45,683 bases of DNA from an uncultured Candidatus Saccharibacteria bacterium (GTDB taxonomy: Bacteria > Patescibacteriota > Minisyncoccia > Phycocordibacterales > UBA9973), in the NCBI GenBank assembly GCA_964618365.1, contig CAZUAA010000002.1, positions 8,084 through 53,766 on the forward strand. Reading direction: 5' to 3'. The notes beneath the pieces are model-generated. The model had not been told where the DNA came from and ran no database searches. It was given only the letters and a program-made list of their open reading frames with translations. A program made the position numbers and the translations under genes. The first letter of the stretch is position 1; each line of letters opens with the position of its first letter. Positions 1 to 45,683 of this stretch are shown here, one piece after another.

Positions 1-582
1 ATCCTTAATTTGACAAGTGTTTCTGTTTAGAAAAATCATGACCAAGTAATAAAAAAAGTTAAAATCAAACTTCGCAAGAACAGACACCTCCTGCTTTCAG
101 GCCCCAATGGTATTGGTAAAAGTACACTACTTGAATCACTTGCAAACAACAGAGCAATAGGAGGTGAAATAATCAAAGGGGTTCGGGTAGGGTATTATAG
201 GCAAGATTTCTCGACACTAAATTTCAAAGAAACAGTATTAGAAGCTCTTGAAAATGCCATGAGAAGTGTCTCAGGAAAAGTAGAAGAAGAAAAAGTTAGA
301 TCAATTGCTGCTTCATTTCTAATAACAGGAGATATAATAAATACAAGGATAGAAAGTTTATCTGAAGGTCAAAAAGGCTTAGTTTCTTTTGCGAAGTTAG
401 TTATTGAGAAACCCGGGCTTCTAATACTTGATGAGCCAACTAACCATATAAACTTCCGCCATTTACCAATCATAGCCAAAGCGCTCGATGAATACCAAGG
501 CGCAATGATCCTAGTCTCTCATGTTCCTGAATTTATAAAACAAATTCGTATTGATGAAGTCCTTGATTTAGATTCTAAATAA
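1..582 (+). pseudogene. ABC-F-type ATPase, C-terminal ABC cassette. Runs off the left edge and has an in-frame TAG at 28-30 (pseudogene or read-through).
   Basis: Frame 1 is open from 31 to 582. It encodes Walker A (LLSGPNGIGKSTL), the ABC signature (LSEGQKG) and Walker B (LLILDEPTNHI). The 9 codons before the TAG (ILNLTSVSV) continue the same ABC-domain alignment. Confidence 0.6.
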
Positions 583-585
583 TTT

Positions 586-594
586 TGATATAAT
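586..594 (+). promoter_or_regulatory. Extended -10 (TGATATAAT), 6 nt before ATG 601.
   Basis: Sequence match. No Shine-Dalgarno fits in the 6-nt gap. Confidence 0.55.
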
Positions 595-600
595 AAAAAT

Positions 601-2298
601 ATGACTCAAGAACAAGCCTTAAAAATTATGAAGACTGGGGTGAATATTTATCTGACAGGTAGCGCGGGCTCTGGGAAGACATATCTACTCAATCAATAAA
701 TTTCATATCTACAAGATCACAATATAGCCGTCGCAGTGACTGCTTCGACTGGTATTGCAGCCACTCATATGAATGGTATGACTATTCATGGCTGGTCTGG
801 CATAGGGGTGAGGAATAAAATGGACGAAAGAGATCTAGATCAACTAGAAGAAAAAAAATATCTATGGAATAGATTCGAGAAAGCCCGAGTCCTAATTATT
901 GATGAGATATCTATGCTTCATGGATACCAGCTTGATATGATTGAAAAAGTTTGCCGAAAGTTTAAAAGAGTAGATAAACCTTTTGGTGGATTACAAGTCA
1001 TCCTCTCTGGAGATTTCTTTCAGCTCCCACCAGTAGAGAAAGTAAATATATATTCAGAATATGAAAATAGTATGGTCTATATAAGTGATGCTTGGAAAAT
1101 ACTTAACCCAGCCGTTTGCTACCTGACAGAGCAACACAGACAAGAAGATAACACTTTAACTGAAATACTAAATAATATTCGTACCAATAATATAGAAGAG
1201 GAACATTATGAGCATTTAGTAAAAAGAATTGATGCGAAATTGAAACAAGGAGAAAAAGCAACAAAATTATATACTCACAATGTAAATGTAGATCATGAAA
1301 ACCATACAGAACTTTCCAAAATAGATAGTGAAGAAAAAATATATTATATGACCTCAAAAGGGAATGATATAATTGTCGAAATTTTAAAAAAAAGTTGTCT
1401 GGCTCACGAAGAACTTCACCTGAAAATTGGTGCCGAAGTTATGTGTATTAAAAATAATATGGAGAGTGGTTATGTGAATGGCTCCCGAGGAAAAGTGATA
1501 GAGTTTGATATTGAAACCCATAACCCAATTATAAAATTATATAACGGGAAAACTGTGACTATAACCCCTATGCTCTGGGCGATAGAAGAAGATGGCAAGA
1601 TAAAGGCTTCTATAACCCAGCTCCCAATTCGATTGGCCTGGGCTATAACTATCCATAAAAGCCAAGGAATGTCCCTGGATAACGCAGAAATAGACCTCAG
1701 AAGCACATTTGCATACGGAATGGGGTATGTCGCTCTTTCCCGCGTAAGGACCCTTTCTGGCATAAAATTAATCGGTTTAAATAAAGATGCTTTGCGGGTA
1801 GACCCGAGGGTTTTAGAGTTTGATCAAGACCTTCGAAATGAAAGTGCGCAAAACGAGCTAATCTTTAAAAAACTAAAAAGTGAAGACCAGCAGAAAATGG
1901 AAAGTGATTTTATAAGAAGAATGGGGGGAATATTAGATACTTCTTTAACAACTCATCAAAGAAGTGTAAAAAAGAAAATAATAGATACTAAAATCCCAAC
2001 CATTTTAGTAACCAAAGAATTATTGGAAAGTGGAAAAAATATCAAACAAATAGCAAAAGAAAGAAATCTGACACCAGGCACCATCACTCACCACATAGAA
2101 GAGATAATAAAAGAATATCCAGAAACAATTATTTCTCATATTAGACCTTCGCAGAAAAATATAGACTTAGTCAAAAAAGTAAATAAAAAATTGAAAGGGG
2201 AAGAAGTGGGGAAATTAAATCCAATCAAATTAATTTTAGAAAAAGAAGGGCATAGTCTAAGTTTTGAAGATATAAGATTAGCAAGGTTGTTTATATAA
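601..2298 (+). pseudogene. PIF1/RecD-like superfamily 1 DNA helicase with a C-terminal HTH-like tail, interrupted by a single in-frame TAA at 697-699.
   Basis: ATG 601 gives MTQEQALKIMKTGVNIYLTGSAGSGKTYLLNQ (Walker A), then TAA. The same frame continues ISYLQDHNIAVAVTASTGIAA... Later motifs are LIIDEISM, GDFFQLPPV, QHRQ and IHKSQG. Confidence 0.7.
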
Positions 2299-2306
2299 AA
2301 AAATAA

Positions 2307-2332
2307 CTAGTCTTCTCTTCCAAAAAGACTAG
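2307..2332. terminator. Hairpin after the helicase gene (CTAGTCTT/AAGACTAG).
   Basis: 8-bp stem and 10-nt loop, with an AT-rich tail. Confidence 0.45.
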
Positions 2333-2346
2333 ATATTTTAATGGTT

Positions 2347-2505
2347 CTAATCCCACTTAATTTTTAAAAATGGGGATTTTTTTTGGATTTTTAATCTTCC
2401 TGTAATTATGAATAAAATTACAAGAACAAAAATTAAAACAAAGGCAATTCTTGGTGCATATGGAGATTTGCCAATTTCTCCACACATTTCATAAAATGAT
2501 TCCAT
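2347..2505 (-). CDS. Possible 52-aa small membrane protein.
   Basis: Hand-translated ORF MESFYEMCGEIGKSPYAPRIAFVLIFVLVILFIITGRL... with one hydrophobic helix. It is too short for the ORF track and sits in an otherwise empty 250-bp gap. Confidence 0.3.
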   Translation of the reverse strand: MESFYEMCGEIGKSPYAPRIAFVLIFVLVILFIITGRLKIQKKSPFLKIKWD

Positions 2506-2544
2506 AGTTCAGATTTTTTTAAATGCTATAATATAATCATATAT

Positions 2545-3261
2545 ATGTCAAAGGTAATAAATGAATTATTAAAATTAAAAAATAAAGATAAATCCAAGAT
2601 CTTAACTAGGTTTTTTAAGACTGGAAAAGGGGAATACGGGGAAGGGGATGTATTCCTTGGTATTACTGTCCCAGTATCTAGAAGTATCGCAAAGAAATAT
2701 GCTCATATAGACTTCAAAGAAATACAAGAATTACTAAATAATAAATATCATGAAGTCCGCCTTGTCGCACTTCTAATTTTAGTCCAAAAATATAAAACCT
2801 GTATTAAACAAAATCTACCCCATAGGCAAGACCTATGTGGTAAAATTGTGGAATTTTATCTGAAAAATACAAAAAATATAAATAACTGGGATTTAGTAGA
2901 TTTATCTGCACATTATATACTTGGTGATTATTTATTTTATAAAGATAAAAATATTTTAATTAAATTAGCAAAATCTAAAAATCTATGGGAAAGAAGGATT
3001 GCAATTATTTCAACTTTCGCTTTTATTTATAAAGGAGAAGCAAATTGGACTTTCAAAATTATAGATATACTAATAAAAGATAAACACGACCTCATTCATA
3101 AAGCTTGTGGCTGGATGCTTCGAGAAATAGGTAAAAGAGTTGATGAAAAGCAATTAATTTCTTATCTAGATCAAAATTCAGATAAAATGCCCCGCACTAT
3201 GCTCCGCTACGCGATAGAGAGACTCCCTGAAACAAAAAGACTTTATTATTTAAATAAGTGA
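2545..3261 (+). CDS. DNA alkylation repair protein (AlkD/AlkC-like HEAT-repeat family).
   Basis: Family-typical motifs are present: RFFKTGKGEYGEGDVFLGI, NNWDLVD, LWERRIAI, ACGWMLREIGK and MPRTMLRYAIERL. Confidence 0.75.
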   Translation: MSKVINELLKLKNKDKSKILTRFFKTGKGEYGEGDVFLGITVPVSRSIAKKYAHIDFKEIQELLNNKYHEVRLVALLILVQKYKTCIKQNLPHRQDLCGKIVEFYLKNTKNINNWDLVDLSAHYILGDYLFYKDKNILIKLAKSKNLWERRIAIISTFAFIYKGEANWTFKIIDILIKDKHDLIHKACGWMLREIGKRVDEKQLISYLDQNSDKMPRTMLRYAIERLPETKRLYYLNK

Positions 3262-3267
3262 TATAAT
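3259..3267 (+). promoter_or_regulatory. Extended -10 (TGATATAAT), 8 nt before ATG 3276.
   Basis: Sequence match. The TGA of the upstream gene forms the TGN. Confidence 0.5.
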
Positions 3268-3275
3268 GTAGATAT

Positions 3276-4031
3276 ATGTATAAATTTAAAAAAATTATAT
3301 TATTATTATTAATAATAGTAATAATTGGAGTGGTATTATATTTAAATCTTAAAAACAATAAATCAGAAAATATTCAAAAAGAAATTGTAAGTGAAATAGT
3401 CCCTGAAAATGAAATAAGAAGTCTTTGTTATTTTAGATCAAATTCTTACAATAATATATATTACGACAAAGCTTGGCTTATATTAAATATAAATGAAAAT
3501 AAAATAAATGGAGAATTTCAAAACCTACCAGCAGAATCTGACTCTAAAATAGGTAGATTCGAAGGAACTGTGGGCCCTCTTGAAAGGGAATCCATGGGAA
3601 GAACTGCAAATGTATGGTGGGAAGCAGAAGCTGAAGGAACAAAAGTAAAAGAAGAACTGATTATTAAATTTGGGGATGGTAGTGCAACTGTCGGATTTGG
3701 AGAAATGATAGACAGAGGAGACGGAATTTATATTTATAAAAATAATAATAATTTATTTTTTATAGAATCTATGAATCAAATAGATTGTGAACAATTAGAT
3801 GAAAAATTATTTATAGAAAAATATTTAAGAGAAAATATTAATAAAGTATCAGAAGAAAAACCAGTACTGGGTGGGACTTGGTATGTGATATCTTCAAATA
3901 TAATCCCGGGAATTAAAACAGGGGAGGTGGTATACGAAGATGGACATATACAAATCAAGACAAAATTTACTTATGAATTTAATAAAAATACAAAGGAATT
4001 AAAATTTACAAATTTTGAAACAATAAAATAA
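3276..4031 (+). CDS. Membrane-anchored hypothetical protein.
   Basis: Long ORF with an N-terminal hydrophobic anchor (KKIILLLLIIVIIGVVLYL). A TGATATAAT box lies 8 nt upstream of the ATG. I recognise no family. Confidence 0.7.
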   Translation: MYKFKKIILLLLIIVIIGVVLYLNLKNNKSENIQKEIVSEIVPENEIRSLCYFRSNSYNNIYYDKAWLILNINENKINGEFQNLPAESDSKIGRFEGTVGPLERESMGRTANVWWEAEAEGTKVKEELIIKFGDGSATVGFGEMIDRGDGIYIYKNNNNLFFIESMNQIDCEQLDEKLFIEKYLRENINKVSEEKPVLGGTWYVISSNIIPGIKTGEVVYEDGHIQIKTKFTYEFNKNTKELKFTNFETIK

Positions 4032-4038
4032 ATACTAA

Positions 4039-4067
4039 TTGACATTTACCCTAAAAAGGTGTATAAT
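4039..4067 (+). promoter_or_regulatory. Consensus sigma-70 promoter TTGACA-N17-TATAAT, 6 nt before ATG 4074.
   Basis: Exact hexamers at 4039-4044 and 4062-4067 with a 17-nt spacer. Confidence 0.75.
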
Positions 4068-4073
4068 ATAAAT

Positions 4074-4601
4074 ATGGATAAAAATATAGACAACTTATTA
4101 TATTCTAGAAGTAATAAAGATGATGAAAAAGAAAATAAATATATAGATCATTATCTAGAACAATATAGAATATATTTACATATTTTTAACAGCACTCACG
4201 ATAGGAATAATAAATCTAATGATTTCTTTCTTGGATTAAACACTGCCATTATCGGTGTCTTGGGATATATAGAAACAAAAGGTGTTTCAACTTATGATTC
4301 TGTGATATTTATTTTTGCCCCATTTGTAGGTATAGCGATATGCTATGCATGGTATCAAATCATAAGCTCATACAGAAAGTTAAACAGAGCTAAATTTAAA
4401 ATGATTCATGAGGTAGAATCAAAATTACCAATATCTTTCTTTGAAAAAGAATGGGAACTTTTAGGAAAAGGAAAGGACAGAAAAAAGTATTACCCATTAT
4501 CTCTAATAGAAAGAAAAATCCCAATAATATTTATAATACTCTATATTGTTATATTCTTATCAGGACTGCCATTAAACTTTATAACAAATCTCATAAAATA
4601 A
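4074..4601 (+). CDS. Small 2-TM membrane protein: N-terminal soluble helical region followed by two TM helices. Architecture resembles SLATT/RipA-type proteins, but the family is not established.
   Basis: The ORF track starts at a GTG (4059). The ATG at 4074 sits 6 nt after a perfect TTGACA-N17-TATAAT promoter. Hydrophobic segments are FFLGLNTAIIGVLGYI and IFIFAPFVGIAICYAWYQII. The gene is monocistronic and ends at a 15-bp hairpin. Confidence 0.65.
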   Translation: MDKNIDNLLYSRSNKDDEKENKYIDHYLEQYRIYLHIFNSTHDRNNKSNDFFLGLNTAIIGVLGYIETKGVSTYDSVIFIFAPFVGIAICYAWYQIISSYRKLNRAKFKMIHEVESKLPISFFEKEWELLGKGKDRKKYYPLSLIERKIPIIFIILYIVIFLSGLPLNFITNLIK

Positions 4602-4602
4602 A

Positions 4603-4635
4603 ACACAAAAGGTAGCTAATAGCTACCTTTTGTGT
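4603..4635. terminator. Bidirectional terminator shared by convergent genes.
   Basis: Perfect 15-bp stem acacaaaaggtagct/agctaccttttgtgt with a 3-nt loop, flanked by A and T runs. Confidence 0.75.
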
Positions 4636-4805
4636 TCTCTCCAGTCGTATTCTTCTTCCTCGTCATCAGCTTTGTCTATGATGGGTGTTCCGCATACTTG
4701 GCAAGCATCATCATATGACCTAAGTCCACAACGTGGACATACAGGATCATTTGATTTTACTTCTTCTTGGTCTTTATTTGAATTATAATAATTATCTTCT
4801 TCCAT
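4623..4805 (-). CDS. Small acidic zinc-ribbon protein (CPRCG...CQVCG).
   Basis: ORF contains CxxC-x13-CxxC. I prefer the ATG at 4805 (MEEDNYY...) because TGGTATAAT lies 7 nt upstream. The last codons lie inside the shared terminator hairpin. Confidence 0.6.
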   Translation of the reverse strand: MEEDNYYNSNKDQEEVKSNDPVCPRCGLRSYDDACQVCGTPIIDKADDEEEEYDWREHKR

Positions 4806-4812
4806 AACACAC

Positions 4813-4821
4813 ATTATACCA
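4813..4821 (-). promoter_or_regulatory. Extended -10 (TGGTATAAT), 7 nt before ATG 4805.
   Basis: Reverse complement of ccattatacca. Confidence 0.5.
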
Positions 4822-4851
4822 CACCAATATGTTTTTTAAAATAAATAAAAA

Positions 4852-4860
4852 TGTTATAAT
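4852..4860 (+). promoter_or_regulatory. Extended -10 (TGTTATAAT), 8 nt before the eno ATG at 4869.
   Basis: Sequence match. Confidence 0.55.
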
Positions 4861-4868
4861 ATCCTCAT

Positions 4869-6092
4869 ATGGATAAAAAAATAACAGATATAAAAGCAGA
4901 GCAAATACTTGACTCTCGCAAAAATCCTACACTTAAAGTTTCAGTTTATGTGGGGGATATTTTTAAAAGTTTTGAAGTTCCATCTGGGGCAAGTACAGGC
5001 AAATACGAAGCTTGCGAATTACGTGATGGAGAAAGTGGTAAAAGTGGTGTATTAACAGCAATTAAACAAATAGAAGAAATTGTAAAACCAGCATTAATCG
5101 GAATGGATATAAACGATCAGACTATGATAGATGAGACTATGTTAAATCTAGATGGAACACAACAAAAAACAAAAATAGGTGGAAATAGTATGATCGGGGT
5201 TAGTATTGCCTGTGCCAAGACGGCATCAAGAATAAATAATGAAGAAGTCTATGAGCATTTGAGAAAAATAATATCAATAAATCCTTCTAGGAATGAACCT
5301 TATCTATATTTCAATCTTATAAATGGTGGTAAACATGCTAAAACAAAATTAGCTTTCCAGGAATACCATATAGTTCCACAAGTAGATAAAGCAAAAGAAA
5401 GCATAGAAATAAGTAGAGCAATCCAAAATAAATTAGATGAAATTCTTACAGAAAAATATGGAGGTCCTCTTATAAAAGGAGATGAGGGTGGAGTAGCCCT
5501 CGATGAAGAAGATGTCTTTGTCCCACTTAGACTCATAAAACAAGCAGTTCTGGAATTAGGATATGACGACAAAATTAAATACGCCCTTGATGTCGCTTCT
5601 TCTTCTTTTTACGATGAAAATGATGAAACATATAAATTTATGTCTAAATCTTTTTCAAAAGACGATATGAAAGATCTCTATGTAAAAATGTGTCAAGAGT
5701 TTCCTATTATTTCAATAGAAGACCCTTTTGAAGAAGAAGATTTTGAAAGCTTTACAAGTCTCCAATTATTATTACCAGATACAAAATTAATAGGAGATGA
5801 TCTAACAGTCACAAATATTACTAGACTAGATAGAGCAATAAAGGAAAAAAGTATTAAAGGTATAATTATTAAACCAAATCAAATAGGAACCCTCACAGAA
5901 ACATTAAAGACGATAGAGCTTGCAAGACAAAATAATATTGATTGCATTATAAGTCATAGAAGCGGAGAAACAATGGATGATTTTATCGGAGACTTGTCAT
6001 ACGCATTTGGATGTTTTGGATTAAAATCAGGAGCATTGGGACCAAAAGAAAGGGACGTAAAATACGAAAGACTTATAAATATAGCGAAATAA
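4869..6092 (+). CDS. eno: Enolase (phosphopyruvate hydratase).
   Basis: Carries the N-terminal enolase signature I.AEQILDSRKNPTLKV, then VPSGASTGKYEA, IKPNQIGTLTET and SHRSGET. Confidence 0.95.
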   Translation: MDKKITDIKAEQILDSRKNPTLKVSVYVGDIFKSFEVPSGASTGKYEACELRDGESGKSGVLTAIKQIEEIVKPALIGMDINDQTMIDETMLNLDGTQQKTKIGGNSMIGVSIACAKTASRINNEEVYEHLRKIISINPSRNEPYLYFNLINGGKHAKTKLAFQEYHIVPQVDKAKESIEISRAIQNKLDEILTEKYGGPLIKGDEGGVALDEEDVFVPLRLIKQAVLELGYDDKIKYALDVASSSFYDENDETYKFMSKSFSKDDMKDLYVKMCQEFPIISIEDPFEEEDFESFTSLQLLLPDTKLIGDDLTVTNITRLDRAIKEKSIKGIIIKPNQIGTLTETLKTIELARQNNIDCIISHRSGETMDDFIGDLSYAFGCFGLKSGALGPKERDVKYERLINIAK

Positions 6093-6105
6093 AAAATAAA
6101 ATTAT

Positions 6106-6903
6106 ATGGAATCTACAACAAAAATAATAGCTACAATAGGACCAGCGAGTAATAGTAAAGAAATGATTAAAGAGATGATAAATCACCATATGGATATCGC
6201 TCGTTTAAACTTTTCTTGGAATACTCATGATTGGCACAGAGAAGTAATTAATAATGTAAGAGAGATGGCAAAAGAATGTGGAAAAATAATTCCAATCATA
6301 CAAGACTTGTCAGGACCTAGAGTTCAAGAAGGGAGTGGCCATAAGTTTGGTGGTGAAGAAGAACAAAGTGCTATAACCGATAAAGATATAGCAGATCTCA
6401 CTTTTGGGGTAGAAGAAAAAATAGAGTACGTTGCTATGTCTTATGTAGGAAGTGTAGATGATGTAATAAAAATAAAAGAACTAATCAAAGAAAGAGGGGG
6501 TGATCAGAAAGTTATTGCTAAAATAGAAAGAAAAGTTGCATACGAAAACTTAAATGAAATAATAAAAGAAGCTGATGCAATTATGGTCGCAAGAGGGGAC
6601 TTGGGTAATGAATTTCCGTTAGAAGAAATACCTTTTGTTCAACACCACATAATAGAAGAATGTAATAAAGCTGGTAAAATGGTTATCGTAGCAACACAAA
6701 TGATGCTATCAATGGTAGAAAACCCTGTACCAACAAGAGCTGAAGTGTCTGATGTTGCTTATGCGATACTAGATGGAGCAGATGGAGTAATGCTTTCAGA
6801 AGAATCTGCTAGAGGTAATTACCCTAAAGAAGCTATTTATATGATGGAGAAAATTTCTCTAGTCGCAGAGAAAAATAGAAAAAATAAAATAACAATAGGA
6901 TAA
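6106..6903 (+). CDS. pyk: Pyruvate kinase, minimal form (A/TIM-barrel domain only).
   Basis: Motifs [45 protein letters not shown] and [21 protein letters not shown]. At 265 aa there is no B-domain insert and no C-terminal domain. Confidence 0.8.
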
Positions 6904-6909
6904 TCGTTT

Positions 6910-7875
6910 ATGCATATATTTATAACAAGAAAAATACCAGATGTCGGGCTTAAAATACTTGATGAAAATAATATATCTTATGATATAGGTAATTTTAAAA
7001 AACCTCCAACAAAAAAAGATTTAATAAAATCTTTAAAGAAAAAAAATTATGATGGAATTATATCTTTTTTAACAGATACAATAGATAAAGATGTTATAGA
7101 TTCTTGTCCTACAATTAAAGTGATTGCGAATTTCTCTGTTGGATTTAATAATCTAGATATAGAAGAATTAAAGAAAAAGGGGATAATGGCTTCAAACACC
7201 CCAGGCACTTCAGCCACTGCTGTCGCAGAACATACAGTAGCGCTTATGATGGCTCTAACCACAAGACTTGTGGAGGGAGATCGATTTGTAAGAAGTGGTA
7301 AATATAAAGGCTGGGATCCTGAATTACTCGTAGGTACTGATATGAAAGGTAAGGTGATTGGTCTCATAGGATGTGGGGAAATTGGTACTGAAGTTGCAAA
7401 AATGTTAAACAGAGGTTTTGGCTCAAAAATTATATATTCTGATTTAGTGGAAAATAAAAAAATTGAAGAAGAAACAGGCGCAGAAAAGAAAGAGATGCTA
7501 GACCTAATAAAAGAAGCAGATATTATATCTCTTCATGTACCATTACTACCATCAACAATGCACCTTATAAATAAAGATATACTTTCCCAGATGAAAAGTT
7601 CAGCTTTTTTAGTAAACACATCTAGAGGGGGAGTGATAAACGAAAAAGAACTTGTTGATGCATTAAAAAATGATACGATAAAAGGGGCTGCACTTGATGT
7701 ATTTGAATGTGAACCAAAACTATGCAAAGGTTTAACAAAATTGTCAAATGTAATACTTACACCACATATAGCATCTTCTAGGATTTCAGCTAGAAATCAA
7801 ATGGCAGAGATTGTATCAAGGAATATAGTTTCAGCCCTAAAAGAAGGAAAAGTTATCAACACTATCGTAAAATAA
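6910..7875 (+). CDS. D-isomer-specific 2-hydroxyacid dehydrogenase (glycerate/glyoxylate/hydroxypyruvate reductase-like).
   Basis: NAD-binding fold GLIGCGEIGTEVA, plus HVPL....HLIN, VNTSRGGVI, AALDVFE.EP and LTPHIAS. Confidence 0.9.
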   Translation: MHIFITRKIPDVGLKILDENNISYDIGNFKKPPTKKDLIKSLKKKNYDGIISFLTDTIDKDVIDSCPTIKVIANFSVGFNNLDIEELKKKGIMASNTPGTSATAVAEHTVALMMALTTRLVEGDRFVRSGKYKGWDPELLVGTDMKGKVIGLIGCGEIGTEVAKMLNRGFGSKIIYSDLVENKKIEEETGAEKKEMLDLIKEADIISLHVPLLPSTMHLINKDILSQMKSSAFLVNTSRGGVINEKELVDALKNDTIKGAALDVFECEPKLCKGLTKLSNVILTPHIASSRISARNQMAEIVSRNIVSALKEGKVINTIVK

Positions 7876-7883
7876 CCTTACAG

Positions 7884-7928
7884 AACAAGACCCTAAAGAA
7901 TTTCTTTAGGGTCTTGTTTTATTTTTTA
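7884..7928 (+). terminator. Rho-independent terminator after the dehydrogenase gene.
   Basis: 15-bp stem aacaagaccctaaag/ctttagggtcttgtt followed by TTTTATTTTTT. Confidence 0.85.
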
Positions 7929-7997
7929 TTAAGGTATAATTATAAGGTGGTGCATTAAAGCATTACATTTTATTAGTTTAATAATATTAAAAAATAT

Positions 7998-8939
7998 ATG
8001 ATTAAAAAATATTTAAAGAAAGGTTCTATTTTATTTTTTGGTCTCGCTTTAGTTTTAGGAGGATCTTTGGCTTATGCAGAAGATGATTCTAATGTAAATA
8101 AAGAAAGAGAAGAGGCTAAAAATAGGTTTGAGCAAGAAAGAGAAAATGCAAAAGATTTAATAGAAAAAGAGAGAGAAGAAGCTAAAAATTTAAGAGAAGA
8201 GGCTAAAGAGAAAATGGAAAAAGAAAGAGAATCTATTAAAGAAGAAGCTTCAAAAATGAGAGGAGATTTTAGATCAAATCTTTCTGATGATGAAACAATA
8301 GAGGCAATAAGAGCAAAACGTGAAGCAGTAATAAAAGAAATTACACAAAAAAGAGAAGAATTCAAAGTTAAAGTTGAAGAAAGTAAAAAAGAATGGGAAG
8401 CAAAAAAAGAAGAGATGAAAAACAAATTTAAAGAAGATCTTGCTAAAATAAAAGATGAAAAGAAAAAAGAAGCACTTACAAAAATCGACAGTAAATTAGA
8501 TGAATTAAATCTAAAAATTACTGAAAAATTAGGAGAAAGAGTAAGTCAAATTGAAACAGTTCTTGCTGGAGTAGAATCAAGAACAAACAAAGCTAAAGAT
8601 AAAGGACTTGATGTAGGGGCTACCGAGGAGGCTATTTCTCTCGCAAAAGACAAAATATCTGCAACAAGAGAATCAATAATAAAACAATCAGAAAAAATAT
8701 ATGAATTAGAAGTAGGCGAAGAATCAACATTAAAGACTACAACACAAGCTGTGAGAGATGCATTTAGAGCAGATATTAAAGCTTTATATGAAGAAGTGAA
8801 AGGAACTCATGATGCAGTAAGAAAAGCTGCTGTAACACTAGCCCAAATTCCTAAGATTAATGAGATAGAAGATAGTAAAGATGAAACAGAAAATGAAATA
8901 GAGGTCGAAGACGCTACAGGAAGTACTACTAATCAATAA
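7998..8939 (+). CDS. Secreted or anchored Lys/Glu-rich coiled-coil protein.
   Basis: Signal-like N-terminus (GSILFFGLALVLGGSLAYA) is followed by degenerate KEREEAKN-type repeats. A strong terminator lies upstream at 7884-7928. Confidence 0.75.
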   Translation: MIKKYLKKGSILFFGLALVLGGSLAYAEDDSNVNKEREEAKNRFEQERENAKDLIEKEREEAKNLREEAKEKMEKERESIKEEASKMRGDFRSNLSDDETIEAIRAKREAVIKEITQKREEFKVKVEESKKEWEAKKEEMKNKFKEDLAKIKDEKKKEALTKIDSKLDELNLKITEKLGERVSQIETVLAGVESRTNKAKDKGLDVGATEEAISLAKDKISATRESIIKQSEKIYELEVGEESTLKTTTQAVRDAFRADIKALYEEVKGTHDAVRKAAVTLAQIPKINEIEDSKDETENEIEVEDATGSTTNQ

Positions 8940-8948
8940 TAAAAATCT

Positions 8949-9206
8949 ATGGAAAATAATAAAACAAAATCAATGATTATCTGGCTAGTCGTTGTTATAA
9001 TATTGATACTCATAGTCTTTATAGTCTTAAAAAATCCTAACAAGATGAAAAAGATGCCACCAGTAAGTCAAGATATAGTAGAGTTAAATAATGCTATAAA
9101 AAATGATACACCGGAAGCTATCACAGAGAATCTAAATCAAATCGATATGACAGATACTACTGATGAAGATCTAAAAGCGATAGATGAAGAATTAAAAAAT
9201 CTATAA
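8949..9206 (+). CDS. Small membrane-anchored hypothetical protein.
   Basis: One TM helix (MIIWLVVVIILILIVFIVL) and an acidic tail. Followed by the terminator at 9219-9250. Confidence 0.6.
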   Translation: MENNKTKSMIIWLVVVIILILIVFIVLKNPNKMKKMPPVSQDIVELNNAIKNDTPEAITENLNQIDMTDTTDEDLKAIDEELKNL

Positions 9207-9218
9207 TTTTAAGCTCAC

Positions 9219-9250
9219 AAAACCCCGATCTGGTCGGGGTTTTGTTGTTT
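9219..9250 (+). terminator. Rho-independent terminator.
   Basis: aaaaccccga-tctgg-tcggggtttt followed by a T-rich tail. Confidence 0.8.
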
Positions 9251-9268
9251 TTATAATAATCCTTTTGA

Positions 9269-9277
9269 TGGTAAAAT
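9269..9277 (+). promoter_or_regulatory. Extended -10 (TGGTAAAAT), 7 nt before the rarA ATG at 9285.
   Basis: Sequence match, downstream of the terminator at 9219-9250. Confidence 0.5.
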
Positions 9278-9284
9278 ATGAATT

Positions 9285-10436
9285 ATGGAACCATTAGCAT
9301 CAAAAATAAGACCTCAAAATTTAGATGAATTTGTAGGGCAAAAACACCTTATAGATAAAGATAAACCACTCTATATTGCTATAACTAAAAAGCATCTTTT
9401 TTCTTTTATACTTTGGGGCCCGCCTGGAGTCGGCAAAACTACGCTGGCGAGAATTTATGCCAAATCTTTAAATGCAGAATTTTTTGAGTTATCGGCCGTT
9501 TCAGCTGGTAAAGATGACATAAGAGCAATCGTAGATGAAAAAAAATCTGGAGGAAATTTATTTGGACCTAAAATTCTTTTCTTAGATGAGATACATAGAT
9601 TCAACAAAGCTCAGCAAGATTTCCTTCTCCCTTATGTAGAAAGTGGTAAGCTTACTTTAATCGGAGCAACTACAGAGAACCCAAGCTTTGAGGTGATACC
9701 TGCACTACTATCTAGATGTAAGGTTTTTGTCTTAGAAGGACTAAAAGATGAAAACATAGAGAAGATAATAAAAAGAACTGGGTATAAAATAAAAAAAGAT
9801 GCAATAAAATGGCTAATATCATTTTCAAATGGTGATGCAAGGCAAGCAATAACTACAATTGAAAATACAATAAATCTTTACAAAGAATTAACACTCGAGA
9901 ATTTAAAAAATGCCGTTCAGTCAAAATTTATAAGATATGACAAGAGGGGAGACGAGCATTATAATCTCGTAAGTGCTTTTATAAAAAGTATGAGAGCTTC
10001 CCAACCAGACCCTACTTTGTATTACTTGTCAAGGATGATAGAGGCAGGGGAAGATCCAAAATTTATAGGGAGAAGAATGGTGATTTTTGCAAGTGAAGAT
10101 ATTGGACTTGCACAGCCGACAGCCCTCGTGGTCGCCAATGAGGTTTTCCGTGCTGTGGAGACTATAGGATACCCAGAATGTGCCATAAACTTGGCCCATG
10201 GAGCAGTTTATCTGGCACAAGCCAAGAAAGATCGAAGTGCTTATGAAGCCTTTAGAATGGCCCAAAATGATGTAAAAACCTATGGAAACCTAAATATACC
10301 ACTCAATCTCAGAAATCCTTCCACAAAGCTCCTAGAAGGCCTAGGATACGGCAAAGGTTATGAAAAGTATACAAAAGAAGACCTAATGCCCGAAAAATTG
10401 AAAAATAAAAGGTACCTAAAGACTAAAAAAGTATAA
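9285..10436 (+). CDS. rarA: Replication-associated recombination protein A (MgsA/RarA AAA+ ATPase).
   Basis: Motifs GPPGVGKTTLA, LFLDEIHRFNK, GATTENPSF and the MgsA C-terminal region (YDKRGDEHYN, GEDP.FI.RR). Confidence 0.9.
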   Translation: MEPLASKIRPQNLDEFVGQKHLIDKDKPLYIAITKKHLFSFILWGPPGVGKTTLARIYAKSLNAEFFELSAVSAGKDDIRAIVDEKKSGGNLFGPKILFLDEIHRFNKAQQDFLLPYVESGKLTLIGATTENPSFEVIPALLSRCKVFVLEGLKDENIEKIIKRTGYKIKKDAIKWLISFSNGDARQAITTIENTINLYKELTLENLKNAVQSKFIRYDKRGDEHYNLVSAFIKSMRASQPDPTLYYLSRMIEAGEDPKFIGRRMVIFASEDIGLAQPTALVVANEVFRAVETIGYPECAINLAHGAVYLAQAKKDRSAYEAFRMAQNDVKTYGNLNIPLNLRNPSTKLLEGLGYGKGYEKYTKEDLMPEKLKNKRYLKTKKV

Positions 10437-10618
10437 AGGTATTGCAAAAATACAAAAAAAGAGTTATTCTTTAATCTAAAAGATAGAGTAAAAAAATGTT
10501 TTTTAACTTTTTAAATTTTAGCTTATGATAAAAGTACCATTTTACAGAAAAACCATTCAAACTACCGGATTAAAAGGCGGTAGTAAAAACTTAGTTAGAA
10601 ACTTTAAAAAACCAAAAA

Positions 10619-10804
10619 ATGGGTCATCGTCGCAGTAATAAAGGATTTGGGAAAAGAAATCTTTTCCCCGGAAAAAGTAACAATAAAAATAAAACCGTAA
10701 AAGTGACGACCATAGGAGGGTATGCTGATATCATTGGAGACGATGGAATGATACGAACTATCGTAAATCCAAAAAAAAGAGATATCTTTGGTTTCTCTCA
10801 TTAA
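10619..10804 (+). CDS. Basic hypothetical protein. May be the 3' part of a homopolymer-frameshifted gene that starts at 10525.
   Basis: A 61-aa ORF followed by the terminator at 10817-10846. A 37-codon ORF (10525-10638) in another frame overlaps its start across two A6 runs. Confidence 0.35.
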   Translation: MGHRRSNKGFGKRNLFPGKSNNKNKTVKVTTIGGYADIIGDDGMIRTIVNPKKRDIFGFSH

Positions 10805-10816
10805 GAAGTTAAACAC

Positions 10817-10846
10817 GGGGCTGGTAATACCAGCCTTTGTTTTTTA
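10817..10846 (+). terminator. Rho-independent terminator.
   Basis: GGCTGG-taata-CCAGCC followed by TTTGTTTTTT. Confidence 0.7.
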
Positions 10847-10934
10847 TATTTTAATGTCGTAAAAGATATATTGTGCGACATTATCATATCTTTTAAATAA
10901 AGGAATATTGAAATCCCCCTATCTATAAATAGGA

Positions 10935-11864
10935 CTATTCTATATTAGCCAAACATTCATTAAAAGATTTAACTTGTATATTATATTTATCTATTTTTTC
11001 TTTAACTTCTTTTACAGTTTCATTGAAATCATTTACAACAGAATTATATTTTATTATCTGCTCTGTGGTCGTCATCCCCTCGTATAGTCCCCCGTTTTCT
11101 ATCTTTTCCTTCCTGTTGTTAAGGTCTTCACCCATATCACTTATCTTTTCATTCAAGAAATTAATAGAATTCTTTAAAACCTCATCTACAATAGGGCAAG
11201 CATTCTTGGGAAGACCAAAGTGTTGAACCGCCATCCAGACATTATTGCCTTCATATTTACCATATTTAATAGCTACACCTATTTCTGTGTAATTTTTATT
11301 TATAATATTAGCTCTATGACCCTCACTATTCATCCAGGCTTTTATAAGATCTTCATTATTCTCAAACGAGCCCATAGCAAGATTTTCTCCCATTAAAATA
11401 TATTGGTATGATACTTGATCACCCAAGTCTCCTACTTCTACACCAGATGGAGATACATGTTCGAAATAAACTTTAGCAAACATATCGTCTACCTTTTTTT
11501 GAGCAGATAAATTTAACTTCTCGTTTACCCGGAGAGCATCTAGTCCTTGCTCAAGGACTCTTATTTCATTTGTAAGTCTAATCACGCCATCACGAGAAAG
11601 CGAATCGCTGGAAGTAATTTCTTTATTAAAAATTTTATCTGTGACAACAAGAGCTCCAGGAGTTTTTATCTTATCTGGTAATTGTGTTAATTCATTTCGA
11701 CTTTCTTTTATTTTAATACTAGTGCTTTTTGCTAAGTCAGTAGCAATAGTACTATTATTAAAAGAAGAAGCCAAACTATTATAAATAACCGTAAGGTCTT
11801 CCCTTATAATAAAAAGTGAAATAACAACGAACATTATTATAAAAATTTGATAAAATAATCGCAT
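10935..11864 (-). CDS. Membrane-anchored CAP/SCP (YkwD-like) domain protein.
   Basis: N-terminal TM helix, then the CAP-domain core GENLAMG...AWMNSEGHRANI..NYTEIGVA. Confidence 0.8.
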   Translation of the reverse strand: MRLFYQIFIIMFVVISLFIIREDLTVIYNSLASSFNNSTIATDLAKSTSIKIKESRNELTQLPDKIKTPGALVVTDKIFNKEITSSDSLSRDGVIRLTNEIRVLEQGLDALRVNEKLNLSAQKKVDDMFAKVYFEHVSPSGVEVGDLGDQVSYQYILMGENLAMGSFENNEDLIKAWMNSEGHRANIINKNYTEIGVAIKYGKYEGNNVWMAVQHFGLPKNACPIVDEVLKNSINFLNEKISDMGEDLNNRKEKIENGGLYEGMTTTEQIIKYNSVVNDFNETVKEVKEKIDKYNIQVKSFNECLANIE

Positions 11865-11867
11865 AAA

Positions 11868-12251
11868 TTATTTACAGGAAGTTGCAAAACTATACCCTGT
11901 TTTCTCTGCTTCATCTTTCGAAGAAAACCAGATTTGATTTTCTTCTTTTATCCTACTTGCACCACTACAATTTAAACTATAATATAGTTTACCATTTTTT
12001 GAAGCAACATACTTCTTTTCTTCTTTATCATTTGTGGAAAAGTCTTCCCCTTCTATCCCCTTCTCTTCAGAATTTTTTATTGTATAATTTTTTACTTCTT
12101 TATCTTCATTATCTTTATTCATCTCTACAGAAATCCTGCCTAAAGCAAAAGAACTCAAGGCGACCCCTATAATAATAAGAGAAAAAACTATATGGAAATT
12201 GTCTACCCCTAAATAACCCTTGATTTTATTTAAAAAATGATTTATACTCAT
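11868..12251 (-). CDS. Membrane-anchored protein with a C-terminal Cys-containing (Ada-like/sunset-type) small domain.
   Basis: TM helix (HIVFSLIIIGVALSSFALG). C-terminus is KLYYSLNCSGASRIKEENQIWFSSKDEAEKTGYSFATSCK. The family name is from memory only. Confidence 0.6.
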   Translation of the reverse strand: MSINHFLNKIKGYLGVDNFHIVFSLIIIGVALSSFALGRISVEMNKDNEDKEVKNYTIKNSEEKGIEGEDFSTNDKEEKKYVASKNGKLYYSLNCSGASRIKEENQIWFSSKDEAEKTGYSFATSCK

Positions 12252-12324
12252 ATGAGTTAATTATAAATCATTTGGGGTTAATTTGTAAGGCTTTTATCAA
12301 CAATTACCCCTTTAAACACACAAT

Positions 12325-12597
12325 ATGGCACATAGGAAAGCCGGAGGATCGGCGAAAAACTTAACAGATTCAAAACCAAAGTACCTAGGTACTAAACTTT
12401 ATGATGGAGAAACTGCAAAAGCAGGATCTGTAATCATAAGACAGCGCGGTACTAAAATACTTCCAGGTAAAAATACTCGTATCGGTAAAGACCATACAAT
12501 ATTTTCAATGAAAGAAGGTAAAGTTAAATTTAGTACAAAAAGAAAACAAAACTTTAACAGAACCACTTCAGTTAAAAAAGTAGTAAATGTAATGTAA
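12325..12597 (+). CDS. rpmA: 50S ribosomal protein L27.
   Basis: [12 protein letters not shown]....K.LG.K..DGE....[14 protein letters not shown]. Confidence 0.95.
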
Positions 12598-12606
12598 ATC
12601 TAAATA

Positions 12607-12638
12607 AAAATTCCTCAGACTTGAGTCTGAGGAATTTT
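12607..12638. terminator. Bidirectional terminator between rpmA and the convergent operon.
   Basis: 14-bp stem aaaattcctcagac/gtctgaggaatttt. Confidence 0.8.
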
Positions 12639-13180
12639 TATTTAGACACACTTATCACTCCATCATATTTATCACTTATAATATGAGCCGAATATTTTGG
12701 TAAATCTAATTTATTTTTTGGCACAAGATCCTCTGGATAAGAAAAAAATATTTTTGTTTTAAATTCTTTCTTTAATAATTCATCTTTAAAAATACATCTA
12801 TTTAAATCACCAGAAAATATAACTAATTTATTATCCTTAAGTACTTCAAATAATTTTCTATCATAATTATCTATATTTTTAAATAAAATTATTCTTTCGG
12901 AAATATCAGAAATCTCTTCAAGTTGTTTTATAAATAAATCATCATTTCCTGATTCTATTATTAAAATTTTTTCATTTATAAGATTACCGACTTCTTCTTT
13001 AAATAATTCTTTAGCTTGATCATAAGCTGAAAACAAAAGAACCTTCTCCCCATGCTTAAATAAATCAACCATAATTTTTATGCTAAAAAAAGAAGAACCT
13101 TCTCCGGGAGCACCAGAAATAAGCATGGGGAAATCTTCATGATCAAACTTTATTATTTCATTATTAATTATCATTTTCAT
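12638..13180 (-). CDS. RecA/KaiC-fold-like protein with a degenerate (lysine-less) P-loop.
   Basis: PMLISGAPGEGSSFFSIKIMVDLFKHGEKVLLFSAY resembles the P-loop strand-helix of RecA/KaiC-type ATPases, but GEGSS replaces GxGK[ST]. It is the last gene of the Cys-rich paralogue operon, 15 nt after the previous stop. Confidence 0.6.
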   Translation of the reverse strand: MKMIINNEIIKFDHEDFPMLISGAPGEGSSFFSIKIMVDLFKHGEKVLLFSAYDQAKELFKEEVGNLINEKILIIESGNDDLFIKQLEEISDISERIILFKNIDNYDRKLFEVLKDNKLVIFSGDLNRCIFKDELLKKEFKTKIFFSYPEDLVPKNKLDLPKYSAHIISDKYDGVISVSK

Positions 13181-13195
13181 AATTAAAGTATATCA

Positions 13196-14893
13196 TTAAT
13201 AAACCTCATTTTGATAACAACGCTCACAATATATAATCTCTGGTCTATCTGGAGCATAACTTGTCTCGAATTCATTAGTACAGCCTTCTTTCATACAAGA
13301 ACGATGATAAAGGATCATGGGGTTACGTAGAGATAGTCTTTCTTTATATCTTTCATCTGGGTGTAAGTGAGGGATAGGTATATTCATTCTTCTATAGAAT
13401 TGTAATTCAAATGGGGTTATTTTGTAAGCACGGTGAGATTTCTCACATTCAATGACTTCATTTAGGATAGAGTCATCTATATCTTTAATATTGTCAGAGA
13501 TATCACTGGCTTTTAGAGTAATAGTATATGTGTTATCTACTTTTTCTTTATATGGATAACCTCTTTCTATTATTTCTTCTTTTGATAATGGAAAGTGATC
13601 ATTGATTACTGCTTCATTGTATCCAAATGGGCATAGTTCATATGGGAAGAATTCACCATACTTGTATACCCTACCCTTGCTATCTATGTAGGGCATGTCA
13701 GACATATGTTTCTTTATTTTATCTACCATAGAGAAATATTCTTCCTTTGAATATTGTTTGTTTAGGATACAGTATTGTTTGTTTTTGAGGGCGATGCAAC
13801 CGAAGAGGTTGGAGGAGGAATATGAAAAATCTGAATATTCTGATTCACGAAGATTTATATTACCATTTGAAATAAATTTAACATCATACCCATCGGTTGC
13901 TCCTAATGTATGCTCATATACCAAATTACCTCTTAAACTATGAGAAGTATCCATAACATCCTTGTTTCCAACATTTCGATATCCATATTTAACATTTTCA
14001 GCATCTATAACATTAAAAGAGTTGCTTGTATTTTTACAATTTCTCAATTCGTCCCCAGATGAATTTTGAGAATTAATAATATTCGCATACTTCCTAGGAA
14101 ATTGTAAAGAAAATTTCCAAAACTCTTTTTTAAAACTTTCAATAAACGAATGACTACTCATATCTAATTCTTTCATCTTCTCCTCATACACTTCTTTGGT
14201 ATATTGTTCATTTAAAATACAATATCTTTGATTATTTAAATTTACGCAACCAAAACAGTCTTGGCAGTTATTACAGTTAAGAATGAAGTTGCAGTTTATA
14301 CAGGAAGAAGACCAATATGAATATTGGCAAAAATAATTTTTGTTAGCTCCCATATTTTCATATAATAATTCACTACTTGTTATATTATAGGAATCAATTA
14401 TTTGTTTAGAGGAATCAATATTACTTGAATAATAAACGTATTCTGAATTTAAAATTACAGAAAACGCTAAATATACATCCTTAACCCCAGAAACAATATT
14501 TGTAAATTCACAATTTTTATTTTCTCCATGAGTATACAACGAAACCCTTGGAATTTTATTAAACAAATTACTAAATTGCTCAAAAAAAGATTGGGAAAAA
14601 TCATAATCTTTTACATATGTTTCAGCACCCCAATTATCACTTTTATAACACTCTGGACAGTATACAGGAAAAGGAGATTTATCATCATACATAGCAATAA
14701 TATTTTTCTTACACATATCGCAAGTTCTTTTATATAAAGATCTTTCATTTCTCCATATCATTCTACGAACGAAACGACAATGGGGGCAAAAGGTTGGTGG
14801 TGGGACTTTAATTTTCTCATAAAACAAAAAATCATCGGGCTCGATAGTAAAGTCTTTTTTACAATTTTGACAATTTCTTGTTTGTGGTTCCAT
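13196..14893 (-). CDS. Cys-rich zinc-ribbon repeat protein, paralogue 1 (565 aa).
   Basis: N-terminal CxxC...CPxCR...CxxC...CxxC module, then internal Cys/Asn-rich repeats ending CFGCVNLNNQRYCILNEQYTKEVY and FGCIALKNKQYCILNKQYSKEEY. The C-terminal module ends YAPDRPEIIYCERCYQNEVY. Confidence 0.85.
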   Translation of the reverse strand: MEPQTRNCQNCKKDFTIEPDDFLFYEKIKVPPPTFCPHCRFVRRMIWRNERSLYKRTCDMCKKNIIAMYDDKSPFPVYCPECYKSDNWGAETYVKDYDFSQSFFEQFSNLFNKIPRVSLYTHGENKNCEFTNIVSGVKDVYLAFSVILNSEYVYYSSNIDSSKQIIDSYNITSSELLYENMGANKNYFCQYSYWSSSCINCNFILNCNNCQDCFGCVNLNNQRYCILNEQYTKEVYEEKMKELDMSSHSFIESFKKEFWKFSLQFPRKYANIINSQNSSGDELRNCKNTSNSFNVIDAENVKYGYRNVGNKDVMDTSHSLRGNLVYEHTLGATDGYDVKFISNGNINLRESEYSDFSYSSSNLFGCIALKNKQYCILNKQYSKEEYFSMVDKIKKHMSDMPYIDSKGRVYKYGEFFPYELCPFGYNEAVINDHFPLSKEEIIERGYPYKEKVDNTYTITLKASDISDNIKDIDDSILNEVIECEKSHRAYKITPFELQFYRRMNIPIPHLHPDERYKERLSLRNPMILYHRSCMKEGCTNEFETSYAPDRPEIIYCERCYQNEVY

Positions 14894-14908
14894 AATTAAA
14901 TTATATCA

Positions 14909-16567
14909 TTAATACACTTCTTGCTGATAACAGTGTTCACAGTAAACTATCTCTGGCCTATCTGGGGCATAATTAGTTTTAATGTCTTTACTACATTTGT
15001 CACATTTACGATCCCAGAATTTATATGGGCCTCTTCTTTCTATTCTATTTTTATGTCTACAAAAGAAACATTTTCTAGGTATTGGTAGTTTCATCTTTTT
15101 ATAGAAAAATAGTTCTTGTTCTGTTATTTTATAGTTTCTTTCACAATCTATGCATCTTAATATTTCTTTAGTTATATCATTGTTTATATTATCTATATGG
15201 TCAGGTATTTCTTCTGGTTTTAATGTTTCTTTTCCTTTGGTCATCTGTATATTATCTTCCCAACGGAAACCTTGAGCTAGAGCTTCTTGTTTGGTGAGAG
15301 GCATATTGTCTTGGGCTATTGTTTCGTTGTAGGCAAATGGAGCTATCTCTGGAGGCATCATAAGCCCATATATTCCCCTTTCAGTAAGTTCTTTGATTAT
15401 ATGATTTTTTAATTCTTCATATTCTTCTTTTGTATATTGTTTATTTAAAATACAATACTCAGCATTTTTGAGTCCATCACAACCGATGCAATCATGGCAA
15501 TTATTTAACATATGTGAATACAAGATATTTCTTGAATTTGTGACAGAACAAGAACCTATAACATTAGAAGAATACCCGACAGCTGTACACTCTAAAAGAT
15601 TTTCACACTTAAAACCAAAACCCACAGTCCCAATTGAATCTTTAATTTCCTTACTAGCAAATATAAATTTGCAATTTTCTCCATTTGCTATTTCAAAAGA
15701 ATTATATACATTTTTACATTCAGTAAGATAGTCTCCATTGGAGTCAAAAGTTTTTAAATTATGATTCTCTCTATGAGGAAATTGTAGGCAAAAATCATTA
15801 AATTTATTCATCATTTCTTTCATTTTCGAGTAACTTCCAGTGATTTCTTTTAATCTATCTATGTATTCATCTCTTGTAATCTGTTCATTAAACCAACAAT
15901 AACTTTGATTTCGAAGGTTTATACATCCAAAACAATTTGTGAGACCACTACAATTTTTTATAAACATACAGTCAACACAATTATTTGAGTCTTGACCATA
16001 AATTACCTTTGAAGATTTAGGGCAATTCACACATTCATAATCTAATTCCATATCTAAACCATAATAACAATCCATAACTTCATTAGAGGTTCTTACACCC
16101 TTAGTATATAAAGACTCTTCAAGGGGACCACAATTAAATACAAAATAACAATTCTTTAAACCACCAGCATAATTAGAATAATTACTATTTATATTGGGCC
16201 CAGATCCTAAAGAAATATATGTTGGAGATTTTGGAACAATTTTTGTTAGACTACCTAATTGTTCAAAAAAACTTTTATTGTAATCATATGTAAATGAATA
16301 TTGATAACCATCCCACATATCTGAAGAATAATAATTATGAGAAACTACATTATATTTATTTTTTGAGTTATACATTGTAATAATCGATTCACCACTAACA
16401 GAACAAGACCCAGTATACAAACTTGTCTCATTTCTCCACATAGCTCGCATTTTAAATCTACAATCAGGGCATACTTCTGGTACTGGAACTTTCATTTTTT
16501 CATAAAAAGAAAGATCGTCTTGATCTAGGTTAAATTCAATATTACATTTTATGCATGTTTTATTCAT
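14909..16567 (-). CDS. Cys-rich zinc-ribbon repeat protein, paralogue 2 (552 aa).
   Basis: Same architecture as paralogue 1, with a complete C-terminal CxxC...CxxCR...CxxC...YCEHCYQQEVY module. Confidence 0.85.
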   Translation of the reverse strand: MNKTCIKCNIEFNLDQDDLSFYEKMKVPVPEVCPDCRFKMRAMWRNETSLYTGSCSVSGESIITMYNSKNKYNVVSHNYYSSDMWDGYQYSFTYDYNKSFFEQLGSLTKIVPKSPTYISLGSGPNINSNYSNYAGGLKNCYFVFNCGPLEESLYTKGVRTSNEVMDCYYGLDMELDYECVNCPKSSKVIYGQDSNNCVDCMFIKNCSGLTNCFGCINLRNQSYCWFNEQITRDEYIDRLKEITGSYSKMKEMMNKFNDFCLQFPHRENHNLKTFDSNGDYLTECKNVYNSFEIANGENCKFIFASKEIKDSIGTVGFGFKCENLLECTAVGYSSNVIGSCSVTNSRNILYSHMLNNCHDCIGCDGLKNAEYCILNKQYTKEEYEELKNHIIKELTERGIYGLMMPPEIAPFAYNETIAQDNMPLTKQEALAQGFRWEDNIQMTKGKETLKPEEIPDHIDNINNDITKEILRCIDCERNYKITEQELFFYKKMKLPIPRKCFFCRHKNRIERRGPYKFWDRKCDKCSKDIKTNYAPDRPEIVYCEHCYQQEVY

Positions 16568-16570
16568 ATA

Positions 16571-18286
16571 TTAATAAACCTCCTGCTGGTAACATTTCTC
16601 ACAATAAATAATCTCTGGTCTATCTGGTGAATAACTGGTTTCAAATTCATTAGTACATCCTTCTTTCATACAGGATCTATGCCAGAGTTTAAGAGGGTTT
16701 CTTTGGGAAAGTCTTTCGTAGTGTCTACAGTTAGGACAGAGTCTAGGGATAGGTAGATTCATACGGCGGTAGAATTGGTATTCTTCAGGGATTATCTTGA
16801 ATGCTTCTGTACATTGATGATTACAGTCTTTGTGGAGACATTCTATTACTTTACCTACTATTCCTTCATCTGTATCATTTATATCATCTGGAATGTCATT
16901 GTTTTTGATATCTATATTGTAATTTCTTTCTTCTTTCTCTTTCCATTTGTATCCTTGCTCTAATGCTTCCTCTTTAGTTAAAGGATAGTATTCTTGAGCT
17001 ATGGTTTCATTATAGGCAAAGGGAGAGAGTTCAGATGGGAAGAACTCTCCATATTTGTATACCCTACCCATACTATCTATGTAGGGCATGTCAGACATAT
17101 GTTTGATGATTTTGGGGACGACTACATCGAATTGTTCATAGGACTATAGGTGGTTCAAGACACAGTAGGATTTGTTTTTAAGACCAATGCAAGCGAAACA
17201 ATTAGAGCAAGAAGTTAGAGCAAAACAATAATTAACATTAAAAGAATTATTTCTAATCACTAAAGAAAATAGTGACTTAGAAATATTCATACTAACAGAC
17301 ATGGATTCATAAACATTATCAAGATTTAATCCGGCACTTGTACTATCATAAATATCTCGAGCTACTCCAACTATATCTTGAGAGTTTTTACTATTTTCTG
17401 TCTTGGAAATATTAAAGCCATTAAAAACATTTACACTTTCGGAAATATTATTACCAGAACAATTTTGTGATTTTAAAATGTTAGCATATTTTTTAGGATG
17501 TAAAACTAAAAATTCCTTAAACTCTTTTTTAAGAGAATCTAAATTATGATGTAAATCATATAAAAATTTATCTTTTATTTTTAGATATTCTTCTTTTGTA
17601 TATTGTTCGTTTTTATAACAATAAGTTTTGTTTCTTAAATTACAACACATTATGCAATCATTACAATTTACTGAATCTTGTAAAAAGTAACTATCCATAC
17701 AATCTTTTATATTATTACCATAACAAACCCTAAAACATTTCTGGCAATTTAATATCTCATAACAAAACTCATTATCCATAGAAAAATATATCTCCATGGA
17801 ATCTTTAGTCCTTAACCCAACATTAGAAAATCTCACATTTTCGATATAACCACCACCAAAACAATAGTGGCAATTATTTGCTTCAACAATAAAATTAACA
17901 TATGGTGAATTTTTATTTGAAATATGCCCATTAAGATTCATCTCTGGGACTTTTTTATATAGATTTAAATATTGTTCAAAAAAATTTATTGAAAAGTCAT
18001 ATGTCGAACCATAATCTAAAGCATCCCAACTATCACCAAGCCAACAATCCTGACAATAGACATTAATATCATCACCACCAAAAACTGATATCATTTTTTT
18101 ATCACAATTATTACAATTTCTATGATAGAAAGATCTTTCATTTCTCCATATCATTCGTCTTACCATTCTACATTCCGAGCAAAAAGTTGGTGCTGGAACT
18201 TTTATTTTCTCATAGAACACAAAATCATCCGACTCAATAATAAAGTCTTTCTTGCAGTTCTGGCATTGCTTTGTCTGTGATTCCAT
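16571..18286 (-). pseudogene. Cys-rich zinc-ribbon repeat protein, paralogue 3. A 571-codon frame is interrupted by one in-frame TAG at 17144-17146.
   Basis: ORFs 17144..18286 and 16571..17098 are in the same frame (573 nt apart). The 15 codons between the TAG and the next ATG are open and align with the paralogues (SYEQFDVVVPKIIKHMSDMPY vs SKEEYFSMVDKIKKHMSDMPY). Confidence 0.75.
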
Positions 18287-18295
18287 ATATTTTGA

Positions 18296-19477
18296 TTATC
18301 TCACAACCCCACCCCCCAGGCAAATATCTCCATCATAAATTACTATTGACTGACCACTATCCACCAAAACATTTCTAGTAAACTCTACTTCTGCACAAGT
18401 TGGACTTGTGCAAGATTTTATTTTACAATCAAGCAATTCTCCATGATATCTGATTTGGCATTTATAATTTTTATTCATTTCGGGTTCAATAATCCAATTT
18501 GTATTTATAAGATTAACTATACTCCCACTATTATTCCCACCAGTCGGACTGGTGGCCAGTCCCAAGCCTTGCTTGGGACTAACGTTGATAGTATTGTTCT
18601 TTATATCCTTTGAAATTACATATAAAGGTTTATTATTGTCTTCATTTTTAAAGATTTTAAATCCATGTCTTTCTCCTAGAGTAAAAAATACTGCTCCGTC
18701 ATGAGAACCGATAGTATTCCCTTCTTCGTCTAACAGGTCACCACTCTTTTTCTCTAAATAATGATTAAGAAAATCTTTCATATCAAGTGGAGCCAAGAAG
18801 CAAACCCCCTGGCTATCTTTCTTTTCTGCAACAGGAATTTTGTATTTCAAAGCTTTCCTCCTTACTTCTTTTTTATCTAAATGTCCAATAGGAAAAAGTG
18901 TATGCTCTAAATCTTCTTGCTTTAAAGTCCAAAGAAAATAGGATTGATCTTTTGATAAATCTGGGGATTTCTTAAGCCGAGAATAAATGTTCTTTTTAGA
19001 GTGGTCTGGCACCGGCTCCCGTCCCCCTCGTCCGAGGACCCGAGAAAAAGAATATTTCTTCTCGGCTTTTAATGAAGATGAATTTTTTTCACATACCGCA
19101 TAATGTCCTGTCGCAATATAATCCGCCCCATGCTTTTTAGCAAAGTCCCAAAAAACTCCAAACTTCACTTCACGATTACACATAACATCTGGATTTGGAG
19201 TTCTCCCTTTTTTATATTCTTCTATCATATAATCTGCTACTCCTTTTTTATAAGCTTCTTCTGCATCACACTCCAAAAAAGGTATCCCTAGATGTGCACA
19301 GACTCTCATCGCATCTCGCCTTTCATCACGCCAAGTGCACTCTATAAAATCCGGAGTCCATGTACGAATAAAAACCCCAACGACATTATATCCTTGGTCT
19401 TTAAGTAGAGAGGCCGATACAGAAGAATCAACTCCACCCGATACTCCCACAAATACAGTTTTTATTTCCTTTCCCAT
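18296..19477 (-). CDS. mnmA: tRNA 2-thiouridine(34) synthase MnmA, with GC-rich in-frame insertions.
   Basis: PP-loop VGVSGGVDSSV, plus GRTPNPDV.CN, ATGHYA and KDQSYFLW. I prefer the start MGKEIKTVF at 19477. Confidence 0.9.
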   Translation of the reverse strand: MGKEIKTVFVGVSGGVDSSVSASLLKDQGYNVVGVFIRTWTPDFIECTWRDERRDAMRVCAHLGIPFLECDAEEAYKKGVADYMIEEYKKGRTPNPDVMCNREVKFGVFWDFAKKHGADYIATGHYAVCEKNSSSLKAEKKYSFSRVLGRGGREPVPDHSKKNIYSRLKKSPDLSKDQSYFLWTLKQEDLEHTLFPIGHLDKKEVRRKALKYKIPVAEKKDSQGVCFLAPLDMKDFLNHYLEKKSGDLLDEEGNTIGSHDGAVFFTLGERHGFKIFKNEDNNKPLYVISKDIKNNTINVSPKQGLGLATSPTGGNNSGSIVNLINTNWIIEPEMNKNYKCQIRYHGELLDCKIKSCTSPTCAEVEFTRNVLVDSGQSIVIYDGDICLGGGVVR

Positions 19478-20343
19478 CTTGCAAATATACCACAAGGTAG
19501 TAATCTATCACTATTTGATTCTTTAATAGCAAGCTCGCCCCCTTCTATTTTACCACCAAATTTATTTTGTATTTCTTTTAAATTATTCTCGTAAACAATA
19601 GATGAATACCCCGCTGTATATCCATTTATAAGGACAAAAAGTGGATCATCTGATAAGACATTATCACACAAATCCATCAATTCTAAAAAGTTTTCTTCTA
19701 TCTTCCAAAGTTCGTCTTTTGGACCATGACCAAAAGATGGTGGGTCCATTATTATACAATCATATTTATTTCCTCTTTTAATTTCCCTTTTAAGAAAAGT
19801 CACGACATCTTCTATAAGCCACCTAATAGGTGCGTCTTTGAATCCATTTAATTCTGCATTCTCCCTAGCCCAAGTGACTGCCTGTTTTGAAGAATCTACA
19901 TGGCAAACTTCTGCCCCCGAGGATGCACAAGCAAGAGTCGCCCCACCAGTATATGCAAAAAGATTTAGAACTTTTATTTTTCTATTTTGTTTTTTTATTA
20001 AATTTTCCATCCATTCCCAATTCAAAAGTTGCTCTGGAAAAATACCAATATGTTTAAAAGAAGTTGGTTTAATTGTAAAATTAAAATTTCCAAAATTAAT
20101 TTTCCAATCTTTTGAAACACCATTTTTTATAATCCATCGTGACTGCGCACGCAGGTTAGTTTTATTACCACTACGCTCAAATAAAAGACTAGCTTTACTC
20201 CACTCTTTTTTATCTAAATTTTTTTTCCACAAAGCTTCAGGATCTGGGCGAGACATTACAAAACTTCCATATCTTTCTAATTTCTCACCATTTCCAGAAT
20301 CTATAAGCTCATAATCTTTTTGTTTTTCTAATTTTAAAATCAT
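19462..20343 (-). CDS. Class I SAM-dependent (RlmI/YwbD-like) RNA methyltransferase.
   Basis: VLNLFAYTGGATLA (motif I), HVDSS and IIMDPPSFG (motif IV). Confidence 0.85.
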   Translation of the reverse strand: MILKLEKQKDYELIDSGNGEKLERYGSFVMSRPDPEALWKKNLDKKEWSKASLLFERSGNKTNLRAQSRWIIKNGVSKDWKINFGNFNFTIKPTSFKHIGIFPEQLLNWEWMENLIKKQNRKIKVLNLFAYTGGATLACASSGAEVCHVDSSKQAVTWARENAELNGFKDAPIRWLIEDVVTFLKREIKRGNKYDCIIMDPPSFGHGPKDELWKIEENFLELMDLCDNVLSDDPLFVLINGYTAGYSSIVYENNLKEIQNKFGGKIEGGELAIKESNSDRLLPCGIFARWERK

Positions 20344-20376
20344 AATTGTATCGCCGTAGTTTTATACGAAGGCGTA

Positions 20377-21288
20377 TTATTTTAGATATCTATTAATGTT
20401 TAATTTATGCTCATCATAATTTTTAGCAAAATACACTCTACCACTATCATCATGTAAATAATAAAGATAAGATGAATCTTTAGGGTTAAGTGAAGCAATT
20501 ATAGAATCAATTCCGGGATTACAAATCGGTTCGTCCGGTAATCCTTTTTCTTTATAAGTATTCCTATCAACATCAACTTGAAGTGGCATACCTATGTCAA
20601 ATCTTTTCCAAAGTATACCTGAAATTATTTCTCTATCACCCCTCCCGTTTGACTCAAGCTCTATAATAGAAGCCATAATTATTATGTCTTCTAAATTTCT
20701 TTTACTATTTTCTATGTCTCCTTTTATTTTATTTGTTTTATTTTTAAAATTATCATTCATTTCTTTTATAATCTCATCATAAGTAGTTAAAGGGAAAAAG
20801 AAATAAGTATCTGGGAATAAATATCCCTCTAAATCATTACTGTTTTGCAAAAATAAATCTTTTCTAAATTCTGGTAATTTATCAGCAAAAATATTTGCCA
20901 TCTCCTCGTTCGTAAGACCTTCTCTTAAAGTAATTTTAATAGGCTCAATATTGTGTTTGGCTTTATATAATTGAAATGCAACAGAAAAAGCATTAGTACC
21001 TTTTTCAAATTTATAATCTCCCCTTTTAATATCTAAACTTAAAGAAAAAACTCTCGCAATAATGTAAAAAACATCTTTATCTCTTATTACTTTTTTAACT
21101 TCTAATTCACTAGAGATGATCTTTAGATTATCTTCACTTGAAATATGAATGACAACATCTTTATTATTAAATGGGGCTGAGAATAGATAATAAGATACTA
21201 TAATCAAAATAGAAACGGAAAAAAATATATTAAGAAATGTAAAAAGTTTTTTCTTTTTTTGTTTATTTATATAAATAGTTTCTTCCAT
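20377..21288 (-). CDS. mltG: Endolytic transglycosylase MltG (YceG-like).
   Basis: N-terminal TM helix, then the YceG core: LREGLT.EEM, EGYLFPDTY, ASIIE.E, NTY...GLP..PI.NPG. Confidence 0.85.
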   Translation of the reverse strand: MEETIYINKQKKKKLFTFLNIFFSVSILIIVSYYLFSAPFNNKDVVIHISSEDNLKIISSELEVKKVIRDKDVFYIIARVFSLSLDIKRGDYKFEKGTNAFSVAFQLYKAKHNIEPIKITLREGLTNEEMANIFADKLPEFRKDLFLQNSNDLEGYLFPDTYFFFPLTTYDEIIKEMNDNFKNKTNKIKGDIENSKRNLEDIIIMASIIELESNGRGDREIISGILWKRFDIGMPLQVDVDRNTYKEKGLPDEPICNPGIDSIIASLNPKDSSYLYYLHDDSGRVYFAKNYDEHKLNINRYLK

Positions 21289-21294
21289 ATATCA

Positions 21295-22596
21295 TTATAC
21301 AGGCAAATTTGAAGGTGGTTTTGCAATCTTTGTCTCGACTCTCTTGAAGCTTGGAGTTTCTGAAACCATACCAGGGAAGTGATATAATGTTGCAAGTTCT
21401 TCTACCGAAAGTACAAAAAGTTGCGGCTTACCTGAGGGGAAAAACATAGATAAAACTGGAGGATATTTCAAGTTATATTGAAGAGGTGGATGAAAGAAAA
21501 CTCGAAGCCTATAAAAATCAAGCATTCTTTTTTTAATTTTTGTAAGAGCAAGACCAGTAGGATCAGACCATGGAGCATCAAACTGAGTAGCATTTAGACG
21601 CCAAAGTTCATTTATACCAGGCTGAGCAAATTGTCTAAACATAAGTCTAGAAGATCTTCGAAGATTATTAAAAGCATCATCAGAATGTAGCTTCTTGTCG
21701 GCTAAGGTTACGAGCCTAATACCACAATCAAAATGTATTTGATTTTGAGTATCAGTAATTGCTTTAATTACAGGCCTATATTGCTCAGGGACATTTATCT
21801 GTTTACCAAATGTACCGATGATATTATCATTCTTCTGAGTACGAGTATAAGGAGCTAAAAGCTTTTCAATATATTCATTTGCTGCTTCAGCAAAAGTTAT
21901 ATGCCCACCCTTGGCATGGCTATGATATCTGATAGTATTTTGCCTTATAATTATTTGTATCCAAACCTGCTGACCTTTTGGAAGAGAACCTAGATATTCA
22001 ATAATAGGAGTAATGGGATCAATCTTATACTCTTCTTTTACTCCTGTTTTCATATCATCCCCAAAATTTTTATATGTCCTAATCGGAAGGAAATCTTCTT
22101 TTCTTTTAGCAAATTCACAACCCCATGTATTCCATTCCCCATCTTTCTTGTATTGTGGAATATCAAAAACATAGTCATCAACTTCGACAACCTTGGCCTG
22201 AGGGTATTGAGCATATATTTGAGTTTCAACCAAATCACGTATACGAGTCGGTGTCCTTATGTAGAAATGAACCTTTCCATCTATAGAAGCAATCTCAAGA
22301 GAAAACCAAAGCCAAGGAGCACCAATAATGTATTCTTCCCAAAAGCCTTTAAAACTTTGATGATAAAATGCATTAGAAAATATAAGCTCCATAGCTGCTG
22401 GACTTTTTATAACCTCTCTGGGAACTTGAATTTCAAGTAAAACCCATTTAATACCCATTATAAATCTATCCTGTCTATAGTCATGCCACAGATGAAAAGC
22501 CAAAAAAGCAAGGGGTATCGGCATAAGATAACCTACTGCAACTAAAAGAAATTGTATTAAATTAAAACTATGAGTTGCAAAAAATTGTTCAAGCAT
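21295..22596 (-). CDS. Conserved-looking membrane protein of unknown function (433 aa).
   Basis: One or two N-terminal TM helices, then LLEIQVPREVIKSPAAMELIF...FSLEIASIDGKVHFYIRTP...IYAQYPQAKV. I cannot name a family with confidence. Confidence 0.7.
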   Translation of the reverse strand: MLEQFFATHSFNLIQFLLVAVGYLMPIPLAFLAFHLWHDYRQDRFIMGIKWVLLEIQVPREVIKSPAAMELIFSNAFYHQSFKGFWEEYIIGAPWLWFSLEIASIDGKVHFYIRTPTRIRDLVETQIYAQYPQAKVVEVDDYVFDIPQYKKDGEWNTWGCEFAKRKEDFLPIRTYKNFGDDMKTGVKEEYKIDPITPIIEYLGSLPKGQQVWIQIIIRQNTIRYHSHAKGGHITFAEAANEYIEKLLAPYTRTQKNDNIIGTFGKQINVPEQYRPVIKAITDTQNQIHFDCGIRLVTLADKKLHSDDAFNNLRRSSRLMFRQFAQPGINELWRLNATQFDAPWSDPTGLALTKIKKRMLDFYRLRVFFHPPLQYNLKYPPVLSMFFPSGKPQLFVLSVEELATLYHFPGMVSETPSFKRVETKIAKPPSNLPV

Positions 22597-22602
22597 AATA
22601 AA

Positions 22603-22692
22603 TTATCTTGCATTAAAATAACCAATAAGTATAGCTACAAAAATCAATCCTAATATTATAAAAATAATATTTATTATCCCCTTTTTATACAT
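22603..22692 (-). CDS. Possible 29-aa single-TM peptide.
   Basis: Hand-translated MYKKGIINIIFIILGLIFVAILIGYFNAR. TGATATAAT lies 8 nt upstream of the ATG, just downstream of the terminator at 22721-22750. Confidence 0.35.
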   Translation of the reverse strand: MYKKGIINIIFIILGLIFVAILIGYFNAR

Positions 22693-22700
22693 ACTTGTAT

Positions 22701-22709
22701 ATTATATCA
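22701..22709 (-). promoter_or_regulatory. Extended -10 (TGATATAAT), 8 nt before ATG 22692.
   Basis: Reverse complement of attatatca, immediately after the terminator at 22721-22750. Confidence 0.5.
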
Positions 22710-22720
22710 TAAAATAAAAG

Positions 22721-22750
22721 AAAAAACTCGCCAAAGGAAAATTTGGCGAG
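22721..22750 (-). terminator. Rho-independent terminator after the sigma-r4/HARE-HTH gene.
   Basis: CTCGCCAAA/TTTGGCGAG stem followed by a T run on the minus strand. Confidence 0.75.
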
Positions 22751-22774
22751 GTGGAAAACTATATTTAAGATAAT

Positions 22775-23806
22775 TTATACAGCTGTGTATAGTCCAGTTT
22801 TATTTTTCTTGAAAAATTTTGAATTTTGTAAATTTACAAGGATTGTATTCTTCTTTAAATATCTTTCTTTCATAACTTGCTCCACGATATCTTCTTTACT
22901 CATAGGCCCATTCTTCTTAAGTAGTTCTTTTATAACATCCTTAACTACACCTCTCTTATATCCCCATTCAGATAAAGCATAAATACCTCTTCCAACAAGA
23001 ACAAATCTATTATCTTTTATAAGTTCATTGTGGCATGTAGCAGTGTGGCATTTCTTTGTGAAAGTATCAGCAATAGCTTTTGCAACTTCTCTAAAGTGCA
23101 TAGGGCTACCGTGCTTGCGCATCATAAGGAAGGCGTAGTCTTTTATTCCTCTTGTTTTAATAGAAGAAGAATTTGATTTACCCCATTCTCCGAGAGGATT
23201 TTTGGAAAGAGTTTTGGACATACCAAGCCATCTTCTTGCGATTTCTTCATTTTTATATTCTTCTGCAAGTTCTTTAACTTCTTCTAAAAATCTTGTGACA
23301 AGTTCTCCCTCAGGAACAAGCTCATCATCTGAAAGATTTTCAAAAAGATTTTTTAATGATTTGTGAATTTTCTCTGAAATACTAGGATCAACACTCCATC
23401 TTGCTTTAAAATGTTCGTCTTCTTTATGTTTAGTAAAATCATCACTGAGGGTAAGATAAAGATGAATATGATTTTGAGTAAGTCTATCTTTAGAAAAATG
23501 ATCAAGTAAGTCTTTTTCAGAAACAAGTGCACCTAAAGAATGCATAACTTTTTTTAATTCATCAAAAACAGCTTTCTCGGATTTGAATGCGTCAGATTTT
23601 CTTATCATTGACAAAGCAACATTCTCAATCTGACGGACTCTCTCACGGGTAATACCATACTTTTTACCAATGGCTTCTAATGTTTTTCTTTCAGCATCTG
23701 CTCCTATACCGAATCTATCAACAATAACCTCGTATGCTCGAGGTGGTAATTCGGAAAGAATATGTTTGGTAATTTGTTTTGGTTTAAACGTAAGAATATT
23801 AGCCAT
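22775..23806 (-). CDS. Sigma-70 region-4-like HTH protein with a C-terminal HARE-HTH-like domain.
   Basis: The N-terminus RAYEVIVDRFGIG...KTLEAIGKKYGITRERVRQIENVAL matches the sigma70 region 4 pattern. The C-terminus PMHFREVAKAI...HNELIKDNRFVLVGRGIYALSEWGY looks like HARE-HTH. Confidence 0.75.
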   Translation of the reverse strand: MANILTFKPKQITKHILSELPPRAYEVIVDRFGIGADAERKTLEAIGKKYGITRERVRQIENVALSMIRKSDAFKSEKAVFDELKKVMHSLGALVSEKDLLDHFSKDRLTQNHIHLYLTLSDDFTKHKEDEHFKARWSVDPSISEKIHKSLKNLFENLSDDELVPEGELVTRFLEEVKELAEEYKNEEIARRWLGMSKTLSKNPLGEWGKSNSSSIKTRGIKDYAFLMMRKHGSPMHFREVAKAIADTFTKKCHTATCHNELIKDNRFVLVGRGIYALSEWGYKRGVVKDVIKELLKKNGPMSKEDIVEQVMKERYLKKNTILVNLQNSKFFKKNKTGLYTAV

Positions 23807-23915
23807 TTGATTTAAAAATTAAATAATAAATATTTTCAAGTTTTATCATAATATCATTACTATCAAATAAAGTCAACTAATCTAAAATAATATAATTTAT
23901 CCTTATAAAATAAGC

Positions 23916-25739
23916 TTATTTTTTAGAGGAAGATTTGGCTTTTGCTCTATCTGCTTCTGTTAATAACTTTTTTCTTAATCTTACACTCTTTGGAGTTATC
24001 TCTAAATACTCATCATCTGCCATAATTTCTAAGCCTCTCTCAATAGACAATCTATAGGGTGGTTTTACATTAATAGCTTCATCAGATCCGGATGCTCTCA
24101 TATTACTTAACTGTTTACCCTTTGTTGGATTCACAGCCATTTCATCTCCTTTTGTGACATTCCCCACTACCATACCTTCATATATTTCATCTCCATGCTC
24201 TACATAAAGCAATCCTCTTTCTTGTAAAGTCCAAAGAGAAAAAGCGGCAACTTTACCATTGACCATAGAAGTCATTGAACCTACATCTCTCTTTTTAATT
24301 TCACCTGCATAATTTTTAAATCCGATAAATCTAGATGCGAGTATTCCTTCACCTTTTGTATCAACTACGAATTGACCTCTATATCCGAGTAATCCCCTTG
24401 TTGGCATTTCCATCAAAATTCTAACTATTCCGTCTTTTTCTGCCATATGAGTAATGAGACCTTTACGAGAAGTTAGCTTCTCTATCACAATGCCTGAAAC
24501 TTCACTCTTCACATCAATTGTGACCTCTTCATAAGGTTCTAATTTTTCTCCATTTTCTTCCTTTATGATTACATGGGGCTGAGAAACTTGAAGCTCATAA
24601 CCTTCTCTTCTCATATTTTCAAGAAGTATAGCAATATGGAGCTCACCTCTACCATAGACAAGATACCCTTCAACTTCTTCCTCTAAATCAGAATTATCAA
24701 AATTTATTCTAAGGCCAACATTTATTTCAAGTTCTTTCTCAAGTCTTTCTTTTATCTGTCTACTTGTTACAAATTTACCTTCACGCCCTGCAAAAGGAGA
24801 ATTATTCACCAAAAAATTCAAAGATATTGTTGGCTCATCTATGGCAATAGATGGTAGGACTTCTGTTTTTTCATTATCACAAAGAGTCTCTCCAATATAA
24901 ACATCAGGGATTCCAGCAATAATCGCAATATCTCCAGCATTTAAAATTTCTACCTCTTTTCTTTTAAGACCTTCAAAAGTAAACATTTTTGTTATTTTTG
25001 AGTTTCTAGAATTACCATCTTTGTCTTTTACAATAATCTGGGATCCAGTTTTTACTGATCCTCCATAAGCTCTGACGATAGCTAACCTCCCTAAGAAATT
25101 ATCATAGCCTAGATTAAATACTTGCGATTGAAAAGGGTTGTCTATACCGCCACTTGCTTCTCTAACTTCTTCAAGTACTAAGTCTAAAAGAGGAGTAAGA
25201 TCGTTTGATTTTTTATTATGAAAATCTTCCAATGTTTTAAAAGCTTTACCTTCACGTCCGATAGCATAAATAGTTTTAAAATCAATTTGCTCTTCAGAAG
25301 CACCTAGCTCCAAAAAAAGTTCAAGGACTTCTTCGTGTACACGATCTGGATTTGAAGCTGGTTTATCTATTTTATTTATAACAACGATTGGTTTAAGTCC
25401 AAGTTCCAGAGACTTTTTTAATACGAAACGAGTTTGAGGCATAGGACCTTCTTGAGCATCTACGAGAAGAAGAACTGAGTCAATAGCACGCAGTACTCGC
25501 TCTACTTCAGATCCAAAATCAGCGTGCCCTGGAGTATCCACGATATTTATTTTAGTACCTTTATAATTAACAGAAGTATTTTTAGAATATATAGTAATTC
25601 CACGCTCTTGTTCTAGAGCGTTTGAATCCATAGATACACCTTCTTCTACTACCATTCCACACTGCTTCATAAGCTCATCTGTAAGAGTAGTCTTGCCATG
25701 GTCCACGTGTGCTATTATCGCTATATTTCTAATTTCCAT
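23916..25739 (-). CDS. typA: Translational GTPase TypA/BipA.
   Basis: [29 protein letters not shown] and the full EF-G-like domain order. Confidence 0.95.
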
Positions 25740-25763
25740 ATAATAATTTTTAATTTAATCTTC

Positions 25764-25789
25764 AATAAAAATATCCGCCGAAGCGAATA
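25764..25789 (-). terminator. Hairpin with a UUCG tetraloop and T run after rseP.
   Basis: Minus strand reads TATTCGC-TTCG-GCGGATA followed by TTTTTATT. Confidence 0.55.
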
Positions 25790-25831
25790 CTCTTATAATA
25801 ATATCATATATTTTATAATTTGTAAACTTTT

Positions 25832-26938
25832 TTAGAATAATTTCATTACATCATGAAAAGTTATTACAATCATAAGAAGCATAAGTATCCCAAATCCGAT
25901 GGTATTTACCCAATTTGCAATTTCTGGTTTAATTCTAGAGCCCTTTATTTTTTCTATAAGTAAAAAGAGTAGTCTTCCTCCATCAAGAGCTGGAAATGGT
26001 ATTAAATTTATCACTGCCAAATTTACAGAAATAAGTGCAGTAAATGAAAGTAAATATATAAACCCAAATTCTCTTGCATCCCCGACAACCCCAACTATCC
26101 CTACGGGGCCTGTAACGGCAGACATATCTGCTTTACCCAAAATCGCATCATGGATAAGATTGTAAAATCCTAAAACTGTTGCCCATGTTACATGACCTGT
26201 AAGCTTTAGTCCTTCCCAAAATGCTTTATGTATTGGTAAAGATAAAGTTCCGATAGTATCCATGCTAATGCCTATGATTTTATTATCACCTCCTTCTATT
26301 TTTTCTGGGGTTAATTTAATTATTTCTAATTCTTCTCCTCTTTTTACTGAAATAGTTATTTCATTATCATTATTTCTTTTTACAAATTCCTGGACATCAT
26401 AAGCAGAAATATTATCTGAAATTTTATTTACTAGTTTGTCACCACTTTCTAGAGAAATTATTTTATCGCCAACTTTCACCCCTGATTTCTCTGCAGGCGA
26501 AGATGCTACAATACTTGTCACTGTTAATGATTCGTTTTTTAAAGTCTCGCCATTTGGAACTGCCCCAGATGAAGTAGGAAGCCCTGACATAAGTCCAAAA
26601 GATAAAAGCACCCAAGCAACAAGTAAATTCATAAATACACCAGCAAAAAGCACCATAGCTTGGATATATTTTGGTTTATTTACAAAACTTCTATTTTTAT
26701 CTGGACCATTTATAGAGTCTTCATCTGGATTCTCTCCAAAAATTTTCACATATCCACCAAAAGGAATAAGATTAAAATTATAAGATGTTTCCCCCACTTT
26801 CTTACCAAAAAGTTTTGGTGGAAAACCAAAAGAAAATTCATCAACCCTGATCCCTGATTTTTTAGCGACGATAAAATGCCCAAATTCATGAGACAAAACC
26901 AATACAAGTAAAATTACTAAAAAAATTATTATGTTCAT
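25832..26938 (-). CDS. rseP: RIP metalloprotease RseP (site-2 protease, M50).
   Basis: HEFGHF zinc motif, a PDZ-like middle region, and NLIPFPALDGG. Confidence 0.9.
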   Translation of the reverse strand: MNIIIFLVILLVLVLSHEFGHFIVAKKSGIRVDEFSFGFPPKLFGKKVGETSYNFNLIPFGGYVKIFGENPDEDSINGPDKNRSFVNKPKYIQAMVLFAGVFMNLLVAWVLLSFGLMSGLPTSSGAVPNGETLKNESLTVTSIVASSPAEKSGVKVGDKIISLESGDKLVNKISDNISAYDVQEFVKRNNDNEITISVKRGEELEIIKLTPEKIEGGDNKIIGISMDTIGTLSLPIHKAFWEGLKLTGHVTWATVLGFYNLIHDAILGKADMSAVTGPVGIVGVVGDAREFGFIYLLSFTALISVNLAVINLIPFPALDGGRLLFLLIEKIKGSRIKPEIANWVNTIGFGILMLLMIVITFHDVMKLF

Positions 26939-26950
26939 AAAATAAATGTA

Positions 26951-27043
26951 ATAAATATTAAAATTTTACGAGTAGGTGTGGGCGCGCGCCTGAGCGAAGT
27001 ATGAGCGAGGGTAGGGATAAGCGAGTAAAATTTTAATATTTAT
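26951..27043. repeat. Perfect 19-bp AT-rich inverted repeat enclosing a 55-nt GC-rich core (intergenic, frr-rseP).
   Basis: Arms are 26951-26969 (ataaatattaaaattttac) and 27025-27043 (its reverse complement). The core is about 62% G+C by my count and contains GGCGCGCGCC and three AGCGA / TCGCTYA repeats. Confidence 0.7.
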
Positions 27044-27052
27044 GAAATGCTA

Positions 27053-27589
27053 TTAATTATTCATCAAATCTATCTCTTTCTTTTCAAAAATTGCTTCTAG
27101 ATTTTTATTGGTATCATCGACACATTTCTGGATTTCATCTTTAGCTCTTTTAGCTTCATCTTCAGGAAGATCTTCTGTAACATCTATCTCACTTTGCCTT
27201 TCTTTTCGGACAGAGATTCTAGCATCTTCCAATTTTTCTTTTAGAATCTTTACAAGCTTAGTTCTATTCTCTGTTGTAAGCATAGGAAAAATAACTCTGA
27301 CACCCTCACTATCTGAAACAACAGATAAACCTAAATTAGATGCAATTATTGAATTTTCAATAGCCTTTATTTGCGTTTTATCCCAAGGAGCGACTCTTAA
27401 AGTCTTTGAATCTTCTATACTTACACTTGCGATGTTTTTAATAGGCATCATAGAACCATAACTCTCTATATTTATAGAATCAAGTACCATAGGAGTCGCT
27501 CTACCTGTTTGCAGTGAAGAATACTCTTTAGAAAGCCATTCTTCTATCTTTTTTAATTCACTTTTAAAATTTGTTGTATTGTATGACAT
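27053..27589 (-). CDS. frr: Ribosome recycling factor.
   Basis: Typical Frr length and motifs (L..I.VE.YG...P....A.....D...L.V.PWD, R.IR). Confidence 0.95.
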   Translation of the reverse strand: MSYNTTNFKSELKKIEEWLSKEYSSLQTGRATPMVLDSINIESYGSMMPIKNIASVSIEDSKTLRVAPWDKTQIKAIENSIIASNLGLSVVSDSEGVRVIFPMLTTENRTKLVKILKEKLEDARISVRKERQSEIDVTEDLPEDEAKRAKDEIQKCVDDTNKNLEAIFEKKEIDLMNN

Positions 27590-27692
27590 AACTATTATTC
27601 TACACTAAAACAATAAATTTAAAAAGCGATAAACAAAAAAGGTCAGCTGTAAAATACATCTTTTATTTTAGAAAGTCAATAAATTTGTTATC

Positions 27693-28394
27693 CTAGTCTA
27701 AAATCATCATCAAATGTTCCAGAATCATTTTTACCGAAGCTCCTGGTGTCCCTAAATAAATTCTCATTTTTTTAATTTCTTCTAAAATAAATATTAAATT
27801 TTTATTATTTAAATCTTTTTTCCATTTTTCATAAATAATTTTTTCTAAACTATTTAATATGGAAATAGCTCTAAAACGAAGCCCCCCACTATTATCTTTA
27901 TCCTTAAATTCTTTTATAATCTCTGCTATTTTATCAAGTCTATTCTTTAAAGAAGATTTTAAAAGTTCTTCTGCGATTTTATTTGCATCAGGTCCTGTAA
28001 TAGAAAAATCTTTAATAAGATGAACACGAGAAAGTATAGTCCCTAAAAGAAGAGACGAGTCAGGAATAATAATAAAAAAGTGAGTATTTTCATTTGGCTC
28101 TTCTATTATTTTAAGTAATGATTGTTCAGCTTCTCTATTTATAAATTTAGTATTTATAATACAAACCTTTTTACCATTACCGATTGGTTTATTTTTATGC
28201 CATTCTTTTATTTCCAGACTATCTGAAATAGAAAAAGAATCATAAGATAAAGTAAGGACATCTCCACTATTTTCTTCTATTAACTCTCTTTCTTCTAAAA
28301 TGCCTAAAATATAAGATGAGAGTACATCTCCATCTCCCTCAATAACATAACTATGATAAAGATTTTCTGGTAATAATTTAGAAAGTTTATCCAT
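27693..28394 (-). CDS. holB: DNA polymerase III delta-prime-like clamp-loader subunit (no P-loop).
   Basis: HSYVIEG start, and II.....L......LLK.IEEP......FFII...S.LL.TI.SR typical of delta'/gamma-family box VII-SRC regions. Confidence 0.6.
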   Translation of the reverse strand: MDKLSKLLPENLYHSYVIEGDGDVLSSYILGILEERELIEENSGDVLTLSYDSFSISDSLEIKEWHKNKPIGNGKKVCIINTKFINREAEQSLLKIIEEPNENTHFFIIIPDSSLLLGTILSRVHLIKDFSITGPDANKIAEELLKSSLKNRLDKIAEIIKEFKDKDNSGGLRFRAISILNSLEKIIYEKWKKDLNNKNLIFILEEIKKMRIYLGTPGASVKMILEHLMMILD

Positions 28395-28400
28395 ACAATA

Positions 28401-29267
28401 TTATTTTACATCAAAAGGAAAAATATCCCTAAGCTCATCACTATAATAAAAGTCATATGCAAGCCCCCCAAAAGTATAATCATTATTATCTATAGTTATG
28501 GTAGCCCCACCAACTTCAGGATTATCTTTTGGTAAAGATCTATAAAAACCTAAATTAAATAAAGTAGCGAGAACTTCTGGTCTATCCTTTATGTCATATC
28601 CACTTACTTCCCATTGTCTCATGATTTGCTTTAAGTAAAGAGCTGTATAAAGATATGAGTAATAATGGTCGTGACTATCCGTAAATCTAGAAAGTCTCTC
28701 AGAATCTACATCAATCACTTGTGGATTGTAATCTAAAATATTTTCAAAAGAACTTCCTAAGTAAAAATTACTCTCTCGATCTTTTAAATTATTTTCAATC
28801 ATTTTAGCTGTTTCCATTTTAATACCAGAAATACCATAAGAAAATTGAGTATAGTTACCAAGTATTTTAAGTGGTTCAAAATATTTCTTAAAAGATTCTC
28901 TGTTTGAAGTAAAGAATCTTAATTGCTCAGGTAAGACACTAGCGACAATAAGCCTAGAAGAAATTCCTGTTTCTTCGCTTATTTTTAATATCAATTCTTT
29001 ATCTTTTAAAATACCTTCTTTGAAAATATCAAACTCTGTGCTATCTAGCCACTTAGCTCTATTTAATTTATTTAAATTATTTCTATCTGTATTTTCTCTT
29101 ATATTGTTAAAAAAATTATTTCTAGAGTCTATACTACCTTTCACGTCTGTTATGTGTAATTTCATTGCAACAAAAACCGAGGTAAACAATAACCCCACAA
29201 GAGCAAAGAACCAAAGAATAATTTTAGATACTATTCTTAATATATTTTTTATTTTATTAGTTTGCAT
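28401..29267 (-). CDS. Membrane-anchored hypothetical protein.
   Basis: Long ORF with an N-terminal TM helix (IILWFFALVGLLFTSVFVAM). It is 3 nt downstream of the mreB stop. No family recognised. Confidence 0.7.
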   Translation of the reverse strand: MQTNKIKNILRIVSKIILWFFALVGLLFTSVFVAMKLHITDVKGSIDSRNNFFNNIRENTDRNNLNKLNRAKWLDSTEFDIFKEGILKDKELILKISEETGISSRLIVASVLPEQLRFFTSNRESFKKYFEPLKILGNYTQFSYGISGIKMETAKMIENNLKDRESNFYLGSSFENILDYNPQVIDVDSERLSRFTDSHDHYYSYLYTALYLKQIMRQWEVSGYDIKDRPEVLATLFNLGFYRSLPKDNPEVGGATITIDNNDYTFGGLAYDFYYSDELRDIFPFDVK

Positions 29268-29269
29268 TT

Positions 29270-30283
29270 TTACCTTTTACTAAAAATTGTTTTTTTGTAA
29301 GTATCTAAGTGATTTAGTGCTTCTCCTGTACCTTTTGCTACACAGAGAAGTGCCTCTTCTGCAACACGAGCCTTTACTCCAGTCCGACGATAGACCAAAT
29401 CTGCAAGGTTTCTCAATTGAGCAGTTCCACCTGTCATTATTATCCCATCATCTATGATATCTGCAGCAAGTTCAGGGGGAGTTTCTGATAAAACACTTTT
29501 TATTGCATTTATCATTATTTTTAATTCTTTATCTATTGCGCGCACTATTTCATTGGTCGAGATTTGAGCAGTTCTAGGTAATCCTTGTATAAAATCTCTA
29601 CCTTTTATTGTAATTGTAATTTCTTCTTCTACGGGAACAGCGGAACCAATTTTTATTTTTATTGCTTCTGCTGTTTTGTCTCCAATAGCTAAATTAAAAT
29701 TTTTCTTTATATAATCAGTTATCGCTTGATCAATTTTATCTCCAGCACACTTCACAGAAGTAGAAGCCACTATCCCGCCGAGTGCTATAACTGCGACATC
29801 TGTAGTGCCTCCACCTATATCCATTATCATATAGCCACGAGATTCATTTATAGGAATACCAGCTCCGATAGCTGCCAAAATTGGCTCTTTGACCACATAA
29901 GCATTCTTGGCCCCAGCTCTTATTGCAGCCTCCACTACAGCACGACGCTCTGTCGAAGTAATACCTGCAGGCACAGATACCATGACATCCGGCTTCCACA
30001 AATTAAATTTTCCTAGAGTCTTTCCTATAAAGTATCGGAGCATCGCTTCAGTTACTCTATAATCCGCAATAACCCCATCTTTCATTGGACGATAAACGAT
30101 GATGCTTTCGGGTGTTTTACCAACCATTTCTTTTGCTTCAAGCCCTATTGCAAGCACAGTATTGTCTTGTTCAGAGACAGCCACAACAGACGGTTCATTA
30201 AGTACGATACCCTTGCCTGGTAAGTAGACAAGTGTGTTTGCAGTTCCCAAATCTATTCCTAATTTTTTTGAAAAAATAGACAT
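29270..30283 (-). CDS. mreB: Rod-shape-determining actin homologue MreB.
   Basis: GIDLGTANTLVY, DIGGGTTD and MTGGTAQLRNL. Confidence 0.95.
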   Translation of the reverse strand: MSIFSKKLGIDLGTANTLVYLPGKGIVLNEPSVVAVSEQDNTVLAIGLEAKEMVGKTPESIIVYRPMKDGVIADYRVTEAMLRYFIGKTLGKFNLWKPDVMVSVPAGITSTERRAVVEAAIRAGAKNAYVVKEPILAAIGAGIPINESRGYMIMDIGGGTTDVAVIALGGIVASTSVKCAGDKIDQAITDYIKKNFNLAIGDKTAEAIKIKIGSAVPVEEEITITIKGRDFIQGLPRTAQISTNEIVRAIDKELKIMINAIKSVLSETPPELAADIIDDGIIMTGGTAQLRNLADLVYRRTGVKARVAEEALLCVAKGTGEALNHLDTYKKTIFSKR

Positions 30284-30391
30284 ATTATTACAATCTTCAA
30301 TATATCACAAAATCCAAAAATTGACACTATTATCAAATGATATAATTCAAGTAACTATGTATTCAATATAATATTATGTTAACATATCAAT

Positions 30392-32344
30392 ATGTATATC
30401 ATAACTGTTATTCCAATTGAAAAAGGACCTTTTGGGGAAAGTCTCACCTATTTCTATCCAACAGATATTCCTATTGGGTATATCGTCTCTGCACCACTCA
30501 GGTCAAGGTCAATAAACGCAATTGTGGTAGATAAAGAAGAAATTAAAGATATAAAATCTGATATTAAAAATGCTGATTTCACTCTTAAAAAAATCACAAA
30601 GGTTATAGGAGAATCTCCTTTTGATAAAAGTTTTTTTGAAACTTGTGAAAAAATGGGTATCTATACTATGAGTAACACTGGGACAATAATCAAAAATCTT
30701 ATACCAGTAGATATTTTAGAAAACCTGGATGAATTAAAAAGAAAGGAAAAAGAAAAAGTAAAAGAAGAAATAATAAAAGAAATAAAACAAGAAAAATTGA
30801 TCTTCCAATCACCAGAAGAAGATCGAATCGCTTTTTACAAAACTCTCATAAGAGAAGCTTTTGCAAAAAAAGAATCTATATTTATTTGTATGCCGACAAG
30901 GTATGACATAGAAATATTTGAAAATGAGCTTAAAAAAGGTATCGAGCAATATGTCTTCTCTTTTCATGGGGAAATAAAAAAGAAAAAAATGTTGAGTGAT
31001 TACAATAAATGTATTTCATCTCCTCATCCTGTGCTTATAATAGGAACAGGTAAATTTTTATTTATAGATAGAGATGATATTAAAACTATAATTCTAGAAC
31101 ATGAAAGTAGCGACTCCTATAAACAATTTATAAGACCCTATCTAGATATAAGAAGTTTTGTTGAATCTCTTTCTTTTAACAAAAAAATAAAACTAATAAT
31201 AGGAGATAATATCTTAAGACCAGAAACATTGTGGAGGCATGAAGAAAAAGAGCTTAGTGAAATATCTTCTCCTGTATTTAGACTTCCACAAATAGAAAAC
31301 AGGATCTTAGTAGATATGAAAGAAGAAACAGTTGATAAAACAAATAAAAAGTTTGCAATACTAGGAGAAGAAACAATAAAAACAATAACTAAAGCATTAG
31401 AAAAGAATAAATCTGTTTTTTTATTTTCTGTTAGAAAAGGTCTTGCCCCTATAACAATATGCTATGACTGTGGAAGTACACTTCTTTGTCCATCCTGTGA
31501 TACTCCAATAGTTTTATATAGTGTTAAAGATAAAAACAATAAAAATTCAAAAGAAAGAATCTTTATGTGTAATAAATGTGGCAAAAAAGAAAAAACGGAA
31601 ACAAGATGCCCCAAATGTAATTCTTGGAATCTAACTCCACTTGGCATAGGGACAGAAAGAGTAGAAGAAGAAATAAAAAGTATTTTCCCCAAAATAGATG
31701 TTTATCTTTTTGACAAAGAAAGTATTGGAAATGATAAAGAGGCCAGAGAAAAAATAGAAAAATTCAAAAAATCAAAAGCTAGCATCCTAATAGGAACAGA
31801 ATTAGTATTTTCATATTTAGATGAAAAAATATACGATAGTGTTGTTATTTCCCTAGATGGTCTTATGTCTATTCCTAGTTTTAACATGACTCAAAAGATA
31901 ATTCATACAATAGAGAAATTGCATTCTGTAACAGAAAATAATCTAGTAATTCAAACAAGAATTTCAAATAATCATACTTTAAAACAGATACTAACAGGAA
32001 ATATTTTACCTCTTTATAGAGAAGAAATAAAAGAAAGAAAAGACTACAATTATCCTCCATTTAAAAAGCTTATTAAAATAACTTTTACTGGAACAAAAGA
32101 AGAAAACGAGAAAGCCAGAATATTTATAAATAACGTCTTGGGTGGTTATGATCCTCAAATATTTAGTGCTTTTGTGGGAAAAATTAGAGGAGAATATATA
32201 ACAAATACAATAATAAGAATAGAGCCGAAGCTTTGGCAGATTCCAAATATAAAAGATAATATAATCTCAATACACCTAAGAGATAGCTTAATGAAACTTC
32301 CACCATCATTTTCTATAAACATAGATCCCGAGGATCTATTATAA
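30392..32344 (+). CDS. priA: Primosomal protein N' (PriA)-like, with degenerate ATPase motifs.
   Basis: PriA Cys-rich insertion CYDCGSTLLCPSCDTPIVL...MCNKCG...RCPKCNS. The N-terminal 3'-binding-domain-like region and helicase lobes align, but the Walker A and DEEH positions are not conserved. Confidence 0.75.
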   Translation: MYIITVIPIEKGPFGESLTYFYPTDIPIGYIVSAPLRSRSINAIVVDKEEIKDIKSDIKNADFTLKKITKVIGESPFDKSFFETCEKMGIYTMSNTGTIIKNLIPVDILENLDELKRKEKEKVKEEIIKEIKQEKLIFQSPEEDRIAFYKTLIREAFAKKESIFICMPTRYDIEIFENELKKGIEQYVFSFHGEIKKKKMLSDYNKCISSPHPVLIIGTGKFLFIDRDDIKTIILEHESSDSYKQFIRPYLDIRSFVESLSFNKKIKLIIGDNILRPETLWRHEEKELSEISSPVFRLPQIENRILVDMKEETVDKTNKKFAILGEETIKTITKALEKNKSVFLFSVRKGLAPITICYDCGSTLLCPSCDTPIVLYSVKDKNNKNSKERIFMCNKCGKKEKTETRCPKCNSWNLTPLGIGTERVEEEIKSIFPKIDVYLFDKESIGNDKEAREKIEKFKKSKASILIGTELVFSYLDEKIYDSVVISLDGLMSIPSFNMTQKIIHTIEKLHSVTENNLVIQTRISNNHTLKQILTGNILPLYREEIKERKDYNYPPFKKLIKITFTGTKEENEKARIFINNVLGGYDPQIFSAFVGKIRGEYITNTIIRIEPKLWQIPNIKDNIISIHLRDSLMKLPPSFSINIDPEDLL

Positions 32345-32347
32345 AAC

Positions 32348-32376
32348 TTGATTAGAAATAAAATATATGATAACAT
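32348..32376 (+). promoter_or_regulatory. TTGATT-N17-(TGA)TAACAT promoter, 9 nt before the rpsU ATG.
   Basis: Hexamers at 32348-32353 and 32371-32376. Confidence 0.5.
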
Positions 32377-32385
32377 ATAAACACT

Positions 32386-32628
32386 ATGATTACAGTAATT
32401 GAAGTCAAAAAAAATTCAAACGAGAGCAATATGAACCTTATAAGAAGGTTTACTCGTAAGGTCCAAGAATCTGGAATTATCCAGAAGGTTAAAAGTAAAA
32501 GATATAATGAAAGAGCAGAATCAAAAGTTAAGGTAAAGGCTCATGCTTTAAAAAGACTAAATAAAAGAAAAGCAAATGAAAAGCTTTTAAAATTGGGTAA
32601 AGCCTTAAAGGGAAGAAAAAAAAGATAA
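32386..32628 (+). CDS. rpsU: 30S ribosomal protein S21.
   Basis: Small basic protein with the S21 pattern (V.V......N...LRRF.R.V..SG......KR.YE..SE). Confidence 0.9.
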   Translation: MITVIEVKKNSNESNMNLIRRFTRKVQESGIIQKVKSKRYNERAESKVKVKAHALKRLNKRKANEKLLKLGKALKGRKKR

Positions 32629-32629
32629 G

Positions 32630-33016
32630 ATGATCGATCAAGAATTCTGTATAATCAAAAACGAAACAAAAGGCAAGCTTCCAAGCTTGCCTTTTGCTTC
32701 AATTAAAGAAAAGATACTTGGTAAAAAGTATGATTTATCAGTTACTTTTTTAAATGAAAAAGACCAAAAAAGAATAAATAAAAAATATCGAAACAAGAAC
32801 AAAACTACCAATATACTATCCTTCCCCCTTACACCTAAATCCGGTGAAATAACTTTTGACCCAAAGAAAGTTAAAGGGGATGCCCCACTTTTTGATATGA
32901 GTTACAAAAATTTTCTTAAGCTTTTATTTATCCACGGGTGTTTACATTTGAAAGGTTTCGAACATAGTAGTAGAATGGAAAAAGAGGAACAAAAATTTAT
33001 GAAAATATTCTCTTAA
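32630..33016 (+). CDS. ybeY: rRNA maturation endoribonuclease YbeY.
   Basis: Zinc motif HGCLHLKGFEH, and TNILSFP. Confidence 0.9.
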   Translation: MIDQEFCIIKNETKGKLPSLPFASIKEKILGKKYDLSVTFLNEKDQKRINKKYRNKNKTTNILSFPLTPKSGEITFDPKKVKGDAPLFDMSYKNFLKLLFIHGCLHLKGFEHSSRMEKEEQKFMKIFS

Positions 33017-33034
33017 TAATTAATCACTTTTATA

Positions 33035-34210
33035 ATGAATAAGAACAATTACACCTGTGGTATAGATATTGGTTCGAGTATTACAAAAGTTGTAGTACTC
33101 GGTTATGAAAAAGGAAATAAAGAAATGACTCTTCTTGCGTCTTCTTATTCAGAAACAAAAGGAATGAGACTAGGATACATAACAAACATAGATCAAGTCG
33201 CATTGAGTGTAAAAAAAGCAATATCCCAAGTAGAAAATAATTTAGGATTTAAAATAAGAAATGCATATATATCCATAGAGGGTGTGAATTTAGGATCATC
33301 TATCTCTTTTGGTTCCACTATCATTTCAAAAGCCGATCAAGAAATAACAGAACTCGATATACATAAAGCCATAGATGTAAGTGAGGAAAATTTAGATTCA
33401 CCTAATAAAAAAATAATCCACACTATTCCCCTTTCTTATAAAATAGATGGTAAAGAAATTTACGGCAGACCAGAGGGTATGAAAGGTATTAAGCTCGAAG
33501 TTAGGACGCTTTTTATAACATGTTCAAAGCAAAATATAGAAGATCTAATTACTGTTTTTGGTTTACTAAAAATAGATATACTGGACGTTATAGCTTCCCC
33601 TATCGCTTCTAGTAATATCCTTTTAAATATAAAACAAAAAACTGCAGGGTGTGCACTTTTGGATATTGGATCAGATACAGTATCTTTGGCTGTTTTTGAG
33701 GACAATTCCCCCATCTCTACAATAATTTTCCCTTTCGGAAGTGTAGATATTACAAAAGACATAGCATTAGGTTTCAAAATAAGCCTAGAAGAAGCAGATA
33801 GTATAAAACACGGTAGTGTAATAGGGGCAGATTATTCAAAGAAAAAAATAGATGAGATAATAGAAGCAAGATTAGTAGATATTTTTGAATTAGTTAACAA
33901 TCATTTAAAAAAATTAAAAAGGAATGAGCTTCTTCCTGCAGGTATAGTAATCACAGGAGGTGGAGCAAATATGAACAAGATAGAAGAAATAGCAAAAAGA
34001 GAACTTAAACTTCCTGCTCATGTTGGCCCCTCTGATGCAACGATAAATAATAAATTAAAAATCAAAGACTCATCTTGGTATGTTGCATATGGCCTCGCAT
34101 TATCATCAAAAGAAGAATTTAATGATAAAAATATTTATAATTCTTTAGGTGTAGATGTAAAACAAGTCAAAGGATTCTTCAAAAGTATTTTTTCTCAGCT
34201 TCTTCCTTAA
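33035..34210 (+). CDS. ftsA: Cell division protein FtsA.
   Basis: Actin-fold motifs GIDIGSS, LDIGSDT and ITGGGANM. Lies directly upstream of ftsZ. Confidence 0.9.
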   Translation: MNKNNYTCGIDIGSSITKVVVLGYEKGNKEMTLLASSYSETKGMRLGYITNIDQVALSVKKAISQVENNLGFKIRNAYISIEGVNLGSSISFGSTIISKADQEITELDIHKAIDVSEENLDSPNKKIIHTIPLSYKIDGKEIYGRPEGMKGIKLEVRTLFITCSKQNIEDLITVFGLLKIDILDVIASPIASSNILLNIKQKTAGCALLDIGSDTVSLAVFEDNSPISTIIFPFGSVDITKDIALGFKISLEEADSIKHGSVIGADYSKKKIDEIIEARLVDIFELVNNHLKKLKRNELLPAGIVITGGGANMNKIEEIAKRELKLPAHVGPSDATINNKLKIKDSSWYVAYGLALSSKEEFNDKNIYNSLGVDVKQVKGFFKSIFSQLLP

Positions 34211-34339
34211 AAAAGCATAAATAATCATTTTACAAAGACACAATACTGGATATTGTCAAATATATTCTTTTTTATGATTTTCTGCTATTATATGAGTATA
34301 AAATTATTAGTAAAGAAAGACTTTCAGTCTATAAAAAAT

Positions 34340-35521
34340 ATGCCTAAAATAAACCCAGAAATAGAATCATTTGCAAGAATCAAAGTTATCGGAATCGGTG
34401 GCTCAGGTAAGAATGCCTTAAACCACATGATAAACTCAAAAGTCAAAGGAGTAGAATTTATAGTGATGAATACAGACACTCAGGATCTTCACAATTCTCT
34501 TGCAGACAAAAAAGTTCACCTAGGGAAGAATTTAACAAAAGGTCTAGGAGCTGGAATGAACCCAGAAGTAGGAAGACGTGCAGCAGAAGAAACTAAAGCC
34601 GAAATCCAAGATGTGATAAAGGGTGCAGATATGGTATTTATCGCTTGTGGTATGGGAGGAGGTACAGGTACAGGAGCAGCTCCGATTGTCGCCCAGGCAG
34701 CCAAAGAACAAGGTATCCTCACTGTTGCAGTTGTTACAAAACCATTTTCTTTTGAAGGAAACCAAAGAATGAAATTAGCTGAAGATGGTCTTTCTCTTTT
34801 AGAAAAAGAAGTTGATGCGATTTTAGTTATTCCCAATGATAGACTTATAGTCATCTCTGGTAAAGATGTTGGCTTCCGTCAAGCTTTTGCAATGTGTGAT
34901 GAAGTCTTAAAGCAAGCTGTTGAAGGAATCTCGGAGCTTATTACAACTCCAGGAATGATAAATGTGGACTTTGCAGATATCAAAGCAGTAATGAGTGACG
35001 CAGGAAGTGCTCTTATGGGAGTAGGAATAGCAGCAGGAGAAGGTAGAGCTGAGAAAGCTGCATTATCTGCTATTAATTCTCCTCTTCTTGATTTATCTAT
35101 ATCAGGAGCTCATGGAGTACTCTTTGCTATATCAGGTGGAGATGATCTTACTATTCACGAAATCCAAGAAGCTGCAAAGGTAATCACCGAATCCATAGAT
35201 AAAGATGCTAAGGTTATATTTGGTACAATTAGAGATGAAAAATTAAAGAAAGGTGAAATGAAGGTTACTGTAATAGCTACAGGGTTCCCTACCGACATGC
35301 CAAAAAGATCACTTTTCCAATCTTCAAAAAGCTTAATGGACTCTCCAATACTAAATAACACGAAAGAAAAAGAAGAAATAATTAAAACAGAACCAAAAGA
35401 AAGTTCTTCTGATTACATAAAGAAAAGTTCAGAGAAAGTTGAAAAAATAGAAGATGATCTATTTATTGATGATACAGACGACTGGAGTACAGTCCCAGCA
35501 TTTTTAAGAAGAAAAAGATAA
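34340..35521 (+). CDS. ftsZ: Cell division GTPase FtsZ.
   Basis: IKVIGIGGSGKNA, NTDTQ and GMGGGTGTGAAP. I prefer the start at MPKINPE (34340); the 29-codon extension from 34253 is hydrophobic junk. Confidence 0.95.
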   Translation: MPKINPEIESFARIKVIGIGGSGKNALNHMINSKVKGVEFIVMNTDTQDLHNSLADKKVHLGKNLTKGLGAGMNPEVGRRAAEETKAEIQDVIKGADMVFIACGMGGGTGTGAAPIVAQAAKEQGILTVAVVTKPFSFEGNQRMKLAEDGLSLLEKEVDAILVIPNDRLIVISGKDVGFRQAFAMCDEVLKQAVEGISELITTPGMINVDFADIKAVMSDAGSALMGVGIAAGEGRAEKAALSAINSPLLDLSISGAHGVLFAISGGDDLTIHEIQEAAKVITESIDKDAKVIFGTIRDEKLKKGEMKVTVIATGFPTDMPKRSLFQSSKSLMDSPILNNTKEKEEIIKTEPKESSSDYIKKSSEKVEKIEDDLFIDDTDDWSTVPAFLRRKR

Positions 35522-35550
35522 AAAATGCCCTTATGGGCATTTTTTATTTT
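35521..35550 (+). terminator. Rho-independent terminator after ftsZ.
   Basis: aaaaatgccc-ttat-gggcattttt followed by a T run. Confidence 0.8.
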
Positions 35551-35553
35551 ATA

Positions 35554-35562
35554 TGTTAAAAT
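35554..35562 (+). promoter_or_regulatory. Extended -10 (TGTTAAAAT), 7 nt before the trxB ATG at 35570.
   Basis: Sequence match just after the ftsZ terminator. Confidence 0.5.
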
Positions 35563-35569
35563 AATTTTT

Positions 35570-36499
35570 ATGTATGATTTAATCATTTTAGGAGGAGGTC
35601 CCGCAGGAGCAGCCGCAGCTGTATATGCAGCTCGCAAACAATTAAAAACTGCTATCATTGCTTACTTATTTGAGGGACAATCAATAGTTTCGGAAAAAAT
35701 TTATAATTGGATAGGAACTCCCGAGATTTCTGGAAGCGAGCTTTCTCATAGTCTTAAAAAGCACATCGATTATTATAAGGGTGATTATCTGGATATAATT
35801 GAAGGTGAAAAAATTTCAAATATATCAAAACAGACTGACAATTCATTTAAAGTTCAATCCGAATCTGGTAAGGAATTTTTTAGTAGAGCCATAATAATAG
35901 CCACAGGGAGTGGAAGAAGGAAGCTTGAAGCTATTAATGCAGATAAATTTGATAATAAAGGTATAGTCTATTGTGCCTCTTGTGATGGACCTCTTTTTGC
36001 AGACCAAGATGTGGTCGTCGTGGGTGGAGGAAATGCAGCATTTGAAACTTCTGCACAATTACTTTCTTATTGCAAAAGTGTCACTCTTTTAAATCGTAGT
36101 GAGAATTTTCGAGCCGATGAAATAACTATCAAAAAAGTCAAAGAAAATCCAAAATTCAGTATTATTACAAATGCCATAATTACTAAAATCGACGGAGAAC
36201 AATTTGTAAATTCATTAACTTATAAAGATACAAAAACGGAAATTGAATACAATATTCAGACAACAGGTATTTTTGTTGAGATTGGCCAAATACCAAATGT
36301 CCTATTTGCCAAAGGTCTTGTTGAACTAGATGAAATTGGAAAAATAAAAGTAGATCCTATGACCCAGGCTACATCTGTCGCAGGAGTTTGGTCTGCTGGA
36401 GACTGTACTAATGGAAAATACCACCAAAACAATATCGCTGCTGGCGATGCTGTTAAAGCTCTCGAAGATGCCTATATGTGGCTACATAGAAATAAATAA
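35570..36499 (+). CDS. trxB: Thioredoxin-disulfide reductase.
   Basis: GGGPAGAAAAVYAAR, redox CASCDG and GGGNAAFE. Start MYDLIILGG at 35570; the 35525 start would read through the ftsZ terminator hairpin. Confidence 0.9.
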   Translation: MYDLIILGGGPAGAAAAVYAARKQLKTAIIAYLFEGQSIVSEKIYNWIGTPEISGSELSHSLKKHIDYYKGDYLDIIEGEKISNISKQTDNSFKVQSESGKEFFSRAIIIATGSGRRKLEAINADKFDNKGIVYCASCDGPLFADQDVVVVGGGNAAFETSAQLLSYCKSVTLLNRSENFRADEITIKKVKENPKFSIITNAIITKIDGEQFVNSLTYKDTKTEIEYNIQTTGIFVEIGQIPNVLFAKGLVELDEIGKIKVDPMTQATSVAGVWSAGDCTNGKYHQNNIAAGDAVKALEDAYMWLHRNK

Positions 36500-36542
36500 T
36501 TAAAATACATAATAAAAATATTCTGGAGTGAATCCTTATATT

Positions 36543-37304
36543 TTATTTTAAATCTTTACGTATTATTTCTTCTAATTTCTCTAGTTCCGCTTTTGAATTT
36601 GGCTGAAACATTTCAATAATATTTGAGACTGGAACAGCTTCTACTTTGTATCCCTCTTTAAAAGCTATCTTTATGAGATCAGTAAGATAATACTCACCTG
36701 ATGCATTATTGTTTTTTAGATTGTCGATATTTTCCCATAACCATTTCGCATTAAATGCATAAATAGCATAATTAATCTCTTTTATTTGCCTTTCCTCTTC
36801 TGTCGCATCTTTATATTCGGTAATCCCTATTACTTTATTATTATCGTCTCTGATTATTCTTCCTAAATGATAAGCTCCCTCTCTCCAATCTAAAAAATCA
36901 GGAAGAACAACAGTTCCAAGTGTAATAACAGCCTCACTTTTTTCATGCGTTTCTATTACTTTTTTTAATGTGTCTTTGGAGAGCATCGGCTGATCCGCAG
37001 ATAAAACGACAACAGTCCTGTGCTCTGGATGAGTCTTGTATTTAGCAGACATTACAGCATGCCCTGTACCCAATGGCTCTTCCTGAATAGCATAATTAAG
37101 ATCTTCTCCAAATTCTTCAAATATTCTTTCCTTTTTATACCCAACAACTATAACTAGTTTAATCGATAAATCAAAGTCTGAAACTGTGTCCAATATATAA
37201 GACAAAAAAGGCTTGCCCATAAGATGTGCAAGTGGTTTTGGGTCATCGGACTCCATTCTCTTCCCTTTCCCTGCTGCTAAAATTATTATTTGTGTATTTT
37301 GCAT
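36543..37304 (-). CDS. Sugar-phosphate nucleotidyltransferase (GlmU N-terminal-domain-like, no acetyltransferase domain).
   Basis: [14 protein letters not shown] and GTGHAV motifs. At 253 aa it has no left-handed beta-helix part. Confidence 0.8.
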
Positions 37305-37325
37305 AAAAAATTGTTTTAATTTTTG

Positions 37326-37353
37326 TAAAAAATAAAATTACTTAAGTAATTTT
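37326..37353 (-). terminator. Terminator closing the tRNA-Ser / tRNA-Val / ncRNA unit.
   Basis: Palindrome aaaattactt/aagtaatttt followed by TTTTTT on the minus strand. Confidence 0.65.
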
Positions 37354-37354
37354 A

Positions 37355-37466
37355 TGCGCGATATAGGATTTGGTCACAAGTATTTTTCTACTGAAAAATC
37401 TCGCGACCCCGCCTCAGCCCGTCGGCTTCTGGCTTTCGAATCCTATACCCCTGACTTCGTCAGGTG
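37355..37466 (-). ncRNA. Unclassified structured RNA candidate with tRNA-Val-like termini.
   Basis: About 51% G+C over 37355-37451 by my count, in a ~30% genome. An 11-bp closing helix (GGTATAGGATT/AATCCTATATC) encloses two hairpins. It is preceded by the hairpin CCTGAC-GAA-GTCAGG and followed by the terminator at 37326-37353. No cloverleaf can be drawn. Confidence 0.5.
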
Positions 37467-37469
37467 CTG

Positions 37470-37542
37470 TGCACGATATAGGATTCGAACCTATGACCCT
37501 CCCCACGTCAAGGGGATGCTCTACCAACTGAGCTAACCGTGC
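37470..37542 (-). tRNA. tRNA-Val (anticodon GAC), CCA not encoded.
   Basis: Hand-folded cloverleaf: acceptor GCACGGT/ATCGTGC, D arm GCTC-AGTTGGTA-GAGC, anticodon arm TCCCC-TTGACGT-GGGGA, T arm ATAGG-TTCGAAT-CCTAT, discriminator A. Confidence 0.9.
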
Positions 37543-37555
37543 AAAAACAATTCTG

Positions 37556-37642
37556 CGGAAGCGGTGAGATTCGAACTCACGATACGGTTTCCCGCATGCC
37601 ACTTTTCGAAAGTGGTGCATTCAACCTCTCTGCCACGCTTCC
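37556..37642 (-). tRNA. tRNA-Ser (anticodon CGA), type II with a long variable arm, CCA not encoded.
   Basis: Acceptor GGAAGCG/CGCTTCC, anticodon arm CCACT-TTCGAAA-AGTGG, variable arm TGCGG-GAAA-CCGTA, T arm GTGAG-TTCGAAT-CTCAC, discriminator G. Confidence 0.9.
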
Positions 37643-37679
37643 TTATCTTGAAACTTTTACCGATTATACTAAAATAATC

Positions 37680-39185
37680 TTATTTTATCAAACTCTCTCC
37701 CATCATTCCCTCTGGTTTATTTATATCCATAATATCAAAAATAGTAGGGGTTACATCAGCCAAAGTACCTTCTTCTCTTAAAACACCACTATTATCAAAC
37801 ATTATAAAAGGAACTTTATTAGAAGTATGAGAAGTATGCCTTTCTCCTGTTTTTGGATCAATGTTTAATTCTGCATTTCCGTGATCAGCTGTAATAAGGA
37901 AAACTGCATTTCTTTCTTTTACTTTTTCTTTAATTCTACCAAGCTCCCTATCAACAGCTTCAACAGAAGCCACAATAGCTGGCACATTTGCAGTATGACC
38001 TACCATATCTGCATTTGCAAAATTTACAAAAATAAAATCCTTGCCTTCGTCTAATTTTTCTAAAACTTTATTTGTTATTTCGTGAACTTTCATTTCTGGA
38101 GCCATGTCATGAGTTTTTACATCTTTTCTACTTGGGACAAGTATGTATTCTTCTCCTTCATAAGGACTTTCCACCCCACCATCTAAAAAGTATGTTGCAT
38201 GAGCGTATTTTTCTGTTTCAGCTATGTGTGATTGAGTTTTATGATTTAATGATAATTCTTTTGCTAATGTTGTTTCTATTTTAATCGGAGGGAAGACAAC
38301 ATCACAATCAAAATCATCACTATATTTTGTCATTGTAAGTAATTTTAAATTAAGTTCTTCTCTTTTTTCAAGAATTTTACTTGTAAGCATTCTCGCCCTA
38401 TCTGCTCTAAAATTAAAGAAAAATACTCCGTCATTATTTTTAATAGAAAGTTTTTCATTGTTTTCATTTTCAAAAACGATTGGTTCTAGATATTCGTCAG
38501 AAATATAATCTCCACATGAATTATCAACAAAAGAAGAAGTCTGATCTTTGACTATTATCCCCTTACCTAAAAACATTGCGTCAAGAACCTTATCTACTCT
38601 TTCCCAATTATGATCTCTATCCATAGCATAATATCTCCCAGAAAGAGTCGAAATTTTACCAACGCCTAAGTCATGAAGCATATTTTCCAATTCTTTTATA
38701 TAAGAGCAAGCACTTTTGGGTGGCACATCTCTACCATCTGTGAAAATATGAATTGCAATTTTAAAAATATTATTTTTCTTTGCCAATTTAAGAAAAGCAA
38801 AAAGATGATCCATGTGACTATGCACCCCACCAGGAGAAAGAAGTCCTAGAATATGCAATACTGAATTATTTTCCTTTATATGATTAAAAAGTTTTGAAAA
38901 AGATTCATTATTATCAAAAGAAGAATCTTGTATAGCATTGTCTATTCTCACAAGATCTTGATAAACGACCTTCCCTGCCCCTATTGTGGTATGTCCTACC
39001 TCACTATTACCCATCTGCCCCTCAGGAAGCCCTACAGCAAGACCAGAAGCTGAAAGTGTAGTATGAGGAGAGTTTTCCCATAAATCATCAAAATTAGGCT
39101 TTTTTGAAGCCTCTATCGCATTATCCTTTTTGTCTTCTCTGTATCCCCATCCATCCAATACCAATAAAACTACTTGTTTATTCAT
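37680..39185 (-). CDS. gpmI: 2,3-bisphosphoglycerate-independent phosphoglycerate mutase.
   Basis: VLLVLDGWG, MGNSEVGH, ADHGNAE and full iPGM length. Confidence 0.95.
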   Translation of the reverse strand: MNKQVVLLVLDGWGYREDKKDNAIEASKKPNFDDLWENSPHTTLSASGLAVGLPEGQMGNSEVGHTTIGAGKVVYQDLVRIDNAIQDSSFDNNESFSKLFNHIKENNSVLHILGLLSPGGVHSHMDHLFAFLKLAKKNNIFKIAIHIFTDGRDVPPKSACSYIKELENMLHDLGVGKISTLSGRYYAMDRDHNWERVDKVLDAMFLGKGIIVKDQTSSFVDNSCGDYISDEYLEPIVFENENNEKLSIKNNDGVFFFNFRADRARMLTSKILEKREELNLKLLTMTKYSDDFDCDVVFPPIKIETTLAKELSLNHKTQSHIAETEKYAHATYFLDGGVESPYEGEEYILVPSRKDVKTHDMAPEMKVHEITNKVLEKLDEGKDFIFVNFANADMVGHTANVPAIVASVEAVDRELGRIKEKVKERNAVFLITADHGNAELNIDPKTGERHTSHTSNKVPFIMFDNSGVLREEGTLADVTPTIFDIMDINKPEGMMGESLIK

Positions 39186-39268
39186 AAATCTATTATATCA
39201 AATTTTTTAATAAATTAAATATCATTTGCATAATTATTTATTTATGTTATAGTATAAAAAAATATTTT

Positions 39269-39604
39269 ATGAAATACCTAATATTTGGGGTAATATTAGC
39301 ACTTACCCTTATTACTCTAATCATCACTTTATCTTATTTTGTAAAAAAAATACGGATAAAATGGAGCTTTGCTTATCCTTATAGTATAGGCAAGGAAAAT
39401 GTTGGGCAGATATTTAAAATTACCAACGTTAAGAACGACATTTTTGAGTTAATATTAATGATAAAGACTCAAAAAGGAGAACTGAGAGAAACAGAACTCT
39501 CTAACACTTGGTATCAAGTACCTTGTGGTTTTACAAATTTATCTATAGGCACAAATTTTAAAGTGTCTATTTATAATCAAAAAATATACTTTGATGAAAT
39601 ATGA
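39269..39604 (+). CDS. Small membrane-anchored hypothetical protein.
   Basis: N-terminal TM helix (LIFGVILALTLITLIITL). Followed by the terminator at 39604-39630. Confidence 0.6.
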   Translation: MKYLIFGVILALTLITLIITLSYFVKKIRIKWSFAYPYSIGKENVGQIFKITNVKNDIFELILMIKTQKGELRETELSNTWYQVPCGFTNLSIGTNFKVSIYNQKIYFDEI

Positions 39605-39630
39605 AAAGCTGGACCCCCCAGCTTTTTATT
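39604..39630 (+). terminator. Rho-independent terminator.
   Basis: aaaagctgg-accccc-ccagctttt followed by a T run. Confidence 0.75.
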
Positions 39631-39658
39631 ATTAATAAATATTATTTAAATATTTATA

Positions 39659-40183
39659 TTATGTTAATTTTATCTTTCTTCTTATTATTAAAAATAAAAT
39701 AAAAGACACATTAACTAATATCCAAACAAGAGGTGAAAGTAATGTTAAGATATTAAATTTATTTAAAGAAGTAACTACGAGACCATGTCGAAAAGCAGCA
39801 ATCCCCCATGTGGTTATTGATTTTTTATATGGATCATTGAAAGACTTTCTTATTGTCGGAACAAACCCTAAAACATCAGTAAAAACAATTAAAATAATAG
39901 CCAATATCGGTTGATCTATCACTAACCATAAAAAAAGTGAGAATAGAGAAAGAATCAGAAACAATATATCTATTTTCTTTATATTTTTTTCTCCAAATTT
40001 CAAAGAAAGTATAAATATAATTATAAGTATAGATGATACAGAAAAAGTAACCCAAGCTCCCATACCAGCCCCTCCGTGCACTTGAAGTGCCCATGTAATA
40101 GAACTACTAATACTCCATATTAAAAAAGTAAATGGTAGCATAAACATCCAAATCATTATCATTTTTTCCAAATTTGTACCCAT
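39659..40183 (-). CDS. Polytopic membrane protein of unknown function.
   Basis: Five or six hydrophobic helices. The start is uncertain because the 5' end overlaps the upstream ORF by up to 77 nt. Confidence 0.6.
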   Translation of the reverse strand: MGTNLEKMIMIWMFMLPFTFLIWSISSSITWALQVHGGAGMGAWVTFSVSSILIIIFILSLKFGEKNIKKIDILFLILSLFSLFLWLVIDQPILAIILIVFTDVLGFVPTIRKSFNDPYKKSITTWGIAAFRHGLVVTSLNKFNILTLLSPLVWILVNVSFILFLIIRRKIKLT

Positions 40184-40535
40184 TTACAATTTTTATTGTA
40201 TTATTGTTAAAACCATAAGTAAAATTATGGTAAGTACAATTTGTGACCAAACAGATGTTTGGCATCAAATTATGGTTTAAGATGAATGGTTTTTCCTTGT
40301 TAGAAAAATCAGTAGTTCCTGAAGAAGCAAAAATAATCCCCCCAATTATTTTTAATTGATGGTATTCTGGTTGTTTCTCCGGTTTTTCTTTCGTTTGATG
40401 TTCATTGTAAAAAGCTTTTACAGTTTTCCATGAACTAGAATCGGTCAAATTTGAATAAAATTTTTGCTCTGCTTCTTGAGCAATTGTCATTAATGACAAA
40501 AAAATAATAACGAATGTAAGTGATAATTTTTCCAT
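40107..40535 (-). CDS. Secreted hypothetical protein (signal peptide).
   Basis: MEKLSLTFVIIFLSLMTIAQE signal-like N-terminus. Preceded by a TTGACA-N17-TATTAT promoter (40657-40685) and a ~120-nt leader. Confidence 0.6.
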   Translation of the reverse strand: MEKLSLTFVIIFLSLMTIAQEAEQKFYSNLTDSSSWKTVKAFYNEHQTKEKPEKQPEYHQLKIIGGIIFASSGTTDFSNKEKPFILNHNLMPNICLVTNCTYHNFTYGFNNNTIKIVNGYKFGKNDNDLDVYATIYFFNMEY

Positions 40536-40656
40536 TTTTTTTGGTTTTTAAAGTGAATTTTTAGTGAATTACCTCAATCTCCGATTAAGAGACTTAGATA
40601 ATTCACCAAATATTCAAAATATACCAAACATTTCAAAGAGCTATGGTTACTCTTAA

Positions 40657-40685
40657 ATAATAGCATATTTATATGATTTTGTCAA
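40657..40685 (-). promoter_or_regulatory. TTGACA-N17-TATTAT promoter for 40107..40535.
   Basis: Hexamers are tgtcaa at 40680-40685 and ataata at 40657-40662 on the plus strand. Near-duplicate of the 44637-44665 promoter. Confidence 0.65.
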
Positions 40686-40782
40686 TAAGGTTTAATCTTT
40701 TAGATATCCTTAACTATCATACAATCTGATTTAATTATTAATCCTTAAATTAAAAACACTTTTAAATATTTTCCTTTAAATG

Positions 40783-40788
40783 TATAAT
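40783..40788 (+). promoter_or_regulatory. TATAAT box 6 nt before ATG 40795.
   Basis: Sequence match. Confidence 0.4.
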
Positions 40789-40794
40789 GTCTAC

Positions 40795-40896
40795 ATGAAA
40801 AAGACTAAAATAACAAAAGAAGATGGACAATTGGGCATTTTCTTTGTGAATGTTGTCTGTACGATTAGCTGGGGTGTTGGTATTTATGAATGGTAG
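40795..40896 (+). CDS. Possible 33-aa hydrophobic peptide.
   Basis: Hand-translated MKKTKITKEDGQLGIFFVNVVCTISWGVGIYEW. A TATAAT box lies 6 nt upstream of the ATG. Confidence 0.3.
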   Translation: MKKTKITKEDGQLGIFFVNVVCTISWGVGIYEW

Positions 40897-41218
40897 ATTA
40901 AGAAAGAAAAAAATAGGATATATATCATATGGAATATAAAATCATTGTTAGTATTATAGGTATTATTCTTTCAATTGTTGGGTATGGAATTTATATTTCT
41001 GGAATAATTGAAAGGAAAATTATTCCCCTACGCCTGGTATTAATTTAAATTCAGGAGTGGTATCTATTGCCACTGGAATTGAAAAGAAAATTAAGGTTAA
41101 AGAAGAATTAAATTTCTTTCTCTTTGCTGAGTTAGGAAAAGATATTAAATTTAATTCTAAATTGACTTTGTTTATTGGCTTTCATGTCAATATTCAAAAT
41201 GTATTTTAATAAAAAATA

Positions 41219-41257
41219 AAAGTCATAGAAAAGTCATTTTCTATGACTTTTCTGTTT
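41219..41257 (+). terminator. Strong hairpin after the gene-fragment region.
   Basis: 14-bp stem aaagtcatagaaaa/ttttctatgacttt with loop gtca. Confidence 0.6.
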
Positions 41258-41260
41258 ATA

Positions 41261-41316
41261 GCCCTAGAGAGTTCGAATTAGAATCAGATTGTAGAAAGTA
41301 TAATAAAATTTGAGAT
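41261..41316. repeat. Cassette-junction repeat R0 (decayed copy).
   Basis: gccctagagaGTTCGAATtaGAATCAGATTGTaGAaAgTATAAtaaaATTTgAG aligns with R2-R5. Confidence 0.6.
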
Positions 41317-41330
41317 ATTGACTATAAGTT

Positions 41331-41380
41331 AAAAAGAAAACCCGTTTTACGAGTTTCTTTTTATTCGTAAATACGGGTTT
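41331..41380 (-). terminator. Terminator of 41383..42276.
   Basis: AAACCCGT...ACGGGTTT outer stem with a TTTACGA/TCGTAAA inner stem, followed by TTTTCTTTTT on the minus strand. Confidence 0.7.
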
Positions 41381-41382
41381 AA

Positions 41383-42276
41383 CTACTTAAAATTTGGCAT
41401 CAAAATTTCTTCAACATACGGATTTATGAGCCGAAATGATTTGACAAAATTAGACCATTCATTTTTCAGAAACTGGTTCAAATCATTGGAAGATTCCACA
41501 ATCCTTGTTTTCATTACTGCATCAAGTGTCTTGTTTACAAGTAATTCCTGGAAACCCTCTCCAACTTTTTGAGGAATCAGTCTGTCTTTTTGAAATTGCA
41601 AAATTCCATACTTATTAAGCTGAATTTGAATACCTTTACTTAACTTCTTCATGAGAATAAATTCAATAGCAATTTGAAATGATTGTACATCATACTTTAA
41701 TTCTTGCCCATCTGTCATTTTTAAAAGCTTACTTAAAGTTTCAAAAAAACCATTATCATCACCTAATTTAGACATCAGTTCTAATTTCCAATTTAGAGCT
41801 TCAACTTTCATTGTAAGATTTTCTTTAGATCTCTCAATTTCAATGGCTTCAATCATTGTCAAGGCCTGGCTTAATTGATTATTCTCCAAAAGACTAAATA
41901 GGACTTTTTCTGTTCTATAGGTTAAAACAAGATGGTTCATAACATGCTCACGAGTATTCTTAATATTTTTTTCAATATTTTCTAAACTAAGTTGGTATGC
42001 ATTCTTTCTTTTAATTTTTTCTGAAGCACGAAGAAATTCCTCTGTGAGTAACATCATGAATCTCGTCGGTTGATTTTGTCTCAACATAGCTATACTAGGT
42101 AAAGCAAATTTCATTTCATCAAGAATTTCTTGAAGCAATGGTTTAGTAATTTTTTCATCTAATCCGTCAAAGAATTTTCCTTTTATAAAAATTTCAGATA
42201 TCATTTCTGTATTAATATCAGAGAATTTTTTTAAGTCTTCAAAAGTTATTGGTGTAATAGCATTTTTTGTTTCCAT
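41383..42276 (-). CDS. Cassette gene: 297-aa all-helical hypothetical protein.
   Basis: Long ORF with its own TTGACG-N17-TATTAT promoter, a ~100-nt leader and a terminator. No family recognised. Confidence 0.7.
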   Translation of the reverse strand: METKNAITPITFEDLKKFSDINTEMISEIFIKGKFFDGLDEKITKPLLQEILDEMKFALPSIAMLRQNQPTRFMMLLTEEFLRASEKIKRKNAYQLSLENIEKNIKNTREHVMNHLVLTYRTEKVLFSLLENNQLSQALTMIEAIEIERSKENLTMKVEALNWKLELMSKLGDDNGFFETLSKLLKMTDGQELKYDVQSFQIAIEFILMKKLSKGIQIQLNKYGILQFQKDRLIPQKVGEGFQELLVNKTLDAVMKTRIVESSNDLNQFLKNEWSNFVKSFRLINPYVEEILMPNFK

Positions 42277-42384
42277 TATTTATTTTTTTTAATTATTTGA
42301 ATTATTTTATGTTCCTTATAGAAACACAAAATAATTCAAATAATTATTGCCATAAATCATATGTAAAATAACATCATCATCATG

Positions 42385-42413
42385 ATAATAACATTATTAA
42401 TGAATTTCGTCAA
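42385..42413 (-). promoter_or_regulatory. TTGACG-N17-TATTAT promoter for 41383..42276.
   Basis: cgtcaa at 42408-42413 and ataata at 42385-42390. The -35 is 3 nt from the GTGACC end of R1. Confidence 0.65.
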
Positions 42414-42416
42414 TCT

Positions 42417-42475
42417 GTGACCCAAACGAAACAAAATTTGAATCGGATTATAAAGAATTTAAAGGAAATTTATAA
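42417..42475. repeat. Cassette-junction repeat R1 (core decayed, left arm identical to R4).
   Basis: GTGACCCAAACGAAACAAAATTtGAATCGGATTaTaaAGAATtTAAaGGaaATTTAta. Confidence 0.65.
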
Positions 42476-42552
42476 TACTTGATAAAAATAAAAAAATATG
42501 TTATTTTATTACTGATATTTTCTAGTTCTTAATTTTATAATACTAATTTATC

Positions 42553-42891
42553 ATGTCAAAAAAAATCGTTAAATTTATTGTAGTTGGCGATGGCGAGGGC
42601 CAATATTTTAAATTAACTCCTGACAATTTCTTTTACAGAAAAGGAGACTGGAACAATCCCGTAATAACTGGTACTCTTGAAGAAGGAACCGTTGTAACTG
42701 GTGCTTGTGTGATTCTGAAATCATTAATAAATGGTAAAGATCAAACCATTAAAAGTGTTATTTCAAGGATTGAAATTCAAAAAGAAAAAGTCGAAGAAGC
42801 AGTTGCTGGCTCACAAATTGGAATCCGTCTTACAAATGTAGGAACCGGGGCTCTGAGAAGAATCAGGAGGAGCAATAAAATGAGACTGTAA
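42553..42891 (+). CDS. Cassette gene (inverted): stand-alone translation-factor domain-II-like beta-barrel protein (112 aa).
   Basis: VITGTLEEGTVVTGACVIL......I.SIEIQKEKVEEAVAGSQIGIRL resembles the EF-Tu/IF2 domain II pattern (G.V..G.....G......v.sie.....v.eA.AG..vgi.l). Followed by the terminator at 42912-42945. Confidence 0.55.
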   Translation: MSKKIVKFIVVGDGEGQYFKLTPDNFFYRKGDWNNPVITGTLEEGTVVTGACVILKSLINGKDQTIKSVISRIEIQKEKVEEAVAGSQIGIRLTNVGTGALRRIRRSNKMRL

Positions 42892-42911
42892 AAAAATTAG
42901 TGGGAGCAAAT

Positions 42912-42945
42912 AGCGCAGGGATTTACCTCTGCGCTGTTTTATTTT
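42912..42945 (+). terminator. Terminator of 42553..42891.
   Basis: AGCGCAG...CTGCGCT stem followed by GTTTTATTTT. Confidence 0.75.
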
Positions 42946-42953
42946 AAAACTCT

Positions 42954-43015
42954 GTGACCTTGAGGTCTAGTAATTGGAATCGGATTTTAGAGAATATAAG
43001 GGTATTTAGGGTTTT
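42954..43015. repeat. Cassette-junction repeat R2.
   Basis: GTGACCttgaggtctagtaATTGGAATCGGATTtTaGAGAATATAAGGGTATTTAGGG. It overlaps the GATase stop codon. Confidence 0.8.
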
Positions 43016-43566
43016 AAATTAAGCGTTTCAAATATCCACTTAATTAATTTTTCATTTTTTGATATTTCTGGATGAAACTGAAAGCCCAAAATTGGCTTAT
43101 TTATATGTTTAATTATCTCAATTCCGTGTGTTGAAACAGCACATGAAATAAATTCTTCTGGTAGTTGTTTTATTCCCATATGATGTCCTTCTATAACTTC
43201 TAGCACATCTGAACCAATCAATGATTTTAAATTGATATCTTCAATTTTTAAATTAATAATACCCCTATGTTCTGCTGGCAGTTCTTGTAATTCCCCACCA
43301 AAAGATTTTGTTATTATTTCTAGCCCTAGACAAATACCTATAATAGGAATATTTGTTTCTTTTATTAAATTCATTTCAAAACTATATTCATCTGGATGTC
43401 TTAAAACAGTAGGAACATTTGACCCACCAGACAAAATTAGTAAATCATATTCTTTTAAATTAATACTTTTATCTAAATTTTCTTTATTAATTATTTCTGC
43501 GTTAATGAATAAAGATTTTAATTCTTCAATATGTTTTGAATGATTATTTATAATTAATGTTTTCAT
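43006..43566 (-). CDS. Cassette gene: class I glutamine amidotransferase-like protein.
   Basis: Nucleophile elbow IIGICLGLE and GFQFHPE (His-Glu). I prefer the start MKTLIINN at 43566, 6 nt after TGTTATAAT. The last codons lie in repeat R2. Confidence 0.8.
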   Translation of the reverse strand: MKTLIINNHSKHIEELKSLFINAEIINKENLDKSINLKEYDLLILSGGSNVPTVLRHPDEYSFEMNLIKETNIPIIGICLGLEIITKSFGGELQELPAEHRGIINLKIEDINLKSLIGSDVLEVIEGHHMGIKQLPEEFISCAVSTHGIEIIKHINKPILGFQFHPEISKNEKLIKWIFETLNLKP

Positions 43567-43572
43567 TCTTTT

Positions 43573-43581
43573 ATTATAACA
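43573..43581 (-). promoter_or_regulatory. Extended -10 (TGTTATAAT), 6 nt before the GATase ATG at 43566.
   Basis: Reverse complement of attataaca. Confidence 0.55.
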
Positions 43582-43599
43582 AAAAATACTTAAAAGCAT

Positions 43600-43656
43600 G
43601 ATTTGGATCGTTCAAATTGTAATCAGATTGTGGAGAATATAAGGGTATTTGAGGAA
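43600..43656. repeat. Cassette-junction repeat R3.
   Basis: gatttggatcGTTCAAATTGtAATCAGATTGTGGAGAATATAAGGGTATTTGAGG. Confidence 0.8.
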
Positions 43657-43671
43657 TTAAAGTTGTATAAA

Positions 43672-43700
43672 TAAAAAAGAAGCATCCATTTCTGAATGCT
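43672..43700 (-). terminator. Terminator of 43724..44080.
   Basis: Minus strand has a 7-bp stem AGCATTC/GGATGCT (one G-U pair) followed by TTCTTTTTTATTT. The stem is weaker on the plus strand. Confidence 0.6.
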
Positions 43701-43723
43701 CTAATTAGTATTTTTGCGAAGAA

Positions 43724-44080
43724 TTACTTTGCAACTTCTTTTATGTGACCAGTCCTCCGGCGTGTATCATAGTAAAAACGACGGCGTTCATTATCATAAT
43801 TTGGAGAAGAAAGAAATTGTACTTCCCCAAGCCATGAGTCATGTGACCCATCTTCGATGCCTACCTTAGTAAATATTACTTCAAATTTTGGGACAACTTT
43901 AAAACTTGCCCTTGGACCAGTAAGGTCACAAGTAATCTTTACAACTTTGCCATCAAATAGACTGCACATTAAATCAAATTTTGAAGGTCCTTCAGTAATC
44001 TGAAACTGACCTTGCGGTAATTTTTTTCCCATAACGGTAAATTTTAAAAAAACAATTTTTGAAGGCATACGACCCTTCAT
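43724..44080 (-). CDS. Cassette gene: 118-aa hypothetical protein.
   Basis: ORF bracketed by a consensus TTGACA-N17-TATAAT promoter (44112-44140) and a hairpin/T-run terminator (43672-43700). Confidence 0.65.
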   Translation of the reverse strand: MKGRMPSKIVFLKFTVMGKKLPQGQFQITEGPSKFDLMCSLFDGKVVKITCDLTGPRASFKVVPKFEVIFTKVGIEDGSHDSWLGEVQFLSSPNYDNERRRFYYDTRRRTGHIKEVAK

Positions 44081-44111
44081 TTACGTTGCTGAATAACTCA
44101 GTCTTATCTTT

Positions 44112-44140
44112 ATTATACTACTTTGCTAGTTAATTGTCAA
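44112..44140 (-). promoter_or_regulatory. Consensus TTGACA-N17-TATAAT promoter for 43724..44080.
   Basis: tgtcaa at 44135-44140 and attata at 44112-44117. The -35 is 2 nt from the GTGACC end of R4. Confidence 0.75.
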
Positions 44141-44142
44141 AT

Positions 44143-44202
44143 GTGACCCAAACGAAACAAAATTGGAATCAGATTGTGGAGAACATAAGGGTTTTTGGGG
44201 TG
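44143..44202. repeat. Cassette-junction repeat R4.
   Basis: GTGACCCAAACGAAACAAAATTGGAATCAGATTGTGGAGAACATAAGGGTTTTTGGGG. Confidence 0.85.
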
Positions 44203-44209
44203 TTTAAAT

Positions 44210-44237
44210 AAAAAAAAGACACCTAAAGGTAGGTGTC
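44210..44237 (-). terminator. Terminator of 44242..44544.
   Basis: GACACCTA-CCTT-TAGGTGTC followed by TTTTTTTT on the minus strand. Confidence 0.8.
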
Positions 44238-44241
44238 CAAT

Positions 44242-44544
44242 TTAATCAGATTTTCTTATTTGAGTCACTCTCTTTTTGCCAGTCTGATGAATTAATCCTT
44301 CATCACACATCTCCTGAAAATGCATACGTATTGCACCCTTTAGGGTTTCTACAAATTCCTCTGTTTGAATTCCTTGATTGTATGCATCTTTTAGAATTTC
44401 AATAAGAGAAAATGTGTTCGTCATCTTTTTTGCAGGAGACTTAGGGATTAAATAAGAAAACACACTATCAAAATCTTTTTTCGAAACTTCATGCATAATG
44501 TGTTTATACATTAAACTAGTTTCATAAACTTTAACTTTTTTCAT
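44242..44544 (-). CDS. Cassette gene: 100-aa hypothetical protein.
   Basis: ORF bracketed by a TTGACA-N17-TATTCT promoter, a leader hairpin and a terminator (44210-44237). Confidence 0.65.
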   Translation of the reverse strand: MKKVKVYETSLMYKHIMHEVSKKDFDSVFSYLIPKSPAKKMTNTFSLIEILKDAYNQGIQTEEFVETLKGAIRMHFQEMCDEGLIHQTGKKRVTQIRKSD

Positions 44545-44636
44545 TGTATTTAATTTTATTGGTTTTCACAAAAGACAGTTATTTTTTGTCTCCTCTGAAA
44601 ACCAATAAAAAAATTCAAAGAACTATCACTTCTTAG

Positions 44637-44665
44637 AGAATAGCATATTTATAGCATTTTGTCAA
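44637..44665 (-). promoter_or_regulatory. TTGACA-N17-TATTCT promoter for 44242..44544.
   Basis: tgtcaa at 44660-44665 and agaata at 44637-44642. The -35 is 2 nt from the GTGACC end of R5. Confidence 0.65.
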
Positions 44666-44667
44666 TG

Positions 44668-44726
44668 GTGACCCTAGGGGGTTCAAATTGGAATCGGATT
44701 GTGGAGAATATAAGGGGATTTAGGGA
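44668..44726. repeat. Cassette-junction repeat R5.
   Basis: GTGACCCTAGGGGGTTCAAATTGGAATCGGATTGTGGAGAATATAAGGGGATTTAGGG. Confidence 0.85.
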
Positions 44727-44740
44727 ATTGGCTATATTAT

Positions 44741-45244
44741 CTAACTAATTTTAGATAATATCAAACTGGCAATCTCTTCAGGGTTAAATTTAGTTGTATC
44801 AATTTCAGTAAATTCAGAAAAATCCTTAGCTTGTTGCATACTATGTGTATAATCAAATCTTTCTCTGTCTGGCATCCTTTTTCTTTCTTCCCCTCTTTTT
44901 TGTATTCTTTCCCATAAAACCTCCTTTGGAGCCGAAAGATAAAACATAAAGATATCAGCATTTTCTTTAATAGCAATTTCTTTAAATCTTTGATCACGTT
45001 CTTTTGTAATACCACTATCAATAACAACATTTACATTGTTTGAAAGGAAAGAATTAGTAATTGAAAATATTGCATCAAATGCTATTGTATTAAAATCATC
45101 AGTCGCTTTTGATTTAGTGATTAAATTCCTTATCATATCAAGCCCAACAAAAACGGTATTTTCCATTTTTTCTTTTAAGATTGCACTAACTGTTGATTTT
45201 CCAGCACCTCTTGCCCCATCTAAAATTATAAGTTTTGCTTTCAT
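44741..45244 (-). CDS. P-loop kinase/NTPase (AAA_33 / zeta-toxin / small-molecule-kinase-like).
   Basis: LIILDGARGAGKSTV Walker A. Size and layout fit small nucleotide or antibiotic kinases. The ATGA overlap with the upstream HAD gene suggests translational coupling. Confidence 0.75.
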   Translation of the reverse strand: MKAKLIILDGARGAGKSTVSAILKEKMENTVFVGLDMIRNLITKSKATDDFNTIAFDAIFSITNSFLSNNVNVVIDSGITKERDQRFKEIAIKENADIFMFYLSAPKEVLWERIQKRGEERKRMPDRERFDYTHSMQQAKDFSEFTEIDTTKFNPEEIASLILSKIS

Positions 45245-45683
45245 ATTTTTATGTTAAATTTTAATAATTCATCTTGAAGTTGATTAATCGATTTAAACAC
45301 AATACCATTTAACCCATATTCTTTTGCTTTAAGGATATTTTTCTCACCATCATCTATGAATATGGCTTCTTCTGGTTTAACTCCAAGTTTTTGTAATGTA
45401 ATATCAAATATTTCTTTAGTGGGTTTCTTTATCCCAAGTTCCCAAGAAAATGATTTTACTTCAAACAAATCTTTTATATCCCATTTATCCAATACACTTG
45501 CTTCAAAAACTGTAGTATTTGATATAAAACCGAGTTTATAATTTCCTTTAAGTTTTAGTAGTAATTCCTTCATTCCAGTAAACATTGTTGCTCTTTCAAT
45601 TCCTTCTCTGAATAAATTTATTATAAATTCTTCATTTTCATTATTATGTTCAATATTAAATTTCTTAAGAAAATTTATTGCCA
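45241..45683 (-). CDS. HAD-superfamily hydrolase (5' end beyond the window).
   Basis: GFISNT (motif II), KKP (motif III) and FIDDGEKN (motif IV). The frame stays open upstream of the listed ATG to the window edge, and the DxD motif I is not yet reached. Confidence 0.8.
   Translation of the reverse strand, partial: AINFLKKFNIEHNNENEEFIINLFREGIERATMFTGMKELLLKLKGNYKLGFISNTTVFEASVLDKWDIKDLFEVKSFSWELGIKKPTKEIFDITLQKLGVKPEEAIFIDDGEKNILKAKEYGLNGIVFKSINQLQDELLKFNIKI

Follow-up and report, generated by a model that had tools for sequence, protein, structure and literature searches.

A Patescibacteria family of soluble proteins with predicted zinc modules and beta-solenoids, encoded in tandem arrays and most commonly neighboured by VirD4-like ATPases

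What are the large Cys-rich proteins that some ultra-small bacteria encode in tandem, and with which partners might they act? Much of bacterial diversity falls to the CPR bacteria (Patescibacteria), whose genomes, of 1 Mb or less, contain a large amount of sequence without known function. The question is raised here by a 45.7-kb stretch of DNA (45,683 nucleotides, referred to below as the window), in which three consecutive paralogues, par1, par2 and par3, could not be assigned to any named family in a preliminary description. Our searches agree: no named family was found in Pfam, NCBIfam, PADLOC, PHROGs or the PDB, a weak match to treble-clef zinc fingers apart, and the family is undescribed, having no Pfam or NCBIfam model of its own, no solved relative and no literature.

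The three genes form part of a compact minus-strand locus. The tRNA 2-thiouridine synthase gene mnmA (18296-19495; NCBIfam E 2e-108) lies upstream, 9 nt from par3 (16571-18286), and is followed by par2 (552 aa; 14909-16567), par1 (565 aa; 13196-14893) and a gene for a 180-aa RecA/KaiC-like protein with weak profile matches (12638-13180). Stop-to-start gaps of 3 nt (par2/par3) and 15 nt (par1/par2) confirm the original view of three consecutive paralogues between mnmA and a RecA-fold gene. A terminator-like hairpin with a 20-bp stem (12599-12646, minus strand) closes the series, no strong terminator-like site occurs between its genes, and one weak, 7-pair minus-strand site (13101-13119) falls inside the 180-aa gene. 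These five genes constitute one transcription unit, with mnmA upstream and the RecA-like gene at its downstream end. A conserved link to mnmA, as had been considered, does not emerge, mnmA linkage recurring in only one of the other loci. The window also contains a Pif1 gene (736-2298).

Family members share an ordered architecture consisting of a basic 8-Cys module, two copies of a predicted beta-solenoid that are each capped by a conserved box and helix, an acidic PF.YNET domain and a second zinc module. In par2, which represents the most conserved subtype, the N-terminal zinc module spans residues 1-92 (16292-16567, minus strand, as for all par2 parts) and has an intact first site (N1, CCCC) and a degenerate second site (N2, C-S-S-Y). 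Solenoid 1 (residues 126-231; 15875-16192) comprises eight 12-residue units of N-C-x triplets and terminates in CxxCxxCxxC and a ..N.Q..(K/R)(E/D)EY box, and solenoid 2 (residues 263-378; 15434-15781) is its internal duplicate. There follow an acidic linker domain with a near-invariant G..P.E..PF.YNE motif (residues 399-465; 15173-15373) and the C-terminal zinc module (residues 466-552; 14912-15172), in which CxxC-x24-CxxC precedes CxxC-x17-CxxC. Profile alignment with hhalign upholds the proposed homology of the two terminal modules (probability 99.3%, E 1e-20) and the internal duplication of the central region (probability 99%, E 7e-18). Both the alignments and the AlphaFold model of par2 (pLDDT 80.9, pTM 0.81) show the conserved box and its following helix. 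The linker domain has a median pI of 4.4 and the zinc modules of 8.3 and 8.9, the latter being the C-terminal one with a median charge of +5.6; the whole protein is mildly acidic (pI 6.3). Across 198 family members we found no transmembrane or signal-like segment, and the proteins are soluble and without a signal peptide. Columns conserved at 95% or more consist of Cys, aromatic residues, Pro and Gly, together with a few Asn, Asp, Arg and Gln, and none of the columns that reach 85% conservation in the 198 members is a His; this composition speaks against an enzyme.

The terminal modules had been described as zinc ribbons, a description that stands in outline and is better rendered as a pair of treble-clef-like fingers, as weak matches to PF23477 (zf_Tbcl_2) and PF13451 (zf_Tbcl) indicate. 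From its Cys pattern, each 8-Cys module probably binds two zinc ions, one at a CxxC-x24-CxxC site and one at the CxxC-x17-CxxC site that follows. Among 44 diverse members, 23 match PF23477 and 20 match PF13451 at E<1 (best E 7e-7), and a precomputed PF23477 match is present on some orthologues. In the window, par2 stays short of the curated cut-offs, with 16.6 bits where PF23477 requires 27 and 14.6 where TIGR04272 requires 36, and neither profile matches par1 or par3. Sites N2 and C2 have the CxxC-x17-CxxC spacing of these treble-clef fingers, and small Methanosarcina proteins with a domain of this type (the TIGR04272 motif) bind Zn by ICP-MS (PMC12704099). In contrast to PF23477, PF13451 and TIGR04272, however, the finger of this family forms just one half of a bigger 8-Cys module, which occurs twice per protein of about 560 aa and carries a conserved insert, FYEKMKVP.P..CP.CR. 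The reported absence of the C-terminal C..CR pair from par1 is correct, its first C-terminal site reading C-S-H-E. Sites are intact in 97% (N1), 55% (N2), 84% (C1) and 97% (C2) of members, and because only 101 of 198 retain all four, the loss of one site in par1 and of one in par2 is ordinary variation.

LIM domains, in which adjacent zinc fingers serve as protein-interaction scaffolds, likewise place two consecutive Cys4-type fingers within about 60-90 residues. Profile matches to the LIM domains of CRP and PDLIM proteins are weak and all below threshold (E 0.006-0.05); for example, PF00412 reaches E 0.054 on the C-terminal fragment of par3 (14.2 bits against 22.9), and PDB profile matches reach E 0.006-0.01. 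The spacing and ligand set of LIM domains (C2HC + C4) differ from those of the family, and the isolated C-terminal model has no fold match. Any similarity is at most convergent or very remote.

The suggestion of a beta-helix core is borne out by the AlphaFold model, which predicts the first copy at pLDDT >90 and the second with lower confidence (pLDDT 40-64), and the weak Foldseek matches are all to beta-helix proteins. In the PDB these top matches are all LpxD, GlmU or gamma-carbonic anhydrase, which have a parallel beta-solenoid core of the kind predicted for the family, and hexapeptide proteins also appear among viral-library matches. It could be argued on these grounds that the family comprises enzymes of the left-handed beta-helix (hexapeptide) acyltransferase or gamma-carbonic-anhydrase type. 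We regard this as very improbable. The best match, LpxD, has an E of 3e-4 with a probability of 0.33 and TM-scores of 0.08-0.11, and the highest TM-score overall is 0.23, while the Hexapep profile (PF00132) matches neither the window's three copies nor any of 44 diverse members at E<=1 (46 members scanned). Unlike the hexapeptide [LIV]-[GAED]-x2-[STAV]-x, with its periodicity of 6 and 18 residues, the repeat has periods of 3 and 12: column-profile autocorrelation is maximal at 12, 24 and 36 residues and no higher at lag 6 than at lag 3, and the spectra of hydropathy and of Cys have their maxima at 3.0 and about 11.5 residues. The repeat is a 12-residue unit of N-C-x triplets rather than a hexapeptide, with the pooled consensus N-C-x-N-C-x-N-C-Phi-Phi-C-Phi. 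Cys is restricted to every third column, where it occupies a given position in only 23-48% of cases and alternates with Ser, Val and Leu. Furthermore, a conserved catalytic or metal-binding His at the subunit interface would be expected of such enzymes, but the family conserves neither His nor any other residues that form an obvious catalytic set.

A 12-residue unit with small residues or Cys at positions 2, 5, 8 and 11 is also found in the antifreeze protein of Tenebrio molitor (PDB 1EZG; TCTxSxxCxxAx), although this likeness concerns the sequence pattern only. No homology to 1EZG was detected with hhalign (probability 9% for solenoid 1 and 6% for solenoid 2), nor was 1EZG among the Foldseek matches. 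The antifreeze protein is secreted and disulfide-bonded, whereas members of the family lack a signal peptide and flank their solenoids with zinc modules. The resemblance is a pattern analogy only.

One of the three copies is not an intact gene of 571 codons, as first read. An in-frame TAG (17144-17146, minus strand) stands where the ..LNKQY(S/T)KEEY box that closes solenoid 2 would have its Tyr, and splits par3 into two minus-strand ORFs, one of 380 aa (17144-18286) with the N-terminal zinc module and both solenoid repeats, and one of 175 aa (16571-17098) with the acidic PF.YNET domain and the C-terminal zinc module. TAG also ends four further ORFs of the window and so acts here as a normal stop. 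The break falls at the boundary of solenoid 2 and the C-terminal domain, and in other lineages stand-alone ORFs begin at the same Met as the C-terminal fragment. Relative to an intact 572-aa orthologue (L095:3834-5552; 75% identical), dN/dS is 0.17 for the N-terminal fragment, 0.12 for the C-terminal fragment and about 3 over the 12 codons surrounding the TAG. The low ratios of the two fragments indicate that both are still under purifying selection. The N-terminal fragment keeps only 80% of family-conserved columns and the C-terminal fragment 97%; the odd features of the former are common to its L095 orthologue.

How old, then, is the array? An exact 32-nt run shared by par1 and par3 (13680-13711 = 17073-17104), which we confirm, and an N-terminal identity of about 75% had been taken to suggest recent duplication or gene conversion, and collapsed or duplicated assembly had been raised as a further possibility. 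A second exact run of 28 nt and the 76-81% nucleotide identity of the terminal modules point in the same direction. The 75% figure, however, holds for the first 60 codons only, and over their full length the paralogue pairs are 39-49% identical in amino acids, so that the array is not an assembly artefact. Synonymous sites between paralogues are saturated in every segment, and every copy has a closer orthologue in another genome (par1, 70% in L090; par2, 78% in L090 and P0003; par3, 75% in L095), while elsewhere in the family, too, arrays typically consist of diverged copies. Identical residues use the same codon in 62% of cases, against 56% expected from codon usage, equally for all three pairs. 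A recent origin of the triplication, whether by duplication, conversion or misassembly, is therefore scarcely tenable and is refuted for the genes as wholes by divergence, saturation and closer orthologues. Their sequence divergence marks the three copies as ancient paralogues, among which short gene-conversion tracts may have been exchanged.

Beyond the window, the family comprises more than 6,204 clusters at 90% identity, and the C-terminal fragment matches 2,157 clusters at 50% identity. At least 575 loci occur in species-representative genomes, and all 80 of the 80 listed are from Patescibacteria; with every named locus in this group, the family has so far been found only in ultra-small CPR bacteria. 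Tandem arrays reach at least 12 copies, one of them filling a 21.6-kb locus, and orthologues of par2 are 58-78% identical across many genera of Paceibacterota.

The commonest neighbour of the family is a cluster of VirD4/TraG-like ATPases (profile matches to PF10412, PF02534 and PF12696), present in 32 of 82 related loci and directly adjoining a family gene in 21 of the 82. In all 27 adjacencies the two genes share a strand, and the median distance between them is about 18 nt; the association is found in both Paceibacteria and Peribacteria/Gracilibacteria. One ATPase subtype contains a significant PF23477 finger (E 3e-11) that is 38% identical to the C-terminal finger of the family. The ATPases themselves have no N-terminal transmembrane segment; in several loci the gene preceding that of the ATPase encodes a membrane protein with homology to the N-domain of fused ATPases. 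Such an arrangement recalls type IV coupling proteins (VirD4/TraG/TrwB) and their adaptors or substrates, but the arrays had neither relaxase nor channel genes beside them, and VirD4-like ATPases in Patescibacteria mostly lie away from virB4: a 2025 survey counted 5,713 homologues, only 148 of them near virB4, and proposed that these ATPases, orphaned from type IV secretion genes, may have been exapted (PMC12102498).

Our best guess, offered tentatively, is that family members are cytoplasmic, non-enzymatic scaffolds or adaptors for P-loop partners. Oligomerisation or binding would take place on a rigid surface offered by the solenoids, the zinc modules at the two ends would act as binding hands for protein or nucleic acid, and the paralogues would confer different specificities or assemble as hetero-oligomers. 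In many genomes this P-loop role would fall to the orphan VirD4/TraG-like ATPase whose gene directly adjoins the arrays, and in some, including that of the window, to the small degenerate RecA-like protein. Counting against this proposal, the window contains no VirD4-like ATPase homologue in its 45.7 kb and ATPase adjacency is missing from about 60% of loci, many of which are short contigs; in addition, the second solenoid is modelled with low confidence and the fold matches are weak (TM-scores 0.23 or less). A more ambitious proposal, which we consider rather unlikely, is that the arrays, the orphan ATPase and the membrane-anchored partner constitute an undescribed machine, maybe specific to CPR, with the solenoid paralogues as interchangeable adaptors or cargo. 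Such a machine would explain why each Patescibacteria genome has about two coupling-protein homologues away from any type IV secretion channel.

For the RecA-like partner the evidence is its co-transcription with the array in the window, together with its position at other loci. The gene adjoins family genes in L007, L013, L018 and L028 and is fused to a family member in L090, the closest relative, so that the proposed co-occurrence with the gene at 12638-13180 holds as adjacency or fusion in 6 of 9 contexts; the link is not obligate, and the gene lies away from any family member in the other 3 of 9, which counts against it as a partner. Its product lacks the GxxxxGK[ST] signature of RecA/KaiC-like ATPases, the Walker A motif reading GAPGEGSS without Lys, and is similarly Lys-less in L028, L018 and L090. 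Profile matches to KaiC/RecA-type proteins are weak (E 0.03), and JGI annotates one homologue as a KaiC/GvpD/RAD55 ATPase.

The same neighbourhood could also be read as a delivery system, in which family members are translocated cargo, i.e. effectors or surface-delivered factors for a host-dependent lifestyle, recognised by the VirD4-like ATPase and its membrane partner through the basic, Arg-rich C-terminal module. Diversified arrays of up to 12 copies, operonic adjacency to a coupling-protein-like ATPase, an N-terminally membrane-anchored partner in some loci and the charge of the C-terminal module are all consistent with this. We nonetheless judge it unlikely: the proteins have no signal peptide, their predicted folded, zinc-stabilised termini would make poor substrates for unfolding-dependent export, the ATPases lie mostly away from virB4, and the conservation observed (par2 58-78% across genera, dN/dS 0.12-0.17) is far above that typical of effectors.

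Nucleic-acid binding through four treble-clef/zinc-ribbon fingers, for instance in imported-DNA processing or nucleoid organisation, with or without a DNA-translocase-like ATPase, is suggested by the basic C4 fingers of CxxC-x17-CxxC type, by a TrwB DNA-binding-domain match in the neighbouring ATPase and by Pif1 helicase genes, found directly upstream of a par2-type gene in L002 and L003 and at 736-2298 in the window. Against a function of this kind, which we think quite unlikely, are the lack of any match to a characterised DNA- or RNA-binding family, the mildly acidic character of the whole protein and the frequent loss of the inner fingers.

In Paceibacteria, ATPase and family genes lie inside a grpE-dnaK-dnaJ locus with the recurrent order grpE, family gene(s), PaaX-like regulator, dnaK, ATPase, par2-type gene, rsmE, ATPase, family gene and dnaJ. 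This setting could indicate a role in proteostasis, and in that respect counts against the scaffold proposal, with family members acting as co-chaperones or obligate clients of Hsp70. The synteny is, however, limited to one class and is absent from the arrays of Peribacteria/Gracilibacteria and from the window; moreover, alignments contain neither a J-domain nor the DnaJ-type CxxCxGxG motif, and there is no DnaJ Pfam match, leaving an Hsp70-linked function improbable.

With thousands of clusters, and 20 kb or more in some genomes, the family is one of the large unknowns of the CPR, and its 12-residue repeat of N-C-x triplets flanked by duplicated modules, each with two predicted zinc sites, is unusual for a cytoplasmic protein. 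Its operonic link to VirD4-like ATPases provides a concrete candidate partner. Should the link prove functional, it would define a novel molecular system of these host-dependent bacteria; otherwise, the family would still offer structural genomics a clearly delimited target.

The three homologues lie in a tight run on the minus strand between mnmA and the gene for a 180-aa RecA/KaiC-like protein, as reported in the preliminary description. In the table-11 ORF listing this run comprises, all on the minus strand, mnmA (18296-19495), the third paralogue (par3) as two ORFs of 380 aa (17144-18286) and 175 aa (16571-17098), par2 (14909-16567; 552 aa), par1 (13196-14893; 565 aa) and the RecA-like gene (12638-13180; 180 aa). 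Reading from mnmA to the 180-aa gene, with par3 taken as a single gene, the gaps are 9, 3, 15 and 15 nt. A terminator-like hairpin with a 20-bp stem (12599-12646) follows the 3' end of the last gene, and no strong terminator-like site was found between any of the five genes, with one weak 7-pair site falling within the 180-aa gene; the run is therefore a single transcription unit. The same hairpin separates the 180-aa gene from the convergent rpmA (L27; 12325-12597, plus strand) and looks like a shared bidirectional terminator. Nearby, 10935-11864 encodes a CAP-domain protein (PF00188, E 3e-17) with a hydrophobic segment at its N-terminus.

Profile-profile comparison supports both of the internal relationships originally proposed for these proteins: the N-terminal and C-terminal modules are homologous (probability 99.3%, E 1e-20), as are the two central repeats (probability 99%, E 7e-18). 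[quoted passage not shown] Across 198 full-length members the N-terminal module retains its presumed zinc sites N1 and N2 in 97% and 55%, and the C-terminal module its sites C1 and C2 in 84% and 97%, with all four kept in only 101. Because site occupancy varies in this way across the family, the missing C1 site of par1 (C-S-H-E) and the missing N2 site of par2 (C-S-S-Y, common to 9 of 49 par2-type orthologues in alignment A2) are ordinary variation rather than decay. In general, members contain a median of 35 cysteines, and none has a transmembrane-like or signal-like segment. Median pI values of 8.3 and 8.9 mark the zinc modules as basic, and a value of 4.4 marks as strongly acidic the PF.YNET domain, which lies between solenoid 2 and the C-terminal module. 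A role in nucleic-acid binding is conceivable, if distinctly unlikely.

The fold of the repeat region was examined with an AlphaFold2 model built from a 50-sequence alignment (pLDDT 80.9, pTM 0.81), in which repeat region 1 is modelled as all-beta with pLDDT >90, repeat region 2 reaches a pLDDT of only 40-64, and in both repeats the conserved box is followed by a helix. Foldseek identified no significant structural neighbour of the full model in the PDB, its best weak matches all being left-handed beta-helices (LpxD, GlmU and gamma-carbonic anhydrase; best E 3e-4, TM-scores <=0.23), and comparison with viral structures likewise gave no significant match, the weak ones being of a similar kind. 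The C-terminal 175 aa, modelled separately (pLDDT 78), had no fold match in the PDB. The weak matches raise the prospect of an LbH-type enzyme, which we consider highly improbable: the residues invariant across the family are mostly Cys, aromatics, Pro and Gly, joined by a few Asn, Asp, Arg and Gln but never by His, which argues against an enzyme.

The periodicity of the repeat also sets it apart from the hexapeptide class. Cysteines are confined to every third column of the family alignment, the hydropathy spectrum has maxima at 3.0 and ~11.5 residues, and the autocorrelation of the column profile, positive at no lags other than multiples of 3, is highest at 12, 24 and 36; the pooled unit reads N-C-x-N-C-x-N-C-Phi-Phi-C-Phi, and none of 44 diverse members matches Hexapep. 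Judged from these patterns, the repeat is not a hexapeptide repeat. Its interior Cys positions hold Cys in only 23-48% of cases, in alternation with Ser, Val and Leu, the exception being the last rung of solenoid 1 (CxxCxxCxxC; 80-96% conserved), which rules out the interior cysteines in general as conserved metal ligands. The family register matches that of the Tenebrio antifreeze protein (1EZG), a 12-residue Cys-ladder beta-helix with small residues at positions 2, 5, 8 and 11. Homology to it was ruled out (hhalign probability 6-9%), and since the Tenebrio protein is secreted and disulfide-bonded, the resemblance is one of pattern analogy only.

None of the three paralogues had a match above threshold in Pfam, NCBIfam, PADLOC or PHROGs. 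Sub-threshold Pfam and NCBIfam matches were confined to the very end of the C-terminal module (PF23477 zf_Tbcl_2 with 16.6 bits, cut-off 27; TIGR04272 with 14.6 bits, cut-off 36), and among 44 diverse members PF23477 matches 23 and PF13451 matches 20 at E<1. PDB sequence searches with two family profiles yielded sub-threshold LIM-like matches only; no description of the family was found in the literature, nor any relative in a scan of viral contigs. A search with par2 recovered >6,204 clusters at 90% identity, of which those bearing names are all hypothetical proteins of Candidatus Paceibacterota and related groups, and the best 120 are par2-type orthologues, 58-78% identical over their full length; the 175-aa C-fragment matched 2,157 clusters at 50% identity. 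In GTDB, scanned with one genome per species, at least 575 loci carry the family, and the 80 listed all belong to Patescibacteria (Paceibacterota, Nomura-, Staskawicz-, Jorgensen-, Azam-, Lipton-, Sungii-, Gracili-, Peregrini-, Peri- and Abawacabacteria). This is a large family whose named loci are all from the CPR; it matches no established type of protein or system, and we regard its architecture as new.

Tandem arrangement is the norm in the family, of which the triplet in the window is a small case. A tblastn search of the three paralogues against 84 loci found 1-12 copies per locus in windows of <=22 kb. The largest array (L030:1-21662) consists of 12 consecutive family genes that fill the entire 21.6 kb and probably extends past the locus ends, and others hold 10 (L033), 9 (L028) and, in several Peribacteria, Abawacabacteria and Nomurabacteria loci, 7 copies. 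Such arrays represent an unusually large investment for genomes of ~1 Mb.

These paralogues are ancient and under strong purifying selection. The run of 32 nt shared by par1 and par3 is indeed exact, but the recent duplication or gene conversion that it had been taken to suggest is contradicted by the divergence of the copies. Mutual identity among the three is 39-49%; at the nucleotide level par1 and par3 reach 76-81% identity only in the terminal modules, with 40-60% elsewhere; and identical residues use the same codon in 62% of cases, equally for all three pairs, versus 56% expected from codon usage, a test that rules out recent duplication or conversion of whole genes. Furthermore, each paralogue has a closer orthologue outside the window (par1 70% and par2 78% identical in locus L090, par3 75% in L095). 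Judging from these comparisons the duplications are old, the 32-nt run is at most a short conversion tract, and the proposal that the triplet is an artefact or a recent duplication is essentially excluded.

The preliminary description, otherwise largely right, also erred in treating par3 as an intact gene of 571 codons, having overlooked an in-frame stop. The 380-aa and 175-aa ORFs share one frame, and 16571-18286 translates to a 571-residue homologue with a single TAG at 17144-17146, in the YC.LN.QY box that ends solenoid 2. Four other ORFs in the window close with TAG, which rules out its reassignment, and par3 is therefore truly interrupted. A compensated frameshift was likewise rejected, as the motif is restored in neither alternative frame and the patch is unique within the window. 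Neither fragment appears among recorded gene calls, and the exact DNA had no match in JGI metagenomes, so that the stop is known here from one assembly. Compared with the intact 572-aa orthologue in L095, at a dS near 1, the N-fragment has a dN/dS of 0.17 and the C-fragment one of 0.12, versus ~3 for the 12 codons around the TAG (NHL*SYEQFDVV in the window, NKQYTKEEYEEL in L095); both halves have therefore been under constraint, and the junction has been free to change. Such a pattern is easier to reconcile with a tolerated splitting of the gene where two domains meet than with a newly formed pseudogene, although the TAG could still be a recent nonsense mutation.

In-frame stops occur in only two more of the ~226 family genes that the loci contain, and all three stops fall within 7 residues of one another: a TAA followed by an A8 run at the Tyr equivalent to the par3 stop (L018, nt 12775-12777), and a TGA at the near-invariant box Cys of a Peribacteria copy (L056, nt 11147-11149), the latter most readily read as a nonsense mutation, with Cys-to-Sec recoding a less likely candidate. 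Several representative database ORFs start at a Met just after box 2 (P0159, P0177, P0189, P0197 and P0213; ~190-206 aa) or at the homologous box 1 (P0152, P0161, P0169 and P0196; ~351-368 aa), so that each of the two boxes is a site of breaks. Such ORFs may be true split genes or may reflect contigs broken at repeated DNA, and the clustered stops could mark either a hot spot of recombination or a domain boundary at which the gene has split repeatedly. An exact 23-nt match links box 2 of par2 (15442-15464, gene offset 1126) to box 1 of par3 (17585-17607, offset 679), and the box copies are thus alike enough in DNA to be substrates for unequal recombination. In a family variant of 355 aa (P0150), the N-terminal module stops after its first 24 residues and runs straight into the post-box-1 helix (..FYEQM|QEQY..), an internal deletion of most of that module and all of solenoid 1.

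Of the genes flanking the triplet, mnmA is linked to the family in only one other locus, which rules out a conserved association. Co-occurrence with the 180-aa gene, which has ~112 detectable homologues and a Walker A motif lacking Lys, is partial. Its homologues adjoin family genes in four other loci, and in the closest relative a homologue (51% identity) and a full family member are fused in frame into a single 739-aa ORF with an internal Met at the junction (L090:2609-4828); three long contigs carry homologues away from family genes, which rules out an obligatory linkage. In two loci the gene immediately upstream of a par2-type gene encodes a Pif1-type helicase that ends in an HTH_40 domain (L002:8265-9980 and L003:2041-3756), and the window encodes such a helicase at 736-2298, 11 kb from the family genes.

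When all ORFs of 82 loci were clustered, the commonest non-family neighbour by far was a VirD4/TraG/TrwB-like ATPase, present in 32 loci and adjoining a family gene in 21, with all 27 adjacencies on the same strand and gaps mostly <30 nt. Operonic pairing with this orphan coupling-protein-like ATPase is thus frequent (array-adjoining examples are L014:1815-4091, L014:9710-11215, L069:11789-14026 and L001:4814-8196, with others in 28 further loci). The ATPases match PF10412, PF02534, PF12696, DUF87 and phrog_5156 (E 6e-61), lack transmembrane segments, and form subtypes of ~490 aa and ~700-800 aa, the larger bearing a Pro-rich tail and a significant PF23477 finger (E 3e-11) that is 38% identical to the C-terminal finger of the family. 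In several loci the ATPase is preceded by a 453-472-aa protein with N-terminal transmembrane helices, the soluble part of which shares homology with the N-domain of the fused ATPases of 745 aa in Peribacteria (E 5e-11). Across 2,918 genomes of Patescibacteria, a survey from 2025 tallied 5,713 VirD4 homologues, of which only 148 lay near virB4, and its authors suggested exaptation; it makes no mention of the family (PMC12102498). With coupling-protein-like ATPases as neighbours, the family members might themselves be translocated cargo, a reading we consider unlikely.

Gene order around the arrays differs between lineages. Peribacteria and Gracilibacteria show a TrmB-like regulator, the array and then the ATPase, and in Paceibacteria the ATPase lies upstream of the array inside the grpE-dnaK-dnaJ-rsmE locus. 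In seven Paceibacteria loci (L007, L010, L014, L015, L018, L020 and L021), pairs of ATPase and family gene are interleaved in this ancestral heat-shock locus, with a PaaX-like regulator on the opposite strand. This setting may hint at an Hsp70-linked role, which we nevertheless rate as less probable even than nucleic-acid binding; both dnaK and the VirD4-like ATPase are absent from the 45.7-kb window.

Together these analyses define a family of soluble proteins whose two ends carry copies of a two-site Cys4 module and whose middle is a duplicated solenoid of 12-residue units. The reading we favour, tentatively and with less than even confidence, is that of a non-enzymatic scaffold or adaptor that would act together with P-loop partners, its zinc modules serving as binding elements and its paralogues supplying specificity or forming hetero-oligomers.
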